Both the position numbers and the translations under genes were made by a program. This document shows positions 1 to 64,000 of a stretch of 64,000 nt of DNA, piece after piece (positions within the stretch are counted from its first letter, which is position 1; each line of letters starts with the position of its first letter). The stretch comes from Candidatus Spyradenecus sp. Its GTDB lineage: Bacteria; Verrucomicrobiota; Kiritimatiellia; RFP12; DVOR01. Location: the NCBI GenBank assembly GCA_045605345.1, contig JAZUPT010000009.1, positions 5,553 to 69,552 of the forward strand, in the 5' to 3' direction. The notes beneath the pieces were generated by a model, which ran no database searches, was not told the DNA's origin, and worked only from the letters and a program-made list of their open reading frames with translations.

Positions 1-2
1 CG

Positions 3-656
3 CCGCCTGAGCCCCCTGAAGTCATCGCACTTAAGGGCCCAGATGGCATTTGGAGAGCGCGCTGCAACGAAGAAGATTTGCCCCTTTTTCGGATGGATGA
101 AGCAGCACTTGAGGCAGCCAAAACACACGCCCATCAGAAAGAAGATCGCGCCCTCATCTCCGAGTGGGAAGCACAAGCACGCCTTTGGACCGAGGCCTAC
201 AAAGAGCGTAATGAGACCCTGCGACGCGTGGCGCAATTAGTCTTTGATCGGCAGACCGACTTTTTGGATAGTGGTGGCGACCCCGCCACCCTAAAACCCC
301 TCCTGCAGCGCGACATCGCAGAGGCGATTGGTTACGACGAAAGCACCATCTCCCGCGCCGTAAAAGAGAAGGTTGTGCGCGTGGCAAACGCCCACAAACT
401 CCTTCCGCTAAAGGCATTTTTCACCCATGCTCTCCCCGCCTCTGCCGATGGTTCGGCGACTGCGGTCTCAGAGCAACAGGCTAAATCCGCGCTCAAGGCA
501 TTGATTGATGCCGAAGATCGCACCCACCCCCTCTCCGACCAAGCACTCATGGAAGCATTGGCCGCGCAACACATCCCCTTGGCACGGCGTACTGTCGCCA
601 AATATCGTGAACAACTCGGCATTCCCTCAACGCGAGAACGCCGTCAGAAACTGTGA
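3..656 (+). CDS. rpoN: RNA polymerase sigma-54 factor, C-terminal part (5' end outside window)
   Basis: Frame open from window start; LKPLLQRDIAEAIGYDESTISRAV helix-turn-helix and RpoN box ARRTVAKYREQLGIPS. Confidence 0.95.
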   Translation, partial: PPEPPEVIALKGPDGIWRARCNEEDLPLFRMDEAALEAAKTHAHQKEDRALISEWEAQARLWTEAYKERNETLRRVAQLVFDRQTDFLDSGGDPATLKPLLQRDIAEAIGYDESTISRAVKEKVVRVANAHKLLPLKAFFTHALPASADGSATAVSEQQAKSALKALIDAEDRTHPLSDQALMEALAAQHIPLARRTVAKYREQLGIPSTRERRQKL

Positions 657-663
657 GGTCAAC

Positions 664-1566
664 ATGGACAAACCGATCGTTCTTGTTTGGTTAACCCTAC
701 GTGGCGTGGCTGAATTCACCGCCACCGCAGAACAAGTTGCGCGCTGGCAAGCACGTCTGCCCGAATTGGAATTTCTTCACGTCACCACGCAAGAAGACTT
801 CATTAAAAACCTTTCACGTGCAACCTATGTGATGACTTACCACTTCTGCGATGCGTGGTTGCAACTCACCTATCGCGCCAAGTGGATCTCCACCCCTGCG
901 GCGGGGCGTGAACTTTTGGGTGAAAACTTTCCCGAACGCCTCAAAGTCACCTTCGGCACCTTCCATGGCGCGATTATGGCAGAGTCCGCAGTAGGAATGT
1001 TACTCGCTGTTCGCCGCGGACTCTTGCCGGGCGTAGGGCTCTGCACTGAATTAACCCCGTGGCCCGAACACCAGGTGGGCCGTCGCATCATCGCTGGGAG
1101 TAAAGCAGTCATTTTGGGTTATGGCAATATCGGCAAGGCCATTGATAGCAAACTCACGGCGCTTGGCGTGCAGTGCATTGGCGTCAATCGTAAGAACTTG
1201 GCCAACCTCAAGGACTATCTGAAGGACGCTGATGCCCTCTTCTTAGCCCTCCCTGGCACCCCCGAAACGACCAACCTCATTAATGCCGAAGCACTCGCCT
1301 GTTTGCCGCCCCATGCCGTTGTGATCAACGTCGGTCGTGGCAACGCAATCAACGAACGCGCCCTTGCCGAAGCACTCGTCGCCCATCGCCTCTATGCCGC
1401 CTTCTTAGATGTGCTCCCCGAAGAACCCTATCCCGTGGATGGCCTCCTGCGTAAGACACCGCATTGTTACCTGATGCCGCACGCATCAGCCTTCGCGCCA
1501 GAGTATTTAGACATGGCCTTTGAAGAGTGGATCTCAATCTATCGCGACTGCTTCGCCACCAAGTAA
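664..1566 (+). CDS. D-isomer-specific 2-hydroxyacid dehydrogenase family protein
   Basis: ILGYGNIG Rossmann motif, INVGRG, LDV..EEP, PH motifs; ATG 664 after GAGG. Confidence 0.88.
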   Translation: MDKPIVLVWLTLRGVAEFTATAEQVARWQARLPELEFLHVTTQEDFIKNLSRATYVMTYHFCDAWLQLTYRAKWISTPAAGRELLGENFPERLKVTFGTFHGAIMAESAVGMLLAVRRGLLPGVGLCTELTPWPEHQVGRRIIAGSKAVILGYGNIGKAIDSKLTALGVQCIGVNRKNLANLKDYLKDADALFLALPGTPETTNLINAEALACLPPHAVVINVGRGNAINERALAEALVAHRLYAAFLDVLPEEPYPVDGLLRKTPHCYLMPHASAFAPEYLDMAFEEWISIYRDCFATK

Positions 1567-1567
1567 C

Positions 1568-2371
1568 ATGCCCATTAGCCTGATCAAAACCGAAGCCATC
1601 TGCCTCAATGTGCGTCCCTTCTCCAAGACCTCGCACATGGTTACATGGCTCACGCGCTCAGATGGATGTCTCACGACCCCCGTCAAGGGCGCACAACGCC
1701 CCAAAAGTGCGTTTCTCGGTAAATATGACATCGGCTACACCTGCGAACTCATCTTTTACGCACGGGGGCGCAATGGCGTGCACCACATCCGTGAGTGTTC
1801 GCCCCTCCACTTTAGAGAAGCCCTTCGCTTCAAGTGGCATCGCGCCTGCGCCGCAGGATATGCCTGCGACCTCACCCTGCGCACCGCACACGGCGAGCAG
1901 GCGAATGAAGCGCTCTATATCACCCTCTCCACCCTTTTAGAAACCCTCCAACACTGCGAACGGCACGAGGCGGCATTGGCGCTCCTTTGGTATGAGTGCA
2001 CACTCTTACACCTCCTCGGGGTGGCACCAGATTTCACCCCCTGCCCACACTGCCCCTCAAGCGACTTCCTCACCTTCTCAATGGAAGAAGGGCGCGCCTT
2101 CTGCGAACACCATCCGTCACGCTTGCATCGGCCCCCTGCGATGTCCCTCCACGCCGACATGCGCGCACTCTTCGCCACATTCATCCAAACACCCCTACCA
2201 GAAATTCTCCAAACCGCACGCGAGACAGGACGCACCGACGACCTGGGCCGCCCCGAACCCTTTTCGGGCATGTTTGGCCTTCGACGCTTCCTCGGCGTCT
2301 TCATGACCGAACACCTTGACCTTCTGCCCGGCGCCAGACGCACCATCCTTGATATTCTTATCGGTGGTTAA
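1568..2371 (+). CDS. recO: DNA repair protein RecO
   Basis: IKTEAICL..PFSKTS..VTWLT..G..KGAQRPKS N-terminal OB fold; CxxC...C-x-H zinc region in the C-terminal domain. Confidence 0.88.
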   Translation: MPISLIKTEAICLNVRPFSKTSHMVTWLTRSDGCLTTPVKGAQRPKSAFLGKYDIGYTCELIFYARGRNGVHHIRECSPLHFREALRFKWHRACAAGYACDLTLRTAHGEQANEALYITLSTLLETLQHCERHEAALALLWYECTLLHLLGVAPDFTPCPHCPSSDFLTFSMEEGRAFCEHHPSRLHRPPAMSLHADMRALFATFIQTPLPEILQTARETGRTDDLGRPEPFSGMFGLRRFLGVFMTEHLDLLPGARRTILDILIGG

Positions 2372-2495
2372 TGCGGACCTCTGCTCCTTCCCCACAATTC
2401 AAGCAGGTAAAGCCTCACTTAAGCGCATTGTCCCCACCCCCAAGCCTCCAATGGAGCGAATCTCAACTTTTTCTATCATTTTTGAAAAAAAAGGC

Positions 2496-2524
2496 TTGCC
2501 ATTCATAACGTAATATGGCATAAT
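2496..2524 (+). promoter_or_regulatory. sigma70-type promoter of tRNA-Ser
   Basis: TTGCCA-17bp-CATAAT with extended TG, 16 nt upstream of the tRNA. Confidence 0.7.
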
Positions 2525-2540
2525 ATGCGCCACATTTTCA

Positions 2541-2631
2541 GGAGAGGTGGCCGAGTGGTCGAAGGCGCAAGACTGGAAATCTTGTGTACTCCTCGTGGGT
2601 ACCGAGGGTTCAAATCCCTCCCTCTCCGCCA
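2541..2631 (+). tRNA. tRNA-Ser (anticodon GGA)
   Basis: GGAGAGG/CCTCTCC acceptor stem, anticodon arm CAAGA-CT-GGA-AA-TCTTG, long variable arm, GGTTCAAATCC T-arm, encoded CCA. Confidence 0.97.
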
Positions 2632-2942
2632 GTTTTTGAAGGCAAAATCAATTCCGAGAAGTTTTACACTTCCCGGTTTTTTTGTTTTTATACACCTTAA
2701 TTAAAATTATACGCGCGCGAAGGTGGCCGCATTCAATCGTGAAGCAAAGCAACGAATTCCCACACCCAAACACCTTGGCAAGTGCTTAACGCCAAACGTA
2801 CCGAGCCAACAGCTCAAACGATGCGCTAAACAAGCCCCGCAAGCGCAATCAAAACTGAAGACAATTTACGAAAATGATTTTCTAAAATGTGGTTTTGTGT
2901 TACACTAAAAGTTATCGTCGTTTCATACAAGAAGGACCAATT

Positions 2943-4706
2943 ATGTTGAACATTCGTTGGAAACGTATCGGTAAAAACATCTCAGACCGTTTTCGCCCTG
3001 AGGTGCTTCAATGCTTCAAAGAAGGTTATAACCTAAAAACCTTTATGGCTGACGCAGTAGCAGGGTTAATCGTTGCTGCGGTCGCACTCCCACTCGCCAT
3101 CGCCTTTTCCATTGCTGCAGGCCTGCCCCCACAGGCGGGTTTAATCACTGCCGTGATTGCGGGTTTTGCGATTTCGGCCTTTGGTGGGTGTCGCGTACAA
3201 ATCGGTGGACCTACGGGTGCATTCATTGTCATCATCTATGGCATCTACGCACAGTTTGGCATGTCAGGATTAGCAATTGCCACCATTATGGCGGGTGCAA
3301 TCCTAATTATCTTGGGCTTTTGTGGCTTAGGATCCATCATTAAATACATTCCCTATCCCGTGACGGTGGGCTTTACCTCAGGCATCGCACTCATCATCTT
3401 CGCGGGGCAAATTGAAGCCCTGCTCGGACTTAACTGCACCCACGCCTTGGCAACGATCGGAATAGAAAAGATGCCCGGCGACTTCGTGGGAAAGCTCAAC
3501 GTCTACGCCCATGCGTTAAACACCGTCAATTGGGGCGCCGTGGTCATTTCGGCCATTACGATTCTCATTTGCATCTATTGGAAGCGCGTCACCCAAAAGG
3601 TGCCAGGCTCAATTGTTGCCATCGTGATTACCACCATCGTGGCGATTGTCTTTGAATCCTTTGGGATTGAAGTAGCGACCATCGGTAGCAAGTTCCCCGC
3701 CGTGGCCCAAGGTATGAGCTTAAGCCTTCCGCAATTCCCCACCATTGAGTGGAGCGCCATTCGCGAATTGGTCTCGCCCGCAATTTCAATTGCACTGCTC
3801 GCAGGCATTGAATCACTCCTCTCGGCTGTTGTGGCAGATGGTATGATTGGTCGCCGTCATAATTCCAATACCGAACTCATCGGTGAAGGTATCGCCAATA
3901 TCCTCTCGCCCCTCTTCGGCGGCATTCCCGCCACAGGTGCAATTGCCCGTACGGCAACCAACATCAAGAATGGTGGTAAGACACCTGTTGCAGGCATCTT
4001 GCACGCCGTCTTCCTCCTGCTCATCATGCTCTTCCTGGGCCGTTATGCCGCCCTCATCCCAATGGCAACCCTCGGTGGCGTAGTGGCAATCGTCGCCTAC
4101 AACATGAGCGAACTGCATTTGGTGAAGGGGTTATTCAAGAGCACCCGTTCAGATGTGCTGGTGATGCTCACCAGCTTCCTGCTCACCGTCTTCATTGATT
4201 TGACGGTCGCCATTCAAGCGGGCGTCCTTTTGGCAGCCTTCCTCTTCATTCGCCGTATGAGCGAATCCACCGAAGCACGCAACATCACCCGCCTCTTAGC
4301 AGGTGCCCCTCAAACGCCACGTGCAGATGACTTAGGCCAACCCGGCACCGAAGTCCCCGAAGGGGTGGAAGTCTTTGAAATCTATGGCGCACTCTTCTTC
4401 GGCGCAGCGGATAAGTTCAAAGACACCCTTCTCTCCAATCGTCGTAATCGCCCCAAAGTGCTCGTCTTGCGTATGCGTCACGTCTTAGTCTTAGATGCGA
4501 CAGCGCTTCACTCATTGGAAGAGGTTTACACCCACACGGCGGCACGCGGAATCACCCTAATTCTCTCCGGCGTGACGGCGCAACCGCTCATGTTGATGGT
4601 GCGCTCGGGCTTCTTAGATCGCATCGGTCAGCCCAACGTCCACGGGCACATCGTGGATGCCTTGGGGCGAGCCCGCGAAATTTTGGCAGAGAAGGCGGCA
4701 GAATAA
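2943..4706 (+). CDS. SulP/SLC26 anion transporter with C-terminal STAS domain
   Basis: AVALPLAIAFSIAAG, QIGGPTGAF, GGIPATGAIARTA motifs; STAS GALFFGAA...LDATA. Confidence 0.95.
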   Translation: MLNIRWKRIGKNISDRFRPEVLQCFKEGYNLKTFMADAVAGLIVAAVALPLAIAFSIAAGLPPQAGLITAVIAGFAISAFGGCRVQIGGPTGAFIVIIYGIYAQFGMSGLAIATIMAGAILIILGFCGLGSIIKYIPYPVTVGFTSGIALIIFAGQIEALLGLNCTHALATIGIEKMPGDFVGKLNVYAHALNTVNWGAVVISAITILICIYWKRVTQKVPGSIVAIVITTIVAIVFESFGIEVATIGSKFPAVAQGMSLSLPQFPTIEWSAIRELVSPAISIALLAGIESLLSAVVADGMIGRRHNSNTELIGEGIANILSPLFGGIPATGAIARTATNIKNGGKTPVAGILHAVFLLLIMLFLGRYAALIPMATLGGVVAIVAYNMSELHLVKGLFKSTRSDVLVMLTSFLLTVFIDLTVAIQAGVLLAAFLFIRRMSESTEARNITRLLAGAPQTPRADDLGQPGTEVPEGVEVFEIYGALFFGAADKFKDTLLSNRRNRPKVLVLRMRHVLVLDATALHSLEEVYTHTAARGITLILSGVTAQPLMLMVRSGFLDRIGQPNVHGHIVDALGRAREILAEKAAE

Positions 4707-4730
4707 TTCTCCCTCCTCGCTCACTGTACG

Positions 4731-4767
4731 AACGGATATCTCGGCCCGAGATATCCGTTTCTTTTTT
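4731..4767 (+). terminator. intrinsic terminator after sulP
   Basis: Long perfect inverted repeat AACGGATATCTCGG/CCGAGATATCCGTT followed by T tract. Confidence 0.85.
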
Positions 4768-4844
4768 GTATCCACCTAAATGAAATTGCAAGAAGAAGGG
4801 CCTCCACGAGTGCATCTACCAGAAAAGCATGGTATAATTTCACT

Positions 4845-5846
4845 ATGAATACGTTTCCTGACCTTCGACTGAGTCGTTTACGGCGAACCGCCGGCATCCG
4901 CGCAATGTTTGACCTTGAAATTCCCGCACCCGCAAAATGGTGTTGGCCCACCTTTGTAGTGCCCGGCAAGGGAATCAAGGAAGAAATTGCCTCCATGCCA
5001 GGGCAATATCGTTACTCGCCAGATACACTCGTCAGTGCAGTTGAAAAGGTCGTGCAACAAGGCGTGGGGTCGGTCCTCCTCTTTGGTCAAACCGATGGCG
5101 TAAAAGATAATGGCGGCTCACAGGCATGGCATGACCATGGCGCGGTGCAACAAGCCGTTCGCCTTCTCAAAAGTGCCTTCCCCCACCTAACCGTCATGAC
5201 CGACGTCTGCCTCTGTGCGTACACCGACCACGGACACTGTGCGCCGTTACGTCCAGATGGCTCGCTTGACAACGATGCAGCCTGCGAATGCCTCGCAAAG
5301 GTGGCCCTCTCCCACGCAGCGGCAGGCGCAGATGTGGTGGCCCCCTCTGCCATGATGGATGGACAAATCGCCGCCATCCGTGCCGCCTTAACGGAAAACG
5401 ATTTCAATCAAACACTCCTCATGGCCTACTCCACCAAGTTTGCCTCTGCTTGTTACGGGCCCTTCCGCGACGCAGAAGGCAGCGCACCGCAACTGCGCCC
5501 TGGCATGCCCGCTGACCGAAAAGGTTATCAAGCCTCCTATGCCAACCCCCGAAATGCCCTCATGGAGTCGGTCTTAGACGAAGCAGAAGGCGCTGACATC
5601 TTGATGGTTAAGCCCGCCCTCTTCTACCTTGATATGATTCGTGCGGTGCGCGAACAAACCCTTCTGCCGGTGGCCGCCTACAACGTTAGTGGCGAGTATT
5701 CGATGCTCATCGCAACTGCCCGCCAAGGATGGGGCGACTTAGATGAACTCGTGCGCGAAAGCACCATGGGCATTGTGCGGGCGGGTGCCGACCTCATCAT
5801 CTCCTATTGGGCCTCGGAATACGAACGTTTCTTCGGCAAACGCTAA
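4845..5846 (+). CDS. hemB: porphobilinogen synthase
   Basis: DVCLCAYTDHGHC zinc site, PSAMMDG, KFAS..YGPFRDA, LMVKP, AYNVSGEYSM. Confidence 0.97.
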   Translation: MNTFPDLRLSRLRRTAGIRAMFDLEIPAPAKWCWPTFVVPGKGIKEEIASMPGQYRYSPDTLVSAVEKVVQQGVGSVLLFGQTDGVKDNGGSQAWHDHGAVQQAVRLLKSAFPHLTVMTDVCLCAYTDHGHCAPLRPDGSLDNDAACECLAKVALSHAAAGADVVAPSAMMDGQIAAIRAALTENDFNQTLLMAYSTKFASACYGPFRDAEGSAPQLRPGMPADRKGYQASYANPRNALMESVLDEAEGADILMVKPALFYLDMIRAVREQTLLPVAAYNVSGEYSMLIATARQGWGDLDELVRESTMGIVRAGADLIISYWASEYERFFGKR

Positions 5847-6061
5847 TTCATTCTAAGGTGTACATTATTGCTACGACCGCGACGATTTTCTTAATGAATC
5901 CGCGGTCTTCTTTTTTACCTCTCCTAAAGATAAGATTACGGCACCGCGGCGAGGCTCAGAAGAAAGCGGAGCGCTTCAATGGCGAACGGGTAGAAAAGTT
6001 CACATTTCGTTTATTTTTTATCATTTTTCATCATTTTTCTTTCATTTTTTCAATAAATTCA

Positions 6062-6090
6062 TTGTAAAAGTGTCTATTTTTTACTACAAT
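6062..6090 (+). promoter_or_regulatory. sigma70-type promoter of the isomerase-dhaKL-lsrF operon
   Basis: TTGTAA-17bp-TACAAT in an AT-rich region. Confidence 0.7.
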
Positions 6091-6110
6091 TTAGAGTGTT
6101 GGTTTTCGTT

Positions 6111-6130
6111 CTGACGTTTTGCAATGTCAG
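6111..6130. promoter_or_regulatory. putative repressor operator (palindrome)
   Basis: CTGACGTT-TTGC-AATGTCAG, 8-bp arms with one mismatch, just downstream of the -10 box. Confidence 0.5.
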
Positions 6131-6159
6131 TCATTTTAATTGAAAGGACTAAGAAAACA

Positions 6160-6882
6160 ATGGATACGGTAAAAATGATGCGTTTCGGCGCTCTGGCAGC
6201 TCTCGCTGCGACGTTTATGGGATTTTCTGCAGGTTGCTGCGGTACGGCAACTTGCCCAACTGCTAATGCAAAGGAGATTGTTCAAGTGACTAATGATGCT
6301 TTTTACACCGATGGTAAGTTTGACGCTGAAAAGGGCAAGCAGGCTTATATCGATTTGATGAAGAAACTCGGCGCACCCGTTTATGCTCGTTACACCGATG
6401 AACCCGGCTTCCTCTGGGCTGTTGACTTCGCACAGGGCGACTTCGCAGCATTCGGTATGGGTGGCGTTTTCTGGGAAAACAACCGCGAGAAGGAATATTT
6501 CGCACACGAAATCTTCTTGCTCCCCGGCCAGTCGATTGCTGAACACTGCCACAAGCCTACGACCGATGACAAGGGTCCCCTGCAGTGCAAGCACGAAGCT
6601 TGGCAGGTGCGTTATGGTTCTGTCTATGGCTTCAGCGAAGTGGGCGAACCCAACCTCGATCAGTATCCTGAAGTGAAGGCAATGCTCGCCAAGTGCCAGG
6701 CTCCGCACATGAACAGCGTCCACGTGGAAAAGTGGGAAGCTGATGGCAAGGTACATCGTCTGCCGAAGGATGAAACTTGGCACTTCATGATGGGCGGTCC
6801 GGAAGGCGCAGTCGTCTCCGAATATGCTACCTATCACGATGGCAACGGCCTCCGTTTCAGCTGCCCGAACGTGGCATTCTAA
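6160..6882 (+). CDS. D-lyxose/D-mannose isomerase-like cupin with lipoprotein-type signal peptide
   Basis: WAVDFAQGDF, LLPGQSIAEHCH, KHEAW, H..GGPEGAVVSEYATYHD cupin motifs; hydrophobic N-terminus ending S-A-G-C; RBS AAGGA. Confidence 0.75.
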   Translation: MDTVKMMRFGALAALAATFMGFSAGCCGTATCPTANAKEIVQVTNDAFYTDGKFDAEKGKQAYIDLMKKLGAPVYARYTDEPGFLWAVDFAQGDFAAFGMGGVFWENNREKEYFAHEIFLLPGQSIAEHCHKPTTDDKGPLQCKHEAWQVRYGSVYGFSEVGEPNLDQYPEVKAMLAKCQAPHMNSVHVEKWEADGKVHRLPKDETWHFMMGGPEGAVVSEYATYHDGNGLRFSCPNVAF

Positions 6883-6890
6883 TTTCAACC

Positions 6891-6921
6891 CCTTAGAGCC
6901 GGTGCAATTCCGGCTCTAAGG
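6891..6921 (+). other. intercistronic stem-loop (mRNA stabiliser or partial terminator)
   Basis: Perfect 12-bp stem CCTTAGAGCCGG/CCGGCTCTAAGG followed by a pyrimidine tract. Confidence 0.6.
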
Positions 6922-6960
6922 CGTCTCTTTCTCTTTCTACTAACACTAAGGAGTTAAACA

Positions 6961-7269
6961 ATGAAGTACATGCACACCGGCATGCTCGTCGGCGAAAAGA
7001 TGCCCGACATGGTTTATGTGGAACCCTTGAAGGTTTGGATCACCGACGCTTCCAAGGATAAGTACGCAATCGAATTCCTTTATTTTGAACCCGATTCTCC
7101 GATGGCTGCCGCAATCCAGGAACAGCCCCACGTCGCTTACGAAGTGGAAGATATCGACGCCGCACTCGAAGGCAAGGCCATCCTCTGGAACAAGATGGAC
7201 ATCGGCAATGCCTACATCGCATTTGTCTATGACAATAGCACGGTTGTTGAATTCTACCAGAGCAAGTAA
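6961..7269 (+). CDS. small VOC/glyoxalase-like protein
   Basis: MKYMHTG...IEFL...PHVAYEVEDIDAAL...VEF pattern; RBS AAGGAG. Confidence 0.75.
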   Translation: MKYMHTGMLVGEKMPDMVYVEPLKVWITDASKDKYAIEFLYFEPDSPMAAAIQEQPHVAYEVEDIDAALEGKAILWNKMDIGNAYIAFVYDNSTVVEFYQSK

Positions 7270-7304
7270 TTCGCTTTCACCCTCTAACTAAAGGAGCATT
7301 AATC

Positions 7305-8312
7305 ATGCCGATGAAGAAATTTATGAATGACCCCGCGAACCTCACCGCAGAAATGTTGGAAGGTCTCGCACTCGCCTACTCTGACAAGGTGAAAATCGTC
7401 AACGAACGCATCGTCGTGCGTACCCTGCCAAAGGCTGAAGACAAGGTCGCTTTGATCTGCTTCGGCGGCACTGGTCACGAACCCGCCATGCACGGATTCG
7501 TCGGTGAAGGTATGGCTGACGCAGCAGTGGCTGGCGATGTCTTCGCCGCTCCTGGCGGCCCCAAGGTTTTTGAAGCCATTGATATGTTCAAGCGTCCCGC
7601 TGGCGTGATCTTGCTCACGCTCAACCACAATGGTGACCGCATGGCTGCTCGCAAGGCCCTCCGCCTCGCTGAAAAGGCTGGCATCGAAAACATCAAGGAA
7701 ATCATCGTTCAGGAAGACATCGCTCCTGGCATCGATGCCGATCCGGAAGATCGTCGCGGTCTCGGCGGTTGCATCCCCTTGATGAAGGTCATGGGCGCCG
7801 CTTGCGAAGCAGGTAAGACGATTGACGAAGTGCTCGCTATCGGCGAAGCTTTCCACGCTCAACTCGCAACCCTCTCCGTGGCCCTCAAGGTGGCCACCCA
7901 CCCGCAGAACGGCGCTGAAATCGGCGCTCTCGCTGATGACGAAATGGAAATCGGCATGGGCCAGCATGGTGAAGGTGGCGGCGGCGTGATGAAGATTCAG
8001 ACCGCTGACGAAACCGCTAAGATCATGGTGGAACGCCTCGTGGCCGCAACGAAGCTTCAGTCTGGCGACCGCGCCCTCCTCATCATCAATGGTTCTGGTG
8101 CGACCACCGCGATGGAAATGCTCATCTGCTATCGTGCAGCCGCTAAGGTCCTCATGGGCATGGGCATCTCGCTCGTGAATGGTTTGGCCACCGAACTCCT
8201 CACCGTGCAGGAAATGGCAGGCTTCCAGATGACCCTCGCTAAGGTCACCCCCGAAACCGACGCCCTGCTCAAGGCTAAGTCTAACGCACCCTACTGGGTT
8301 TGCAACGGTTAA
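7305..8312 (+). CDS. dhaK: dihydroxyacetone kinase family, substrate-binding subunit K
   Basis: GGTGHEPAMHGFVGEGM, GDVFAAP, RRGLGG, EIGMGQHGEGG motifs. Confidence 0.9.
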   Translation: MPMKKFMNDPANLTAEMLEGLALAYSDKVKIVNERIVVRTLPKAEDKVALICFGGTGHEPAMHGFVGEGMADAAVAGDVFAAPGGPKVFEAIDMFKRPAGVILLTLNHNGDRMAARKALRLAEKAGIENIKEIIVQEDIAPGIDADPEDRRGLGGCIPLMKVMGAACEAGKTIDEVLAIGEAFHAQLATLSVALKVATHPQNGAEIGALADDEMEIGMGQHGEGGGGVMKIQTADETAKIMVERLVAATKLQSGDRALLIINGSGATTAMEMLICYRAAAKVLMGMGISLVNGLATELLTVQEMAGFQMTLAKVTPETDALLKAKSNAPYWVCNG

Positions 8313-8371
8313 TTCTCGTGGGAGGCGCACTCGCGCCTCCCAATTCACCTTTTAACAGGACCCACTCAATC

Positions 8372-8971
8372 ATGACACTCGAACAATTCAAGACCATCTG
8401 GAAGAATGCCCAGATCGCTATCAACGAAAACGAAAAGCGTTTCTCTGAACTCGATGCCGCCACCGGCGGTGATGGTGACCACGGCACTGCAATCGTTGCT
8501 GCACTGAACGCAATCGTTCACGCAGAAGGCGATGACTTCAAGACCTACATCACCGACATGGCAGAAAAGTTGGAAACCGAAGCTTCTGGTTCCACCTCCT
8601 CGCTCTATGGCGCATGGTGCGAAGGTATGGCAGACGCAGTGGCCGCTGGCAAGACCGAACTCGACGCAGAAGAACTCGCAGAGATGTTCGAAGGCGGCTT
8701 CGACGAAATCTGCTGCGTGACCAAGGCTCGCAAGGGCGACAAGACCATGATGGACGCACTTCAGCCCGCCACCGAAGCCCTTCTCGCGGCTAAGGATCAG
8801 GGTGAAGCAGCGATGTTTGCTGCTGCTGCCGCCGCCGCTAAGGCTGGCTCTGAAGCTACCGCTCAGATGCAGGCTAAGTTCGGCCGTGCTCGCAACCTCG
8901 GCGAACGCTCCATCGGCGCAATCGACGCTGGTTCGGCTTCCATGGCTGTGATCTTCGCGGCTTTCGCCTAA
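8372..8971 (+). CDS. dhaL: dihydroxyacetone kinase family, nucleotide-binding subunit L
   Basis: ELDAATGGDGDHG, GDKTMMDAL, AKFGRARNLGERSIGAIDAG. Confidence 0.9.
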   Translation: MTLEQFKTIWKNAQIAINENEKRFSELDAATGGDGDHGTAIVAALNAIVHAEGDDFKTYITDMAEKLETEASGSTSSLYGAWCEGMADAVAAGKTELDAEELAEMFEGGFDEICCVTKARKGDKTMMDALQPATEALLAAKDQGEAAMFAAAAAAAKAGSEATAQMQAKFGRARNLGERSIGAIDAGSASMAVIFAAFA

Positions 8972-9012
8972 TTTAATCCTAACCTTTCATCTTAACAACA
9001 GGAGTTATTACC

Positions 9013-9885
9013 ATGGCAGATATGGATAATTTCAAAGAAGCCACCGCTTTCGGCGTGGGCACCCCTCAGAAGACCATCGGCTTCCCCCTCAAGGGTTGCT
9101 CCAATCTTGACTGGGGCATGAAGAACCGCCTCTCCCGCATCTTCAATCCCAAGGACGGCAAGTCCCTCATGCTCGCCTGTGACCACGGCTTCATCATGGG
9201 CCCCACCGGCGGCGTCGAACGTGTCGACCTCTCCATCGTCCCCTTGATGAAGTATGCTGACTGCTTGATGTGCACCCGCGGCATTCTCCGTTCCGTCATT
9301 CCTCCGACCAACACGATTCCCGTCTGCTTGCGTTCTGACGCTGGCTCCTCGATCCTCACCAACCTCAATGACAACGTGGTGATCGATCCTGAAGACGCCA
9401 TTCGTATGAACGTCTCTGCGATGGCCGTGATGGTGGCCGTGGGCGATGAACTCATGGAAGCCAAGACGATGGCTAACCTCTACCACACGGTGGATATCGG
9501 TCAGAAGTATGGCATCCCCGTCATGGGCGTGACCGCTGTGGGTAAGCAGATGGCTCGCGATGCTAAGTACTTCCGTTTGGCCACCCGTATGTGCGCAGAA
9601 AACGGTGCTAACATCGTGAAGTCTTACTACACCGAAGGCTTCGAAACCGTGACCGCATCCTGCCCCGTGCCGATCGTGATCGCTGGCGGTAAGAAGATCC
9701 CGGAACGCGACGCGCTCGAACTCGCCTACCGCGCAATGAACGAAGGCGCCGCAGGCGTGGATATGGGTCGTAACGTCTTCCAGTCCGAAAATCCTGCTGC
9801 AATGATCCGCGCCGTGGCTGCGGTCATTCACAAGAACATGAAGCCGGAAGAAGCTTATCAGATGTACCAGGACCTCTCCAAGTAA
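9013..9885 (+). CDS. lsrF: LsrF-like thiolase/class I aldolase
   Basis: DWGMKNRLSRIFNP, DHG, GANIVKSYY catalytic Lys, CPVPIVIAGGKK, GVDMGRNVFQ. Confidence 0.9.
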   Translation: MADMDNFKEATAFGVGTPQKTIGFPLKGCSNLDWGMKNRLSRIFNPKDGKSLMLACDHGFIMGPTGGVERVDLSIVPLMKYADCLMCTRGILRSVIPPTNTIPVCLRSDAGSSILTNLNDNVVIDPEDAIRMNVSAMAVMVAVGDELMEAKTMANLYHTVDIGQKYGIPVMGVTAVGKQMARDAKYFRLATRMCAENGANIVKSYYTEGFETVTASCPVPIVIAGGKKIPERDALELAYRAMNEGAAGVDMGRNVFQSENPAAMIRAVAAVIHKNMKPEEAYQMYQDLSK

Positions 9886-9904
9886 GTCCCCAAAGACATC
9901 TCTC

Positions 9905-9942
9905 AATCACGCTTCGCATCTCGCGAGGCGTGATTATTTTTT
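9905..9942 (+). terminator. intrinsic terminator after lsrF
   Basis: AATCACGCTTCGC/GCGAGGCGTGATT stem followed by T tract. Confidence 0.8.
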
Positions 9943-10207
9943 ACACTAAGCAATTGTCACCAAGTAGCCCCACCTCGGCATCCAAATGTATGACGGGCAG
10001 AACCACGGCGAAATGCCACAATCCGCTTCACCCACAAGTTCAATAAAGGGAGACCATCGTGTTAAACCAAATTATGAACTAAACAGATTAACGCTTCTCC
10101 ATTTGCCTCTCTCATTTTCAAAATTACACGGAGTTAAATACTCCCTTTTTAAAAGACTTCATTTGCCACTTTTACAATCCCACTGCACCTTTGCTATAAT
10201 TAATGTA

Positions 10208-11617
10208 ATGTTTTCGAAACTCAAACTTTTAACTCAAATCGGCCTCTATGCGCTCATCATAAGCATTGGGTGTTGGTCCTTTTATCACACGCTTTCCAAT
10301 CCCACCCCTTTCCCGAATGAGGCCCCCCACTTGTTGACTGCGGCAGTGGAAGCTGAGGCATGTAACCTCTCCATGTTGCCCGAGGCGAGCCTCGCAACAC
10401 GTCAACCCTTTCACGAGTGTGCCGCCGCCTTTGTCCGCTTTATTAGCGAAAGTCGTCCCAATGGCTACCGCACACGCACCTACCGTCTATTTCCGATGCT
10501 CCTCTCGATTTTCTTTCTGCTCGCCTTGCCGGCATTGGGGATGAAACGTCGCGGGGGCTGTTTTGAAACAGATGATGCGCTTTTTTGGACGGCCTTATTC
10601 GTCATCTTCTCGCCTGCCTTTTCAAGCTATGGCTCGCTTTTTCTTCCCCTCTCCTTCCAAGCGCTCCTCTTTTTAGGACTCCTTATCTCTTTTCGAGCGT
10701 ATGTGCAATGGCCAGGCTATCTCTCGGCAATCGTCATTGCCCTCTGCATCTCCCTTAGCATTAGCATCAATGCGGACATGGCGTGGGTCACCCTCCTCTT
10801 CGTACCTGCGATTGCAATCGGCGTGGGATGGCGACGCATTTGCCTCTATTGGCACACGGGCCACTTCCTCACCTTCTGCGGCGTCTTGACCGCAAGCCTC
10901 GGAAGCGGTATTTACTTTGATCTCATTCAAGCCCCTACGCTGCCTAACTTCACCTTCCCTGCGGGGTGCGTCACACTGCATGCCTATTGGTTTGCCTTAG
11001 GTGGCTTTTCCTTGATTGCTTGGGTTAGCATGATTTTCTGGTGCGCCTACCATCCAGATAAACGTTGGGCGAAACTCTTCACCCTCATCTTTCCTTTACT
11101 TTTCATCTCCTCCTTTGGATTTGCTCGTGGCGGTGGGTTTGCGGTGCCCTTGGTTTGCATCTCCCCGATTCTTTTGGCGATGGCGCTCTCTGCGATTCCC
11201 AATCTACGCATCCGCATCATCATGGGCGGCATCACCCTTTTGGTTTTAGCGCTCTACGTTCCAGAGCTCAACCACCATCCCCTCACACGCGAGGCCCAAC
11301 GGCACTTTGCGCGCACCTTAATCCATCACACCCAAGCGCAAAAAGGCACCCCCACCACCACGGCTATCCGCTTCAACGATCCCGAGTGGTGCGCCTTCTC
11401 AGTTTGGCCCATCCGCCATACACGGTTAGTCTCTGGCGAAGCGACACCTCACGCCACCCTTTCACGCGTTGATCGTCTGCTCACCGACCAACCCCTCCCG
11501 CAAGACGCACGCGCCGAACTCCTCTTCTCCCGCCCCGTCACTCGGATAGAAACCCTTTCCCTTTACACCACGCACCCCGTCACAACACCCGCTCCCACAC
11601 CGCAAAAGACATTATGA
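10208..11617 (+). CDS. multi-pass membrane protein, possibly a divergent GT-C (ArnT/PMT-like) glycosyltransferase
   Basis: About 10 hydrophobic segments; PFPNEA after TM1, RLFPMLL and ALFVIFSPAF resemble GT-C motifs; TGcTATAAT promoter at 10192-10200. Confidence 0.45.
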   Translation: MFSKLKLLTQIGLYALIISIGCWSFYHTLSNPTPFPNEAPHLLTAAVEAEACNLSMLPEASLATRQPFHECAAAFVRFISESRPNGYRTRTYRLFPMLLSIFFLLALPALGMKRRGGCFETDDALFWTALFVIFSPAFSSYGSLFLPLSFQALLFLGLLISFRAYVQWPGYLSAIVIALCISLSISINADMAWVTLLFVPAIAIGVGWRRICLYWHTGHFLTFCGVLTASLGSGIYFDLIQAPTLPNFTFPAGCVTLHAYWFALGGFSLIAWVSMIFWCAYHPDKRWAKLFTLIFPLLFISSFGFARGGGFAVPLVCISPILLAMALSAIPNLRIRIIMGGITLLVLALYVPELNHHPLTREAQRHFARTLIHHTQAQKGTPTTTAIRFNDPEWCAFSVWPIRHTRLVSGEATPHATLSRVDRLLTDQPLPQDARAELLFSRPVTRIETLSLYTTHPVTTPAPTPQKTL

Positions 11618-13227
11618 CCAAGTATTTCTGCCATCTTCCCTTTCTGCTTCTCGCGCTCCTCGCGGTGCCGTGGCTAACGCCCGCCGTGACGAGTATGCAT
11701 AGCACGATGACCGACGCATCGCAGCACATGGAGTACATTTGGTTGATTCCGTGCTTGAGTGCGCTCCTGCTTTGGCAACGTAGAAAGCAGATTCTTGACG
11801 CGATTCGCGCCCCGAAGCCGGCCCCATTCTTAGCCTTACCGCTCGTTTTAGCCTCTGGCTTCTTCCTCTTCTTCGGTCTCCGTGGCGGTCAAGATCGCTT
11901 TCTACAGACTGCGGCAGTGCTTCTCCTCTTAGCCCTACCGCTCGCAACTTATGGTAAGCGTCTCTTCCGCGTGGTGTGGTTTCCAATTCTGCTCTTAGCC
12001 TTTGTGATGCCCGTTGGCTTCTTAGACAACTTTACCGTGCCCTTACGTCGCGCCTCGGTCTCCGTGACCGCTTTCCTCCTCAACGGACTCGGCATCAACG
12101 TGCGCCAACTCGGCACCGCCATCATCTCCACCGGAACGCCCCCCTTCCAATTAGACGTGGCAGACCCCTGCAGCGGCATTCGTTCCCTTGTGGCACTCTT
12201 TGTTGGCACGGCTGCCTACGGCGCCTTTATGCTCACGAGCGTCAAACGGCGTTGGGTACTCTTCCTCTCCAGCGTGCCGATTGCCTTTTTGGGCAACATC
12301 CTTCGCCTCCTCTTGACCGCATTCACCTGCCACTTCATTAGCCAACAGGCTGGGATGACCCTCCACGACCATGCGCTTTTCATCGTGGCACCCTTCTATG
12401 CCTTTGTCGTCTTCCAATTCACAGACTTCCTCAAGAAGAAGCAAACCGTTGCGCCCGCGCCCGAAGTCCCCACTGGAAGCGCCACGCCCCATGCACCCTC
12501 ACGCCTCACGTGGGGCACCCTTGGACTCATTGCGCTCTTCCTCATTGCCTTCCGTGGCTATGCCAACAAAATGCCGCCCTTAGTCTTTGAATCCGACGAC
12601 TTCCTCTGCTCAAACTTCGTCGAACTGCCGAATGCAACAATGGCCTTCCCTTGGTTCTGCCAAGATCGCACCTGCCTCGCCTCCCAAAACCTCACCCTTG
12701 GAGCCCCCTTCCCGGAACGTTGCCCACAATGCGGTGGTGAAGTTGGCAAGGTCTCTCGCGCCGAACAGGATATTCTGCCCGCCGATACGCAGAGCCGAAA
12801 GGTCACCTACACCTTCACCAATGGCGATATCTTCACCGTCTCACTCGTTATTGCGGGCAAGAATCGTATGTCCATCCACCGCCCTGAGCTTTGCCTTCCT
12901 TCTCAAGGTTACGTCCTTAGCGAACGCAAGATCGTCCAACTCTCGGATGCCTTACCGATGGCCACCTTCTCATTACGTCGCGAAGGCCACACCCATACGA
13001 GTGGATTTGGGTATGTCTTCTTGAATTCCCGCCTTGCGACCACCTCCAACCTGCACCGCGTCTTGGGGGACAGTTGGCAACGTTCGGTGCACAATCGCAT
13101 TCAACGTTGGGCGATGATTACAGTTCGTTCTCCCCATTACGATTTCCAAACGCCCGAAGGCGAAGCCGCCCTTCGCGCATTTATGCTCCGCTTTTATCCC
13201 ACCCTTTTCACCGCAACGGCCCAATAA
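11614..13227 (+). CDS. exosortase fused to an EpsI-like C-terminal domain
   Basis: VADPCSGIRSL (Cys), GNILRL (Arg), LHD (His) triad; C-terminal SIHRPELCLPSQG EpsI-like motif. Confidence 0.88.
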   Translation: MTKYFCHLPFLLLALLAVPWLTPAVTSMHSTMTDASQHMEYIWLIPCLSALLLWQRRKQILDAIRAPKPAPFLALPLVLASGFFLFFGLRGGQDRFLQTAAVLLLLALPLATYGKRLFRVVWFPILLLAFVMPVGFLDNFTVPLRRASVSVTAFLLNGLGINVRQLGTAIISTGTPPFQLDVADPCSGIRSLVALFVGTAAYGAFMLTSVKRRWVLFLSSVPIAFLGNILRLLLTAFTCHFISQQAGMTLHDHALFIVAPFYAFVVFQFTDFLKKKQTVAPAPEVPTGSATPHAPSRLTWGTLGLIALFLIAFRGYANKMPPLVFESDDFLCSNFVELPNATMAFPWFCQDRTCLASQNLTLGAPFPERCPQCGGEVGKVSRAEQDILPADTQSRKVTYTFTNGDIFTVSLVIAGKNRMSIHRPELCLPSQGYVLSERKIVQLSDALPMATFSLRREGHTHTSGFGYVFLNSRLATTSNLHRVLGDSWQRSVHNRIQRWAMITVRSPHYDFQTPEGEAALRAFMLRFYPTLFTATAQ

Positions 13228-13239
13228 AAATCCCTCACG

Positions 13240-13557
13240 ATGTTCATCGAAGTCGCGAATACCCCCCTCAAACGGATGAAAGGTCTCCTTGGACGCTCCA
13301 CCTTGGACGACGGCCATGGGCTTCTCATTACCCCATGCAATGCGGTGCATACACACTTTATGAAGTTCGCGATTGACCTTCGCTTTTTTAGTAAATCTGG
13401 CGAGTTAGTGCGCATCTATCGCAATGTTACGCCAGGAAAGTGGTGGCTCTGGGGTGGCTTCAAAGCCTACTGCGTGCTTGAAACACGCGCAGGAGACACC
13501 ACCTTTGATTCGCCCACTGCACTTAGCCAACTAAAGAAAGAAGTTTTCCATGTCTGA
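13240..13557 (+). CDS. DUF192 family protein
   Basis: EVANT..RMKGLLGR, VHTHFMKFAIDL, VLETRAG. Confidence 0.85.
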   Translation: MFIEVANTPLKRMKGLLGRSTLDDGHGLLITPCNAVHTHFMKFAIDLRFFSKSGELVRIYRNVTPGKWWLWGGFKAYCVLETRAGDTTFDSPTALSQLKKEVFHV

Positions 13558-14245
13558 TACGCCCCCTCTTCGCCTCCATTCCTACGAAAGCTTTGGTGCA
13601 GTTGATGGACCTGGCATCCGCTTAGTGGTCTTCTTGCAGGGGTGCCCCTTGCGTTGCCTCTTCTGTCACAATCCGGACACCTGGGCGACCGATGGCGGCA
13701 AAGCGGTCACGGCCGCAGAAATCGTTCAACGTGCCACACGCATGAAGCCCTACTTTGGCAAAGACGGTGGCGGTGTAACCTTCTCTGGCGGCGAACCCCT
13801 CATGCAGGCCGCCGCACTTCTGCCTGCCGTGAAAGCGCTCCGTGAAGCGGGCTTCCATGTGGCAATTGACACCTCTGGCGCCGTGGACACCCCCGCTGCA
13901 CGTGCCGTGTTAGATGAAGCAGACCTGATTCTGCTTGACGTGAAAAATCCGCTCCCTGAACGCTTCAAGGAGGTCACGGGGCTGGAGATTTCTTCCACGT
14001 TAAACATTTTTAATCACCTTAAAACCACCCAAAAGCCCATTTGGATTCGCCAAGTGGTCGCCCATGGTCTCAATGATACCGAGGCAGAAAAGGAAGCCAC
14101 GCGCCGTATGATTGAGGGGCTCAATGTCCAACGTATCGACCGTTTGCCCTATCATGAGCTCGGGCTTCACAAGTATGAAGCGTTGAACATACCCTATCGT
14201 GGCGCGGACCTTACGCCGCCCTCTCCAGAAGAACTGAAGTTATGA
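13550..14245 (+). CDS. pflA: pyruvate formate-lyase activating enzyme-like radical SAM protein
   Basis: ESFGAVDGPGIR, GCPLRCLFCHNPDTW, GGVTFSGGEP, LPYH. Confidence 0.88.
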   Translation: MSDTPPLRLHSYESFGAVDGPGIRLVVFLQGCPLRCLFCHNPDTWATDGGKAVTAAEIVQRATRMKPYFGKDGGGVTFSGGEPLMQAAALLPAVKALREAGFHVAIDTSGAVDTPAARAVLDEADLILLDVKNPLPERFKEVTGLEISSTLNIFNHLKTTQKPIWIRQVVAHGLNDTEAEKEATRRMIEGLNVQRIDRLPYHELGLHKYEALNIPYRGADLTPPSPEELKL

Positions 14246-15804
14246 ATACGGTTGACCCCAACGCATTAAAGAACGAACGCGAGTGCCTTCAAGACACGCT
14301 TGAGGACGTTCACGCGTCGCTGAGTGCGCATCGCAAGCGCACAAAACGGTTTGACCCGCGTCGGATGATGGCCTTCACCTTCATCCTTCTCATCGCACTT
14401 GGCACCATCTTGCTCTCCACCCCTTGGGCACAATCCACTGGAACATGGGCGTGGTACCGAGAGACCTCGGTCTTCTCGTGGTCGACCTTCTTCCATGCCT
14501 TGTTGGACAACCTCTTCATGGCGGCCTCTTCCTCCTGCGTCACAGGATTAACCGTTGTCCAGGTCTCCACCTACTACTCCACCTTCGGCCACGCCGTCCT
14601 GCTCTGTTGTATTCAATTGGGCGGTATCAGCTTGTTGACCTTAGGTACGTTGATTGTGACCATCCTCTTAGGACGCGTTCCTGCGGGTGGGGAAGACCAG
14701 GTCATGATGAGCTATGGCGCAGGGTCTGTCTCACGCGCGAATAGTCTCTTAAGCCAAACGATTTGTTACGCCTTCTCATTCGAAATCGTTGGCGCCGTAC
14801 TGCTCTTCATTCGCCACTTCTGGACCCATGGCTACCCTTTAGGCAAGAGTATTTGGTACGCCTGCTTCCATGCCGTCAGCGCCTTTTGTAATGCAGGCGT
14901 GTCATTGTATGATAACAACTTGATTGACGTGCGCGGCGACTTAATCTATATCTCTGTCATTACACTTTTGGTTATTTTGGGTGGCATTGGCTTCTTAGTC
15001 ATTGCCAATGTCTTCCACTATCGCCCATGGAATCTGGACCTCCGCAGCCGCGGCAAAATTTCATTGCACTCGCGCATTGTTTTGTGGACCACGTTTTACA
15101 TGTGCGTCGGAGGTGGCCTCCTCTTCACGGCGTTGGAGTGGGCCAACTCATTGGACATTCACGAGATCCCTGACTTCTGGCAGGCATTGACTGACGGCAA
15201 TTGGGCCTCCTGTTTTACCTCATTGAAGTTGATGACCCAACGCATCTGCGCGGGAATCTCTCAAGCCTCAATGTTCCGCACCGCCGGCTTCAATTTTGTT
15301 GAAATGGATGCCATCTCCCCGCCCGCGAACCTACTCTCGGTCTTTTTGATGTTGGTGGGCGGCTCGCCTGGTTCCATGGCGGGTGGTATTAAGACCACCA
15401 CCTTGATCGTCTTGATTCTCACCATCCGCGCCTACCTCAAAGGTTCGCCTGTGGTCCAACTGCACAAGCGTACAATTTCCGACACAATCTGCCGTGAGGC
15501 GATGGTGATTATCTTCTACTATCTCTTGATGGTCTTCACCTTCTACTTCCTGCTTCTCTTGACCGAACGCAATCTCATCACCCAACGTGGCGACTTCGTG
15601 CTCTTCTATGAAGTCTCGTCCGCATTTGGTACCGTTGGCACCTCGCTCAATGCCACACCATTGCTCTCGCCCGTCGGAAAACTAATGATTGCATTAGCGA
15701 TGTTCTTAGGACGTATTGGACCGATTTCAATCGCCTTTATGATGGCACGTCGTGAAATAACCCATCGGATTCGTTACCCTGAAGAAATTATTACGGTCGG
15801 TTAA
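14242..15804 (+). CDS. Trk/Ktr family potassium uptake membrane subunit
   Basis: Four pore loops: CVTGL, SAFCNAG, RTAGF, SAFGTVG; GGSPGSMAGGIKTTT. Confidence 0.92.
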   Translation: MNTVDPNALKNERECLQDTLEDVHASLSAHRKRTKRFDPRRMMAFTFILLIALGTILLSTPWAQSTGTWAWYRETSVFSWSTFFHALLDNLFMAASSSCVTGLTVVQVSTYYSTFGHAVLLCCIQLGGISLLTLGTLIVTILLGRVPAGGEDQVMMSYGAGSVSRANSLLSQTICYAFSFEIVGAVLLFIRHFWTHGYPLGKSIWYACFHAVSAFCNAGVSLYDNNLIDVRGDLIYISVITLLVILGGIGFLVIANVFHYRPWNLDLRSRGKISLHSRIVLWTTFYMCVGGGLLFTALEWANSLDIHEIPDFWQALTDGNWASCFTSLKLMTQRICAGISQASMFRTAGFNFVEMDAISPPANLLSVFLMLVGGSPGSMAGGIKTTTLIVLILTIRAYLKGSPVVQLHKRTISDTICREAMVIIFYYLLMVFTFYFLLLLTERNLITQRGDFVLFYEVSSAFGTVGTSLNATPLLSPVGKLMIALAMFLGRIGPISIAFMMARREITHRIRYPEEIITVG

Positions 15805-15809
15805 TCCCT

Positions 15810-16721
15810 ATGAATGCGCTTACAGCTTGTACGCTTTGTCCTCGTCAATGTCACGTCAACCGCGTGGAAGGCCAACGTGGCTACTGCGGTAGCGCCCTTG
15901 ATACGCGAATGTTCCGTTGGGGGCCACACTTCGGTGAAGAACCGCCCCTCGCGGGCACCAAGGGCAGTGGTACCCTCTTCTTCTCCCATTGCACCCTCAA
16001 GTGCATCTACTGCCAAAATGCCAAGTGGAGCAACGGCGGTCGCGGGGAAGACCTCACTATTGAGCAACTCCGCGAGCGCTTTACTACACTCGTTGAAAAG
16101 GGATGCCACAATTGGAATTTGGTCTCCCCCACCCCATGGTTGCCACAAATCGATGCCGCGGTGCGTCCGCTCTTAGATTCTGGCATCCGTCTTCCCTTTG
16201 TTTACAACACCTCTGGGTATGAACGCCCAGAGACCTTATCCCAGTACGAACACCTCATTGATATCGGATTGGCAGATCTCCGCTATGCCTCCGCAGCGAG
16301 TGCCTATGAAGGGTCTCATGCACGCGACTACGTTGAAGCTGCGCGTGCCACCCTTCTGTGGATGTGGAATCACCTCGGCTCCCTTGAATGTGACGATGAG
16401 GGCATCGCCAAACGTGGCCTCATTGTTCGCCTCTTAGCATTACCGGGACGCACCGATGAGGTGGCAGAAAATCTGATTTGGTTGCGCAATACCCTCGGGA
16501 AAAAGGTCGCTGTCAGCGTCATGGCGCAATACAACCCAGTCGGCTTAGCCGCCGTAACGCCAGGTTGGAATCGTCGTATTACCCCAGAAGAATTTGAACC
16601 CATCGCTGATTTGGTGGCAGATTTAGATTTTGAGACCGGCTGGATTCAGCCGTGTGAAGACGCAACTGCAGAGTGCATGCTCGGCGATGACATGGAAGCG
16701 GGCTACGGCGAAGTCCGTTAA
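15810..16721 (+). CDS. PflX-like radical SAM protein
   Basis: CTLCPRQCHVNR N-terminus, HFGEEPPL.G..GSGTLFF, CTLKCIYCQN, NLVSPTP, YNTSGYE. Confidence 0.88.
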   Translation: MNALTACTLCPRQCHVNRVEGQRGYCGSALDTRMFRWGPHFGEEPPLAGTKGSGTLFFSHCTLKCIYCQNAKWSNGGRGEDLTIEQLRERFTTLVEKGCHNWNLVSPTPWLPQIDAAVRPLLDSGIRLPFVYNTSGYERPETLSQYEHLIDIGLADLRYASAASAYEGSHARDYVEAARATLLWMWNHLGSLECDDEGIAKRGLIVRLLALPGRTDEVAENLIWLRNTLGKKVAVSVMAQYNPVGLAAVTPGWNRRITPEEFEPIADLVADLDFETGWIQPCEDATAECMLGDDMEAGYGEVR

Positions 16722-16747
16722 GCCCCCACCCTTTTTTGGAGAAAACA

Positions 16748-16999
16748 ATGCCCGTTTATGATTATCGTGCGAAAGACAGTGCCCATGCTTGTGATTATTG
16801 CAAGGATGGCTTTGAGATGATGCGCCTCCTCAGTGCGCCCCCTTTGGAAGTTTGCCCTGAGTGTGGTGCACCTGTCATCAAACTCATCTCCGCGCCCGCC
16901 CTTGGCAGAAGCAAGTCCAAACTGGACGATCGAGCAAAAGCCGCTGGCTTCCACAAACTGAAGCGCGTGGACAAAGGTGCATTTGAAAAGCTTTACTAA
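16748..16999 (+). CDS. FmdB family zinc-ribbon protein
   Basis: MPVYDY...CDYC...CPECGA...ISAP. Confidence 0.8.
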   Translation: MPVYDYRAKDSAHACDYCKDGFEMMRLLSAPPLEVCPECGAPVIKLISAPALGRSKSKLDDRAKAAGFHKLKRVDKGAFEKLY

Positions 17000-17012
17000 G
17001 GAGTTTACGACC

Positions 17013-17891
17013 ATGACCATTGACCAACTCAATTCCCACTTTGGCGCCGCTGGCCGCATTGCCTTCCGTGAAGGCCCTGGTGGACACCCCATTGCAGCCC
17101 TCGTCGCACCGCAAGGTGTTTGCGAGGTTTCGCTCTACGGTGGCCAAGTCTTAACCTATCGTACCCTTGGCTTCCAGGACGCCCTTTGGTTGAGCCCGCT
17201 GGCGGAATTCGCCGATGGAAAGGCGATTCGAGGGGGCATTCCGGTCTGTTGGCCATGGTTTGGTAAAGCGCCCGCGGGCATGCCAGAGGGAACGCCCTCC
17301 CATGGCTTTGCACGGCGTTCGCGCTGGCGCGTGGTCCACTCTGAATATGCCGCCCGTGAAACAGTGCTCAAACTTGAATTAACCAATGACGATGCGACCG
17401 ACCCCGCATGGCCTTATGCCTATCAACTCTCCCTGACGATTACTTTAGGGGATTGCCTGACCTTGGAATTGCAAACACGCAATCTCTCCAACGAACCCTT
17501 TACCTATGGCGAGGCATTGCACACCTATCTGCGTGTCGGCGATGCTCGCAATATCCGTTTGCTCGGCATTACCGAAGAGGCATTATCCTTCAACGACACC
17601 GACACCCACGATGTCGTCTATCCGAAGACCGATCTTGTTGCCTTGATTAGCGACCCCGATATGGAGCGGATCTTGGCCTTGACCGCAGACGATTCCAGTG
17701 CCGTTGTAGTCTGGCATCCCGCATTAAACTGCGGTCTTTCTGATGTCTCTTTGGGCGGACCGCGCCACTTCCTCTGTGTTGAACCCGCTAACCCTCACCA
17801 CACGGGTGGCGAAATTACCCTCGCCCCTGGCTCTGCGCACGTCTTAACCATGCGCATTCAGCCCACCTCTCCTAAAGAAAAGAATGCCTAA
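17013..17891 (+). CDS. D-hexose-6-phosphate mutarotase (aldose 1-epimerase family)
   Basis: KAIRGGIPVCWPWFG, HGFAR, ALHTYL, FLCVE. Confidence 0.9.
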   Translation: MTIDQLNSHFGAAGRIAFREGPGGHPIAALVAPQGVCEVSLYGGQVLTYRTLGFQDALWLSPLAEFADGKAIRGGIPVCWPWFGKAPAGMPEGTPSHGFARRSRWRVVHSEYAARETVLKLELTNDDATDPAWPYAYQLSLTITLGDCLTLELQTRNLSNEPFTYGEALHTYLRVGDARNIRLLGITEEALSFNDTDTHDVVYPKTDLVALISDPDMERILALTADDSSAVVVWHPALNCGLSDVSLGGPRHFLCVEPANPHHTGGEITLAPGSAHVLTMRIQPTSPKEKNA

Positions 17892-17912
17892 TCAGCCGAA
17901 AGGATTCCTCAG

Positions 17913-18587
17913 ATGACCGCGAAAGCTCTCCTCAAAACTTTGGACTACGCCATCCTGAAGCCCGAAGCTTCGATGTTGGACCTCCATCATGCTGCCGAAT
18001 ACTGCAAGGATCTCGGCGTTGGATGCCTCTGCGTAAAGAGTTGCGATGTTAAGTTTACGGCAGAGTGCCTCGCCGATAGCGAAACCATCGTTGCGGCAGT
18101 GGTCGGCTTCCCACACGGCAATACGCTCCCCGCGCTGAAGGCGCTTGAAGCCCAAATGGCGGTGGCGCATGGCGCGAAGGAGATTGATATGGTGATCAAT
18201 ATCTCCGCCTTAAAGGATGGCGATACCGAGGGGGTTACCGACGAAATCCGCGTTGTGGTCACCGCTGTTTGGCCCAATCCGGTCAAGGTCATCCTCGAAA
18301 CCGCCCTCTTAACCCCTGCAGAAATTCGCAAGGGAGTCGCTTGTGCAATTAAAGCGGGCGCCGCCTTTGTTAAGACCTCCACGGGATTTGCGGCACATGG
18401 CGCCACGCCTGAAGCCGTCCAAACCATGATTACCGCCGCCAAGGGCAAAATTAAGGTCAAAGCCTCTGGTGGCATCCGCACTCGTGCAGATGCTGAGGCC
18501 TACCTCAAGATGGGTTGCGAACGTCTCGGTGTTGGCAATGTGGATTGCTTACTGACCGAAGCTGAAAAGAAAAAGTTGCTCGCGTAA
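17913..18587 (+). CDS. deoC: deoxyribose-phosphate aldolase
   Basis: VVGFPHG, EIDMVIN, KVILET, FVKTSTGF, KASGGIR. Confidence 0.96.
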   Translation: MTAKALLKTLDYAILKPEASMLDLHHAAEYCKDLGVGCLCVKSCDVKFTAECLADSETIVAAVVGFPHGNTLPALKALEAQMAVAHGAKEIDMVINISALKDGDTEGVTDEIRVVVTAVWPNPVKVILETALLTPAEIRKGVACAIKAGAAFVKTSTGFAAHGATPEAVQTMITAAKGKIKVKASGGIRTRADAEAYLKMGCERLGVGNVDCLLTEAEKKKLLA

Positions 18588-18612
18588 GTATCCCTACGCG
18601 AACACCATAAAC

Positions 18613-18645
18613 AAAAAAACGTCTCCGAATTCGGAGACGTTTTTT
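18613..18645. terminator. bidirectional terminator between deoC and the dksA-like gene
   Basis: A7-CGTCTCCGA-AT-TCGGAGACG-T6. Confidence 0.88.
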
Positions 18646-18664
18646 ATTCATGGCAACCCAATGA

Positions 18665-19780
18665 TTAGAGGTTGAGCGAACGCTTCGAGGCCTTCACCTG
18701 ACGTTCATACTCTTCCTTACACTTGACGCAACGAATCGCGAAGGGGGCGGCACGCAGACGTTCACGCGAAATAGCACACTTGCACATCGAGCAAATGCCG
18801 TAGGTCTTGTTTTCAATCGCACGCAGTGCATCGTCAATCGCCAAGAGGCTCTTGCGCGTATCTTCTGCACGACTCAACATCTCTGCGCGATTGGCCGAAT
18901 TAGAACCATCTTCTTCAACGTTCTCTTCATCTGGACGGCTCAGCGCATCAGTCGACATCGCATTCTGCAGTTTCACCTTCTTTTCGCGCTCTTCAAGCAA
19001 ACGACGCTTGAATTCTTCGAGGTCAGAATCCTTGAAGGGAGAACGCATCACCTGACGCACCGAGCCACCCTTCTTCCCATTATTCTTCGGGCGCAACAAA
19101 CCATAGCGCGGCGTCAATGGAGAGGACGGCTTAATCGTGGTCGGTTCCGTGGTTGGTGTACGCATCCCCGTCGACGGCACAGGGGTTACGGGCGTCTTGG
19201 GAGTGGCCGGCTTCTTCGGTTCCTTGGGCTTGGCCGTGGGCTTAGCAGTTGGCGTGGCCGTAGGCTTGGCGGTAGGTTTAGCGGTAGGCTTAGCAGTTGG
19301 CTTTTCCGTAGGAGCGGGCTTGACCGTGGGCTTCTTCGCCGGAGTAGGTTTAGCCGTAGGCTTCTTCGTAGGAGCCGGTTTTGCCGTGGGCTTAGCGGTA
19401 GGCTTGGCCGTGGGCTTCTTCGCAGGAGCCGGTTTTACCGTGGGCTTAACCGCAGGCTTCTTCGTCGGAGCAGGCTTAACGGGCGCCTTCTTCGCGGGTG
19501 CGGGCTTCGCAGGAGCCTTCTTCGCAGGTGCAGGCTTCGCATCTGGCTTCTTGGCTGGCGCCTTAACAGGAGTCTTCTTTGCAGGAGTAGGCTTTGCCGC
19601 AGGCTTAGCAGGTGCTTTCTTTGCAGGTGCAGGCTTCACGGCGGGTTTTGCGGCAGGCTTAGCAACCGGCTTCTTTGCAGGAGCCTTAGCGGGAGTCTTC
19701 TTGGCAGGAGCAGACTTCACGGCGGGTTTAACAGCCTTTTTGGATGACGTTTTTACTGTTGCTGCTTTTTTCGTTGCCAT
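18665..19780 (-). CDS. TraR/DksA C4 zinc-finger protein with long histone-H1-like Lys/Ala/Pro N-terminal repeats
   Basis: About 190 aa of PAKK/PTAK repeats; C-terminal coiled coil plus IDDALRAI..TYGICSMC..ISRERL.A.P.AIRCVKC. Confidence 0.85.
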   Translation of the reverse strand: MATKKAATVKTSSKKAVKPAVKSAPAKKTPAKAPAKKPVAKPAAKPAVKPAPAKKAPAKPAAKPTPAKKTPVKAPAKKPDAKPAPAKKAPAKPAPAKKAPVKPAPTKKPAVKPTVKPAPAKKPTAKPTAKPTAKPAPTKKPTAKPTPAKKPTVKPAPTEKPTAKPTAKPTAKPTATPTAKPTAKPKEPKKPATPKTPVTPVPSTGMRTPTTEPTTIKPSSPLTPRYGLLRPKNNGKKGGSVRQVMRSPFKDSDLEEFKRRLLEEREKKVKLQNAMSTDALSRPDEENVEEDGSNSANRAEMLSRAEDTRKSLLAIDDALRAIENKTYGICSMCKCAISRERLRAAPFAIRCVKCKEEYERQVKASKRSLNL

Positions 19781-19956
19781 AGTAAACTCTCATGTTCAAT
19801 TGTTTATACGCATCAATGACGTAGCACTTACTCCGTCGCAACGTATCTAATTTAACAAAATTTTCACCCTTCTTCAACACCCTAAATGTATCCTTATCCC
19901 GATTTTTTAAGGTTTTACCCCCAAAATTCTCCCAAAAAACCTTTCAAACATCACTT

Positions 19957-20670
19957 TCAATATTCAAGTGCGTGAATATTCATGAAAAAGTGATGCAGAT
20001 TACTTTCAGGGTTCTGCCACCGAAACGTTCCACACAAGTAGGGTTTTAGGAGTTCAAGCGAAGGAGATTTGTCCCCTACCATCAGTTGCGTCACCTCTAC
20101 AATAACCTCATGTGTTGTATCGATTCGCGAGGAATCTACGCAAATGAGAAGTCCTTCTGGAGAAAGCAATTTCCGCGAACGTGTATTTTGCCATGGAGCA
20201 CTCAGAAAGTTTACCAATGCGCCCTCCGAGTCAAAGACCAAGCACTCACAGGAAAAGTTAACTCGCTTCTTGAGGACTTCATCTGCTGCTCGCATCCGCA
20301 CACCCTTAAAGAGCCCTTTTCGTGTGCACCCTGGATAGCACGATTCTTGCATACATTCAGCGAGGGCGTGCAGCGTAAATTTAAAGGGTTGCGAGTAACT
20401 ATCCACTAAACGCACCTGATAGATTGAATCTTCACCTACCAAACGTTTTAAATCTAATTGCCAATAGCCATTTGTAGCATAAAAACCAATTGATTGCGTT
20501 TCATCAAACGGCACTTCTTCATGCTCTGACGTAAATAAAAATGACACGAGCGTCGCACGATCCACCGTAACTGAACAACCTGCGGCTAAAACAAGGAATG
20601 AAATGAATAAGCATGCGTTTCGTCTAATATCAGAACGAAACCGATCAAATTGCAACATCTTTTTGAGCAT
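19957..20670 (-). CDS. hypothetical protein, possible lipoprotein
   Basis: GGAGG before ATG 20670; hydrophobic stretch ending LAAGC; lower GC than its neighbours. Confidence 0.6.
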   Translation of the reverse strand: MLKKMLQFDRFRSDIRRNACLFISFLVLAAGCSVTVDRATLVSFLFTSEHEEVPFDETQSIGFYATNGYWQLDLKRLVGEDSIYQVRLVDSYSQPFKFTLHALAECMQESCYPGCTRKGLFKGVRMRAADEVLKKRVNFSCECLVFDSEGALVNFLSAPWQNTRSRKLLSPEGLLICVDSSRIDTTHEVIVEVTQLMVGDKSPSLELLKPYLCGTFRWQNPESNLHHFFMNIHALEY

Positions 20671-20729
20671 TAAGACCTCCTCACTCCGGGTTCTCTTAAG
20701 CAAAATCGCATCTACCACCTTTAGTGGCA

Positions 20730-21428
20730 TTAGAGTGGACCCTTAAAATACGAGAAAGAGGATTTGGGTCTTTCAAAATCTCCATGGATGGCCCAATGCC
20801 GCTTCTTGTGGTTGTATGAAAACGCAACCGCTCCCCCCTCTTTCTGTGAATACGACACCGTTATCGCGCTTGGCGGGCACTCCATAAAGAGTTCATTCCA
20901 TGAGCGAGTCTCAATTGGGAGTTGCGTCACGTGTTCAAATTCAGACCGCGACAGTGCGTCATGCCGTTCAAACTGCACATCAAGCTTGTTCAATTTTTCG
21001 CCAACAAATACGCACACCAAGCGCCCTTCATACCCTCCGACCGCCTCAAAGGTATAATTCCAAAGGCTGTAACACCATCCTGTGTTATTAAAAAGCACTT
21101 CTACCATTTGCTCAAGTGAATGTACTTCAATATTGTGATACTGTCCCGTCAAAATCCTTTTAGAAACGGTCGCATCAAGTGCATCTTCAGGCACCTCGTC
21201 CTTGAGGTAAAAGTAAAGCATACGATTGGGGATGCCGACGCGTCCCACGATCTCTTGAAAACGCATTTCACAATTGCATTGTTTAACAAATGTGAGTGCA
21301 TTTGAGAGGTTGATAACAGCTTCAAATCTCTCCCGTTGAGCACGGCGCTTATAACCGTTATACACGAAAAAAGCGGCGATTAATAGCACGAAGAGGATGG
21401 AGAATCGGACTAACCACTTTTTATTCAT
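20730..21428 (-). CDS. hypothetical protein with N-terminal membrane anchor
   Basis: GGAGA before ATG 21428; MNKKW followed by a TM helix and basic residues. Confidence 0.6.
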   Translation of the reverse strand: MNKKWLVRFSILFVLLIAAFFVYNGYKRRAQRERFEAVINLSNALTFVKQCNCEMRFQEIVGRVGIPNRMLYFYLKDEVPEDALDATVSKRILTGQYHNIEVHSLEQMVEVLFNNTGWCYSLWNYTFEAVGGYEGRLVCVFVGEKLNKLDVQFERHDALSRSEFEHVTQLPIETRSWNELFMECPPSAITVSYSQKEGGAVAFSYNHKKRHWAIHGDFERPKSSFSYFKGPL

Positions 21429-21462
21429 ACGTCTCTCCACGAGTTCAATGCATAAAAATGAC

Positions 21463-22101
21463 TCAAATCGCAAAGGTCGCTTTTAAAAATGGCGCCAAAT
21501 CTTGCAAGGAGGGAATTACGGGAAAGCCCCACTTGCGTAATCGTTCCTCTGTTTGATGCCCTGCAGAACATAAGACACAGTTCCACCCCTGTGCACGCGC
21601 CACTTCCGCGTCATGTTCTGTATCACCGACCAAGACAATCGGCGCCTTTAATTTTAATGCCGCTGCCGCATCAGCCTTTGAAGCGCCATCATAGGAGCGA
21701 CTGCCACTGATGAAATCCATCCAATGCGCAAGGCCAAATTGCTCTAACTGCAGTTCCAGTAGTCCCTGCTCCAATGCCGAAAGTACCCCTTGGCGAACGC
21801 CCGCAGCGTGCAAGGCCATTACCGTCTCTGCGGCATGGGGTTGCAACTTCAGATGCTTGGAGAAGAGATAGCGCATGTGAAAACTCTCCCCAATATTCTC
21901 CCAATCTTCCGCATCCACCGGAATCAAGCCTAAGCGTTCATAAAAATGAATCACCGGAAAGCCAAAGTGATTTCGATAGTAGTCACGATCCACTGGGGCG
22001 AGTTGGCGCGCACGCAATAACACATTTAATGCATCCAAACACGCCTGGAGATCATCCAGGAGGGTGCCATTAAAATCCCAAACAACGGTTAACTCGCGCA
22101 T
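21463..22101 (-). CDS. HAD family hydrolase (phosphoglycolate phosphatase-like)
   Basis: WDFNGTLLDD motif I, LSA motif II, VGDTEHDAEVA motif IV. Confidence 0.9.
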   Translation of the reverse strand: MRELTVVWDFNGTLLDDLQACLDALNVLLRARQLAPVDRDYYRNHFGFPVIHFYERLGLIPVDAEDWENIGESFHMRYLFSKHLKLQPHAAETVMALHAAGVRQGVLSALEQGLLELQLEQFGLAHWMDFISGSRSYDGASKADAAAALKLKAPIVLVGDTEHDAEVARAQGWNCVLCSAGHQTEERLRKWGFPVIPSLQDLAPFLKATFAI

Positions 22102-22106
22102 AACCT

Positions 22107-23225
22107 TTAATCAAACGAAACAACTTTTCGTGTCTTGGGTTCACTATCATCACTCTCAAGTTCAATTGTCTTTCGGCCAACGCTCACAATCACCCCCGTC
22201 GCCAAGATGGAGGAGAGCAAACAGGAGCCGCCATAAGACAAGAAGGGCAAGGCCAAGCCCTTCGTTGGGAAGACATTAGTCGCCACGGCCATATTGGAGA
22301 CGCCTTGGACACAAATCAACATTGTTGAGCCAAAGGCCAATAAGATGCCCTGCTTATCTTTCGCACGAAAGGCGATTACCGAGCCGCCACACAACATTAA
22401 GAGGAAGACTCCCCAAATGGTTGCCGTGGCCACAAAGCCAAAATCTTCTCCAATCACTGCAAAGATAAAGTCGGTGTGACATTCTGGCAGGTAGTTCTCC
22501 TTCTGCATCCCGCGCCCCAACCCCACGCCTGTCACGCCTCCATTTTGAAAGGCAATCTTGGACTGCTTCGCCTGATAGTTTTCATCATTCTGTTCATTCA
22601 TCAGACGGCGCACGCGGTTCTGGTTGGTCAAAAGCAATGCACCAATGATTACCAATCCACACCCGCCCAAAAGCAAACAACGCTTCCAGCCCACACCTGC
22701 GAGCAACATCGTGATTCCCGCCAGGAAGCAGACAATCATCGTACCACCAAAGTCGGGTTGCAACAAAAGTAATCCTGCCACCGCCCCAAGGATACCGCCT
22801 GGCACCAAAATACCCTGATTCCACTTTGCGATGCGCCCCCCAATCGTCTCATAGTAGGCTGCGAGGAACATCACCATCATCAACTTCACAAATTCAACCG
22901 GTTGCACACTTAAGGGCCCCAAGCGAATCCAGCGCAACGATCCCTTAACCGCCTTTCCGACACCCGGCACTTGCACTAAAAGCAAGGAGAAAATCATCGC
23001 CCCCGCAATCATCCACAAAATCATTGGCCGCTTGTAAAACCGATAGTCGGTCCAATAGAGCACCGCCGCCCCCACAAGTGCCACCCCAAAGTAAATCAAC
23101 TGCATAAAAAAGTGGTGCATCACTGCATCAGACTGCGTCTTCCCTGCATGTGCAATCACCAACACCCCAAACAAGGCCAACAAAATCGTCAGCACAATCA
23201 TCGTATACGTCCAAAACTTCAACAT
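22107..23225 (-). CDS. ftsW: SEDS family peptidoglycan glycosyltransferase FtsW
   Basis: RWIRLG..VQPVEFVK, LQPDFG, YLPECHTDFIFAVIGE, PTKGLALPFLSYGGS. Confidence 0.9.
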   Translation of the reverse strand: MLKFWTYTMIVLTILLALFGVLVIAHAGKTQSDAVMHHFFMQLIYFGVALVGAAVLYWTDYRFYKRPMILWMIAGAMIFSLLLVQVPGVGKAVKGSLRWIRLGPLSVQPVEFVKLMMVMFLAAYYETIGGRIAKWNQGILVPGGILGAVAGLLLLQPDFGGTMIVCFLAGITMLLAGVGWKRCLLLGGCGLVIIGALLLTNQNRVRRLMNEQNDENYQAKQSKIAFQNGGVTGVGLGRGMQKENYLPECHTDFIFAVIGEDFGFVATATIWGVFLLMLCGGSVIAFRAKDKQGILLAFGSTMLICVQGVSNMAVATNVFPTKGLALPFLSYGGSCLLSSILATGVIVSVGRKTIELESDDSEPKTRKVVSFD

Positions 23226-23345
23226 CTTTAACCTCTTTGATTACTCAACACCAAACACGCCAATCCATCTTCACCCATTAGGAGTCCTGGCCACGCGAAC
23301 CTTCCATCACCCCATTAAACAATACCACCTAAAGACCTTTTGCGG

Positions 23346-23376
23346 AAAAAAAAGCGCGGGCACACCGCGCTTTTTT
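23346..23376. terminator. terminator after the LysM gene
   Basis: A8-GCGCGG...CCGCGC-T6. Confidence 0.75.
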
Positions 23377-23397
23377 CAATCCGCATAAAGCCATGGA

Positions 23398-24522
23398 TTA
23401 CTTCACCGTGGCAGGCATCGGCAAACGAAGCGTGGTACCAGGCACCAATTCCGGAGCGGTCGCATCGTCAAAACCATTCAGTGCGCGCAATTCTGCGGGA
23501 GAAACACCCCACTTCATTGCAATACCCACCAAATCTTCACCTTCCTGAACCACATACACGCGTTCGCTCTGTTCGATAGCAGGTGCAGCTTCAGGTGCAG
23601 CAGGGATGGGTTCGGGCGGCAAGAGTGCATCTTCGCCAGCCTGTTCAGGGAGAGCCTCTTCCACGACAGGTGCGGGCACTTCAGGTGCCGGAGCAGGAGG
23701 CAATTCTTCCACCACAGGTGCGGGCACTTCAACAGGCTGCTGAACAGGAGCATCCTTCGGCGTCACGACCGGACCAGGTGCGGGCTGCTTCTTTTCTGCG
23801 GGCTTGGCGACCTTCTTTTCAACGGGCTTCTTCGTAGCGCCAGGGATCGTCAACTTCTGACCGACCCAAATCATGTCCTTCTTCAGGTTGTTTGCGCTCT
23901 TAATCGCAGCCACAGAAACGCCATGCTTGATTGCAATGCCACCAAGCACATCGCCGGACTTAACCACATACACGACCGAACCTTCCGGACGCTTTGCATT
24001 AGCAGGCTGTGCAGAAGAAGCACGACGCTGAGCCTTCTTCGTCACATCCGTACCTGCAGGCAAGAGCACCTTCTGGCCGATGCGCAAATCGTTCGGGTTC
24101 TTACGAAGATTGGGGTTCAATGCCAAGATGTCAGGGCGACGCACGCCAAAACGAACGGCCAATGCGCTCACCGAGTCACCTGCGGTCACGGTGTATGCCA
24201 CCGGCTGAGGGTGCACCGTCTTCACGAGTTCGGCCTTCTGTTCAGGTGCTGCTTCGGGAGCAGTTTCTGCAGGCGTAGCGGCAACTTCAGGTGCTGCAGT
24301 TTCTGCAGGGGTCACTTCTGCGGGGTTCGTTTCTGCAGGGGTGACTTCAGGAACGGTTTCTTCGCAAACCGCAGCTTCCATTTCCTGGGTTTCAGCCGCG
24401 GTGACTTCCGTTGCTTCCATCTGAGACTGACGAGCTGCAGCCTCCTGCTTCGTGGCACAACCAGTGAACACTGCCGCAGTTGCAGCGGTCAGACAAACAG
24501 CAAAAAGTGCTTGTTTCTTCAT
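23398..24522 (-). CDS. lipoprotein with three LysM domains and Pro/Glu/Ala-rich linkers
   Basis: Lipobox FTGC; YTVTAGDSVS, YVVKSGDVLG and YVVQEGEDLV LysM starts. Confidence 0.9.
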   Translation of the reverse strand: MKKQALFAVCLTAATAAVFTGCATKQEAAARQSQMEATEVTAAETQEMEAAVCEETVPEVTPAETNPAEVTPAETAAPEVAATPAETAPEAAPEQKAELVKTVHPQPVAYTVTAGDSVSALAVRFGVRRPDILALNPNLRKNPNDLRIGQKVLLPAGTDVTKKAQRRASSAQPANAKRPEGSVVYVVKSGDVLGGIAIKHGVSVAAIKSANNLKKDMIWVGQKLTIPGATKKPVEKKVAKPAEKKQPAPGPVVTPKDAPVQQPVEVPAPVVEELPPAPAPEVPAPVVEEALPEQAGEDALLPPEPIPAAPEAAPAIEQSERVYVVQEGEDLVGIAMKWGVSPAELRALNGFDDATAPELVPGTTLRLPMPATVK

Positions 24523-24783
24523 ATAAAAAACTCCAACAAATTTAATCTCGAGCAAACCGTTGCTCAACCCCTTAATAATACCACAACCACCGTGCCCGTC
24601 TCAACATTAAATTAATGACAATCGCGGAAAAACAATTATTTCTCACACGAAGATGCACCCTACCATAGACGCCCCCACGCCCTTTCGTCCTCTGCCCCCT
24701 GCTTCGCTACACATTTCCCCAAACCGCCCTCATCCTTTCACCAAACCTGCTCGCGCCACCCCACAGCATCCTTGCTTAACAAC

Positions 24784-24817
24784 AAAAAAGACGACTGATT
24801 CGAAAATCAATCGTCTT
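24784..24817 (-). terminator. terminator after tRNA-Cys
   Basis: AAGACGA..TGATT/AATCA..TCGTCTT hairpin with an A tract on the + strand (T tract on -). Confidence 0.7.
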
Positions 24818-24823
24818 CAAAAA

Positions 24824-24897
24824 TGGAGGCGCGAATCGGAGTCGAACCGATCTAAAAGGATTTGCAGTCCTCTGCCTAACCGCTTGGCTATCACGCC
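24824..24897 (-). tRNA. tRNA-Cys (anticodon GCA)
   Basis: GGCGTGATAGCCAAGCGGTTAGGCAGAGGACTGCAAATCCT...GGTTCGACTCCGATTCGCGCCTCCA, 74 nt. Confidence 0.97.
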
Positions 24898-25092
24898 CTA
24901 AAACGCCGATAATAATAGCAAAACCTTTTCTTCTCTGCAAGCCTTATTTTTGTTTTTCTTCATTTTTCTTCATTTTCTCACCTGGATCAACCCATGTAGA
25001 GGCATCCGTTACGAGATTTTTGTACCTCACACAGTGTAAAACCGCCCCCTCGCGCCACGCTCCCCTATTCTTTTTCTCCTATTAAAAATATT

Positions 25093-25121
25093 AAAAAAAC
25101 TCCACGGCACACCGTGGAGTT
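25093..25121 (-). terminator. terminator after the lepA operon
   Basis: AACTCCACGG/CCGTGGAGTT stem followed by T tract on - strand. Confidence 0.8.
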
Positions 25122-25165
25122 GATTTAAAGGTAAAAGACACTACCTTATAGATAAAAGGGCACGC

Positions 25166-25684
25166 TTAGACACCTGGCCAAGCCATCTTCTGCCAAAAGA
25201 GCATCACCAAGATGGCCACGCAGGTGCCAGTCAACATCCCACCGAGCACTTCAGTGCGCGTGTGGCCCAACATTTCCTTCAGCGGCTTCGCAGAAAAACG
25301 GTGTTCTTTGAAGACCTGGCGTGTCATCTTATTGAGCAGTCGCGCCTGCAAACCTGCCGCACGACGCACGGTGGCCGCATCAAACATCGTAATCGTTGCT
25401 ACGACGCTCGCCACAATCGTTATTGGGTGTTGCCATCCCAGACCCAGACCCAGGCTCACAAAGACCCCCACGACCAGAGAAGAATGTGCGCTCGGCATGC
25501 CGCCAGTGCTCATCAAGTAGGTGAAGTCCAAGCTCTTTGTGCGAATGGCTCCGCGCGTCATCTTAATAGTCTGCGCAACGCACCACCCCATGAAACCACT
25601 CCAAAAGTAGGGATTCATGAAGTACTGCCAAAAGCCCCAATGCAATGCATCCACTGCTTCCGTCACTGCTACAGGATCGCTCAT
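25166..25684 (-). CDS. divergent PAP2 family membrane protein (DUF212)
   Basis: STGGMPSAHSS, MFDAATVRRAAGLQA, LKEMLGHT. Confidence 0.9.
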   Translation of the reverse strand: MSDPVAVTEAVDALHWGFWQYFMNPYFWSGFMGWCVAQTIKMTRGAIRTKSLDFTYLMSTGGMPSAHSSLVVGVFVSLGLGLGWQHPITIVASVVATITMFDAATVRRAAGLQARLLNKMTRQVFKEHRFSAKPLKEMLGHTRTEVLGGMLTGTCVAILVMLFWQKMAWPGV

Positions 25685-27507
25685 TTTTCCTCCGAAGTTC
25701 CTCGCAGCACGGCAATAAACGCACTCTGAGGCACATTCACTGAGCCAAATTCCTTCATGCGCTTCTTACCTTCTGCCTGTTTCTTCAACAACTTTTGCTT
25801 ACGGGTCACGTCACCGCCATACAACTTTGCCGTCACATCCTTACGGAATGGGCGAATGTCTTCGCGTGCAATAATTGTTCGGCCGATGCAGGCCTGCACT
25901 GGAATCTTGAACATGTGCGGCGGGATCGTCTCACTCAATGCCTTACACATCTGCTTACCGCGTGCCACCGCACGATCCTTATGCACCATGCAGCTAAAGG
26001 CATCGACGGGTTCCGAATTCAAAAGGATATCCATGCGCACAATGTCGCTGGGCTGATAACCGTGCGGTTCGTAGTCCATTGATGCATAGCCGCGCGAAAT
26101 TGATTTCAACGTATCGTGGAAGTCAATCAAGATTTCGTTCAACGGCAAAATGCACGTCAAAATGACACGTTGCGCGTCCAGTGTCTCGGTGCAGTCCACG
26201 ATACCGCGACGCTCCATCACCAAACGCATAATGTCGCCCATGCAGTTGCTCATCGTAATGATGCGCGACTTAATCATCGGCTCTTCAATCATCTCAATGC
26301 GCGTCACATCTGGCAACATCACAGGGTTGTCAATTTCCATCACGGTGCCGTCCTTCAACGTCACCTTGTAAATCACCGCGGGATGTGTATTGATGATGTC
26401 AAGCTGGAACTCGCGACGTAAGCGTTCTTGCACCACTTCCATGTGCAACAACCCAAGGAAGCCGCAACGGAAACCAAAGCCCAGCGCCACCGAACTCTCC
26501 GCATGGAACGTAAACGCAGAGTCATTTAAGTGCAGTTTTTCCAACCCCGTACGCACCTTGTTGTACTCATCCGTACTGACAGGATAGATACCGCAGAAGA
26601 CCGTCGGGTGGATTTCCTTAAAACCATTGAGGGGTTCATCGGCACCATCACGATCATTGGTCAGCGTATCCCCAATCTTAATTTCAGACGGATCCTTAAT
26701 CGCACCAACGATATAGCCCACCTGACCCGCTTCCAAACGATCCACCGGCTTCTGCGAAGGGGAGAAGATACCCACTTCCTTCACTGGCGTTGACTGTCCC
26801 GTGCTCATAAAGCGCAGGGCATCCCCCGCGCGAATGCATCCATCCACCACGCGCACATAGGTAATCACACCGCGGTAGATATCAAAGACCGAGTCAAAGA
26901 CCAACGCACGCAAAGGCCCACCTGCCTTCTCTGTCTTCGGTGGCGGAATGCGTGCAATCACCTCTTCAAGCACCTCGGGCACACCTTCGCCCGTCTTTGC
27001 AGAAATCTTCAATACAGGATCAACAGGAATCCCGAGCACATCTTCAATCTGATGAATCACCCCTGGCACATCTGCACTCGGCAAATCCACCTTGTTCAAC
27101 ACCGGGATGATTTCCAAATCGGCATCAATCGCCAAGTACGCATTGGCCACCGTCTGTGCTTCCACGCCCTGAGCCGCATCCACGACCAAGATAGCCCCCT
27201 CACACGCACCCATCGCGCGACTCACCTCATAGGCGAAGTCCACGTGTCCAGGCGTATCAATGAGATTTAAACGGTAGGCCTGCCCATCCTTCGCCGTATA
27301 CTCCATCGTCACCGGATGGCTCTTAATCGTGATGCCACGCTCACGCTCTAAATCCATTGCGTCAAGCGTCTGCTCCTTCAACTGACGAGGATCAATCGCC
27401 TTCGTCAATTCAAGGATACGATCCGACAACGTGGTCTTGCCATGGTCAATATGGGCAATAATGCAAAAATTACGCGTACGTTCCAATTCAGTCATAGTCA
27501 TACTCAT
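25681..27507 (-). CDS. lepA: elongation factor 4
   Basis: RNFCIIAHIDHGKTTL, LIDTPGHVDF, GFRCGFLGLLH, RKDVTAKLYGGD. Confidence 0.98.
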   Translation of the reverse strand: MSMTMTELERTRNFCIIAHIDHGKTTLSDRILELTKAIDPRQLKEQTLDAMDLERERGITIKSHPVTMEYTAKDGQAYRLNLIDTPGHVDFAYEVSRAMGACEGAILVVDAAQGVEAQTVANAYLAIDADLEIIPVLNKVDLPSADVPGVIHQIEDVLGIPVDPVLKISAKTGEGVPEVLEEVIARIPPPKTEKAGGPLRALVFDSVFDIYRGVITYVRVVDGCIRAGDALRFMSTGQSTPVKEVGIFSPSQKPVDRLEAGQVGYIVGAIKDPSEIKIGDTLTNDRDGADEPLNGFKEIHPTVFCGIYPVSTDEYNKVRTGLEKLHLNDSAFTFHAESSVALGFGFRCGFLGLLHMEVVQERLRREFQLDIINTHPAVIYKVTLKDGTVMEIDNPVMLPDVTRIEMIEEPMIKSRIITMSNCMGDIMRLVMERRGIVDCTETLDAQRVILTCILPLNEILIDFHDTLKSISRGYASMDYEPHGYQPSDIVRMDILLNSEPVDAFSCMVHKDRAVARGKQMCKALSETIPPHMFKIPVQACIGRTIIAREDIRPFRKDVTAKLYGGDVTRKQKLLKKQAEGKKRMKEFGSVNVPQSAFIAVLRGTSEEK

Positions 27508-27717
27508 TTAATGCGTACATTTTAGCACAAATTTCACGCTTACGCACGCGCGTTCCCAGTCCTTAACGCCTCACCCCTAAGAAGCCGCTCTCACAAGCCT
27601 CCTATCAGAACTCTTCTCTCTACACACACTAAAAGTGTAGCAAAACGGAGACAAGTAGTCAACTCCGCTCACTCGAGTCAGTTAAAATCCCGCGAAAAGT
27701 AGGCGGTTTTCCTTTGG

Positions 27718-27801
27718 GAAAATGGGCGACTTTGCCTACCCAATTTCGCCCATTTTGCTCATCAATTTCGCCCATATTGCAACTCAATTTCGCCCATATT
27801 G
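27718..27801. repeat. iteron-like array: three direct repeats at 22-bp period plus one inverted copy
   Basis: CAATTTCGCCCATWTTG at 27741, 27763 and 27785; degenerate inverted copy AAAATGGGCGACTTTG near 27719-27734. Confidence 0.85.
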
Positions 27802-27841
27802 ACCCGGAATTCCTTTAGCTTTCCTCCAAAAAGCTCCCAAT

Positions 27842-28076
27842 TGTTGATAACTTTTCTACCACTTCTACCCCAAAATTTCGCAAGGAAGCCGCTGTAGCGG
27901 AGTTGATTTCGCCCTATTTTTGACTTATCTCTTTATTTCTCAAGGAGTTATGTAGTTTTAACAAAGTCGAGCAAAAGTGCTGAAAAACTACCGAACCGCC
28001 GAAGGATTTTCAAAAAACTGCGTCGAAAAAGGTGAATTGTTGATGACTTGTTGATAACTCAAAAAAGTTTTCAACA
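27842..28076. promoter_or_regulatory. cluster of DnaA-box-like 9-mers
   Basis: TGTTGATAA 27842, TGTTGATGA 28038, TGTTGATAA 28049, TTTTCAACA 28068 (1-2 mismatches to TTATCCACA). Confidence 0.5.
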
Positions 28077-28483
28077 GGCGAAAAATCACCAAAATTTTCG
28101 AAAAAGTGACAAACCTGCGTAAGGGATTTTAAAGGAATTTTGAAGGGAGAAAGGGATAAAAGGGATAGAAGGGATGATGTGGGGGCGACACCGCCCCCAC
28201 ACCCCTGCGGCAGCGTAACTTATCGTAGCCCCTGTCCACCGCGGCAGGGGTGAGTCCTGCACGCTACGCATCCTAACGGATGCTTTTACTGGTGCTCACA
28301 AGAAGAAAAGAGAGGAAGAAGGGCGAGGAGTACGGGGAGCACAGCATCCCCGTTGTTCGGTGTGTCCCGAGTAGGGACGTGAGCAGGAGTCGCACGTCAT
28401 CTTTTCTCGCTTTAGAATTCGCCTTACCTCTCTTTTAAATGATATACTATTTATTCATTATTTTTTAGCCATCGAGTTTCGTC

Positions 28484-29650
28484 ATGAAATACGATTTTGA
28501 GTTTTTTGACCAACCGCTCTCGCGCGGTAAGAGTGACAGCATTAAGTGGCGCCAATATTCGGAAGATATCATTCCGTTGTGGATCGCCGACATGGATTTT
28601 CGTGCTTGCGAAGAGATTACGGAAGCATTGGTGCGTCGTGCTCGCGAGGGATGTTATGGCTATGCAGCCGACTCTGAATCTGCGATTCAAGCGATGATTG
28701 ATTATCATCGTGAACACTATGGGATTGAGATTGCACCGGAGTGGGTCTTGCCGCAACCCGGCGTGGTGACCTCCCTCAACCTTTTCTGCAAGCTTTTGCA
28801 CGAATTGCGTCCCGCCGCTTCTGACGTCTTTATCGGCGAGCCTGTGTACCACCACTTTATGTCGGCGGCAGAATTGCAACACATCCGCGAACGGAAGATC
28901 GACCTCCAGATGCAGGGTGCGCCTCTGCCTCCTTTGGAAACTTTATATCCAAAGGGCGCAGGTGGATGGATGTTCTGCAACCCTGCCAATCCGCTCGGCT
29001 ATGCGTGGCGCGAAAATGAACTGCGCGACGTCCTCACCTTCTGCCACACGAACAATCTACTGTTGGCTTCAGATGAAATTCATGGTGGGCTCGTATTGGA
29101 TGCGCCGCACACTTACAAGCCGATGCTTTCGGTGGCACAAACCGATGCCGAACGCGCCACCGTACTCACCTTTATCGCACCGAGCAAGACGTGGAATGTG
29201 CCAGGCTTGGGATGTTCCTTTGCGATTGTGCCAGACCCAGAACTCCGCCACCGCTTCCACCGTTCGTATGACCAGATTGTACCCTGCGTCAATCTCTTTG
29301 GGTGGGTGGGGGCAGAGGCCGCCTATCGTCATGGTGAACCCTGGCGTTTAGGTATGCTCGCCTACCTCCGTCGCAACCGAGACCTTATGGAACAAGCCGC
29401 TACCCAATGGCGACTGCCACTTTGCCGACTGGAGGCGACCTACCTCGCCTTTATGGACTGCTCCGAACTGCTTCCCCACCTCAACGCCGAAACGCCCGCC
29501 GCCTTCTTCCTGCGCCACGGTGTCGCCCTACATGATGGCGCCCTTTTCGGCAAGCCAGGCTGGGTGCGCATCAACCTCGCCACTCAAACCGCCCTTTTAA
29601 AGCAAGCTTTTGAACGCATGGGCAACGCCATCGCCGCATTACCGCGTTAA
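28484..29650 (+). CDS. MalY/PatB family PLP-dependent C-S lyase
   Basis: IPLWIADMDF, FCNPANP, SDEIH, APSKTWNVPGL, EATYLAFMD. Confidence 0.92.
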   Translation: MKYDFEFFDQPLSRGKSDSIKWRQYSEDIIPLWIADMDFRACEEITEALVRRAREGCYGYAADSESAIQAMIDYHREHYGIEIAPEWVLPQPGVVTSLNLFCKLLHELRPAASDVFIGEPVYHHFMSAAELQHIRERKIDLQMQGAPLPPLETLYPKGAGGWMFCNPANPLGYAWRENELRDVLTFCHTNNLLLASDEIHGGLVLDAPHTYKPMLSVAQTDAERATVLTFIAPSKTWNVPGLGCSFAIVPDPELRHRFHRSYDQIVPCVNLFGWVGAEAAYRHGEPWRLGMLAYLRRNRDLMEQAATQWRLPLCRLEATYLAFMDCSELLPHLNAETPAAFFLRHGVALHDGALFGKPGWVRINLATQTALLKQAFERMGNAIAALPR

Positions 29651-29692
29651 TTGACCGCTTGATCACACGTCACCCCCAATTAAGGATTTCTC

Positions 29693-31033
29693 ATGTCTAC
29701 TTTCGCCTTCCACACTTACGGTTGCCAAATGAATGTCCGCGAGAGCGAAGCCGCCGCTAAGGCGTTGCTTGACGCAGGTCACACCGAAGCGCCAGACGAA
29801 GCCTCTGCCGATATCATCATTGTAAACTCCTGCTCTGTGCGTGGAAAGGCTGAAGATAAGGCGCTTGGGAAGTTGGGCCTTCTCTGCGCCACCAAGCGCG
29901 AACGTCCAGGACGCGTGGTGGGCCTCATGGGCTGCATGGCGCAACGCATGGGCAAGGAAATCTTTAAGAAGATTCCACTCTTGGATTTTGCCATTGGGAC
30001 GCGATGCGCAGATCGCGTAGCCCCCGCAGTGGAAGCGGCACTTCAAGGTCGCACCACCCTCGCTTTGACCGACCTGCACGAACGCCCAGACGCGCCGAGC
30101 GGCCACGTCTACGGCGGCGGTTTTTCGGCCTTTGTAACGATTTTATTGGGTTGCAATCGCCGCTGCACCTACTGCATCGTGCCTGACGTGCGTGGCGATG
30201 AATGGAACCGTCCTGCGCGTGATGTGATTGCAGAAGTGCGTGAGTTGGCGGCACATGGCGTGAAGGAAGTTACTTTGTTGGGCCAGTCCATCATGAACTA
30301 CGGCCTGCGCACCCCCGCCTTTGACGAACAAGACCCGCCCTCTCCTGGCGGCTACACCCTTCCCTTCCCGCGCCTTTTAGAAGCAGTCGCCGCCATTGAT
30401 GGCATTGAGCGCATCCGTTTCACGAGCGGCCACCCCTCTGGCGTGACAGATGAACTCATTCGCCTCTACCGCGAAGAACCCAAACTCTGCCACCACCTCC
30501 ACCTGCCAGTGCAGAGTGGTTCCACCGAAGTCCTCTCACGGATGCGTCGCGGGTACACCCGTGAACGCTACTTGGAAGCCATTCAAAAATTGCGCGATGC
30601 AGTACCAGATATCGCCATCACCACCGACGTGATTGTCGGCTTCCCCGGCGAAACCGAAGCCGACTTCGAAGCCACGCGCACCCTCATGGCAGCGGCGAAA
30701 TTTGACAATGCCTTCATCTTCAAGTACAGCCCCCGCCCTGGCACCGTCTCTGCTACGTGGGAAGACGACATCTCCGATGCCGAAAAGGCGCGCCGAAATC
30801 AGGTGCTTTTGGGCGACCAAGATGTCCGCGGTGCGCAGCAGAACCAGGCCCTTGTCGGTCAAACGGTGGAAGTTCTCGCCGAAGGTCCCAGCCTGCGCAA
30901 TAAGGCACGTTGGTCTGGACGCACCTCCTCCAATAAGATTGTCATCTTTACCCCGCCAGAAGGCATTCGTCTGGGAGATTTAGTGAAGCTCACCATCACG
31001 AAGGCGGCTCCGCAAACGCTCTACACCGAATAA
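29693..31033 (+). CDS. miaB: tRNA-2-methylthio-N6-dimethylallyladenosine synthase
   Basis: TYGCQMN, NSCSVRGKAE, GCMAQ, GCNRRCTYCIVP, HLPVQSGS, C-terminal TRAM domain. Confidence 0.95.
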   Translation: MSTFAFHTYGCQMNVRESEAAAKALLDAGHTEAPDEASADIIIVNSCSVRGKAEDKALGKLGLLCATKRERPGRVVGLMGCMAQRMGKEIFKKIPLLDFAIGTRCADRVAPAVEAALQGRTTLALTDLHERPDAPSGHVYGGGFSAFVTILLGCNRRCTYCIVPDVRGDEWNRPARDVIAEVRELAAHGVKEVTLLGQSIMNYGLRTPAFDEQDPPSPGGYTLPFPRLLEAVAAIDGIERIRFTSGHPSGVTDELIRLYREEPKLCHHLHLPVQSGSTEVLSRMRRGYTRERYLEAIQKLRDAVPDIAITTDVIVGFPGETEADFEATRTLMAAAKFDNAFIFKYSPRPGTVSATWEDDISDAEKARRNQVLLGDQDVRGAQQNQALVGQTVEVLAEGPSLRNKARWSGRTSSNKIVIFTPPEGIRLGDLVKLTITKAAPQTLYTE

Positions 31034-31056
31034 TCCTTTTTATAAGGAGATTTTTT

Positions 31057-32274
31057 ATGAAAAACTGCTTTACACTCGCAGCACTTCTCATTGCAACGCT
31101 TTGCTTTGCGGCCCCCAAAAATATCATCATTATGATCCCTGACGGCACGGGGCACGCCTCTCTCACCGCCGCACGCCAACTCAAAGGTGCTCCGCTCGCA
31201 ATTGACGCTGCCATTTACGGTATCATCTCCACGCGCTCTGCAGATAATAGCGTGACCGACTCCGCGGCGGCTGCCACCGCAATGGCCTGCGGCCAACGCA
31301 CCTACAATAGCGCCATCGGTGTAAGCCTCCAGCAGGTCCCGCTTCGGTCCATCTCCGAATTAGCCTATGCACAAGGCAAAGCCGTTGGCATTGTGACGAC
31401 CGATTTGGTTACCGGCGCCACCCCCTCTGGCTTCTCTGCTCACGTCTCGAAGCGCGATCATGCCACCGACATTCTTGAGCAACAAATCGCCTCAGGCTTC
31501 GAAGTCTTCTTCGCAGGTGGCAGAAGTGCGCTAACCGATGATTTGCGCGCCTACCTCACAGAACAAGACTACACCTTCGTTGCGACGCGCGAGGAAATGA
31601 ACAAAGCCCAAGCAGACAAACTCTTCGGACTCTTTGCCCCAGGACTCCTCACTGCAGAGGTAGATCGCCGCGCAGGCGCGGGTGCGACTGAGCCGACGCT
31701 TCGTGAAATGACGGAAAAGGCACTTGATGTCCTTGCGCGCGATCCGCAAGGCTTCTTCTTAATGGTTGAGGGCGCGCAAGTTGACAAGGCCAACCACGTA
31801 CACGATTTGCCATGGGCTACCTATGACTTATTAGCCTTTGATGATGCCGTCGCACACGTGCTCGCATGGGCTGAGAAGCACCCCGACACCCTCGTCCTCA
31901 TTGCGCCCGACCACGAAACAGGCGGCCTTACCATCCTCAACGAACCCACCGAAGGCGCCCGCGCCAAAGCACTCGCAAGCGTCACAAAGAAGACGACCGG
32001 CACTGCCGCAGATTACTTCGTGGGCTATTCCACCACTTGGCACACAGGCGTGGATGTCTTCCTCGCAGGCAACACCCCCACCTGCCGACCCATGCGCAAC
32101 TGTGACATCCTTGAAGCCATCACAGGTGCCACCGCCACCATGCTCACTGAAATTCAGGGAACGACCCTCACCGAAAACGGCATTACGTGGTTGGTAACCG
32201 CCGATGGCAAACGCCTCCGCGCCCAACGCGATGCGATTTACATTCGCTCCACCGGCAAATGGTACCAACGTTAA
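31057..32274 (+). CDS. alkaline phosphatase, exported
   Basis: Signal peptide; IIMIPDG, VTDSAAAATA, ATP, FFLMVEGAQVDKANH, DHETGG. Confidence 0.92.
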   Translation: MKNCFTLAALLIATLCFAAPKNIIIMIPDGTGHASLTAARQLKGAPLAIDAAIYGIISTRSADNSVTDSAAAATAMACGQRTYNSAIGVSLQQVPLRSISELAYAQGKAVGIVTTDLVTGATPSGFSAHVSKRDHATDILEQQIASGFEVFFAGGRSALTDDLRAYLTEQDYTFVATREEMNKAQADKLFGLFAPGLLTAEVDRRAGAGATEPTLREMTEKALDVLARDPQGFFLMVEGAQVDKANHVHDLPWATYDLLAFDDAVAHVLAWAEKHPDTLVLIAPDHETGGLTILNEPTEGARAKALASVTKKTTGTAADYFVGYSTTWHTGVDVFLAGNTPTCRPMRNCDILEAITGATATMLTEIQGTTLTENGITWLVTADGKRLRAQRDAIYIRSTGKWYQR

Positions 32275-32297
32275 ACGAGTGCTTAAAAGGCAAAAAC

Positions 32298-32330
32298 AAA
32301 CGTCGAAAGGGTGACTTTTCGACGTTTTTT
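32298..32330 (+). terminator. intrinsic terminator
   Basis: AAACGTCGAAA/TTTCGACGTTT stem followed by T tract. Confidence 0.8.
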
Positions 32331-32502
32331 ATTACCCCAAAAATATTTTTGAAATTCTATTGAAATAGCCTATAGGGTTTGTTACAGTTTGGATATTCCT
32401 TACGTGTCTGAGATTCCTCCTCTTTGTGTGGAGATTTCCGTTGAAAAACGGAGACCGCGAGGCTTCCTCCCCAAAACTTAATTCTTCTACTGGTAGACTG
32501 CG

Positions 32503-35500
32503 ATGTTCAACAAATCACATCTCATTTCGAGCGGTGTCGGCGTCGTTTGCGGCGTCCTTCTCTCCGTGACCTGCTTCCTCTTCTGCGCTCAGCAGACGGA
32601 AACAAATCAAACCACACCCCCTGCGCAACTGGGCCCAACGGAAGCGCTGCCCACGCGAGCACCGCTACCGATTCCCGATGCCGCCACAACCACACCGCAA
32701 ACGGAGCACGCTACGCAACCCGTCGCCACAGTAGCACCCACGCCCAAACCTGCGCCAAAGCCGCTCTATATTTCACACGCCACCGCACCAAGTTACTCGG
32801 CAATCAAGCTCCGCGTTTTAGCGGAAGAAGAGGTTCCCTTGAGCCTCGGCAAGGACTTGTTTATTTCACCTGAGGTCTCCAACGTGAAGGTGAATTGGAT
32901 GTATTGGAACTCCTCCATTGAACTTTCCGGAGACTTCATCCCAGAGACAACCTACACGATTACGGTCAAAAAAGGCGTAGCGACGCGCTCGGGCAACTAT
33001 ATCCTTGGGGAAGACCGCACATTGACCGTCACCACTCCAAAGGCCACCCCGAATGTTCATCTCCACGGGCGCAAAGGACAGATGCCCTTCACACCAGAGA
33101 CCTCACTTCCCTGCAGTTTTATCTCCTGCGATGAAATTCAAATGGAAGTCTGGCGCGCCTTCTCCAATAACCTTATTCACTATGGTCAGTCCGCTTGGCA
33201 CGACTACCTCATGGAAAAGGTGGCCGAGCACACCTTTAAGGTGCCCCTCAATACGCGTCGTGAGCAAAACGCACTCCTCCCCATCTATACCCTTCTGAAG
33301 GGGAAGCCTGGCGTTTATCGTTTTAGAGTCTCCACTCCCAAAGGTGCCTCCTCGGAGTGCTATCTCATCTTGTCAAACATCGGTGCCACCTATGCCTACG
33401 ACCACCGCAACTTGCCAATCGTCTCTACGCAACATCTCGTGGACGGCACACCAATCGTTGGGGCGGAGGTGAGTCTCTATGATTCCTTCAATCAATGCAT
33501 TGCCCACGGCATTTCAAATGAACAAGGCATTACCGTCACCTCTCTTACGCCCGAAGCGGCCATGCGCAAAGAGCCCTTCTCGCCGACGCGTATGATTATT
33601 ACTGCGGGAGAGGATATTACGATTGTTGAGTGTGATAACGCCACCGAACACGCTGCATATCGTCCTACGCTCGACAAGATGCCAACCTTCCCGACCACCC
33701 TTTGGCCCGACCGCGATGGGATTCATCCTGGGGAAGCAGTGCAAATTTATGGTTTGATTCGGACTGCAGAGATGGATGCCGCGGCAGCATTTCCCCTCAC
33801 CATCGTATTAGAATCACCGTTCAACAACACCCTCGCCACAGAAAAGGTAATCTCCAATCAAGATGGTTACTTCACGACCTCCCTCACAATCCCCGAAGAT
33901 GGGCGCTCGGGATACTACTCCGTCTTGGCCTACGTCGGCAAAGAATTGCTCGCATCAACCGCTCTCTACGTCTCCGATTTCACCCCCAATCATGTTAAGT
34001 TAGGACTTGCCTTTGCAGAGGACTCAACGGAAAAATTAACGTTGACCGCGATGACCTACTTCGGTTCACCCGTGACTCAGGGGACGGGCTCCTACACCCT
34101 CACGGCAGCCTACGCGCCACTTCCAAATGCATGGCAAAACTGGACCATCGGTACGAACGAATCCAATCAGTGCTTACGAACCGACACGTTTACCAAAAAC
34201 TCCGACAGTGCCAACCTCTCACTCGAGGGAGTGGCGCTTGATACCCTTCAGCACTTTAATGCGCCTGTTCGCGTCAAAGCCTCGGCGACCTTTAGTGAAC
34301 CCAATAGTCGCGCCGTAACCACCACCGATACATTTGACTATGCCCACCACAAAGCCTATCTCGCCCTACGCTATGATGAAGAGACCCAGAACCTTGAACT
34401 AAAGCAATACTTCCCCAACGAGAAAGAGGTGGTGCCAGGCACCATCCAGAAGTTCACCTTGGAAGAGATCACGACCGATTACGAACTCGTACGTGAAAAG
34501 CACGGGTGGCGCTATCAATGGGTCACGCACACAACGGATGTGCCACTCAATGGCGCCTCTGCACCCTTTGATACATCGGCCATTCAGCTCACCCAAGAAA
34601 CGGTACGACGCTCCTTGGAAAATCTCGCCCCTGGCCACTATACGTTAACCGCCACCTTAAATGATACCGTCACGACCTCCATCACCTTCTGGCACAGCTG
34701 TTACTGCACTGGAGAGGCGCTTGAAAATCCCTCCAATCTCACCTTTGAGGTTGACCGAGAATCCTACAAGCCAGGCGAGACAGCCCTCGTATCCTTCACG
34801 GCACCGATTGATGGACGTATCATTATCATGGCGGGCGATAAGACGTTAACGCACGCGGGTGCAATGGACGTAACGGCAGGCGTGGTGACACTTCCTATTG
34901 AAATCCCAAGCACAACGAAACATGGCGTGTGGACCGTGGGGATTACCTTGGTTGCGAAAAATATCAACCAAGAGGCGCGCTACTTTGGCGTTGCGGAATT
35001 AAAGCTCGACCATAGCAATCACAAGCTCAATCTCGCGCTTGACCTCCCGAAGGTCACGCCTCCACAGCAGACCCTTAATCTCTCCCTCACCCTCACGGAC
35101 CAAAAGGGCGAACCCTGCCGTGGCACGGTGGCAATCTTCGCAGTGGATGAGTCGATTTTGGACGTCACTGGATTTAAAACGCCCGATCCTTACCAAGCCC
35201 TCTTCCAAATGGCCGACACGACGTTTACCTTTGGTGATATCTATGGTTCGCTGCTTCCGCAATTAAAATTGGGCGCGGATGGTCGCATCGGCGGTGACAG
35301 TGCAGAGGGCCTTAGCCGACGAAAGATTGATGACACGGTTGATGTTTCGCAAGCGACCACAGTGATTACCTTCCCCTTACAAGAGGTTGATGCCACAGGG
35401 CAGCTCACCCTCCCCGTGGAACTGCCCGAATTTGTTGGCTCCCTACGCTTCATGGCTGTTGTCACAAATGGGGAGAAGGTTGGCTCCACGGAACACACCC

Positions 35501-37056
35501 TCATTGTGCGACCGCCCGTTTCCATCACAACGGCTGGCGTGCGTTATGCCTGCGCAGGTGATGAGATGGCGTGCACGGTGCGTTTGATTAACCACGACCT
35601 TCCGGCCCAACCCTATACGTTGACCATGGGTGACCAGACCCTTCAGGGCGAATTCACACCTGGTGCAACGCGCTATCACACCTTCACACTCCCTGCTGGC
35701 GAGGCCGAAGTCACCTTAAAAACGCGTGATTTTACCACCTCGGTCACCCATCACATCGCCCTCCAAGAGGAGGTGCCGCTTTACACGCAGACGGTCATTC
35801 GGCAATTGGCAGAAGGCGAATCCCTGCCCGCCGATGCACAGCCGCTCCCCTCCCTCGCAGAGGCGCGAAAGGTGGCGCTCGAGTGGTTGGACAACTATTC
35901 CTATCGATGCACCGAACAACTCTCTTCCAAAATGTTGCCCTACTCCTTTAGCACCAATCCTGAAGAACGTGACATCGTGAGGCATTTCTTCAACGCCCTT
36001 ATGCCACGACTCCAACCTCAAGGAGGATTTAGCTTATGGCAAGGGGATTATTCCATCCATGTGCCGGCCTCCCTCTTTGCCAGTCATGTATTGATAGAAG
36101 GCCATCAGGCGGGCATCCTCTCCAACCATAACCTTGACCGCATTTTACGTTTCCTTGAAGACACCGCCACCTCTACCGATCCCGATAATCGTGGCGAAGC
36201 CGCCTATGCCGCCTTCTTGCTCGGAGAGGCGAAGGCAACCAAGGCTGCAATCTCTGCGGCACGCAACCTATTGGTGACCAATAAGGAAGATACCGCAGCC
36301 TTTGTTGCCGCGGCGACCTTGGTCTTTAATGGTGTGGCAGACGAAGGTACGCCGATTATGAAGGCTTATCTTCAGCAAAATCCCCTCCCTAAACCACTCT
36401 TGCCTGTGTATATGAATGAGGTCGCCGCACAGGCAATGGTCCTTGAATTCGCCACCCGTGCAGGCATCATTGAGGACGAACCTAAACGTCTCGCCCACCT
36501 ACTCTCACGGGAATGGGATACGACACAGTCCAATGCATGGGTGGCACGTGCCCTCGCCTATTACGGCACCCACGCCACACCCACGCTCTACCGTCAAGCG
36601 ATTCTTACGCGCGTCCTGCAGGACAATGCCCCCATCTCTGTGAAAAAAGAGATCCTCAACCGTGAAGGCAAGCCACAAACCACCTTTACACATGGTGAAT
36701 TAGCCTATGTTAGGTTGACAATTCAAACACCTGCGACAATTGCTCATCTGGCGATTCGCGACCGTCTGCCAGGTGGATTTGAGTATGAAGATGCCAATCT
36801 TGCCACACGTGAAAGTGCCACACCTCCCGCATGGGCAAAGAATGACAACTCCCTCATCATTCTGGCTAAAGAAAATCTTGGTGCAGAGTTGCGCTTCTTC
36901 GGCAAGATTTACGCAACAGAAACGAAATCACTAATCTATCCCGTTCGCGCCAGCACCAAGGGAACATTTGCCATTCCTGCCGCAGTCGCAGAGGATATGT
37001 ATCAGGCAGATATCGTGGGCGGTCATGACCCTCAAGAGACGCTCATCATTCAATGA
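32503..37056 (+). CDS. bacterial alpha-2-macroglobulin
   Basis: DR..PGE.V MG2 domain, AVDESIL, ELPEFVGSLR, thioester motif YRCTEQ, DRLPGGFE, AEDMY; upstream of pbpC. Confidence 0.92.
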   Translation: MFNKSHLISSGVGVVCGVLLSVTCFLFCAQQTETNQTTPPAQLGPTEALPTRAPLPIPDAATTTPQTEHATQPVATVAPTPKPAPKPLYISHATAPSYSAIKLRVLAEEEVPLSLGKDLFISPEVSNVKVNWMYWNSSIELSGDFIPETTYTITVKKGVATRSGNYILGEDRTLTVTTPKATPNVHLHGRKGQMPFTPETSLPCSFISCDEIQMEVWRAFSNNLIHYGQSAWHDYLMEKVAEHTFKVPLNTRREQNALLPIYTLLKGKPGVYRFRVSTPKGASSECYLILSNIGATYAYDHRNLPIVSTQHLVDGTPIVGAEVSLYDSFNQCIAHGISNEQGITVTSLTPEAAMRKEPFSPTRMIITAGEDITIVECDNATEHAAYRPTLDKMPTFPTTLWPDRDGIHPGEAVQIYGLIRTAEMDAAAAFPLTIVLESPFNNTLATEKVISNQDGYFTTSLTIPEDGRSGYYSVLAYVGKELLASTALYVSDFTPNHVKLGLAFAEDSTEKLTLTAMTYFGSPVTQGTGSYTLTAAYAPLPNAWQNWTIGTNESNQCLRTDTFTKNSDSANLSLEGVALDTLQHFNAPVRVKASATFSEPNSRAVTTTDTFDYAHHKAYLALRYDEETQNLELKQYFPNEKEVVPGTIQKFTLEEITTDYELVREKHGWRYQWVTHTTDVPLNGASAPFDTSAIQLTQETVRRSLENLAPGHYTLTATLNDTVTTSITFWHSCYCTGEALENPSNLTFEVDRESYKPGETALVSFTAPIDGRIIIMAGDKTLTHAGAMDVTAGVVTLPIEIPSTTKHGVWTVGITLVAKNINQEARYFGVAELKLDHSNHKLNLALDLPKVTPPQQTLNLSLTLTDQKGEPCRGTVAIFAVDESILDVTGFKTPDPYQALFQMADTTFTFGDIYGSLLPQLKLGADGRIGGDSAEGLSRRKIDDTVDVSQATTVITFPLQEVDATGQLTLPVELPEFVGSLRFMAVVTNGEKVGSTEHTLIVRPPVSITTAGVRYACAGDEMACTVRLINHDLPAQPYTLTMGDQTLQGEFTPGATRYHTFTLPAGEAEVTLKTRDFTTSVTHHIALQEEVPLYTQTVIRQLAEGESLPADAQPLPSLAEARKVALEWLDNYSYRCTEQLSSKMLPYSFSTNPEERDIVRHFFNALMPRLQPQGGFSLWQGDYSIHVPASLFASHVLIEGHQAGILSNHNLDRILRFLEDTATSTDPDNRGEAAYAAFLLGEAKATKAAISAARNLLVTNKEDTAAFVAAATLVFNGVADEGTPIMKAYLQQNPLPKPLLPVYMNEVAAQAMVLEFATRAGIIEDEPKRLAHLLSREWDTTQSNAWVARALAYYGTHATPTLYRQAILTRVLQDNAPISVKKEILNREGKPQTTFTHGELAYVRLTIQTPATIAHLAIRDRLPGGFEYEDANLATRESATPPAWAKNDNSLIILAKENLGAELRFFGKIYATETKSLIYPVRASTKGTFAIPAAVAEDMYQADIVGGHDPQETLIIQ

Positions 37057-39077
37057 TATTCCAACAATTTAGACAAAAGCACCGATGGTGTTGGCGATGC
37101 GCCATGACCATCGGGGCTTTTGTGTTGCTTGGATGGAGTGCATGGATGGTGGCGCCATGGTGCGTTGAAGATCCATTGCCCGCGTTGCTTCAACGTCCTG
37201 CCGCACGCCTTTACACCGATGCTGAGGGAGTCCCGCTCTATGCCCACTCGGGTTACGACGCCCAATGGCGCTTTGACCTTACGTTGGCAGAGATCTCACC
37301 CGATGTCATCCGTGCCACACTCATCGCTGAAGATGCTCACTTCTATGATCACGCGGGGGTGGATTACGGCGCACTCCTGCGTGCCTTATGGCAAAACATC
37401 ACCTCTGGCGAGATTATCTCTGGCGCGTCCACCCTCTCTATGCAGGTCGCCTCGCTTGCGACTGGACGAAGACGTTCATTCTGGGGAAAATTCCTTCAAG
37501 CCGCCCGTGCTCGTAAGATGGAGCGCCATCATAGCAAGGATGAAATTCTCACCGCCTATCTCAATCACGCCCCTTACGGCGGCAAAATCACCGGTATTGA
37601 AGCCGCCGCTCGCTACTATTTCAATGCTACGGCAAAAGACCTTACCTTCGCCGAAGCCACCCTTCTCTGTGGTCTGCCCCAACGCCCCAATGCGCTTCGC
37701 CTTGACCGCCATCCACAGGCCGCCAAAAAGCGTCAAGAACGGCTTCTCAAAATGATGGTGCGTCGCCACTTACTCACCGAAGATGAGGCGCAAACCATCG
37801 CGAATAGCGCAGGGCTGCGTTGCCGAGACTACCGTTCGCCCGCAAGCTTCCAACGGATTGCTAAGCCCGATGAAAACCTCCATGCGCTCAAGGCAGGTTA
37901 CCCCGTCCGCGCAATTTGGCAGAGCCATGCACTCACCCTATTGCGCCAACAGCAATCGCAGTTGCCCCACGTGAAAGATGGCGCCTGCGTAGTCCTTGAT
38001 CGCCACGCACCACAAGCGCCCGTCATCTACCTCGGCACCCTCCACTTTGATGACCCCAAAGATGGCCAAGTTGATGCCGCGCGTGCCAAGCGAAGCGCAG
38101 GAAGCGTCCTCAAACCTTTCTTCTATGCCGCCGCGATTCAAGGGGGACTATTGGCGCCTGAAACGCAACTGCTTGATGCGCCTTTACGTTATGTTGACTA
38201 CGCGCCAGGAAATTACGATGGATCCTTTCAAGGATGGGTTAGCGCACGCACTGCACTTGCAGACTCATTAAACACCCCAGTCGTTCGCCTCTTGCAGACC
38301 TTAGGCGAAGCACGCACCAAAGACCTTTTCCAAGCGCTTGACTTGCCACTGGGTAATCAACCTGGACTTACCTTCGCCCTCGGCACAGGGGGCACTTCCC
38401 TTCTGCAACTCGTCAAAGCCTACCACCGCCTCCCCGAGGTCTTTTCTCCCGCTACCGCCACACTCATTGAGCACATGCTTCGTCGCCCACTCCCGCATAC
38501 GACTGTGGATGTCGCATGGAAAACAGGCACGGCCAACAACAACACCGATGCATGGTGCGTAGGATGGACGCCCGATTACGTTGTTGGTGTCTGGTTTGGC
38601 AATAAGCAGGGCCAACGGAGTGAAGCGCTTGTCGGCGTAAAAGCCGCCGCGCCCGTCGTGGGAGAACTCTTTAATCTCCTCTACAAAGAGCGTCCGCATC
38701 CCTTTTGGGAGGAACCCTCCACCACGCAAGCACTCTGTAAATCCTCTGGGCTTCGCGTTACCCAACACTGTACTGAGCGCTTTCAAGGCCACGTCCACCC
38801 CGACATTCCCCTTTTAGCATGTCGCTGTGGCCAACCCATCACCACCCACTCCCCACTCGTGCTCTCCCCCATCACCGCCACCTACTGCGGGGATCAAGTC
38901 ACCCTGCCACTCATCTCAAGCCGAAAAGCCACCCAATGGTTCCTCAATGGCTCCCCCGTTTCCGCTCCAACCCTCACCCTTTCGCCCGGCACCTACACCC
39001 TCCTTGCCATCGCAGGCGACCGCACCGAAACAACCACCCTCACCATTCTGCCAAAAGCGCAACGCTTCATCCGATAG
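37053..39077 (+). CDS. pbpC: penicillin-binding protein 1C
   Basis: EDAHFYDHAGVD and SGASTLSMQ transglycosylase motifs; GSVLKP, SLN and KTGT transpeptidase motifs; overlaps the A2M stop. Confidence 0.92.
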   Translation: MIFQQFRQKHRWCWRCAMTIGAFVLLGWSAWMVAPWCVEDPLPALLQRPAARLYTDAEGVPLYAHSGYDAQWRFDLTLAEISPDVIRATLIAEDAHFYDHAGVDYGALLRALWQNITSGEIISGASTLSMQVASLATGRRRSFWGKFLQAARARKMERHHSKDEILTAYLNHAPYGGKITGIEAAARYYFNATAKDLTFAEATLLCGLPQRPNALRLDRHPQAAKKRQERLLKMMVRRHLLTEDEAQTIANSAGLRCRDYRSPASFQRIAKPDENLHALKAGYPVRAIWQSHALTLLRQQQSQLPHVKDGACVVLDRHAPQAPVIYLGTLHFDDPKDGQVDAARAKRSAGSVLKPFFYAAAIQGGLLAPETQLLDAPLRYVDYAPGNYDGSFQGWVSARTALADSLNTPVVRLLQTLGEARTKDLFQALDLPLGNQPGLTFALGTGGTSLLQLVKAYHRLPEVFSPATATLIEHMLRRPLPHTTVDVAWKTGTANNNTDAWCVGWTPDYVVGVWFGNKQGQRSEALVGVKAAAPVVGELFNLLYKERPHPFWEEPSTTQALCKSSGLRVTQHCTERFQGHVHPDIPLLACRCGQPITTHSPLVLSPITATYCGDQVTLPLISSRKATQWFLNGSPVSAPTLTLSPGTYTLLAIAGDRTETTTLTILPKAQRFIR

Positions 39078-39295
39078 CAAACCCTCTCAGACAGACATGC
39101 TTATTTTCAAAATAAGAGATAGTCTTGTATCAAGATGGGAGCGAACACCGCACGTTGTTACCGAATTGGAAGGTTGCGTAGAGTGGTGCTACGTAATTGA
39201 ATCCAGGCGGGAGAGAGTCCTCCCGTTGTTACCGCACCTCAACCTACGTAGCACGGCATCTCTCTTCTTTCCAAGAAACGCAAGATTACAAAAAA

Positions 39296-39371
39296 TGCAA
39301 CGAACTTTTGTTGTATCACTACACTTTTTGCAACGAACTTTTGTTGAAGGGCTACACTTTTTACAGGGAAC
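39296..39371. repeat. tandem repeat with 33-bp period (about 2.3 copies)
   Basis: TGCAACGAACTTTTGTTG-N5-CTACACTTTT at 39296 and 39329; degenerate third start at 39362. Confidence 0.8.
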
Positions 39372-39409
39372 ATTGGGTAGGTGGTGCGTGAGGTGAGCTT
39401 TATAACAAT

Positions 39410-39439
39410 AAAAAAGGCACCGCGGAGGCGGTGCCTTTT
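39410..39439. terminator. terminator after yebC
   Basis: A6-GGCACCGC-GGAG-GCGGTGCC-T4. Confidence 0.8.
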
Positions 39440-39464
39440 GTTATGCGTTCTCACACGCGAAGAC

Positions 39465-40217
39465 TTATTCTTCAGCAGCAAGAGCGGCTTCCACTTCGTC
39501 AGAGAAATCTGCGGTGGTGTACACGTTCTGCACGTCTTCGTTATCTTCGAGGGCGGCGATGAACTTGTTGATAGCCTTAGCCTGAGCAACGTCGGTCACG
39601 GGGGTGGTGGCCATCGGCATGAGCTTGACTTCAGCATCAGCGGTTTCGATGCCAGCCTGGTTGAGGGCATCGCACACAGCGGTGAATGCGCTCGGAGCGG
39701 TAAGGATTTCGAAACCTTCATCGTCAGCGTTCACGTCGTCAGCGCCTGCGTCGAGAGCCATCATCATCACATCATCTTCGTTGAGGTCGCCCTTAGGAAG
39801 AAGGATCTGACCCTTACGTTCGAAATTACGGGTCACGGAACCGGACTGGCCGAGTTCAGAGCCGTTCTTCTTGAAGATGTTACGGATTTCTGCAGCAGCG
39901 CGGTTCTTGTTGTCGGTCAACACCTGAACGACGAGACCGACGGTACCTGCGTAACCTTCGTATGTGATTTCTTCGAGTGCTTCTGCCTGAAGTTCGCCGG
40001 TACCCTTCTTGATGGCGCGGTCGATGTTATCCTTCGGCATGTTGATGGACTTTGCCTTGGCGATGAGGTTACGCAAAGAGGGGTTGGTGTTCGGGTCACC
40101 GTTGCTCTTGGCGACGATCATGATTTCCTTTGCCAAACGGCTAAACATCTTACCACGCTTGGCGTCAGCTGCGCCCTTGGCGTGCTTAATGGTTGCCCAT
40201 TTACTATGTCCGCTCAT
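39465..40217 (-). CDS. yebC: YebC/PmpR family protein
   Basis: MSGHSKWATIKHAK, MPKDNIDRAIKK, TDNKNR, EDVQNVY. Confidence 0.96.
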   Translation of the reverse strand: MSGHSKWATIKHAKGAADAKRGKMFSRLAKEIMIVAKSNGDPNTNPSLRNLIAKAKSINMPKDNIDRAIKKGTGELQAEALEEITYEGYAGTVGLVVQVLTDNKNRAAAEIRNIFKKNGSELGQSGSVTRNFERKGQILLPKGDLNEDDVMMMALDAGADDVNADDEGFEILTAPSAFTAVCDALNQAGIETADAEVKLMPMATTPVTDVAQAKAINKFIAALEDNEDVQNVYTTADFSDEVEAALAAEE

Positions 40218-40478
40218 CTTCTCTCTTCCTTTCTTGAAGCTCGTATGAACACCGCCATTAAGGGGGAAATACCCTTGCGTCTTCCGCTAGCGGTTAAAAT
40301 GATTCGCGTATTGTATCACATCTATTACAAAAAAGGCAAATACCTTTCGCCGCACTCTAACGTAAAATCTCTATTGCCCCCAAACACAGTCAATGCCCTC
40401 TCTGCGAATGCGAGCCCTCGCTTCGTGGGGAGTGCTTTGACTTTGTCTTATCCACAAAATCTCTATTGGAAAGAATCA

Positions 40479-40507
40479 TTGCATCTTTCCCTTTTTTATC
40501 CTATAAT
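40479..40507 (+). promoter_or_regulatory. sigma70-type promoter of the hydrogenase operon
   Basis: TTGCAT-17bp-TATAAT. Confidence 0.75.
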
Positions 40508-40557
40508 GATAATGTCAAGTTTTGTTTCTATTCATCCATATTTGCAGGAGAGAGCAA

Positions 40558-40818
40558 ATGGCAGCAACAGTTACCGTCGAGATCTGCATGGGTACGACGT
40601 GTTATGTAATGGGCGGTGCGCAACTTGCAGGCATCGCAGAACGTCTTCCCGAAGAATGGAAAGACCGTGTTACCGTAAAGGGAATGCGTTGCGTAGGCGC
40701 TTGCCAACAGGCTGGTGTCTATGGTCGCGCCCCCTTTGTTCGCGTGAATGATGAGCTCATTGCCGAAGCAGACGAAGGCAAAGTGCTCAACGCAATTCGT
40801 ACGATTCTTGAAGCTTAA
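40558..40818 (+). CDS. thioredoxin-like [2Fe-2S] ferredoxin (NuoE-like)
   Basis: ICMGTTCYVMG...CVGAC...APFVRVN; RBS GGAG. Confidence 0.85.
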   Translation: MAATVTVEICMGTTCYVMGGAQLAGIAERLPEEWKDRVTVKGMRCVGACQQAGVYGRAPFVRVNDELIAEADEGKVLNAIRTILEA

Positions 40819-40833
40819 CCAAAGGAAACTGCC

Positions 40834-42279
40834 ATGTCCATTCCGATGATCAGTGAAGCCGACCGTTTACGCCGCGAAGTTTTGGCATACGTTATCAAGG
40901 CTGTCAAAGAAGGCAAGCACGAAGAGATTGATCGCATCCCGCTGAAGATGCGTCCGAAGGGTGCGCCCTCGTCGCGTTGCTGTATCTACAAGGACCGCGC
41001 AGCACTGCGTTATCGTTGCATGTCGGCGCTTGGTTTCCGCGTGGAGGATGAAACGGACGAACTGAAGACGTTGGCCTCCTATGCCGATGACACGAAGACC
41101 ACGCCCCCCGCTTGCGACCCCTTCCTCACCATTTTCCCGGATGCTTGCTCGGCTTGCATGGAATCGCAGATTATGGTGACCAATATGTGCCGTGGTTGCT
41201 TGGCGCGTCCTTGCACCAATATCTGCCCGCGCAAGGCTATCCAGGTGCGCAATGGTCGTGCACGTATTTCTCACGAACTCTGCATTAACTGCGGCAAGTG
41301 CGCTGAAGTGTGCCGTTATCACGCCATCATCCAGGTGCCGCTCGCTTGCGCAGATGCTTGTCCTGTTGGCGCAATCGGCAAGACCGATGATGGTCGCGTG
41401 ACGGTAGATGACGAAAAGTGCATCCGTTGTGGCCGTTGCATCAAGGCTTGCCCCTTCGCAGCAATCATGCAGAGCAACCAGGTGGCTCACGTCGTGCGTG
41501 ACATCAAGGAAGGCAAGAAGGTCATCGCTTTGGTCGCCCCCGCCATCAATGGCTTCTTCCCTGTTGAACCCGGCAAACTCTACGCCGCACTGAAGCAAAT
41601 CGGCTTCTCTGAAGTCCATGAAGTCGCACTCGGCGGTGATGACACCGCAATCGCCGAAGCAGCCGAATGGGCAGAACGCAAGGCTGAAGGTGCTCCCTTC
41701 ATGACCACCAGCTGCTGCCCTGCATGGATGGAATGCGTAGAACGTCACCTTCCAGAAATCAAGCCTTATGTGTCGCACACGCCCTCGCCGATGATCTTCT
41801 CTGATCGCCGCGCAAAGGCAATGTATCCCGACGCCGTCACCGTCTTCATCGGACCGTGCATGGCGAAGCGTACCGAAGCTCATAAGAAGGGCTCGCCCGA
41901 CTATGTGATCACGGCAGAAGAAGTGGGTGCATGGTTGATGGCTGAAAACGTGCAGTTGGATGACCTTGAAGCCATTCAGCCCGAACTCGGTGGCACGCAC
42001 TACGGCGCAGAATTCGCCATCAGTGGTGGCGTAGCCAACGCTGTAGCGCACTACTTGCCTGAAGGCGCTCCGAAACCCACCGTCTTCAAGATCAATGGCC
42101 TCAACAAGAAGAACATCGCCTTGTTGAAGGTCTTTGCGAAGACGAAGAAGGCGCCGGCAGACATCATTGAAATTATGGTCTGCCCCGGTGGCTGCGTTGC
42201 AGGTCCTTGCGCAATCGCCACGCCTGAAGACGCCACAAAGGCAATTCAGTCGCGCCGTCCAGAAGATTTTGAAGCATAA
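40834..42279 (+). CDS. [FeFe]-hydrogenase (group B-like) with N-terminal ferredoxin clusters
   Basis: H-cluster motifs TSCCPAW, GPCMAKRTE, EIMVCPGGCVAGP; several CxxCxxCxxxCP motifs. Confidence 0.92.
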   Translation: MSIPMISEADRLRREVLAYVIKAVKEGKHEEIDRIPLKMRPKGAPSSRCCIYKDRAALRYRCMSALGFRVEDETDELKTLASYADDTKTTPPACDPFLTIFPDACSACMESQIMVTNMCRGCLARPCTNICPRKAIQVRNGRARISHELCINCGKCAEVCRYHAIIQVPLACADACPVGAIGKTDDGRVTVDDEKCIRCGRCIKACPFAAIMQSNQVAHVVRDIKEGKKVIALVAPAINGFFPVEPGKLYAALKQIGFSEVHEVALGGDDTAIAEAAEWAERKAEGAPFMTTSCCPAWMECVERHLPEIKPYVSHTPSPMIFSDRRAKAMYPDAVTVFIGPCMAKRTEAHKKGSPDYVITAEEVGAWLMAENVQLDDLEAIQPELGGTHYGAEFAISGGVANAVAHYLPEGAPKPTVFKINGLNKKNIALLKVFAKTKKAPADIIEIMVCPGGCVAGPCAIATPEDATKAIQSRRPEDFEA

Positions 42280-42301
42280 GGTTTCATCGTCTTCTAATGT
42301 C

Positions 42302-42354
42302 AAAAGCCCCTAAAGCGTTCAATCAAATCATCCCCTGCGCTTTAGGGGCTTTTT
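42302..42354. terminator. terminator after the hydrogenase
   Basis: AAAAGCCCCTAAAGCG/CGCTTTAGGGGCTTTT perfect 16-bp stem. Confidence 0.8.
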
Positions 42355-42413
42355 ATCCTCTCAGATAGCCTTTCGCATCCTTCAAGTTCTCATACAGGCG
42401 CACACCGTTCACC

Positions 42414-42875
42414 ATGTCACGCAGGCTCCATCTATTCTGTTTTGTACTAACAGCTATGGCAATCCACTGCGGATTGCAGTGGATGCCCGATGCATGGATG
42501 ATGCCGCTTTTTTGTCGTCCGCCTGCGACTTGTGCCGCATTTTGGTTTGGTGTGCCATTGGATCCCACATCGCTCACCTACGTTGTCAATGATGTTACCT
42601 TTGAAATGGCGCGTAGTTGCTCAGGTGAGGGCTTTTTCTCAATCGCCTTTTCGCTTCTTCTTTGGCGCAAACCGAAATGGTGTTGGGCCGTGTTTCCCCT
42701 CACGCTCGTCTTAAATTCCCTCCGCGCCATCCTCACTGCCACCTTAACACTCTCCCTACACGGCAGCCGCTTTGAAAGCATCGCCCACCTAACCGCTGGT
42801 GCGGCAATCTTTATTTGTACCCTTTATCTACTTTGGTTTTTAACAGGAACTTCCCACCATGACACCCACGACTAA
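42414..42875 (+). CDS. small exosortase, XrtK-like
   Basis: 153 aa hydrophobic protein with RSCSG (Cys), LNSLR (Arg), IAHL (His); overlaps its likely target gene. Confidence 0.78.
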   Translation: MSRRLHLFCFVLTAMAIHCGLQWMPDAWMMPLFCRPPATCAAFWFGVPLDPTSLTYVVNDVTFEMARSCSGEGFFSIAFSLLLWRKPKWCWAVFPLTLVLNSLRAILTATLTLSLHGSRFESIAHLTAGAAIFICTLYLLWFLTGTSHHDTHD

Positions 42876-45291
42876 CCCTCCTCGCCCCCTTTTACAACGC
42901 CCCATTCTCCTCGTCCTTGTCCGCGTACTCCTGCCACTCTTGGCATTGGCGGCCATCGCCCTCATGCTCTGGCTCCACCCCCAAGGTGAAACGCCCGCAG
43001 ACACGTCACTCAAGTTAGCACATGATTATGACGGAGCCTATGCAGCAATTCCCTGCATCCTTGTCATTATTGCATCCGGGCTCTTCAGTTGTTTCACCCG
43101 ACGTTACGAACGCATCTCTACGTTTATCGCTTGGGCAGGCTCACTTGCGGCCTCCATCGCTCTCTTCTACTTCTCAGAGATAGCCGATAATCTTATGGCG
43201 AGTGACTTGCTCTGGGATGTTCCTTTTATCTGTAAGGCGACCCTCTGCTTTGGATTAATCACACCCCTCATTCTGACACTTTGGCAAGCGGTTTCCCGAC
43301 CGATTAAGCCCAATCTTTCCCCAATCTTGGATGCCATTGCCTCGCTTCTCTGTATGTTCGCCGTCTTCTTCGGTGGCCCTATTTGCGCCTACCTCTTATT
43401 TGAAATCGGTGTCCGAAACGAAGCCGTTTGGATTACAGGTTGTGTCTCCTACATCATGATTCTCCTCGCTGGTGTTTTGCACTTGTGTTGGATTATTGGC
43501 TCGTTTCACCTCAAACGTCTCGCCGCGCACGCCAACTACCGCAGAGGGTGGACCTTCATTGCCGCCTTTCTTCTCCCCCTGCTCGGGCTTCTGCTCAACC
43601 GAGTAGTCCCCTTCCCTGGCGACTTCCAGTCTCCTTGGAGTTATATCCTCACCACGCTGACCGCCCTTGTGCTCCTCTTGCCCGATAGCAAAGGCCTCTT
43701 CGGCAAACTCATCGCAATGGCACGTTGGGCCACCTTCCCCTTCACACTCTATTTCTTCATCGTCTTCCTGCCCTTTATGCCATTGGCCATCCCCGGCATA
43801 CTCACCTTTGGGCTTGGCATCTTACTCCTTGCCCCAACGGCACTTTTGAGCATCCATCTCCCCGCCCTACGCCATGCCAGTGCTTGCTTTTCCACCCGTT
43901 GGGCACGGGTGGCCGTGGCGATTGGGTGCAGCCTCATTCTTCCACTTCTCTTTCTTGCCTCCATTGAACGCGACCGCGCAAATGTCCGTCCCCTCATTAC
44001 CGCCATCGCAGAACCCAACACCACCGCTCCCTCCGACACACTTCCGATGGAAGAGGCGGCCGCCAAACGCGTTGCCGAGGCACTTCTTGACCGCAATTAC
44101 AACCAAGGTTTCCCCCTCCTTCGCCTCTGGGCCGACTATCGTCTCTTTGACGGCATGGCGCCTCGTGCCGACATCTTAGAATCCTTAATGCGTCGCTTCA
44201 ACCTTGAAAATGACGATCGCCTCTTTATCTGTGGCCGAAGAGCACAATCGCCATGGCGACAAATCCGCGCCAAGACCGCGACCGTTGAGACCGACTTACG
44301 CGGCGTGGGCACGACCCAACTCACGGTTGCCGTCACCATCCCTCAACTTGAATCCGCAGAAGAATTCCGCGCCCCCATCAAATTAGATGACGGCGTGTGG
44401 ATTACTGGCTTGCGTCTCAAAATGCCAAATGAGGGGCCGTGGCGTGATGGGCTTCTCTGTGACCGCCGTGCCGCCACATGGATTTACGAACGCCTCACCG
44501 AGAAAAATATTGACCCCGCTCTCCTCACCCTCGACACCCTTACACAGGGCACCCTGCGTGTCTCACCCGTAAACGAACCACGCCACGTTGAGATTGACCT
44601 CCTAATGCCCTCCCCGACCTGGAGCTCCACGCCGATCACCATCGGAGAGGTCGCCGTTACCGTGCCGGGTGTCCCAACGCCAGAGGTCAAGGACTCACGC
44701 CCCACCGCCACTGTCTGTTTCATCGGCCCCAAGGCTGAAGCGCCCTTGCCCGCCGCCACGCTCTATGTCACAGCAACGCCACTGATTACTGTCTCCGAAT
44801 CTGCCCCTGAAACACTCCCCACAGAGGGCGGGGTTGATGTGGCGCGTGCGCTGCGTTTCGCCCAAGGTGCCGCTTATGCACGCAATCTCCGCCTCACCGA
44901 AGCACACTTCGTGGGAGAGGGATGGGAAACAGCCACCTTCACCCCAGCCCCACCTCGACGCGCCCTCCCCACCCTGCCACCCGATAGCCCTTGGCAACAA
45001 GGTGCACAGGCCGCCCAACTCTCCGAAGCACTCTTACACGCCCCCCATCCAGAATATCTCGCCCCCTTGCAAGAAGCAATGAAAGCCTCCAAGGCTCTCA
45101 TGCCGCGCTTTGCCTACATCGTGGTTGAGACCGAAGCACAAGAACGCGCCCTTCGCACCTTAGATGCGATTGCCAACCAAGCCGATGCAGCCATGGACTT
45201 TGACACCCCCGTCAAACAATCCGCGCCAGCCTTCCTCCTGCTCTTACTTCCCCTCCTCCCCCTCATGCTTCGCAAAGGCACTAAATCGTAA
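42859..45291 (+). CDS. MSEP-CTERM-like protein with variant QSAP sorting signal
   Basis: Multi-TM N-half (LLPLLGLLLN..GDF..W), W.YE....IDPALL, YIVVETEAQ, then QSAP + TM helix + RK tail. Confidence 0.72.
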   Translation: MTPTTNPPRPLLQRPILLVLVRVLLPLLALAAIALMLWLHPQGETPADTSLKLAHDYDGAYAAIPCILVIIASGLFSCFTRRYERISTFIAWAGSLAASIALFYFSEIADNLMASDLLWDVPFICKATLCFGLITPLILTLWQAVSRPIKPNLSPILDAIASLLCMFAVFFGGPICAYLLFEIGVRNEAVWITGCVSYIMILLAGVLHLCWIIGSFHLKRLAAHANYRRGWTFIAAFLLPLLGLLLNRVVPFPGDFQSPWSYILTTLTALVLLLPDSKGLFGKLIAMARWATFPFTLYFFIVFLPFMPLAIPGILTFGLGILLLAPTALLSIHLPALRHASACFSTRWARVAVAIGCSLILPLLFLASIERDRANVRPLITAIAEPNTTAPSDTLPMEEAAAKRVAEALLDRNYNQGFPLLRLWADYRLFDGMAPRADILESLMRRFNLENDDRLFICGRRAQSPWRQIRAKTATVETDLRGVGTTQLTVAVTIPQLESAEEFRAPIKLDDGVWITGLRLKMPNEGPWRDGLLCDRRAATWIYERLTEKNIDPALLTLDTLTQGTLRVSPVNEPRHVEIDLLMPSPTWSSTPITIGEVAVTVPGVPTPEVKDSRPTATVCFIGPKAEAPLPAATLYVTATPLITVSESAPETLPTEGGVDVARALRFAQGAAYARNLRLTEAHFVGEGWETATFTPAPPRRALPTLPPDSPWQQGAQAAQLSEALLHAPHPEYLAPLQEAMKASKALMPRFAYIVVETEAQERALRTLDAIANQADAAMDFDTPVKQSAPAFLLLLLPLLPLMLRKGTKS

Positions 45292-45377
45292 TCGCAAACG
45301 GATTTAGTGTCACGCTGAACGAATTTGATAGGCGTAACGTAAAAACCTTGTTGCGCTTTTCTCCAAAGGAAGTTCCA

Positions 45378-46856
45378 ATGAAACTGCTTGGTAAAATCGC
45401 ACTCACCATCCTACTTTCACTCGTAGGACTCATGGCTTTGGCAGCAATTGCGTTCACCACATTTCTTTACATCGGAGGATGTGGTGATGCCAATACGCCC
45501 ACATTTGAAGATGCCGACCTCCACCTCACCTGTGAAGCACTCCCAGATGAAGACAATGCGTTTGTACACTTCGCCGCCGCAACGAATCATTATGCCGTAC
45601 TCAGTGATAACCAAACCGATGACCAATTAGATGATTATCGCTTTCTAAAAGGCTATAGCAAAGCCTTTCCAGAGAAGAACTCCTTTCACCAAAAAGCCCG
45701 TAACGAATCCCAAGCCGCGGCGCGAGCCGATGCGATCCTTGTATCGCACACCCCCCTCTTTGCGAAGCTTGCGGCGGGCATTCAATGCAAAGGCTATCGC
45801 ACAATTCCCTCCATGGAGGCAACGCCTGAACCTTCCGAACCTCCAGCCACCGCCCAATTTGTTGATTATGGAGCACTCTTATGTCTCAAAGCGCAACGCG
45901 AATTAGAGCGCGGTGATTTAGAGTCCGCCACCCAAACCATTGAACTCCTCTATGCCTTTGGTAAAAAAATGCTCACCCATACCGATGGCCTTCTCACCTC
46001 TCTCGTGGGCAAAACACTCAAACAGATGGCCTATCAGAAGATGATTGACGCCGCAGGCATGGGACTTCTAACCGATGAAATGACGACACGTTTTAGTGCC
46101 TGCGTGAATGCCGATCTGCACACCCTTCAAGCAGAGTATGAACGCACCCTCCGAGCAGAATATACCGTTGTCACGGTACGAATGGAGCAGTTTACAGTTG
46201 AACAAATCATCGCGGCAATGGATGCCCTGCAGGATGCCCTGCAGCAGATTTTTCCAGACGAGAAGCCCACATTCGCTGAACAATGCACAGCCTTCCTCAA
46301 CCGCACCCTCCTGCGTTGGCCGGGCTATCTACGCTTCTCGCTTCACCCTCGCTCCACACGCGTCCTGCTTGCAGACATTACACGAAAGGCCCTCCAAGGT
46401 TGCCCCCAAGAGCCCCTTCACACAACGACGAGTAACTTTACCCCCAATCACCTCGGGACCGAAACCATCTCAACGTTTGCAGAAACATGTAAGGGCATGG
46501 CGAACACTGCTAAACAGGACGCCTTCTTCTATGCGAAGACGCAGCTCATCTTAGCCACCATGAAGTGGCAACAACGTAATCGTGATGCTTTTCCACCCTC
46601 ATTAGAAGCCCTTGTTCCAGAATATCTCCCTGCGGTCCCCATTGATCCATTGAGCGCCGATGCACGTCCACTCGCCTACCATCCTGCCACAGGCACCGTA
46701 TGGACAGTCGGTGAAGCGGGTGAATTTGACGACCTCGAATACCTCAAAGCCTCCCCATCAGACCAAGCCTTTGGCACCCTCCGCTACGAACTGCAAGACA
46801 ATGCCTTCCGCCTCGACGGCCGCCCCCACCCACGCCCCATCCTCAAACGCCGATAA
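45378..46856 (+). CDS. hypothetical membrane-anchored helical protein with a GspG-like C-terminal motif
   Basis: N-terminal TM; FPPSLEALVPEYLPAVPIDP...LAY...VWTVG; RBS AAGGA. Confidence 0.65.
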   Translation: MKLLGKIALTILLSLVGLMALAAIAFTTFLYIGGCGDANTPTFEDADLHLTCEALPDEDNAFVHFAAATNHYAVLSDNQTDDQLDDYRFLKGYSKAFPEKNSFHQKARNESQAAARADAILVSHTPLFAKLAAGIQCKGYRTIPSMEATPEPSEPPATAQFVDYGALLCLKAQRELERGDLESATQTIELLYAFGKKMLTHTDGLLTSLVGKTLKQMAYQKMIDAAGMGLLTDEMTTRFSACVNADLHTLQAEYERTLRAEYTVVTVRMEQFTVEQIIAAMDALQDALQQIFPDEKPTFAEQCTAFLNRTLLRWPGYLRFSLHPRSTRVLLADITRKALQGCPQEPLHTTTSNFTPNHLGTETISTFAETCKGMANTAKQDAFFYAKTQLILATMKWQQRNRDAFPPSLEALVPEYLPAVPIDPLSADARPLAYHPATGTVWTVGEAGEFDDLEYLKASPSDQAFGTLRYELQDNAFRLDGRPHPRPILKRR

Positions 46857-47117
46857 TAAATTCCCATTGGCCACTCAATGCTTCCCCCTCGCGCCACACC
46901 TTACCGCGAACTACATAAAGCGCACGACAGCACCACGACACGATGATTGCCACCCCTGTGGATGCAGGCGCGTGTTTCTGCGAAGCCTATAAGCGCCTAT
47001 GCCGTTGGCTTGGCATTCCCGGTGCCTAAAGACTGTGACGCATGTGCAGGTTGCACGCCTCCATACGCACTGCGAAGTTCCTTCTTTTTCTTCTTAAGGG
47101 GCTGAATATCCCTTAAC

Positions 47118-47152
47118 AAAAAAATACAGCAGCCGCGGGAACGACTGCTGTA
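47118..47152 (-). terminator. terminator after the ankyrin gene
   Basis: TACAGCAG/CTGCTGTA stem with A7 on + (T tract on -). Confidence 0.75.
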
Positions 47153-47178
47153 GGTTAATCACTGAGCAATGGTTCGGC

Positions 47179-48132
47179 TTACTTGCGCTGCCTCAACCAT
47201 GCCTCTGCCTGCTTTGCTTGATACCGCTTCGCCACCTCAAGTGCTGTCTTCCACTTCGAAGTAGGCTCGTTTATTTTTGCGCCATGCTTAAGTAGTAGTT
47301 CCATCAATGCCACATCATTCATTGCCACCGCTGTATAAAAAGCCGTCAACCCATTCTGCGGCACTGCATTTACATCCACACCCTTTTTCAACAACGTCGT
47401 GATGAGTCCTGTGGCATTCTCCAACTCCATTGCAAGCATCAGCGTGGTAGCCCCCGACTTTGCCCACTTCACCTTCACATCCGCGCCCATTGAAACGAGC
47501 ACCATCGCCGTATTCCCATTCGCCCGCTCTAACGCAATCTGCAAAGCCGTCTCCCCAGTGGGGGTGCGTGCATTAACATCAGCCCCAGCCTTCACCAAAT
47601 GCTCCACACATCCACCTGCCCCATCCCAGGCGGCATGATGCAACGGCATCCAGCCTTGCTCATCCTTTGCAGAAGGATCGGCACCATAACGCAACAATGT
47701 CTTCGTGCTAAACACCTCACGCCCCTGAATAGCATAATGCAACGCCGTTAACTGTTGCTTACAACACACATTCGGATTTGCCCCCGCCTCTAACAATGCC
47801 ACAAGAATAATATCATGGCCGAATCTTGCCGCCATCGAAAGCATTGTAGCCCCTCGTTCATCCAAACGATTAAGACCACCCTTCGGCACAAGCAATTCAA
47901 TGCCCTGCTCCGTCTCCGCCAATCCTGCCACGCCATAACGTTGATACGCACGCGCCACACCGCGTTGTTTAGCATCAGACGTCACCACTGAACCATCCTC
48001 TAGAACAAAGGTGACATCCTCAGCCCAAATGAGCGGATTATCCGTGTACTTAATTGACACAGAGGGTGCCGCCTGCACCGCAAATCCCAATCCCAAGCCT
48101 ACAATCAAAGTAAACATCATCCGTTTCATCAT
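47179..48132 (-). CDS. exported ankyrin-repeat protein
   Basis: Signal peptide ending AVQA; repeated TALHYA/PLHHAA...LLxxGADVN units. Confidence 0.92.
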   Translation of the reverse strand: MMKRMMFTLIVGLGLGFAVQAAPSVSIKYTDNPLIWAEDVTFVLEDGSVVTSDAKQRGVARAYQRYGVAGLAETEQGIELLVPKGGLNRLDERGATMLSMAARFGHDIILVALLEAGANPNVCCKQQLTALHYAIQGREVFSTKTLLRYGADPSAKDEQGWMPLHHAAWDGAGGCVEHLVKAGADVNARTPTGETALQIALERANGNTAMVLVSMGADVKVKWAKSGATTLMLAMELENATGLITTLLKKGVDVNAVPQNGLTAFYTAVAMNDVALMELLLKHGAKINEPTSKWKTALEVAKRYQAKQAEAWLRQRK

Positions 48133-48281
48133 AAACCTCCGTTCAAAAACAATTAATCACGCTGCCCGCCCAAGGCTTTTAGGAAACAACGTACAGATAA
48201 ACCGTACATCCCAAGTAAAACGAGGACACCGCAGCCCCCGTAAGACCATTAAAGAAATTATACATCTCAATTTCTCCTTCC

Positions 48282-48488
48282 TTATGGTAAATTCACCCAT
48301 GGTTTATAGTGATTTTGTACGCAACGACACTTCAAAAACGCATGCGACGGCGCCGGATAGAATGGACACCGATGCGCACTTCCATCGCACCGCAATCGCC
48401 GCCCGTATTCTACCAAAACGCGCTCGCCACTCCAATGTTGACACGTGCCACAACACTGCGCCGGCAATGTGATATACCGATCCGACAT
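48282..48488 (-). CDS. small Cys-rich putative metal-binding protein (68 aa)
   Basis: CCGTCQHWSGER...C...C...CRC...YKPW; AAGGGA upstream. Confidence 0.55.
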   Translation of the reverse strand: MSDRYITLPAQCCGTCQHWSGERVLVEYGRRLRCDGSAHRCPFYPAPSHAFLKCRCVQNHYKPWVNLP

Positions 48489-48530
48489 AATCCAATGAGT
48501 TCCCTTTACCTAAAGAAATTCACCTCAGCG

Positions 48531-48689
48531 TTATTTCTCTTCAGCTTTTGCTCGCTCAGCCTTTGCGCGCCACGCTGCAGCCTCATCAGCCGACTGTGCT
48601 ACACCTAAGCCCTTCTCATAACACTTTGCAAGCACCGTCATAGCATCAGCACACCCTTGTTCGGCCGCCTTGCGATACCACTTTACCCC
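48531..48689 (-). pseudogene. 5'-truncated, frameshifted Sel1-repeat gene remnant
   Basis: Manual translation VKWYRKAAEQGCADAMTVLAKCYEKGLGV, frameshift at GTGTAG near 48602, then AQSADEAAAWRAKAERAKAEEK*. Confidence 0.75.
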
Positions 48690-48765
48690 CTAAAAGAATG
48701 AATGTAAGAATAAGTAAACTTACCAATAACCAAGTCATAGCGATTACCTTTCTACTTCCAAAGCG

Positions 48766-48795
48766 CTCAAACATCGCACCACATGCGAACAAATT
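48766..48795. repeat. 30-bp direct repeat, left copy
   Basis: CTCAAACATCGCACCACATGCGAACAAATT. Confidence 0.92.
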
Positions 48796-49375
48796 CAATA
48801 ACCTTATCAGTTAGCCAACCGACTTCTGACACATTAAATAATCGCGTTGGTCGATAATGCATTTCTTTAGCATCACCTTTCGTTGCCACATCAATAAGAT
48901 CTTTTCCATCATTTCCGTGCTCCTTACACCCAAATAGCATGTCTACAAAACAATTTTCATCAAACCATTTCTGGTTCATTGCCCAAAAATTTAACGGCAA
49001 CTCTTCTGTCAATTCTTTAAGCTTTCCATTTTTTATTTTCGTTTTAACCAATATAAAGAAAGAACAATGTGGCCTCAACAATAACGGAGCATTTTTATCT
49101 GCATTAACCGTTATTCCAGGAAACACAATATTCACCGCCAACCATTTATCCTCATCCGTTCCATTACAGTTAGCCTTATCACCATCCTTGTCTAAACATT
49201 TTTTAGAATTAGCTAAAAACATGTTTAATATACAATTCGGCTTCGCCAAAAGTGAAATCATTAAGTTTTTCGTATCCAGACTCCAATTTTTACCGCGCTT
49301 AGACGTCTTAATGAAATCTTTTACAATATTTGACCTAATCCGAGAGACACAACCTTGTGCACGTAAAATACTCAT
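48767..49375 (-). CDS. hypothetical protein (possibly the 3' remnant of a longer gene, or an immunity protein)
   Basis: 202-aa ORF with AAGGAG upstream; its last codons lie in the left direct repeat. Confidence 0.5.
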   Translation of the reverse strand: MSILRAQGCVSRIRSNIVKDFIKTSKRGKNWSLDTKNLMISLLAKPNCILNMFLANSKKCLDKDGDKANCNGTDEDKWLAVNIVFPGITVNADKNAPLLLRPHCSFFILVKTKIKNGKLKELTEELPLNFWAMNQKWFDENCFVDMLFGCKEHGNDGKDLIDVATKGDAKEMHYRPTRLFNVSEVGWLTDKVIEFVRMWCDV

Positions 49376-49476
49376 GGCATTACTCCTTCTTTCAACAAGT
49401 CTTCTAATTACTTAACACTTTTTCAATCTTTGAAAGAGAATTTACAGGTCGTTTACCACAATCAAATCATCATTAT

Positions 49477-50307
49477 TCAGTACAATGGAACTGCATGAGT
49501 TTTCATCATCAAATCTATCGCATTCGGTTGTAACATTAATTCGCAAAACTTTGTTATTCTTGCAAATTCTTGTTTCTTGTCAATGACATGATACACGAGC
49601 ATTACCGCTCCTGTTCCAGCAATCGCAACAAGCGCAACTCCACCTGTAAGAACCACCGCACCGAGAGCGGTTCCACCTCCGCCAGCAGCGATAGACCCAC
49701 CCCCAAGCCATGCCAATGTCGCATTAGTAGCAGCCGCACCATGCAATGAAGCAATAGCCGTCCCCGTACTTGCTGTTCCCCATGCCGAAATAGCAGCAGT
49801 CGTTCCCCAGCCCGCGGCAGCACCAAGGCCTGCACCTACACCTGACGCAATAGCCATTCTATTCGCGGTTTTCAAATCTACATACCCCATATACCAACTG
49901 CCATATGCAAGGATTGAACCTACAAATATCCCACTAGTTGCCGATGAGAAGACACTGCCAAGTGTAGTAGCAGAACACCCTAGAGTGTGCCCTAAACTCT
50001 TAAACAGCCCTTGCACCACTCTCCATTGAGTAAGTCCAACTTCAAGATATTGAGCACCGAGTGTTCCTAAAAAAACAGCACCACCTGTAAAACCTAGTTT
50101 TTCATAATCTATTTCACCAATTGTAAAGAATTGTATACCTGCATCAAGCGCTACAGCAACAACACTTGAAATTCCTGCTTGTTTAGCAAACGCCCCCAAC
50201 ATTTGTAGTTTGCCATATGGCGTAAGTATATCTTTGGTTGTAGAATTAATTTTTTTAGCAAGGTTGGCAAGTTCCCGTTCTGAATAACTAGGGAATTTAT
50301 CTTTCAA
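49477..50307 (-). CDS. glycine-zipper/hydrophobic helical domain protein, likely the C-terminal half of the upstream ORF
   Basis: GTASTGTAIASLHGAAATNATLAWLGGGSIAAGGGG motif; weak TTG start; frame open upstream as REIAKSL. Confidence 0.7.
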   Translation of the reverse strand: MKDKFPSYSERELANLAKKINSTTKDILTPYGKLQMLGAFAKQAGISSVVAVALDAGIQFFTIGEIDYEKLGFTGGAVFLGTLGAQYLEVGLTQWRVVQGLFKSLGHTLGCSATTLGSVFSSATSGIFVGSILAYGSWYMGYVDLKTANRMAIASGVGAGLGAAAGWGTTAAISAWGTASTGTAIASLHGAAATNATLAWLGGGSIAAGGGGTALGAVVLTGGVALVAIAGTGAVMLVYHVIDKKQEFARITKFCELMLQPNAIDLMMKTHAVPLY

Positions 50308-51179
50308 ACTCTTTGCAATTTCACGTCAACATCCTTTGAAAATTTTTCTTTTAAAACATCTTTCAAAACTATTCGCTGAGTTTCTGGCAACTTGCTAGCT
50401 TTTTGGGTAACATCTAGCGTTGACGCATCTTTGATGGCGATCGTCATATCATTACCTTCAGGAATAATTTGAAATAATCGTGAGCGAAATCTAATTATTC
50501 CTTCTCCAGCTGCAGACAAATATTTACCATACACCTTTGCAAGTTTTTGAGCTTCTTGCAACTCTTCTAGGCTCCCAGAAAACTTCCACAAATCTTTGGA
50601 GCTAGCTCTCCAAAAACAAACTTCTTTACCATTCTTAAGGACAACCATCATCTCATGTTTGCCGCCTAATGGTGGAGCTTTTTGAATAGTTGTCACTTTT
50701 GAAAGTTGATAATAGCGATCTCCCATTTTCTGCAATCTAGGTTTAATCCAGCCTCTTGTCAACTGCAATCCATCTTTTGTTTTTGAAAGCTGACTTGTAT
50801 TATACTTAGATTCTCCAACAATAATATCTTTTGGAAGTGCTGTTTTTGGGTCTATTTTTAGGAAAATATGATCAATGCCTTGTGACCCAACTCGCGGTGA
50901 GATGGAATGCCAGTTTCCTGTTTTTTGTAAGGACGTCTGCAAAAACTTACTCGCAGCAATACTTTCCCCAACGACACCTTTAATACTTGTCCTCCCCGCC
51001 ACATGTGTTCTGGCGAACGCGGATGGGGCATTGGATAGCATCGATGAATATGCGGTCACTCCAGAAACAACACCAGTTCTAATCGGATCAATAAAGTCTT
51101 CATCTCCTGCAACAACTATACGTATTGCAGACAAGAGAAATAAAACGATGCTAAATAGTTTAAGTTTAAATCCGCTCAT
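50304..51179 (-). CDS. signal peptide plus PD-(D/E)xK-type toxin-like nuclease domain (PoNe-like)
   Basis: KGVVGE...QGIDHIF...IIVGESKYNTSQLSKTKDGLQLTRGWIKPRL; hydrophobic N-terminus. Confidence 0.65.
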   Translation of the reverse strand: MSGFKLKLFSIVLFLLSAIRIVVAGDEDFIDPIRTGVVSGVTAYSSMLSNAPSAFARTHVAGRTSIKGVVGESIAASKFLQTSLQKTGNWHSISPRVGSQGIDHIFLKIDPKTALPKDIIVGESKYNTSQLSKTKDGLQLTRGWIKPRLQKMGDRYYQLSKVTTIQKAPPLGGKHEMMVVLKNGKEVCFWRASSKDLWKFSGSLEELQEAQKLAKVYGKYLSAAGEGIIRFRSRLFQIIPEGNDMTIAIKDASTLDVTQKASKLPETQRIVLKDVLKEKFSKDVDVKLQRV

Positions 51180-52909
51180 TAGAAATCCTCTAATTGTTTA
51201 ACATTTTTAAATGTCGCTTTTTGATACTGCATCTCTGCTTTGTTAGGTAACTGATCATAAATAATCTGATATATGTTATTGTAAAGAGAATTAACATCTG
51301 GGAGCAATAACGCAGGATTGATTTCAAATATATAATTCCTAAACATTTCTTGTGCGATTTTGTCCTTAATAATGAGAGTTGAATTCCATTGTTTTATTGC
51401 CTCGTTCAACTTCTTTATAGCCCACTCTTGATATGCTTTATAGCGTTCTTGCGAAAGACTTGTAACACGCAAAGACAGAGACTCTACTTCCGCTGCTAAA
51501 GTTTTTCTTAAATCTAAATCATAGACGGAAGACAATAACGGCTGAAATTCTTTTGAAATCTCTGTGATTCTAGTAATGCGCGATGTATATGTACAATCCT
51601 CAAATGAAATATTACGACACCGCGCAATCAAATCTTCTATTTGCTTTTGCGAGGAAGCAGATGCAATTAGATTTAATTTCTTATCAATCAAGGAGATATC
51701 CCCTTGAAGTTGTTCTGCCATGGATAGAAAATCCTGATACTTACTACAATCAGAACTCCAGATTTGCGACAACAAAGTATTCGCTGTTTGCAATTGATTT
51801 CTTGCCGTCAATATTTCTTCAGGCGTAAGTTGTTTTTTGCCCACCAACGCGTCAGATTTTGCGACAGAGTTCTTTACAGCAGAAATTACTGTTACCATTG
51901 AATAAAGTCCCGTTGCATAACTTAAGTCCTCTGCGAGTTTTTTTTGCTCTTCTTGGGAAAGTGAAGCATCTGCAAGTAAAGCTGTAAGCGCCTCAACTCG
52001 TTCTTTCAATAGAGATTCATTGACATCTCCGTTAGCATAAATATGGGAAATTGCAAGAGAACCATGTTCAAGTTCTGCAATGCTATCCGCAACTGCGGCT
52101 ACGATTTCTTTATTTCTTGCGTCAGACTCAACTGAAACGATGCGATCTCTTTGGTCAATAATACTTGTTTTCATAGAAATAACATCGAGAACATCCGATG
52201 ATGCAACTTGAAAAACCGCCAAATCTAAAATATTAACGAATTGATCAATATCAAATGTTGACAAATCTTGCTTTTGATACAATAGTTCGTTGTAAAACTT
52301 GATGTACACCATATTTGATGAGTCATGATTAATAGCATTTAGTGCGTAAACCATTGCCAATTGCAACTCTCCTTGTTCTACCGCTTTTTTTGCCATACTG
52401 ATAGCCATTTCGGCATTAATTTGATTTCTTTGAGATGATTGGACTACAGTACCAACATCCCCGTTCAAATTTGCCAATCCGAGAATCAACTGATTTTGGG
52501 CTGAAATAATTTGATTAAATCGCGCATCCAGTTTATCAAAAGCTTCCATTTGCTTGGCGTTTTCAACAATGCGCGCGTCCAAATGCTCTTTTTCTTTCGC
52601 AAGTTGTTGAGACAATGTTGTCATCGCAGCAACCGTTGTTTCACGAATAGCATTCAACTCTACCACAAAATTAGTTCGAGCCACTTCCACCTGCAGAAGC
52701 AAAGAGTCTCTAGCGGTTTGAACACTTCCGTCAAAAGCCTCCATTTGTTGCACACACATTGAAGCTTTCGTTTGAAAATTCTTGTACTCTGCATGTATGT
52801 CAGAAACATCACGTATAACCTTTTCGTTATAGTAAATCTGTATACCGATAAAGGCCGCCTGTATTGTAATCACAAAGAAAAACAATAGAGCAATTATTCT
52901 ACTTTTCAT
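51179..52909 (-). CDS. membrane-anchored coiled-coil/TPR-like helical protein
   Basis: N-terminal TM, long heptad-rich region, TPR-like AKKAVEQGELQLAMVYALNAI; GAGGTG RBS; TAATG coupling to the next gene. Confidence 0.75.
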   Translation of the reverse strand: MKSRIIALLFFFVITIQAAFIGIQIYYNEKVIRDVSDIHAEYKNFQTKASMCVQQMEAFDGSVQTARDSLLLQVEVARTNFVVELNAIRETTVAAMTTLSQQLAKEKEHLDARIVENAKQMEAFDKLDARFNQIISAQNQLILGLANLNGDVGTVVQSSQRNQINAEMAISMAKKAVEQGELQLAMVYALNAINHDSSNMVYIKFYNELLYQKQDLSTFDIDQFVNILDLAVFQVASSDVLDVISMKTSIIDQRDRIVSVESDARNKEIVAAVADSIAELEHGSLAISHIYANGDVNESLLKERVEALTALLADASLSQEEQKKLAEDLSYATGLYSMVTVISAVKNSVAKSDALVGKKQLTPEEILTARNQLQTANTLLSQIWSSDCSKYQDFLSMAEQLQGDISLIDKKLNLIASASSQKQIEDLIARCRNISFEDCTYTSRITRITEISKEFQPLLSSVYDLDLRKTLAAEVESLSLRVTSLSQERYKAYQEWAIKKLNEAIKQWNSTLIIKDKIAQEMFRNYIFEINPALLLPDVNSLYNNIYQIIYDQLPNKAEMQYQKATFKNVKQLEDF

Positions 52910-52936
52910 ACTTTCACCTCACATTTTTCATCGCGA

Positions 52937-52966
52937 CTCAAACATCGCACCACATGCGAACAAATT
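52937..52966. repeat. 30-bp direct repeat, right copy
   Basis: Identical to 48766-48795. Confidence 0.92.
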
Positions 52967-53326
52967 TGGTTACTTTGCTTGTTCTGGTTCTAACATATAG
53001 CACGCACGCAATCTACCACTAGCTCGTTCAAAGCCACTACTTACCAACTTTTGGTACCAAATGATAGCTTTTTCTATGCACTGCTCCATCCCTCGATGGA
53101 ATACTGTCCAGAACATCCATTAATCCTAATACACCCTATACCATTCTCAGCAATTCCCATATTCATCTTGTACATCCTCTTCCTTCTCAAAGGCACGAAA
53201 AAAGGCGTGCCTCTTGTTATTGAAACTCTCTGGAACGAAAAATACGCGTTAACGCATCTTTTAGTGCGTATGAGAGGTGGTGAGAGGGCGCATCACGTCT
53301 TCACCCCAATCAAACTATGTATCTAT

Positions 53327-53355
53327 AGCATACTCCCCTCTACATAAGATTGCAA
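53327..53355 (-). promoter_or_regulatory. sigma70-type promoter pointing into the AT-rich cassette
   Basis: Minus strand TTGCAA-17bp-TATGCT. Confidence 0.5.
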
Positions 53356-53574
53356 GCCTTTTTACTTATTTCGGCTGTCAGCGCAACCGAAGGCCAAACA
53401 AGACCGAGCATTTCTTCTATGACTAATGCCTTAGTGCTTCTGCCTCTCCCTTTTTAACTCAACGTGAGCGAGGGGATTTTCTTCTTTTCTTAAAGGGGGT
53501 TTGATATAATCACATCACTGAAAGGATGTGGTGCTAATTCTTTCTATTCATCATTTTTGCGAAGAGGGTGTTTT

Positions 53575-54282
53575 ATGGAATTTCAAGATAAGGTGGTCGT
53601 CATTACCGGTGGGGCTCAGGGAATTGGAAAGTGTTGCGCAGAGGTTTTCCAAAGTAAGGGGGCCCTTGTGCAGATTATTGATTGCCAATCTGGCCCATGG
53701 TTTGTGGGAAATCTTGCCGAAAAGTCGGTATTAGAAGCATTTGCCGCAGAGGTTATTGCGCGCTATGGCCGCGTTGATGTCTTGGTCAATAACGCAATGC
53801 CTCTTTTTAAAGGGATTGATGCGTGCACCTATGAGGAATTTGCTTATGCTCAAGCAGTGGGCGTAATGGCCCCCTTTTACTTGGCGAAATTATTCAAGGA
53901 TGCCTTCTCGCCTGGCGCCTCCATTATCAATATCTCCTCCTCTCGCGATCGCATGAGCCAACCCCAATCCGAGAGTTACACCGCCGCCAAGGGTGGTATC
54001 GCCGCCTTAACGCATGCCTTGGCGGCGAGCTTGGCTGGACGCGTCCGCGTAAACTCGATTTCTCCTGGCTGGATTGATACCACAAACACCCCCTACACAG
54101 GTCCCGATGCTACCCAACACTTCGCAGGGCGCGTGGGGCATCCTCTCGACATTGCCAATATGGTCTGCTATCTCGCTTCTGAGAAGGCGAGCTTTATCAC
54201 TGGTGAAAATATCTGCATTGATGGCGGCATGACGCGCCAAATGATTTACCACAATGACTGCGGATGGACCTTTCAGGGGTAA
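53575..54282 (+). CDS. SDR family oxidoreductase
   Basis: TGGAQGIG, VNNA, YTAAK, NSISPGWI, ITGENICIDGG. Confidence 0.95.
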   Translation: MEFQDKVVVITGGAQGIGKCCAEVFQSKGALVQIIDCQSGPWFVGNLAEKSVLEAFAAEVIARYGRVDVLVNNAMPLFKGIDACTYEEFAYAQAVGVMAPFYLAKLFKDAFSPGASIINISSSRDRMSQPQSESYTAAKGGIAALTHALAASLAGRVRVNSISPGWIDTTNTPYTGPDATQHFAGRVGHPLDIANMVCYLASEKASFITGENICIDGGMTRQMIYHNDCGWTFQG

Positions 54283-54316
54283 TCAAACCGCACGCCCCTG
54301 CCCGCTTTTGGCAGAC

Positions 54317-55093
54317 TTAAGAAAGCTTCGTGGCCACCTCTGCAAGAATCTCTAAAAGGGTCGTTTTTCCTTCAAATTGTGCCTTCGTGAAGGAGTATTC
54401 GGTCATTTGAGGAAGTTGTTCCGTGAGCCAGGCAATATCTTTTGAGGTAACAGGGCGCGCCGTTTCAATCGATTGCCCCAAACGGAAGACACTTTTCTGT
54501 GCATAAGAATAGACCCAAATGGGGTTTTCCTCTTCCACCCCAAGATTTTCTTCCATGACCTCAAGATTTTCGGGACATTCACAACTATCAAGAATGTAGT
54601 CTTTATCTTCAGGAACGGCAAGGAGAAAATCAAATAATGCAGGTGTCTCAAAGTCAACTGTGTTTAAGATAAAATTAAATGTGGTAGCCGATATGGCCGA
54701 ATCTAAACGACACGACCATTCACGATGCTCCTCTTCCGAGAAGATTTCCTCTCCCCATTGACGCAACGCTTCACGAAGCTCCTCCCACGGCACACGTTTT
54801 CCTGTCGGACGAAGGGTGTACTCTCCGAGCAATCGCGCATTCGCTTTTAATTGCGGGAAGCATTTGCCCAAAGCCATCCGTATCATTGAGATGAGGCCAT
54901 AAGTTTGCCAAGTGAAATCGACTAATTCATAGATTTCGCCAAACGTTTCAATAAAACGCAATTGCTCTATGCGCGCTTTCATCCCTGGCAATTCACGCCC
55001 TAAAAAGCACCGTGTGATGACCTCTCCTTGTCTTACGCGAAGCGCAAAACTAAGAAATCTTTCGTTGCCACCACTAACATAAAAGCGTTTCAT
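54317..55093 (-). CDS. hypothetical protein
   Basis: 258-aa ORF with GGAG upstream; no recognised motif. Confidence 0.65.
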   Translation of the reverse strand: MKRFYVSGGNERFLSFALRVRQGEVITRCFLGRELPGMKARIEQLRFIETFGEIYELVDFTWQTYGLISMIRMALGKCFPQLKANARLLGEYTLRPTGKRVPWEELREALRQWGEEIFSEEEHREWSCRLDSAISATTFNFILNTVDFETPALFDFLLAVPEDKDYILDSCECPENLEVMEENLGVEEENPIWVYSYAQKSVFRLGQSIETARPVTSKDIAWLTEQLPQMTEYSFTKAQFEGKTTLLEILAEVATKLS

Positions 55094-55124
55094 TCATGAT
55101 CTCCGTTTTGCAAGAAGCCATCAA

Positions 55125-56591
55125 TTATTGCGCAACAGGAAATTTGGCGTCTGTGGCGGGCTGCTCAGCGAGTCGCCGAATCTCCTTCGGCGAACGCGTA
55201 ATTGGTCCCGTCGCAAATTCAGGAATGTTGTAGGAGAACATTCTACGATCGTGGTGTGCAGGGTCTTCTTGTGGCAGGATGAAGGGTTTGGTAAAGGTGC
55301 CCGTGGTCGCATCAAAGTGGGTGAAGTACGGACGCGTATAGGCGCCGTCATCCCGTCGCGAGGAGAAGACCATCCAATGGCCATCGGGTGTAAAGCTGTG
55401 ATAGCTTTCGGTGTCCGACGAATTGATTTCGTTCAATGGACGGAAGGAGCGCTTCTCCAAGTCAAGCAACCAAAGGTCGGCACTATGGTGCCAAATGTGG
55501 AAAACACCCTGTGGACCAAGCGTGAAGACGAGCCAACGTCCATCCGGCGAAACGCGTGGGAAGGTGATCGAACGCTTCTCCTTCGAGGCATTAATCACCA
55601 TCTTGGGTGACGAAAAGGACTTCTTTTCCGCATTGTAATCACGGACAATTAGGTTGTAACAGAGATTGGTATACCCCAAAATTGCCTGTTCAGAGCGCGC
55701 TTGTTTATCTTCGGGAATCTCCGCAAAGCCAGGCTGCGCCGCCACGGAGAAGAGTTGCTTTCCATCGGGTGACCACGCAGGGAAGCAGTCAAATATTTCA
55801 GGGGTGGTCTCCACAGGATAGGCCGTGTCGCTCTCTAAGTCGTACAACAACATATCACTGCGCGAGTCCAAAACCTCAATCTTATCCGTTTCGCGATAGT
55901 AAAAACACTGTAAGGTGTCGTTGACCGAGAAGGCAATCGCCTTCCCCGAGGGGTGCCATGCGGGATAAACGCCAGACGAGAAGAAGGGCCCGCCCTTAAA
56001 ATTGCGCTTAATGCCAGGGTCATCTTTATCTTTGAAGATGACAGTACCCGCATTGGATGCGCGCAGGTGGAAGAGTAACGAACCAGGGTCACCTTGGTTG
56101 AAATGGTGACAATTCACGCACTGCTTGGTGGAACTCTGAAGATTGGTGTAGAGTGGACGCTCCTCAAAGGTGGTCAAATTACGCCAATAGAGGCCCACGT
56201 TCTGGTAATTTTCATAACTCGGCGGAATGAGACGATAGGCCAAGGTCGGCGCGATCGCTGCCTCTGCCACACGATTCGTGGCGCAGAAGAGCGTGGCGCC
56301 TTCGGCCTCAACCGTAATCGTGTAGGCATCACTTGCCGATAAGAGTCGACGCCACACAGCTGGAGAAATGCGCACCTCGCGCGAAAAGACTGCTTCCTCC
56401 GTGCCGCTCTTTAAGCGTACGCGAGCTCCTTCAGGCGCGCCCTGCACGTTGAAATTCAACGGGGCAATATTGGGAGGCACCGTGATATTGGCATAATCAG
56501 GTTGCAAGGTCACGGCAGCCCGTGCCGAGAGGGCAAAAAAAGTTGTGACAAGGACCACTTGCCACAACGCAAAAGAGGGAAACTTACTCAT
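55125..56591 (-). CDS. exported TolB-like/PD40 beta-propeller protein with a CxxCH motif
   Basis: Signal peptide; [15 protein letters not shown]; [24 protein letters not shown] and VFSSRRDDG repeats. Confidence 0.85.
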
Positions 56592-57429
56592 GCGTCCACC
56601 GCACATACGCACCAGAAGGTAATTTAAAGACATCCGCCGCGCCAGAGAGACACATCTCCCCTGCGGAGAAGGAACCACCCAAACCACGCAAAGCCTGCGT
56701 CAAAATGTTTTCCAACACAATCGGGGTGTGGCCAGGGGTGTGTGCACTTAAGAGCAAAAATAGCGGGTCATCACTCAGGAGGGCACGGCAAAGGCGCAGG
56801 GTCTCGGTGAGGTCACGTTCAATCTTATACGTCTCCCCATTGCCTCCACGACCATACGTCGGCGGATCCAAAATAATGCCGTCATATTTGCGCCCCCGAC
56901 GCAATTCACGATTCATAAACTTATGAACGTCATCCACAATCCAACGAATCGGATGCGCCTCCAACTTATTCAGTGCCGCATTCCCACGTGCCCACTGCAC
57001 CATGCCCTTCGAGGCGTCCACATGACAAACCTCTGCGCCACCATGCGCCGCAGCAAGGGTAGAACCGCCAGAATACGCGAAGAGATTGAGCACGCTTACA
57101 GGACGTTTTTTCGCCTTTGCCGTGCGCACCTGATCCTTAATCCAAGCCCACTGAGCACGCTGTTCAGGGAAAATACCAAGGTGACCGAAGTCGGTCCCAG
57201 AGAGGCGAAACTTCGTCCCATCGACATCAATTGCCCACTCCTTCGGCAAACGGTTGCGCCCATGCCAATGATTTCCCTCCTCACGATCAAAGGAGGCATC
57301 TGCCTTCTTCCACAAGGCAGGACGTTGCTTCTGCCAAACCGCTTGGGCGCAGGGACGATCCAATACCAAGTCGCCGAAGCGTTCTAACTTCGCACCATTG
57401 CCACTGTCGAGGAGTTCGTAATCATTCAT
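56584..57429 (-). CDS. class I SAM-dependent methyltransferase (RlmI/RlmK-like)
   Basis: [40 protein letters not shown]. Confidence 0.88.
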
Positions 57430-57447
57430 TGTCAATTTTCCAAAAAA

Positions 57448-58113
57448 TTAAGAGGTCGAAGTAGAGAGTTGCGCAAATAAAGCCTTCGCCGCAATCGCCT
57501 CTGCCGCCTTTCGCGTGGCGCCAGTCCCTTCCGCAGTGTGCCCCGCCAACGTCACAGACGCGCGGAACGTTGGCGCATGATCTGGACCGGAACGTTCCAA
57601 TAAGGTGTAGACTGGCTCAGTCTGATAGTGTTGTTGTGCGAATTGTTGCAGTTCACCCTTAGGATTATCCGAGACGCCTGTACAGTGGGCGACGCTCTGG
57701 AAATCCGCTTCCGAAAAGAGCAGTTCAAAGAACACCTCTGCCGCAGGAAGTCCGCCATCCAACCACGCCGCGCCAATCAAGGCCTCAATCGCATCGACCT
57801 CGGCCTTGGGCTTCCACGTTTTGTGTTGGTTAAAACGCTCCAACCCCTCGCGAAAGGCTGCGCCAAGTTTCGGCACGCGCTCCAATAACCCACGCCCTGA
57901 GACGAGGTGCAACCGCATATCGGTGAGCACCCCTTCACTCGCATCTGGGTAACGACGATAGAGCGCATCAGAAATAAGCAACTCTAACACGGCGTCACCC
58001 AAATACTCAAGGCGTTGGTTATCTGGTTCCTGACGATTAGGCGCAGGCACCGTAAGCGCGGTCTTCAACAGCGCGTAATCTTTAAACGTATAAGGGAATT
58101 CTGCTTTACGCAC
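57448..58113 (-). CDS. rnc: ribonuclease III
   Basis: NQRLEYLGDAVL signature, DAIEALIGA, C-terminal dsRBD NPKGELQ...GPDHAPTF...KAAE. Confidence 0.93.
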   Translation of the reverse strand: MRKAEFPYTFKDYALLKTALTVPAPNRQEPDNQRLEYLGDAVLELLISDALYRRYPDASEGVLTDMRLHLVSGRGLLERVPKLGAAFREGLERFNQHKTWKPKAEVDAIEALIGAAWLDGGLPAAEVFFELLFSEADFQSVAHCTGVSDNPKGELQQFAQQHYQTEPVYTLLERSGPDHAPTFRASVTLAGHTAEGTGATRKAAEAIAAKALFAQLSTSTS

Positions 58114-58115
58114 GA

Positions 58116-59030
58116 TTACTTTTTCTGAATAACGCCAGTGGCCATCTTCAAAACAGAGGCGATGTCTGCGAGATTAGAGGGCAATACCATGGTGGTGCCT
58201 TCCTTCGCCAACTTACCAAATTCAGCGATATACTGTTCGGCCAAGCGCAAGTTCACTGCATCCGAACCGCCCTCATTCTGGCTAATCGACTCTGCAATGG
58301 CGGTAAGACCTTCTGCCGTAGCCTTCGCCACGAGCAAGATTTCCTGAGAGCGACCTTCTGCCTCATTGATACGACGCAACTTTTCACCTTCAGACTTGGC
58401 GATTGCTTCCTGCTTTTCACCCTCTGCACGGTTGATGCGTGCCTGGCGTTCACCTTCAGATTCAGCAATCATTGCACGCTTTTCACGTTCGGCGCGCATT
58501 TGCTTTTCCATGGCGTCACGGATAGTCTGGGGCGGCGTAATCGACTTGATTTCATAACGCGTCACCTTGATACCCCAAGGATCAGAAGCCTTATCCACTG
58601 CACCGCAAATAGCAGCATTGATGGATTCGCGCACTTCAAAGATTTCATCGAGGTCCAACTTACCAATTTCCGAACGCATCGTGGTCTGAGCCAACTGCGT
58701 AGAAGCCCAGAGGTAGTTGTCAATGCCGTAGGAAGCCTTTGCAGGATCCATCACCTGAAGATAGAGAATACCATCAACATCCACCGTGATGTTATCCTTC
58801 GTGATGCACTGCTGCGGCGGCACATCAATCGGGGTTTCCTTCAACGTGCGACGATACGCCACGCGATCCAAGAAGGGAATCAAGATATGAAAACCTGCTT
58901 CCAACGTAGAAGAATAGCGCCCGAGACGTTCCACAATGTACGCCTGACGCTGCGGCACGATGACCGCTGTCTTGAACAACGTCACCAAAACGGCAATCAC
59001 AATAATCAACAAGATAACTAATTCTGGCAT
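58116..59030 (-). CDS. SPFH/stomatin-like protein (QmcA-type)
   Basis: VERLGRY, ITKDN, AQTTMRSEIG, QMRAEREKRA. Confidence 0.93.
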   Translation of the reverse strand: MPELVILLIIVIAVLVTLFKTAVIVPQRQAYIVERLGRYSSTLEAGFHILIPFLDRVAYRRTLKETPIDVPPQQCITKDNITVDVDGILYLQVMDPAKASYGIDNYLWASTQLAQTTMRSEIGKLDLDEIFEVRESINAAICGAVDKASDPWGIKVTRYEIKSITPPQTIRDAMEKQMRAEREKRAMIAESEGERQARINRAEGEKQEAIAKSEGEKLRRINEAEGRSQEILLVAKATAEGLTAIAESISQNEGGSDAVNLRLAEQYIAEFGKLAKEGTTMVLPSNLADIASVLKMATGVIQKK

Positions 59031-59076
59031 AACCAACTCCTTTTTTAACGAATTAAGAAATGAACAATGAAAAGCC

Positions 59077-59505
59077 TTACTCTACCGTGAGCGTGATGTT
59101 ATCGCGGGAAATCACCTTTACCGATTCCCCTGTGGCAATGGAGCGATTCGCCACCGCTTTCCAATCCGCACCATGGACTTCCACGCGGCCCGGTTGGGGC
59201 GGTTCAATCGCGGATGTCACCACGACCACACTGCCGACAATGCCATCATCATCCGCATCACCATGGGCAAGCTCCAGTTTACCATGCAGTGCCGTCTTAA
59301 AGAAACGACGCCCCAATACGAGCGACAACACCGATGCAATCACGAAGACCCACCCTTGCGCCGCCAGTGATGCGTCCGTAAAAAAGGCCACTGCAGATGC
59401 CGCTAATGCACCCACACCAAAGAAGATAATCACGAATCCTGGAATCACAAATTCTGAGACAATCAAAACAATCGCACTAATCAACCAAATGGTTGCCATA
59501 TTCAT
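59077..59505 (-). CDS. NfeD family membrane protein
   Basis: Hydrophobic N-terminus, GRVEVHGADWKA OB fold; adjacent to SPFH gene; AAGGAGG RBS. Confidence 0.9.
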   Translation of the reverse strand: MNMATIWLISAIVLIVSEFVIPGFVIIFFGVGALAASAVAFFTDASLAAQGWVFVIASVLSLVLGRRFFKTALHGKLELAHGDADDDGIVGSVVVVTSAIEPPQPGRVEVHGADWKAVANRSIATGESVKVISRDNITLTVE

Positions 59506-59668
59506 TTACGACCTCCTTCATCTTGAGCGAACTGCAGACACCTCTGCAAACATCAAGTATTATACCTTAAATAAAAGGCAATTGACCAATTATTCCCACA
59601 CTTTCTTTTCGCTTTCACGACAGGAAGCCCCACTTTCACCTCGTTCGATTGGAAATCTCTCCGTCTAC

Positions 59669-59704
59669 AAAAAAAGCGAACGGCGCGGAAGACCGCACCG
59701 TTCG
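59669..59704 (-). terminator. terminator after the sulfatase operon
   Basis: CGAACGG-GCGG/CCGC-CCGTTCG stem with A7 on +. Confidence 0.75.
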
Positions 59705-59730
59705 ATTGTCAAGTTTTCGTTGCTTAAAGC

Positions 59731-60414
59731 TTACTTTGCTTCTGCAGCGAAGTTGATCGGGCTAAAGTACTTCGGCACGTGGAAGTTCAGCTCGGGGCTC
59801 TGAGGCAAGAGGGTGCCCCAGTGCGGACGGCTCGAGCAGTCAGCGCACTTGCAGAAGTTACCCTGCCAGGTCTGACCAGAGAGGTCGCCGAGCGGGCCAA
59901 AGATGCCTTCCAAGTAGGTACGCGGCACGCGAACAATCATCCACCAATTCGTTGCTTCATCGGTTTCAGGGTCAATCACCTGAGGCAGATTACCCTTAGC
60001 GGTGAGCTTACGGATAGCATCCTTCGAGATGTATTCGAAGTCTGCGAAGCCGCCCGGTGCACGGGTCCAGTTACGAATGTGCGAGGAGTGAATGCACCCG
60101 CCGGCATTGATTTCAAGGTTGATGTAACCCTTTTCAATCTTCAACGGCTGGAGGAATGCTTCCACGCAAGCATCTTCACACACCATGGAGTTGATGGCCG
60201 TGTGAGCGATGCGCACATAACGATCTTCAACCTGCCAGCAGATCATGATGTCATTGCCGTCATGAAGTGCCTTAACGGTCGTCTTCGGGTGATGTTCGGA
60301 GCTCTTTTCATGCCAGTAGGCATATTCTCCGGCTTCAGCCTTCTGCCAAATCGGATCTTCGGGATCGAAGTCGGGCAGACGAGTCACTTTGTTGATGGTG
60401 TATTCAGTGAGCAT
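59731..60414 (-). CDS. CBM9-like carbohydrate-binding domain protein
   Basis: D.CVEAFL, YINLEINAGG, WQGNFCKCAD, PHW...FHVPKYF. Confidence 0.8.
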   Translation of the reverse strand: MLTEYTINKVTRLPDFDPEDPIWQKAEAGEYAYWHEKSSEHHPKTTVKALHDGNDIMICWQVEDRYVRIAHTAINSMVCEDACVEAFLQPLKIEKGYINLEINAGGCIHSSHIRNWTRAPGGFADFEYISKDAIRKLTAKGNLPQVIDPETDEATNWWMIVRVPRTYLEGIFGPLGDLSGQTWQGNFCKCADCSSRPHWGTLLPQSPELNFHVPKYFSPINFAAEAK

Positions 60415-60429
60415 TGTGCATCTCCTTAA

Positions 60430-62106
60430 TTAATCGAAAACGTTAGGATAATCATTACCAGGATTCAGATAGTAGTCGCTACATCCGTAGAACTGGTCGG
60501 AGTCACCGACGGCATTCTTCAAACGGAAGAGCTCATCCTTCAACGCCGCCACCACCTTGCGGTAAGCAGGATCGTTGTAGAGATTGACCAATTCTTCTGG
60601 ATCCTTTTCCAGATCGAAGAGTTCCCACTCGCCGACCTTGTAGTAAGAAATCAGTTTGTAACGCTTTGTGCGCACTCCGTAGTGTGCAGGCGTAGCGTGT
60701 TCACCGCCCTGGATGTAGTAGCGGTAGTAGAAGCTCTTGCGCCAATCCTTCGGGGTGCCCGTGGTCAAGTTCGGCAAGAAGCTACGGCCCTGCCATTCAG
60801 GATTGGCGGGGACGCCACCTGCATCAGCAAAGAATGCCGCAAAGTCAACATTGGTAATCAAGTCTTCATTCACGCTACCGGGCTTAATCGCCGCTGGCCA
60901 ACGCACCAAGAAGGGCATACGCAACGATTCTTCCAACATAAAGCGCTTATCATAAAGACCATGGTCGCCGAGGAAGAAGCCTTGGTCAGCCGTGTAAATC
61001 ACGATGGTATCCTGATCAATGCCCTTTTCCTTCAGATAGTTCAGCATATCATTGACGCTATCATCCACGCTCTGAACGCATCCCAAGTAGTCCTGCATGT
61101 AGCGCAGGTACGAGAGTTTAATGCGTTCACGGCGACGACGTTCACGTTCATCAGCAGGAAGAGATGCGTTGTCGCGAATTTCCTTCGGCCAACGGTTCGA
61201 GGACTCACCCGTCTTATACTGCTGAGAATCCACGCCTGGGAATTGACCGCCTTCAGAGAAGTATTCGGTCAACTTCAAGTCCGCTTCAATGCGCATATGG
61301 TGTTCCAGCGTCATTGCGGTCTGCTTGATGGGGGTCGCACGGCCCTTGTAGTCATCAAAAATCGTATCGGGGAGCGGGAAGTCTTCCAACGTCTTCGCGC
61401 GGAATTCCTTACGGTAATGCGGCGCAGGCAACCAGTTACGGTGCGGTGCCTTGTGCAACATCATCACGCAGAAGGGCTTATCCTGTTCAATCGCTTCGTC
61501 AATAACACACTGCGTCACCTTCGTGAGGTTATCAGTGGCATACTCGCCCTTAAAGTCCAAACGTTGTCCATTCAACGTACCACCCGTACCCTGCGGGCAC
61601 TTTTCAGGCTTCGTAAAGAAGAAGGGATCAAAGTAACTTCCCTGCCCTTGATAGATTGCCCAACGGTCCCAATCGGTATCACGCACCGTGTGCGGACCAC
61701 CCATGTGCCACTTACCTAAGACAGCGGTGTAGTAACCCGCCTCGCGCATCGTGCCACCGACCGTCTTGAGCTTATTTGAAATATCATTGAAGACGGGCAC
61801 CCCATTCTTACAACTGTACATACCCGAAAGGATACAGGCACGAGAAGGCGTACAGATGGAATTGGTCACGAAGACGTCCTTACAAAGAACACCTTCTTTG
61901 GCCAAACGGTCAATGCCCGGCGTCTTATTGATACGCGAACCATACGCACTAATTGCATGTGCAGCATGGTCATCAGTCATAATGAAGAGGATGTTCGGAC
62001 GCTTCTTGCCAGAAGTGAGCGATGTCGCGGCAGTGAGCGTACCACCCATTGCACCAGCAGCCAAACCAAGACCTGCTGCTTTTAAAAATGTTCTACGATT
62101 CGTCAT
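60430..62106 (-). CDS. Tat-exported S1 (Cys-type) sulfatase
   Basis: NRRTFLK twin-arginine signal, PNILFIMTDDH, CTPSRA, GKWH, DQG...DKR. Confidence 0.95.
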   Translation of the reverse strand: MTNRRTFLKAAGLGLAAGAMGGTLTAATSLTSGKKRPNILFIMTDDHAAHAISAYGSRINKTPGIDRLAKEGVLCKDVFVTNSICTPSRACILSGMYSCKNGVPVFNDISNKLKTVGGTMREAGYYTAVLGKWHMGGPHTVRDTDWDRWAIYQGQGSYFDPFFFTKPEKCPQGTGGTLNGQRLDFKGEYATDNLTKVTQCVIDEAIEQDKPFCVMMLHKAPHRNWLPAPHYRKEFRAKTLEDFPLPDTIFDDYKGRATPIKQTAMTLEHHMRIEADLKLTEYFSEGGQFPGVDSQQYKTGESSNRWPKEIRDNASLPADERERRRRERIKLSYLRYMQDYLGCVQSVDDSVNDMLNYLKEKGIDQDTIVIYTADQGFFLGDHGLYDKRFMLEESLRMPFLVRWPAAIKPGSVNEDLITNVDFAAFFADAGGVPANPEWQGRSFLPNLTTGTPKDWRKSFYYRYYIQGGEHATPAHYGVRTKRYKLISYYKVGEWELFDLEKDPEELVNLYNDPAYRKVVAALKDELFRLKNAVGDSDQFYGCSDYYLNPGNDYPNVFD

Positions 62107-62224
62107 AGCATTCTCTTTCCTATTGTAAGCCAATGAAGGCAAAACGTTAACTTAAATAATAATAGCAGAACATGCGCAAGATTAAAACACCTTAATCTGT
62201 TTTTTTCACATCTGCCAAGAACTT

Positions 62225-62983
62225 TTATGGCAAACTTCCATCCAAAAGGTCGCACAATTGCGTAAACGTATCGGTCAAATTGTCCAATTTAAGAATTGCG
62301 CGACGATCTAATTGCGTAGGCGATTCATTTACAATCACCACGCGTGCACCACACCGATAAGCTTCTTCTGGAAGTGCGGCTGCTGGATAAACCGTCAGCG
62401 AACTGCCTAAGACCACCATCAAATCTGCCTCTTGGCAAGCCCGAACTGCTTGTGAAAAAACCGCCTCTGGGAGATTTTCGCCATAAAAAACAATATCGGG
62501 CTTAAAAACACCTCCGCAGGAACACATCGGCACTTCGCCCGCATAAACGATGGGCACCACTTCATCATAACTCATCTTTGCGCCACACCGTTGACAATGA
62601 TGCCACGTCGGCGAACCATGCACCTCCAGTACATTACGCGAACCAGCGAGTGTATGCAGGCGATCAATATTCTGTGTAACCACCGCCTTCACTAAGCCAG
62701 AACGTTCCAATCGTGCCAAAACATTATGCACTGTACAAGGTTGAAAGGCCTCAAGGTCATACACAAAATCCTTTGCCCACGCATAGAACAATGAGGGATC
62801 TGAGTTGAACAAGTCGATTCCAAAAAGTTCCTCTACACGATAACCATGAAAGGTGTCATTGTAAATACCATTCTTTCCACGAAAGTCACGGATGCCACTC
62901 GCCGTGGAGACCCCCGCACCTGTAAAGACAACGGTATTGGTTGAAGAGAGAATCAAATCATGAAGTTCGCCGACGAGATTCAT
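62225..62983 (-). CDS. cobB: NAD-dependent protein deacylase (sirtuin)
   Basis: TGAGVSTASGIRDFRG, TQNIDRLH, HG..CxxC..CxC, KPDIVFYGE, GSSLTVYPAA. Confidence 0.95.
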   Translation of the reverse strand: MNLVGELHDLILSSTNTVVFTGAGVSTASGIRDFRGKNGIYNDTFHGYRVEELFGIDLFNSDPSLFYAWAKDFVYDLEAFQPCTVHNVLARLERSGLVKAVVTQNIDRLHTLAGSRNVLEVHGSPTWHHCQRCGAKMSYDEVVPIVYAGEVPMCSCGGVFKPDIVFYGENLPEAVFSQAVRACQEADLMVVLGSSLTVYPAAALPEEAYRCGARVVIVNESPTQLDRRAILKLDNLTDTFTQLCDLLDGSLP

Positions 62984-63708
62984 TTCAGCTTCCTTTCTGC
63001 GTCATGATTACGCGCAATGACCCAATGGGTCACCTCGCGCAAGGTCTCATACACGCCGACATACACCGATTGTGTCGTCACAATCAAGCGTTTCCCCTGC
63101 CCTCGTGCGGTCACAGTGGGCGAAGTGACAACCACCGCTACCAAAGCAAAGAGCAGATTGGTCATCACAATGAACCACCACGAAAAGAAGCGTCCATACT
63201 CGTGCGTATCGGGTTGGGAGACCGAGAATAAAGCATTCGCGGTGTACCACACATGGAAGGCGGTCAATACACCAAAAAATCCTGCCCACACTTCAAAGGG
63301 GAGCACATTCGGCACGAAGCATTGCAAGATACCATAGAGCAACACCGCTACCAATAAATAAAAGGGCACACAGTATGGTGCCAAGGTAATGAAGAGATTA
63401 CTTTTGGAGAGTTGTACAAAGCCACCCGTCGTCTTAATGCTCACCTTGTACACCTTCGAGAAGCAACACAATCCTGCCACCGCATGCGTCATCTCATGCG
63501 CGAAAATATACACCACCTGAAGGGCGCGCCCTTTCCAAATATAGAGCAAGGTCATCGCCACACATCCTGCGATAAAACAAACCCGACCACGGGAGAAAAA
63601 GGGCTCATTTAAGGTGTCTATCGCGAGCGCTTCAAGGAGGCATCGCAGGAGCACCCACACGCAAGGCGCCCCAATTATCGCCATCAAAAACAAAAACACC
63701 TTTTTCAT
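62980..63708 (-). CDS. M50-like membrane metallopeptidase
   Basis: Multi-TM protein with HEMTH zinc motif and TLAPY. Confidence 0.7.
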   Translation of the reverse strand: MKKVFLFLMAIIGAPCVWVLLRCLLEALAIDTLNEPFFSRGRVCFIAGCVAMTLLYIWKGRALQVVYIFAHEMTHAVAGLCCFSKVYKVSIKTTGGFVQLSKSNLFITLAPYCVPFYLLVAVLLYGILQCFVPNVLPFEVWAGFFGVLTAFHVWYTANALFSVSQPDTHEYGRFFSWWFIVMTNLLFALVAVVVTSPTVTARGQGKRLIVTTQSVYVGVYETLREVTHWVIARNHDAERKLK

Positions 63709-63794
63709 CGCTTACGCACTTCCAAATGAAAACGTCTCCGAGTTCGTCGCAACCCTGCTCGCACCCGAAGACGTTTCACAGCGCCTTCTGCGAC

Positions 63795-63998
63795 TTATTC
63801 TTCGGCAGAGGCCTCTTCGGTGACACCAACCAATGCTTCAAAGCGCGTCTTTGTGCCAGGCAAGCTCTCTGCCAACTCGCGACATTTCGCCACCGCATCA
63901 CGCAACGTCTTAGACTTCTGCACGGTTGCTGCGCCAAAATAACGCATCACAAAGAGATAGGCTCCCACTGCGAGGTCGGCGCGATCCGAATGACGGAG
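63795..63998 (-). CDS. 3' end of a hypothetical protein (5' end outside window)
   Basis: Open frame LRHSDRADLAVGAYL...VTEEASAEE* from the window edge. Confidence 0.55.
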   Translation of the reverse strand, partial: LRHSDRADLAVGAYLFVMRYFGAATVQKSKTLRDAVAKCRELAESLPGTKTRFEALVGVTEEASAEE

Positions 63999-64000
63999 CG

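Follow-up and report, generated by a model that had tools for sequence, protein, structure and literature searches.

What does an LsrF-family gene do when the rest of the Lsr system is missing? The Lsr system of E. coli and Salmonella includes the kinase LsrK, the isomerase LsrG and the CoA-dependent thiolase LsrF. In the window analysed here, a 64,000-nucleotide stretch of contig JAZUPT010000009.1 from Candidatus Spyradenecus sp., a gut bacterium of the Kiritimatiellia, an LsrF-family gene instead stands behind genes for a cupin (g1), a VOC-fold protein (g2), DhaK and DhaL. Such a cassette could process AI-2 with substituted enzymes, or it could break down another sugar.

Layout of the locus

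Five co-oriented ORFs occupy the + strand at 6124/6160-9885, in the order g1, g2, DhaK, DhaL, LsrF (Table 1), as described in a first-pass annotation of this DNA. The strong RBSs and long antisense ORFs listed there were also found: AGGAG-type sites precede g2, DhaK and LsrF, and the antisense ORFs include ones of 250, 349 and 304 aa. The single promoter is less secure. A sigma-70-like match exists, but promoter-like sites in the window are no more frequent than chance (5, against 3.4 +/- 1.8 expected from shuffles), so the match is a candidate only. The single terminator is present, but two further hairpins lie inside the operon.

Homologues of g1 begin at the residue encoded at 6160. For DhaL, the ORF lister chose a TTG at 8300, and the ATG at 8372 has an AGGA 11 nt upstream. 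The flanks in the window (SulP, a HemB-like ORF, an unknown membrane protein and exosortase) are unrelated to the cassette.

Table 1. Features of the five-gene cassette, with positions in the window
Feature	Position	Strand	Basis or remark
Sigma-70-like promoter match (TTGTAA-17-TACAAT)	6062..6090	+	9/12 matches; candidate
g1, putatively exported cupin (lipoprotein-type signal)	6160..6882	+	alternative start upstream, 6124
Stem-loop between g1 and g2	6891..6921	+	terminator scan: 12 pairs, weak T tail
g2, VOC-fold putative metalloenzyme, 102 aa	6961..7269	+	structure model, Foldseek, invariant residues
DhaK-type kinase subunit, substrate-binding	7305..8312	+	Dak1 profile
GC-rich stem-loop between DhaK and DhaL	8321..8342	+	GGGAGGCGC-ACTC-GCGCCTCCC, by eye; absent from terminator-scan list
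DhaL-type kinase subunit, nucleotide-binding	8372..8971	+	Dak2 profile
LsrF-family class I (Schiff-base) C-C cleaving enzyme	9013..9885	+	NF006081, E. coli LsrF structures
Intrinsic terminator	9905..9935	+	13-bp stem, then T run

The five proteins

Profile searches with g1 gave no Pfam or NCBIfam match. Its structure model (pLDDT 87.6; residues 1-36 disordered, the remainder confident) has the D-lyxose isomerase 7nzo as its top Foldseek match (E 1.2e-12, TM by target 0.85), and a g1 profile run against the PDB gave an E of about 5e-13 with the EH.H, K.E and WH..G..EGA motifs aligned. By its model, g1 is a cupin of the D-lyxose/D-mannose isomerase superfamily, in agreement with the cupin isomerase fold called earlier. 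With members such as B. subtilis YdaE (2y0o) and the Thermofilum enzyme (7nzo) it shares the cupin fold and the EH.H, K.E and H...E motifs. It is only about 25% identical to them, has no match to Pfam Lyx_isomer, and differs in its fixed partners (DhaKL and LsrF) and in an N-terminal lipoprotein-type signal with about 40 additional residues. The signal is present in 22 of 28 aligned homologues, with N-termini judged by eye, and missing in five. From these N-termini, g1 appears to be exported as a lipoprotein. A sugar isomerase outside the cytoplasm is unusual.

The VOC fold claimed for g2 is borne out by its model (pLDDT 95.6), which matches glyoxalase I and methylmalonyl-CoA epimerase in Foldseek (3hdp, E 2.6e-4); its one profile match, Glyoxalase_4 (E 0.004), reaches 17.8 bits, below the Pfam cut-off of 27. 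Four residues of metal-ligand type (H5, E43, H57 and E97) are invariant among 21 sequences and lie on or adjoining strands 1, 4, 5 and 8 of the model. The fold and the four His/Glu residues are common to g2 and those enzymes, but g2 has only 102 residues and represents a separate family. Its relatives number 783 representatives at E up to 1e-3, and to our knowledge no member of the family has been characterised.

DhaK and DhaL carry the Dak1 (E 4.9e-88) and Dak2 (E 2.2e-36) domains of the dihydroxyacetone kinases of E. coli and L. lactis. The DhaK family also includes erythrulose kinases. Unlike the dihydroxyacetone kinases, both cassette subunits fall below the equivalog cut-offs (DhaK 261 bits against 406 for dhaK1; DhaL 120 bits against 138.3). 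They do keep the GHEP histidine, the catalytic Asp and the substrate-binding His. The altered DhaK motifs noticed earlier, LNHNGD and GMGQHGEGG, occur in all 17 cassette-linked DhaKs and in none of three DhaKs from another cluster type; on these counts they are clade-specific. They put His for Tyr and Gln for Ile next to catalytic residues. The operon contains no dhaM, as previously stated, and the genome (completeness 93.9%) yielded no EIIA-man domain, so ATP is the probable phosphoryl donor. The genome also carries an HPr-like gene, and the donor may instead be of PTS type.

LsrF scores well above the NF006081 cut-off (443.7 bits against 297) and matches E. coli LsrF structures over its full length (E 6e-106, 357 bits, roughly 60% identity by eye). 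The Schiff-base lysine, in the segment I-[IV]-K-[TS]-Y-Y, aligns with E. coli LsrF, and the profile family is that of the DeoC/LacD class I aldolases.

Conservation of the cassette

A neighbourhood survey of the kind suggested in the first-pass annotation found the DhaKL, VOC and cupin genes beside LsrF in close loci, in distant Verrucomicrobiota and in one planctomycete. All 11 close loci (g2 at least 52% identical) have the same five-gene order. Outside the genus, 8 of the 32 loci fetched around LsrF-like genes hold the full cassette in that order, with identity down to 33% for g1 and 32% for g2; the loci L056 and L008 are one contig. Among the Planctomycetota, Novipirellula herctigrandis carries the complete cassette in the same order, at 44% (g1), 26% (g2), 57% (DhaK), 53% (DhaL) and 59% (LsrF) identity. 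In one genus the cassette is split, with g1-g2-DhaK at 4 loci and DhaL-LsrF at 5, and every part is kept. An LsrF-like gene occurs in 49 of 401 genomes of the phylum, and these 49 include all 34 in which g1 has a strong match. No neighbours beyond the five genes are conserved across lineages, and most loci have no linked transporter or regulator. The five genes are a conserved, co-inherited set.

Genome context and expression

The earlier statement that LsrF occurs here without its Lsr partners is supported by searches of the genome. The proposed searches for lsrK, luxS and dhaM found none of the three: there was no FGGY kinase and no LuxS, and the LsrG model had no match, a weak test in that the E. 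coli control also gave none. A Peripla_BP_4 binding protein of the LsrB type was absent from all seven genomes of the genus. The genome search found no class II aldolases and a single PfkB match, weak and partial.

Glycan genes recur around relatives of the cassette. Paralogues of g1 adjoin sulfatases plus GH97, or GH2, or GH123, and sulfatases, glycosidases and sugar permeases are among the neighbours of g1 paralogues and g2 relatives. The Novipirellula cassette has three sulfatases upstream of it, and in the split form the gene immediately before g1 encodes an SSF permease. Glycan genes beside paralogues are no proof of substrate for the window copy. The genome itself looks like that of a host-glycan fermenter: its most codon-biased genes include GH2, GH20, GH84, GH109, a BNR sialidase-like protein, NagA and NagB, along with radical-SAM-dependent enzymes (PFL, HydF-type hydrogenase maturation) and AdhE.

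Codon bias was assessed by PCA of 1524 called ORFs. PC1 accounts for 30% of the variance, and PPDK, PEPCK, GAPDH, EF-Tu, EF-G, S1 and L10 lie at its extreme. The percentiles of the cassette genes are 1.3 (LsrF), 2.4 (DhaK), 5.2 (DhaL), 13 (g2) and 34 (g1, which is average), so the conspicuous bias noted earlier for the operon is strong in three of the five genes only. Among ORFs of at least 100 aa, LsrF ranks 19th and DhaK 36th on this expression-linked axis, level with EF-Tu and GAPDH. One study's gut RNA libraries yielded contigs that cover the operon, indicating presence only; one of them spans g1-g2-DhaK, and a contig from an RNA library (X3) crosses the hairpin at 6891..6921. Judged by codon usage, the five-gene set is probably highly expressed.

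A proposed route and its alternatives

The cassette most likely splits a small sugar into central metabolites by an undescribed route; a literature search found no description of the five-gene cassette. We propose, with a probability of roughly 55%, that it is a self-contained module for degrading an external keto-sugar precursor and not a device for AI-2 quorum quenching, ending in DHAP and an acyl-CoA or aldehyde. The evidence fits the other suggestion of the first-pass annotation, that a different ketose is fed into LsrF. The analysis establishes gene content, folds, conserved residues of catalytic type, co-inheritance and a codon bias of the kind linked to expression; the substrate, the sequence of reactions, where g1 acts, the phosphoryl donor and how cleavage proceeds are inferred in the following scheme. 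An aldose or a related sugar from outside the cell, perhaps set free from host glycans or sulfated ones, would be isomerised outside the cytoplasm by the lipoprotein g1, acting as a metal-dependent ketol isomerase, and the product would enter through an unlinked permease. Next, g2 would carry out another proton transfer, which could be an epimerisation, a carbonyl shift or a dehydration. DhaK/DhaL would phosphorylate the -CO-CH2OH end of the open-chain keto compound, probably from ATP. The LsrF-family enzyme would form a Schiff base at that ketone and then cleave the C-C bond, yielding DHAP together with a short acyl-CoA if it works as a thiolase, like E. coli LsrF, or with an aldehyde if it works as an aldolase.

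The AI-2/DPD reading put forward earlier uses the same enzymes on another substrate. Either g1 or g2 would turn free DPD into 3-hydroxy-2,4-pentanedione, DhaKL would convert this to P-HPD by phosphorylating the hydroxyacetone end, and LsrF would release DHAP and acetyl-CoA. The bacterium would produce no AI-2 of its own and would scavenge or quench the signal of others. DPD chemistry would suit every cassette enzyme, and the end-to-end match between the window LsrF and the E. coli P-HPD thiolase favours, at the level of sequence, the substrate of the AI-2 pathway. With the canonical Lsr parts not found, this reading would require a replacement set; the DhaK-DhaL-LsrF genes of another cluster type adjoin one for an ABM protein that matches the LsrG model weakly (26 bits, cut-off 135). 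However, a micromolar signal is no high-flux substrate, and the codon bias of DhaK and LsrF argues against it, as do the export signal of g1, the glycan-degradation loci that house g1 paralogues and g2 relatives, and the occurrence of the cassette in a cultured planctomycete and in MAGs with no gut indication in their titles. LsrF-family genes of the phylum also occur in at least three other non-lsr contexts, all above the NF006081 cut-off, and such genes outscore the cassette type (505 against about 441-444 bits). The cassette LsrFs all fall, with one type-D row, on one side of a 100/100 branch of the tree. AI-2 scavenging by the cassette is thus unlikely.

A fructolysis-like arrangement, which we consider improbable, would make LsrF a plain ketose-1-phosphate aldolase and DhaKL a triose kinase working downstream of it on the resulting glyceraldehyde or dihydroxyacetone, both substrates of DhaK-family kinases, with an unlinked kinase acting on the sugar. 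The class I aldolase family of LsrF, the adjacency of DhaL and LsrF even in the split cassette, and the mannose to fructose activity in the D-lyxose isomerase family (from PDB titles) are consistent with it. But no candidate ketose kinase is in view, since no FGGY kinase was found and the PfkB match is weak and partial; the private changes in the cassette DhaKs, beside the catalytic Asp and substrate His, point to a substrate other than trioses; and the window LsrF is highly similar to a proven thiolase. Salvage of 5-deoxyribose or a similar deoxy-pentose, by analogy with the DHAP shunt, is very improbable. Here the isomerase would make 5-deoxyribulose, DhaKL its 1-phosphate, and LsrF-type aldol cleavage DHAP and acetaldehyde. 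This 1-phosphate would differ from P-HPD solely at C4, the genome has neither class II aldolases nor FGGY kinases that could be found, and the radical-SAM-dependent enzymes and AdhE are among its codon-biased genes. Yet the by-product arises intracellularly, whereas g1 has an export signal; a salvage route has no need of top-level expression, and g2 would be left without a role.

Comparison with known routes

The DHAP shunt for 5-deoxyribose and mammalian fructolysis, which employs a DhaK-family triokinase, both cleave a ketose 1-phosphate to DHAP and a small carbonyl compound, as the proposed catabolic module would. They differ from it in their kinase and aldolase families, and they lack a VOC step and an exported cupin and form no acyl-CoA. 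The Lsr pathway of AI-2 processing in E. coli and Salmonella (Marques et al. 2014, cited in PMC6909531) ends in an enzyme of the same family as the cassette LsrF, and the two share a logic of isomerising, phosphorylating and cleaving to DHAP plus a C2 unit. The cassette has a DhaK/DhaL pair in place of an FGGY kinase, and a cupin and a VOC protein in place of an ABM protein; the searches turned up no Lsr ABC transporter, LsrR or LuxS. It would isomerise before phosphorylation, whereas Lsr does so afterwards. One of its isomerase-type proteins is apparently exported, and its codon bias points to a bulk pathway.

The five-gene set and its signals

The five genes of the cassette (window positions 6062-9942), all in the same orientation, belong to a catabolic module that is real and widespread and of which no description was found. 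They encode a lyxose-isomerase-like cupin (g1), a small VOC-fold protein (g2), the two parts of a dihydroxyacetone-type kinase (DhaK and DhaL, together DhaKL) and an LsrF-family enzyme. Among known systems the enteric Lsr pathway comes closest, but the cassette has just the last Lsr enzyme in common with it. In a search covering few subscription journals, no paper was found tying LsrF to DhaK-type kinases, lyxose-isomerase-like cupins or Kiritimatiellia; the literature on LsrF together with DhaK was unrelated among the matches listed, and that on LsrF together with dihydroxyacetone kinase was unrelated by its titles. Likewise, no paper was found linking lyxose isomerase to dihydroxyacetone kinase, and searches combining an LsrF-type substrate with fucose, or dihydroxyacetone kinase with fucoidan, turned up no paper whose title or abstract was relevant.

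The terminator is convincing. The promoter-like site named in the first-pass annotation is present, but the match is no better than chance. Two internal stem-loops, one after g1 and one after DhaK, had escaped that annotation, and RBS-like AGGAG motifs lie 5′ of g2, DhaK and LsrF. One study's four gut RNA libraries yielded assembled contigs covering the operon as well as its flanks, which speaks for presence only and cannot prove transcription. One such contig runs from g1 through the first hairpin and g2 into DhaK and gives no basis for ranking expression.

Features of the cassette, its flanks and other loci discussed in the text (window coordinates unless a comparison locus, L, or a contig, C, of the source genome G000 is named)
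Feature	Position	Strand	Remark
g1	6160-6882 (alternative upstream ATG at 6124)	+	no Pfam or NCBIfam family
g2	6961-7269	+	102 aa; VOC fold
DhaK	7305-8312	+	clear Dak1 protein
DhaL	8372-8971	+	clear Dak2 protein
LsrF-family gene	9013-9885	+	NF006081, 443.7 bits (cut-off 297)
Stem-loop after g1	6891-6921		
Stem-loop after DhaK	8321-8342		
Terminator	9905-9935		
RNA-library contig	6134-8295		
Membrane protein and EpsH fusion	9986-13227		directly 3′ of cassette
Giant HZS_alpha/FGE-sulfatase protein	L008 3474-7268; L069 10228-13530; L094 2709-6848		Pfam
Giant-protein match	L121 9938-13498		tblastn, FGE-sulfatase part only
Distant g2 relative	L017 8001-8303		
Sugar-porter MFS transporter and neighbour	G000:C23:11030-14292 (L100, L103)		
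P22-coat-protein-like gene	G000:C29:28816-29928 (L118)		
GGGtGRT-family gene	G000:C19:98318-99349 (L114)		PF14057, E 1e-196

Families, folds and active sites

A Pfam scan of g1 at E up to 0.01 gave no family, Lyx_isomer included. The predicted g1 model has a mean pLDDT of 87.6, being disordered (<50) over N-terminal residues 1-36 and confident over the rest, and its top Foldseek matches are the D-lyxose isomerases 7nzo (E 1.2e-12, TM 0.85 by target) and 2y0o. A profile of 28 g1 homologues searched against the PDB returned the same two families at E of about 5e-13, with the segments EH.H, K.E and WH..G..EGA aligned between the profile and the D-lyxose isomerases; the metal-binding residues among these motifs are presumably those of the D-lyxose isomerases. 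By eye, the alignment has a hydrophobic N-terminal stretch ending in cysteine in 22 of the 28 homologues, with five lacking it and one ambiguous. From its sequence the g1 N-terminus thus looks lipoprotein-like and the protein looks exported. The ESM Atlas clusters carry just the names 'hypothetical' or lyxose-isomerase-like.

The g2 protein matches Glyoxalase_4 at E 0.004, with 17.8 bits falling below the Pfam gathering score of 27. Its predicted model is confident (pLDDT 95.6) and has a VOC fold, with glyoxalase I and methylmalonyl-CoA epimerase as its closest matches. Residues H5, E43, H57 and E97 are invariant in 21/21 sequences and lie on or adjoining strands 1, 4, 5 and 8 of the model, a placement that we take to be the metal-site pattern of the VOC superfamily (four ligands in a paired beta-alpha-beta-beta-beta fold). 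This family is sizeable and unnamed, with 783 cluster representatives at E up to 1e-3 and 332 at E up to 1e-10.

DhaK and DhaL have Dak1 and Dak2 domains with conserved His/Asp/His, and both fall below their equivalog cut-offs (261.4 bits against 406.25 for dhaK1, 120.2 bits against 138.3 for dha_L). The motifs LNH.GD and GMGQHGE[GA]G[GT]G are common to 17/17 cassette-linked DhaKs; the usual forms, NNYAGD and GMG[IL]HGEAG, are retained in three DhaKs that belong to another cluster type. Residues 1-286 of the cassette LsrF align with 3-289 of E. coli LsrF (3gkf) at E 6e-106, the N-terminal extension included. The Schiff-base lysine, Lys203 in E. coli LsrF, is conserved, ANIVKSYY being aligned with AQIIKTYY.

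Conservation across genomes

The set of five genes described by the first-pass annotation was confirmed, and its conservation as a unit was borne out in close relatives, in distant ones and in a cultured planctomycete. Scanning species-representative genomes with a g2 profile gave 53 loci. All five genes occur in the same order at the 11 loci where g2 is at least 52% identical, and none of the other four genes was found near g2 at 15 further loci recovered by tblastn at 25-41% identity. Outside the genus, the complete ordered cassette is present at 8 of 32 LsrF-like loci (a set in which L056 duplicates L008), with identity down to 33% for g1 and 32% for g2. Novipirellula herctigrandis also carries the complete cassette, behind three sulfatase genes. 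One genus splits it into SSF permease-g1-g2-DhaK (four loci) and DhaL-LsrF elsewhere (five loci).

An LsrF-like gene is present in 49 of the 401 genomes sampled from the phylum, including 17/17 in the family of the window. The g1 gene occurs in 36 of the 401, and every one of the 34 genomes with a strong g1 match also has an LsrF-like gene. In an LsrF tree built without the E. coli protein, a 100/100 branch sets the cassette-linked LsrFs apart, one exception aside. The closest LsrF relative in one enterobacterial genome, from Kluyvera, stands at just 29%.

Clustering of every flanking ORF at 30 loci revealed no further neighbour kept across lineages, and no conserved transporter or regulator was found beside the cassette in the flanks examined. 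Ptb-Buk genes were likewise absent from the flanks annotated by Pfam. Directly 3′ of the cassette in the window are a gene for a 543-aa multi-pass membrane protein with no Pfam family and a fusion of exosortase (EpsH) to a C-terminal domain; by the flank clustering, neither is kept beside the cassette elsewhere. In four distant lineages, a protein of 1100-1380 aa with an HZS_alpha middle part and a C-terminal FGE-sulfatase domain adjoins the cassette.

Codon bias and life style of the carrier

The first axis of a codon-usage PCA of 1524 called ORFs accounts for 30% of the variance. At its extreme are PPDK, a sugar porter, PNPase, PEPCK, GAPDH, glycogen phosphorylase, S1, EF-Tu, EF-G and L10. 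Among ORFs of at least 100 aa, LsrF ranks 19th on this axis and DhaK 36th; the percentiles are 1.3 for LsrF, 2.4 for DhaK, 5.2 for DhaL, 13 for g2 and 34 for g1. Among the 87 strongly biased genes of at least 230 aa that come next are GH2, GH84, GH109, a BNR sialidase-like protein, NagA, NagB, GH20 adjoining an SSF permease, and an APH-family kinase, as well as AdhE, pyruvate formate-lyase, Pta and an [FeFe] hydrogenase. Sulfatases occur in 15/15 genomes of the genus. By its gene set, the carrier is predicted to be a fermenter of host glycans (mucin-type) with a narrow sugar repertoire.

LsrF outside lsr contexts

The first-pass annotation proposed an alternative pathway for AI-2/DPD or a rare sugar, in which DhaKL and the VOC and cupin proteins replace LsrK and LsrG or supply LsrF with a different ketose. 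By analogy with the E. coli enzyme, the cassette LsrF is a candidate for CoA-dependent cleavage of the phosphorylated Lsr intermediate P-HPD to DHAP and acetyl-CoA. AI-2 processing by the cassette is possible but unlikely. The codon bias is the signature of a main pathway rather than of signal scavenging, and g1 looks exported. Paralogues of g1 are flanked by sulfatases and GH97, or have GH2 or GH123 as a neighbour, and relatives of g2 in marine Bacteroidota and Planctomycetes accompany RhaT-like permeases, GH2, GH127, GH16, sulfatases and AraC regulators, one of them inside an operon of MR_MLE, aldehyde dehydrogenase, KDPG-type aldolase and PfkB. Finally, LsrF-like genes in non-lsr contexts pass NF006081 equally well or better (440.7 and 505.3 bits), so this model is broader than the AI-2 function and the name 'LsrF' alone says little about AI-2.

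The partners that the annotation had suggested looking for are missing from the source genome (2.19 Mb, 93.9% complete): no LuxS, no DhaM/EIIA-man (PF03610) and no FGGY kinase of the LsrK type (FGGY_N) was found there. An HPr-like gene is present. Any FGGY match occurs in just 2/15 genomes of the genus, and nearly all other families of the order have one. The LsrG model NF007791 had no match in the source genome, nor did it match the E. coli control, and tblastn with an ABM protein from one of the comparison loci (L070) gave no match. An LsrB-type binding protein (Peripla_BP_4) was found in 0/7 genomes of the genus and not next to the cassette.

Most LsrF-family genes of the phylum in this analysis are in non-lsr contexts. 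A second uncharacterised LsrF context is found in clusters of other Verrucomicrobiota (L073, L075, L077, L078, L083, also L074 and L076), where the LsrF-family gene is joined by a class II aldolase-like protein, an SDR and ribulose-phosphate 3-epimerase. Their SDR is related to the C-terminal half of 'bifunctional aldolase/SDR' enzymes, and the LsrF of L075 scores 505 bits on NF006081, above the cassette LsrF. At L070, L081 and L082, DhaKL and LsrF are combined in yet another, third arrangement, with the order AraC-alpha/beta hydrolase-TIM barrel (IolE-like)-aldolase::SDR fusion-LsrF-DhaL-DhaK-ABM protein-TIM barrel; here the DhaK motifs are canonical, and the ABM protein is a weak match to the LsrG model (26 bits).

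Distant g2 relatives (33-40% identity; L017 and its neighbours, L018, L021, L023) lie in polysaccharide-utilisation contexts. In Novipirellula, the g2-like gene follows a RhaT-like permease, MR_MLE and aldehyde dehydrogenase and precedes a KDPG-type aldolase, a PfkB kinase and a sulfatase, an operon that we take to resemble those for anhydrogalactose (Dau-type). Flavobacterial g2 relatives are accompanied by GH2, GH127, a PF12831 FAD oxidoreductase and SSF.

Possible chemistry and substrate

Folds and catalytic-type residues are documented for all five proteins of the module, and the following order of steps is proposed. The g1 protein would isomerise an external aldose and g2 would carry out a second proton-transfer step. 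DhaK-type kinases require an open-chain -CO-CH2OH end, so phosphorylation by DhaKL would create exactly the DHAP-like end needed by a Schiff-base LsrF-type enzyme. LsrF would then release DHAP together with an acyl-CoA or an aldehyde.

From the chemistry, homology and gene-content results, we give about one chance in eight to the cassette being a new bulk route from a pentose-level sugar to C3 and C2 without the pentose-phosphate pathway or phosphoketolase. Along such a route, g1 may produce a pentulose, from which g2 may form a 5-deoxy-2,4-diketone by shifting the carbonyl and dehydrating in a LuxS/MtnB-like manner. This diketone may be HPD, the unphosphorylated Lsr intermediate, which DhaKL may phosphorylate and LsrF thiolyse to DHAP and acetyl-CoA. 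If so, an older chemistry of sugar breakdown would have come first, with the AI-2 'processing' enzymes of enteric bacteria as a side branch, and the LsrF clusters with a class II aldolase-like protein, an SDR and the epimerase (L073-L083) would be a phosphorylated version of the same idea.

Simple answers for the substrate are weakened, none of them decisively. Galactose is unlikely, given GalK in 15/15 genomes of the genus. Fucose lost ground because GH29, present in 10/15 of the genus, is absent from the source genome despite its cassette. The glycosidase set offers no support for hemicellulose pentoses, as GH43 was not found in the source genome. Searches there for a class II aldolase, RhaA and phosphoketolase gave no match. 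A role of LsrF as a stand-in for FBP aldolase was rejected, as class II FBA is present in 15/15 genomes of the genus. An anti-correlation between cassette and FGGY kinases failed, since cassette holders of one family of comparison genomes (f4) have 3-10 FGGY matches; it is limited to the reduced family f1.

To our knowledge, the one role established for LsrF is to complete the destruction of the AI-2 signal in enteric bacteria, yet its name is carried far afield by database annotation. Among its non-lsr contexts is the fixed cassette of five genes, which is found in more than one phylum. Its codon usage is of the kind seen in a main energy pathway, in a gut bacterium whose gene set is that of a host-glycan degrader. 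Identifying the substrate would yield a new sugar-catabolic route, assign functions to exported lyxose-isomerase-like cupins and 'mini-VOC' proteins of roughly 105 aa, and correct AI-2 'quorum-quenching' inferences drawn from metagenomic lsrF matches. The cultured carrier N. herctigrandis CA13 gives an experimental handle.

Other strongly biased genes of the source genome

On the expression-linked codon axis, a protein of the GGGtGRT family, for which we know of no function, comes 16th. Second in codon bias is the gene for a 615-aa sugar-porter MFS transporter, GlcP/XylE-like and below the equivalog cut-offs, which adjoins an equally biased 463-aa protein of no family; as a pair they are candidates for the principal route of sugar uptake. 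The 20 most biased genes also include one for a P22-coat-protein-like protein, and several biased ORFs neighbouring it (in L123) have no Pfam family. One possibility for this region is a structure of phage origin, or a compartment-like one, that is highly expressed.

Follow-up and report, generated by a model that had tools for sequence, protein, structure and literature searches.

Two overlapping genes in a 64,000-nucleotide stretch of Candidatus Spyradenecus DNA (the window) belong to what is, judged from their homologues, a conserved, unnamed and unstudied two-gene module. Gene A encodes a predicted membrane-anchored helical protein, and gene B a putatively exported protein that joins a nuclease-fold domain to a glycine-zipper membrane domain. 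The explanation that we favour, at a probability of roughly 0.45, is that the pair forms a mobile envelope module, with defence or conflict as its most likely role. We think that this is of interest for several reasons: the pair represents a sizeable unnamed family, with 307 clusters at 50% identity matched by the N-terminal domain of B, and it unites a type of nuclease found in antibacterial toxins with a membrane domain common to proteins in defence neighbourhoods, while the nuclease is predicted to lie outside the cytoplasm and no immunity gene was found. If defensive, the module would exemplify a system whose nuclease works at the envelope, and it would furnish the first functional handle on a very widespread zipper core, which is common to at least 3272 proteins (E<=0.001); if not, it would still define a new PoNe-like architecture.

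Locus layout and the interruption of gene B

The module lies in an AT-rich stretch (37-43% GC between about 48500 and 53500, the flanks having about 50-55%), as the preliminary description of this DNA had it, and the one-base overlap of the A stop with the B ATG (TAATG) agrees with the translational coupling proposed there. The four minus-strand ORFs of that description are also where it placed them (Table 1). What has to be revised is the gene count, as the anatomy is that of two genes, not three or four. In particular, the nuclease ORF and the zipper ORF, which had been taken for separate genes, are really one gene, by the lengths of its homologues and by DNA alignment to an intact relative, L003.

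The homologues of the 291-aa ORF are mostly single proteins of about 500-600 aa (among the 150 matches listed of 307, E<=0.001), and P0127 and L003, both of 565 aa, read through the break. In the alignment to L003 a single missing base, at 50326/50327 of the window, breaks the frame, and the one further gap, of 6 nt, leaves it intact; five codons past the break, a premature TGA closes the 291-aa ORF. The extra base (a T put in behind 50325) is present in the sole covering contig of each of two public runs from two studies, X1 and X2, and the match to B in the genome itself comes as two pieces, with one TGA within the second. On these comparisons B is a single gene, normally of about 565 aa, and its division here into ORFs of 291 and 276 aa is due to the loss of one base near 50326. 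Since B is interrupted in this way, the copy of the module in this genome is probably inactive, the alternative being a one-base error in the assembly.

Table 1. Features of the A-B locus, in window coordinates
Feature	Position	Strand	Remarks
Gene A	51179..52909	-	576-aa ORF
Gene B, 5' part as found	50304..51179	-	291 aa; predicted signal peptide and nuclease-fold domain
Gene B, 3' part	49477..50307	-	276 aa from first TTG; frame open upstream to about 50328
202-aa ORF	48767..49375	-	inside repeat-bracketed segment
Signal-peptide-like N-terminus of B	51108..51179	-	MSGFKLKLFSIVLFLLSAIRIVVA/GD; read from sequence
PD-(D/E)xK fold domain of B (modelled)	50355..51002	-	residues about 60-275; AlphaFold2 model and structure search
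Frame break in B	50325..50327	-	DNA alignment to L003 and to X1 and X2 contigs
Glycine-zipper core and flanking helices	49558..49878	-	PADLOC PDC-M09A match
30-nt direct repeat, upstream copy	52937..52966		28 nt ahead of A start
30-nt direct repeat, downstream copy	48766..48795		3' end of 202-aa ORF

The 202-aa ORF had been suggested as an immunity gene, and this idea we abandon: it was found at none of 16 other loci, phmmer gave no match in six genome loci or in the ORFs of 79 metagenome loci, and its relatives occur in two genomes (G158 and G047), both without a match to B. The relative in G158 sits beside Sel1 genes at the syntenic site, which is occupied there by other genes. The ORF has no family match in Pfam, NCBIfam, PHROGs or PADLOC, and its distribution indicates that it has no conserved association with A and B. 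The 4171 nt that hold A, B and this ORF are bracketed by a perfect 30-nt direct repeat, with just two copies in the whole assembly. The upstream copy, read in frame, resembles the last codons of a 202-aa-type gene. An apparent 'empty site' joint in another run, X4 (48215 joined to 53178), has 25 letters on one side and 90% likeness and was not used. An Rfam search of positions 47000-54500 returned no match.

The two proteins and their predicted topology

Gene A had been described as encoding a membrane-anchored helical protein, with which its N-terminal hydrophobic helix and all-helical AlphaFold2 model (pLDDT 84) agree well. The anchor spans about residues 5-27; a long helix then runs to about residue 119, and residues of about 160-576 form a conserved helical domain with LEDF at its end. 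Conservation in the alignment, for which 28 homologues were found, takes the form of blocks and of a C-terminal LE[DR]F. There is no match to A in Pfam, NCBIfam, PHROGs or PADLOC, and fold searches return generic TPR, solenoid and three-helix-bundle proteins only, with a Foldseek TM of about 0.14 and a best Z of 12.3 that lies below the noise mark for helical models, which gives A no specific fold name. The bulk of A is predicted to lie outside the cytoplasm, facing the periplasm. A complex prediction of A (150-576) with the N-terminal domain of B (25-291), run without controls, scored 0.00 against a mark of 0.32, which is evidence neither way.

The nuclease motifs first noticed in the 291-aa ORF, namely K67x3G71E72, G101-I-D103, E123-S-K125 and Q139..W144..R148-L149, are all present, and they are not the product of chance, because seven residues (G68, E72, G101, D103, E123, K125 and Q139) are invariant across 80 aligned homologues; such complete conservation of the E/D/ExK/Q set argues for catalysis. 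The PD-(D/E)xK fold that had been suspected is supported by both the model and structure searches. In the AlphaFold2 model of the domain (pLDDT 88.9, pTM 0.79), E72, D103, E123 and K125 are placed on helix 64-82 and on strands 104-109 and 116-126, and in a fold search made without Foldseek, most of the 50 matches listed have the restriction-endonuclease fold. Among them are Hjc (1gef; Z 7.3, rmsd 3.6, 105 aligned) and I-Ssp6803I (Z 7.2), while a second search gave the SPARDA nuclease domain (Z 8.0, rmsd 3.7, 111 aligned), Z below 8 being the range that shows a common fold only. Foldseek returned no match at E<=0.001, and Pfam, NCBIfam and PHROGs have no match to B, nor PADLOC one to this domain. 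With Z at a moderate 7-8, we assign an alpha-beta-beta-beta-alpha-beta PD-(D/E)xK core to the modelled domain.

When two family profiles were run against 177,635 solved-structure sequences, the top match of both was 9waq_B, labelled VP14465, which we take to be V12_14465, the PoNe prototype of V. parahaemolyticus, at borderline E-values of 0.093 for the full-length profile and 0.044 for that of the N-terminal domain. The 291-aa ORF on its own, run as a single sequence against solved structures, gave nothing meaningful, and the absence of 9waq_B from the structure-search lists is evidence neither way.

The remaining elements proposed for B, a signal-peptide-like start and a Gly/Ala-zipper string, are both there. 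The start of the 291-aa ORF is positively charged, then hydrophobic, and has a VVA/G site of small residues, and under a simple Kyte-Doolittle rule made for this analysis 57 of 58 B homologues count as hydrophobic near the N-terminus; a Sec-type signal peptide is thus predicted. The core of the zipper, GTASTGTAIASLxGAAATNATLAWLGGGSxAAGGGG with flanking helices, has 18 invariant positions across 38 proteins with differing domain architectures. Weak matches of a zipper profile to coiled coils of solved structure (viral fusion proteins and syntaxin) were judged spurious. In the 3' part of B, a linker leads into several moderately hydrophobic helices rich in Gly, Ala, Ser and Thr and then into one strongly hydrophobic last helix (mean hydropathy 2.19), behind which come a Lys/Arg-bearing IDKKQEFAR and about 30 residues of tail. 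Because of this helix and tail, B is predicted to be held in the inner membrane of its producer, a topology obtained solely from hydropathy and the positive-inside rule. The layout first suggested, with the nuclease N-terminal and the membrane domain C-terminal, also stands once the two ORFs are taken together as a single protein.

Distribution, neighbours and competing explanations

Whether the two genes occur together elsewhere could be checked by locus searches queried by a single protein and then by a 10-sequence alignment, and in every other testable locus B has an A homologue immediately upstream. This is so, on the same strand, in five of six other genomes (phmmer), the sixth (L024) having an upstream ORF that ends in SLERF and is recognised by motif only, and in 10 of 10 metagenome contigs with upstream sequence, a count that leaves out two further loci beginning at a contig edge. 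In all these loci the A stop and the B start overlap or are no more than about 100 nt apart. Of the phylum's 401 genomes, 15 have a match to B: it is full length in six of the 400 others, split in this one, and present as the C-terminal domain only in most of the rest, and most genomes of the same genus have no full-length copy. A tblastn search with P0127 gave no match in plasmid and phage collections. The best reading of the AT-rich island, the patchy presence and the variable site is that the module is accessory and horizontally mobile. In the Protein Atlas the family has its own unnamed cluster only and is commonest by label in Verrucomicrobiota (a phylum is given for 12 members), and searches of the literature on PDC-M09, glycine-zipper defence, periplasmic anti-phage nucleases and PoNe proteins with signal peptides turned up no description of the A-B pair.

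Several of the loci adjoin defence genes. PDC-S24 and AbiLi/AbiLii lie directly downstream in L023, and a HmaB-like methylase and a PLD/SNF2 helicase directly upstream in L037; PDC-S15 (L024), SoFic (L025), an IetA-like ATPase (L056) and a PD-T4-6-like kinase (L038) are neighbours elsewhere, and other glycine-zipper proteins adjoin SngC/BrxH, Hhe and NERD-UvrD genes. This tally is an informal one, covering about 45 neighbouring proteins at 14 loci without a background rate, and about half of the loci have no defence gene in the DNA examined. Two of the neighbours, the kinase and the AAA ATPase, are members of broad families.

How might such a module work? We envisage that A, anchored in the inner membrane with its TPR-like part and three-helix bundles facing the periplasm, would act as a sensor, regulator or scaffold. 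B would be exported via its Sec-type signal peptide, and because of this export its PoNe-like nuclease domain would fold outside the cytoplasm, where it would be harmless to the producer; the zipper domain and one firm transmembrane helix would tether the protein to the inner membrane, and the short tail is predicted to reach into the cytoplasm. On sensing a trigger at the envelope, the pair might then cut DNA transiting the envelope, or the zipper helices might insert and so open the membrane, or both. Against a defensive role it can be said that an extracytoplasmic nuclease has no obvious substrate in phage infection, since injected DNA is usually shielded. A more ambitious version, to which we would give rather long odds, is that the module represents a new class of immunity at the outer face of the inner membrane, built on a domesticated, tethered PoNe-like toxin DNase whose location keeps it from the genome of its own cell and replaces an immunity protein. 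Upon a signal read by the periplasmic A, this DNase would be brought to incoming foreign DNA or, alternatively, its own zipper domain would drive it across the membrane to destroy DNA in the infected cell.

The preliminary description preferred an exported, delivered AB-type toxin, which in its present form would be a Sec-exported antibacterial DNase of PoNe type that leaves the cell, whose zipper carries it across the membrane of a target and for which A is immunity protein, chaperone or display stalk. PoNe domains are indeed proven antibacterial DNases, and Sec signal peptides are fused to some PoNe proteins, according to those parts of the PoNe study on which we draw (Jana 2019, PMC6688995); moreover, B has the PoNe motif order and a PoNe chain as its best solved-structure sequence match, and A is coupled to B as tightly as immunity genes often are. 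We nevertheless consider a toxin unlikely, because the hydrophobic last helix and the Lys/Arg residues behind it predict retention in the membrane of the producer, and because no delivery domain is found among the scanned genes: no receptor-binding, PAAR, LXG or CDI part was seen in 58 full-length members, in which no Pfam family recurs, the 15 families found occurring in one member each. A is also on the upstream side and predicted to be periplasmic, the wrong compartment for neutralising a DNase. The same parts of that study have a DUF1911 gene following 89.8% of PoNe genes, whereas neither the 202-aa ORF nor any scanned downstream gene of the other loci has a DUF1911 or DUF1910 Pfam match, in keeping with the initial impression that a PoNi immunity gene is missing. 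PF08929 (PoNi_C) had no match in this assembly, which is 93.9% complete, but gave no signal in control genomes either. The names Verrucomicrobia, Lentisphaerae, Kiritimatiellae and Beggiatoa are absent from four supplementary spreadsheets of Jana 2019 (PMC6688995). On the best reading, a membrane-associated anti-phage system, the alternative in the preliminary description, fits better than a toxin.

Other bacteria have membrane-anchored nucleases outside the cytoplasm that act on incoming DNA, and the module could similarly be a housekeeping one, a tethered periplasmic DNase that processes or degrades DNA taken up into the periplasm, whether for nutrition or to limit transformation, with A as its partner. 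The exported nuclease fold with its apparently intact catalytic residues and the prevalence in Verrucomicrobiota by Atlas label would suit such a role, but the patchy spread, the AT-rich island with its variable site and the broken B of this genome do not, and the extreme conservation of a zipper core common to proteins in defence neighbourhoods would be left unexplained, so we regard it as quite improbable.

Finally, it is very unlikely that the nuclease fold is just a sensor or binding module for pore formation or remodelling by the zipper domain, since the E/D/ExK/Q set is completely conserved and no member is known to have such an activity, even though the zipper core is the most conserved part of B and is found again behind N-terminal parts of quite another kind, a shorter B variant (451-461 aa; L031 and L036) keeps both this core and an A-like partner despite another, D..ExK-like N-terminal domain, and full-length PDC-M09A members weakly match a dynamin-like LeoBC model (E 1.5e-5 and 7.5e-6).

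Comparison with known systems

The closest relative of the zipper domain is PDC-M09, which is a candidate system only and is mentioned in passing in one paper. In a PADLOC check the zipper core matched PDLC04406 (E 6.3e-20) and PDLC04407 (E 3.1e-17), positions 131-242 of the 330 of the PDC-M09A model aligning with residues 144-250 of the 276-aa ORF (E 6e-20), and by this match the zipper core of B is homologous to PDC-M09A. In each case the unit has two genes, and the partner is about 480-580 aa long. The full members of PDC-M09A (P0042, P0058 and L080), however, are proteins of about 300-330 aa in which coiled coils flank the core and which have neither a signal peptide nor a nuclease domain, so that B matches them by the membrane core only. 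PDC-M09B was not matched in HMM searches by A from the window, L003 or L036 (hhalign probability 0.2%). A kinship of PDC-M09B with A or with the nuclease domain of B, seen by eye in KGFSAE..DHIEI..SQxKF, was rejected at hhalign probabilities of only 0.35% and 0.18%.

With Hjc, I-Ssp6803I and the SPARDA DREN domain, B shares the common core fold over about 105-111 residues (rmsd 3.3-3.7, Z 7.2-8.0) and a like kind of acidic and Lys residue pattern, but identity is just 13-17%, and these nucleases are cytoplasmic and neither exported nor membrane-tethered, unlike B as predicted.

The most instructive comparison is with PoNe itself, for which the published motif, in the portion of the paper used here, is Kx3GE..GIDx2Y..Yx3ExK (Jana 2019, PMC6688995). 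The PoNe motif order that had been claimed for B is kept in Kx3GE, GID and ExK, but not at the two Tyr positions, the Tyr of GIDx2Y being Phe (F106) and that of Yx3ExK being Ile (I119). V12_14465 and B share the PD-(D/E)xK fold, as modelled for B, and the order Kx3GE, GID, ExK(Y) and then Q(M)S..W...RL, and both blocks align in the profile matches. B differs in having an additional beta-rich part and a helix at residues of about 160-275, and in its architecture: where the nuclease domain of PoNe is C-terminal, that of B is N-terminal, behind the predicted signal peptide, and is fused not to a T5SS, T6SS or T7SS delivery part but to a membrane domain.

Gene B, its frame break and its two halves

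The four ORFs considered here lie within a stretch (roughly 48500-53500) that has a GC content of 37-43%, against about 50-55% on both flanks, and the stop codon of gene A overlaps the ATG of the 291-aa ORF by one base. Pfam, NCBIfam and PHROGs gave no meaningful match for any of the four proteins, and the single clear PADLOC match is that of residues 144-250 of the 276-aa ORF to PDC-M09A (E 6.3e-20 and 3.1e-17), one of the two genes of the candidate defence system PDC-M09.

Features of the A-B region and of related loci
Feature	Position	Strand	Basis or remark
Gene A, 576 aa	51179-52909	minus	ORF call
291-aa ORF (5' part of B)	50304-51179	minus	ORF call
276-aa ORF, TTG start (3' part of B)	49477-50307	minus	ORF call
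202-aa ORF	48767-49375	minus	ORF call
Perfect 30-nt direct repeat	48766-48795 and 52937-52966		brackets 202-aa ORF, B and A
Middle of 202-aa ORF, replaced in an X1 contig	48862-49337		474 letters
Gene remnants downstream of 202-aa ORF	48560-48800	minus	
Ankyrin-repeat protein, 317 aa, with signal peptide	47179-48132	minus	81% DNA identity in G158
A-like gene, apparently in two pieces	L024:4731-5273 and 5517-6887		
Shorter B variant	L031:598-1953; L036:1578-2963		also P0010, P0012, P0016, P0019 (450-461 aa)
PDC-M09B-like protein	L080:6852-8300		

The preliminary description had seen separate nuclease and zipper genes, and while both features are indeed present, they belong together. Used as the query of an exhaustive HMMER search, the 291-aa ORF matched 307 cluster representatives at E<=0.001; among the 150 matches listed, most are about 500-600 aa long, with the match always within their first ~300 residues. 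One homologue, P0127 (565 aa, 72% identical), runs straight on into sequence matching the 276-aa ORF, and P0003 (504 aa) likewise continues into sequence of that type. Aligned with the intact gene of a related locus, L003, window 49477-51179 shows 75% DNA identity and one frame-breaking gap, a base missing at 50326/50327, the sole other gap being of 6 nt, in frame and inside the signal peptide. Upstream of its TTG the 276-aa frame reads REIAKSLKDKFPSYS, in agreement with intact relatives. Judged from these homologues and the L003 alignment, the two ORFs are a single gene, B. Of the four public runs whose contigs were aligned to the region, X1 and X2 each have a single contig covering this place, and both contigs carry the extra base behind 50325 (the runs stem from two studies, whose labels are gut and bovine gut metagenome), so the closest public relatives are intact. 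Either this strain has a mutation here or the assembly is wrong by one base; the copy of B in the window is split and probably inactive.

A hydrophobic stretch opens 57 of 58 full-length B homologues by a simple hydropathy rule, and the start of B is predicted to be a typical export signal. In the domain that follows, G68, E72, G101, D103, E123, K125 and Q139 are invariant in an 80-sequence alignment, on which AlphaFold2 gave a model with pLDDT 88.9 and pTM 0.79. Foldseek found nothing in the PDB at E<=0.001 with this model; a Foldseek-independent aligner listed mostly restriction-endonuclease-fold proteins, with matches to Hjc (1gef; Z 7.3, rmsd 3.6, 105 residues), I-Ssp6803I (Z 7.2), tRNA-splicing endonuclease, D212, NhoI and HsdR, and re-examination of the Foldseek candidates put the SPARDA nuclease domain first (Z 8.0, rmsd 3.7, 111 residues). 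These Z values are moderate. Since the fold lists are consistent and the invariant E..D..ExK set falls on the right secondary-structure elements of the model, we consider the predicted PD-(D/E)xK fold sound, as had been proposed earlier, and the nuclease domain is apparently catalytic.

The C-terminal half is of a very different character. By hydropathy, residues ~325-500 of the L003 protein form several moderately hydrophobic helices rich in Gly, Ala, Ser and Thr, followed at ~503-530 by one strongly hydrophobic helix, then IDKKQEFAR and about 30 further residues; by the positive-inside rule, the tail would be cytoplasmic and the N-terminal domain outside. The core, GTASTGTAI.xLSGAAA.NA.LAWLGGG..AAGGGG, is extraordinarily conserved, with 18 invariant positions across 38 proteins of differing domain architecture, and this glycine zipper occurs in at least 3272 proteins at E<=0.001. 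P0042 and P0058 (~300-330 aa) are full-length PDC-M09A members; P0042 and another protein of this kind, at locus L093, also match a dynamin-like LeoBC model weakly, and a canonical PDC-M09A and PDC-M09B pair was found at L080.

At eight further loci (L040, L051, L058, L079, L081, L084, L085 and L091) a PDC-M09A-like protein of ~303-335 aa is followed by a small same-strand ORF (125-140 aa) that matched no family, and at the first two of these the pair sits directly behind leucyl-tRNA synthetase; such pairs may be another kind of two-gene unit in the glycine-zipper family. Near their N-terminus PDC-M09B-like proteins show KGFSAE..D.IEI..SQxKF, whose G, E, Q and K do not vary among 10 aligned sequences; to the eye this looks like a nuclease-fold motif, but hhalign gave no link to B.

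Gene A and the company of the pair

Our strongest result is the linkage of A to B. Among the 401 genomes of the phylum that were searched, six besides this one have B at full length; phmmer places an A homologue immediately upstream in five of the six, and in the sixth the ORF abutting B upstream ends SLERF. A metagenome scan found the B N-domain on 12 contigs, and all ten that have upstream sequence carry a same-strand A homologue directly upstream.

A word-indexed search gave 28 A homologues, none with a Pfam domain. Their alignment runs from an N-terminal hydrophobic helix through a variable coiled-coil stretch to a conserved domain of ~400 residues, whose blocks include LAxIYxLNAINH, ARNQLQTAN..SQIW and RYKAYQxWA, and a conserved LE[DR]F closes the protein. 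The model of A is all-helical (pLDDT 84), with residues up to 119 in one long helix and residues 160-576 in a bundle; residues 157-270 gave generic TPR-like matches and residues 330-420 generic three-helix-bundle matches, both weaker than the noise mark that applies to helical proteins. At L024, in a genome of the same genus (G116), the A-like gene seems to be divided between a 180-aa ORF, which has the membrane helix, and one of 456 aa, which has the remainder and ends SLERF.

On two further contigs, L031 and L036, the A-like gene has LSDF as its end and lies upstream of a shorter form of B (451-461 aa), which has the same glycine-zipper core behind a signal peptide and a different N-domain that contains GFDQVY..VVVEAKGG (a D..ExK-like pattern); the named members of this variant come from Beggiatoa-like bacteria.

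PADLOC finds defence-type neighbours beside several A-B pairs: PDC-S24 and AbiLi/AbiLii directly downstream at L023, PDC-S15 at L024, SoFic at L025, an HmaB-like methylase and PLD/SNF2 helicase directly upstream at L037 (where Pfam also places a transposase downstream), an IetA-like ATPase at L056 and a PD-T4-6-like kinase at L038. The remaining A-B loci have no PADLOC neighbour within the flanking DNA scanned, and since the scan took in ~45 proteins without a background rate, these neighbours are a lead rather than a statistic. An ankyrin and LysM protein lies just upstream of the pair at L030. No B relatives were found in phage and plasmid collections.

The 202-aa ORF and the direct repeat

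The 202-aa ORF had been put forward as the immunity gene, and this we would now abandon. No counterpart of it turned up at any of the six genome loci or among the ORFs of 79 metagenome loci. Relatives were found in G158 and G047, two of 32 further genomes from the family, and neither genome gave a match to B. The G158 relative stands at the syntenic site, adjoining the same ankyrin gene, and where A and B would be there are Sel1-repeat genes; the 202-aa ORF is thus a local gene. It also varies between close strains, since a 4.7-kb X1 contig with matching flanks carries a different sequence of 423 letters where the middle of the ORF would be.

The 30-nt repeat has only its two copies in the 2.19-Mb assembly, bracketing 4171 nt. 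One copy forms the 3' end of the 202-aa ORF, which suggests insertion by recombination at a gene of this type; the other reads ..KFVRMWCDV*, and no gene body precedes it. The repeat looks like a recombination scar. Among the remnants downstream, a 50-aa ORF has MTWLLVSLLILTFILLG, a stretch that agrees with the beginning of a membrane coiled-coil protein (213 aa) in G158, and is followed in another frame by a Sel1-repeat C-terminal fragment. Several contigs from other runs diverge at 48654-48686. The 317-aa ankyrin protein matches PADLOC PDC-M72A via its repeats only.

Functional reading and comparison with known systems

We regard as well supported the prediction that A and B form a translationally coupled pair, in which A is held in the inner membrane by its anchor, and B is exported but stays tethered. 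Four observations lead us to infer a role in conflict or defence: the pair is patchily distributed and carried on an island, several of its loci have defence-type neighbours, its membrane core is akin to that of a defence candidate, and its nuclease has a putative toxin ancestry. If the nuclease lies outside the cytoplasm, it would be kept from the cell's own DNA, and this would explain the absent immunity gene. The exported, delivered toxin of the preliminary description is weakened, as B has a predicted terminal membrane anchor, and the genes scanned showed neither a delivery part nor PoNi, the immunity protein of PoNe toxins. A housekeeping role is weakened by the patchy distribution.

Compared with PDC-M09, the pair shares the core, but in full-length PDC-M09A proteins (P0042 and P0058 among them) it is flanked by a coiled coil on either side, and partner A does not match PDC-M09B by HMM or by profile-profile comparison.

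PoNe, founded on the DNase V12_14465, has the motif Kx3GE..GIDx2Y..Yx3ExK, a Mg-dependent activity lost in D335A, a DUF1911 (PoNi) gene after 89.8% of its genes and, before some domains, a Sec signal peptide (Jana et al. 2019, PMC6688995); B-carrying taxa are absent from the four supplementary spreadsheets of that paper that were searched. B differs in that Phe and Ile replace the two Tyr of the motif, the nuclease domain is N-terminal and the genes scanned at its loci include no PoNi: none was found in the 202-aa ORF or the downstream genes scanned at other loci, and PF08929 had no match in the window's assembly, nor in control genomes. B has K67x3G71E72, G101-I-D103 and E123xK125, and when two family profiles were run against all solved-structure sequences, the best match of both was PDB chain 9waq_B, labelled 'VP14465' (E 0.093 with the full-length profile, 0.044 with the N-domain-only profile), in an alignment that takes in two blocks, one with KGxxGE, GID and ExKY and one with QMS..W...RL. 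Based on these matches and the partial motif agreement, we call the domain of B PoNe-like, a similarity that we would grade as borderline.
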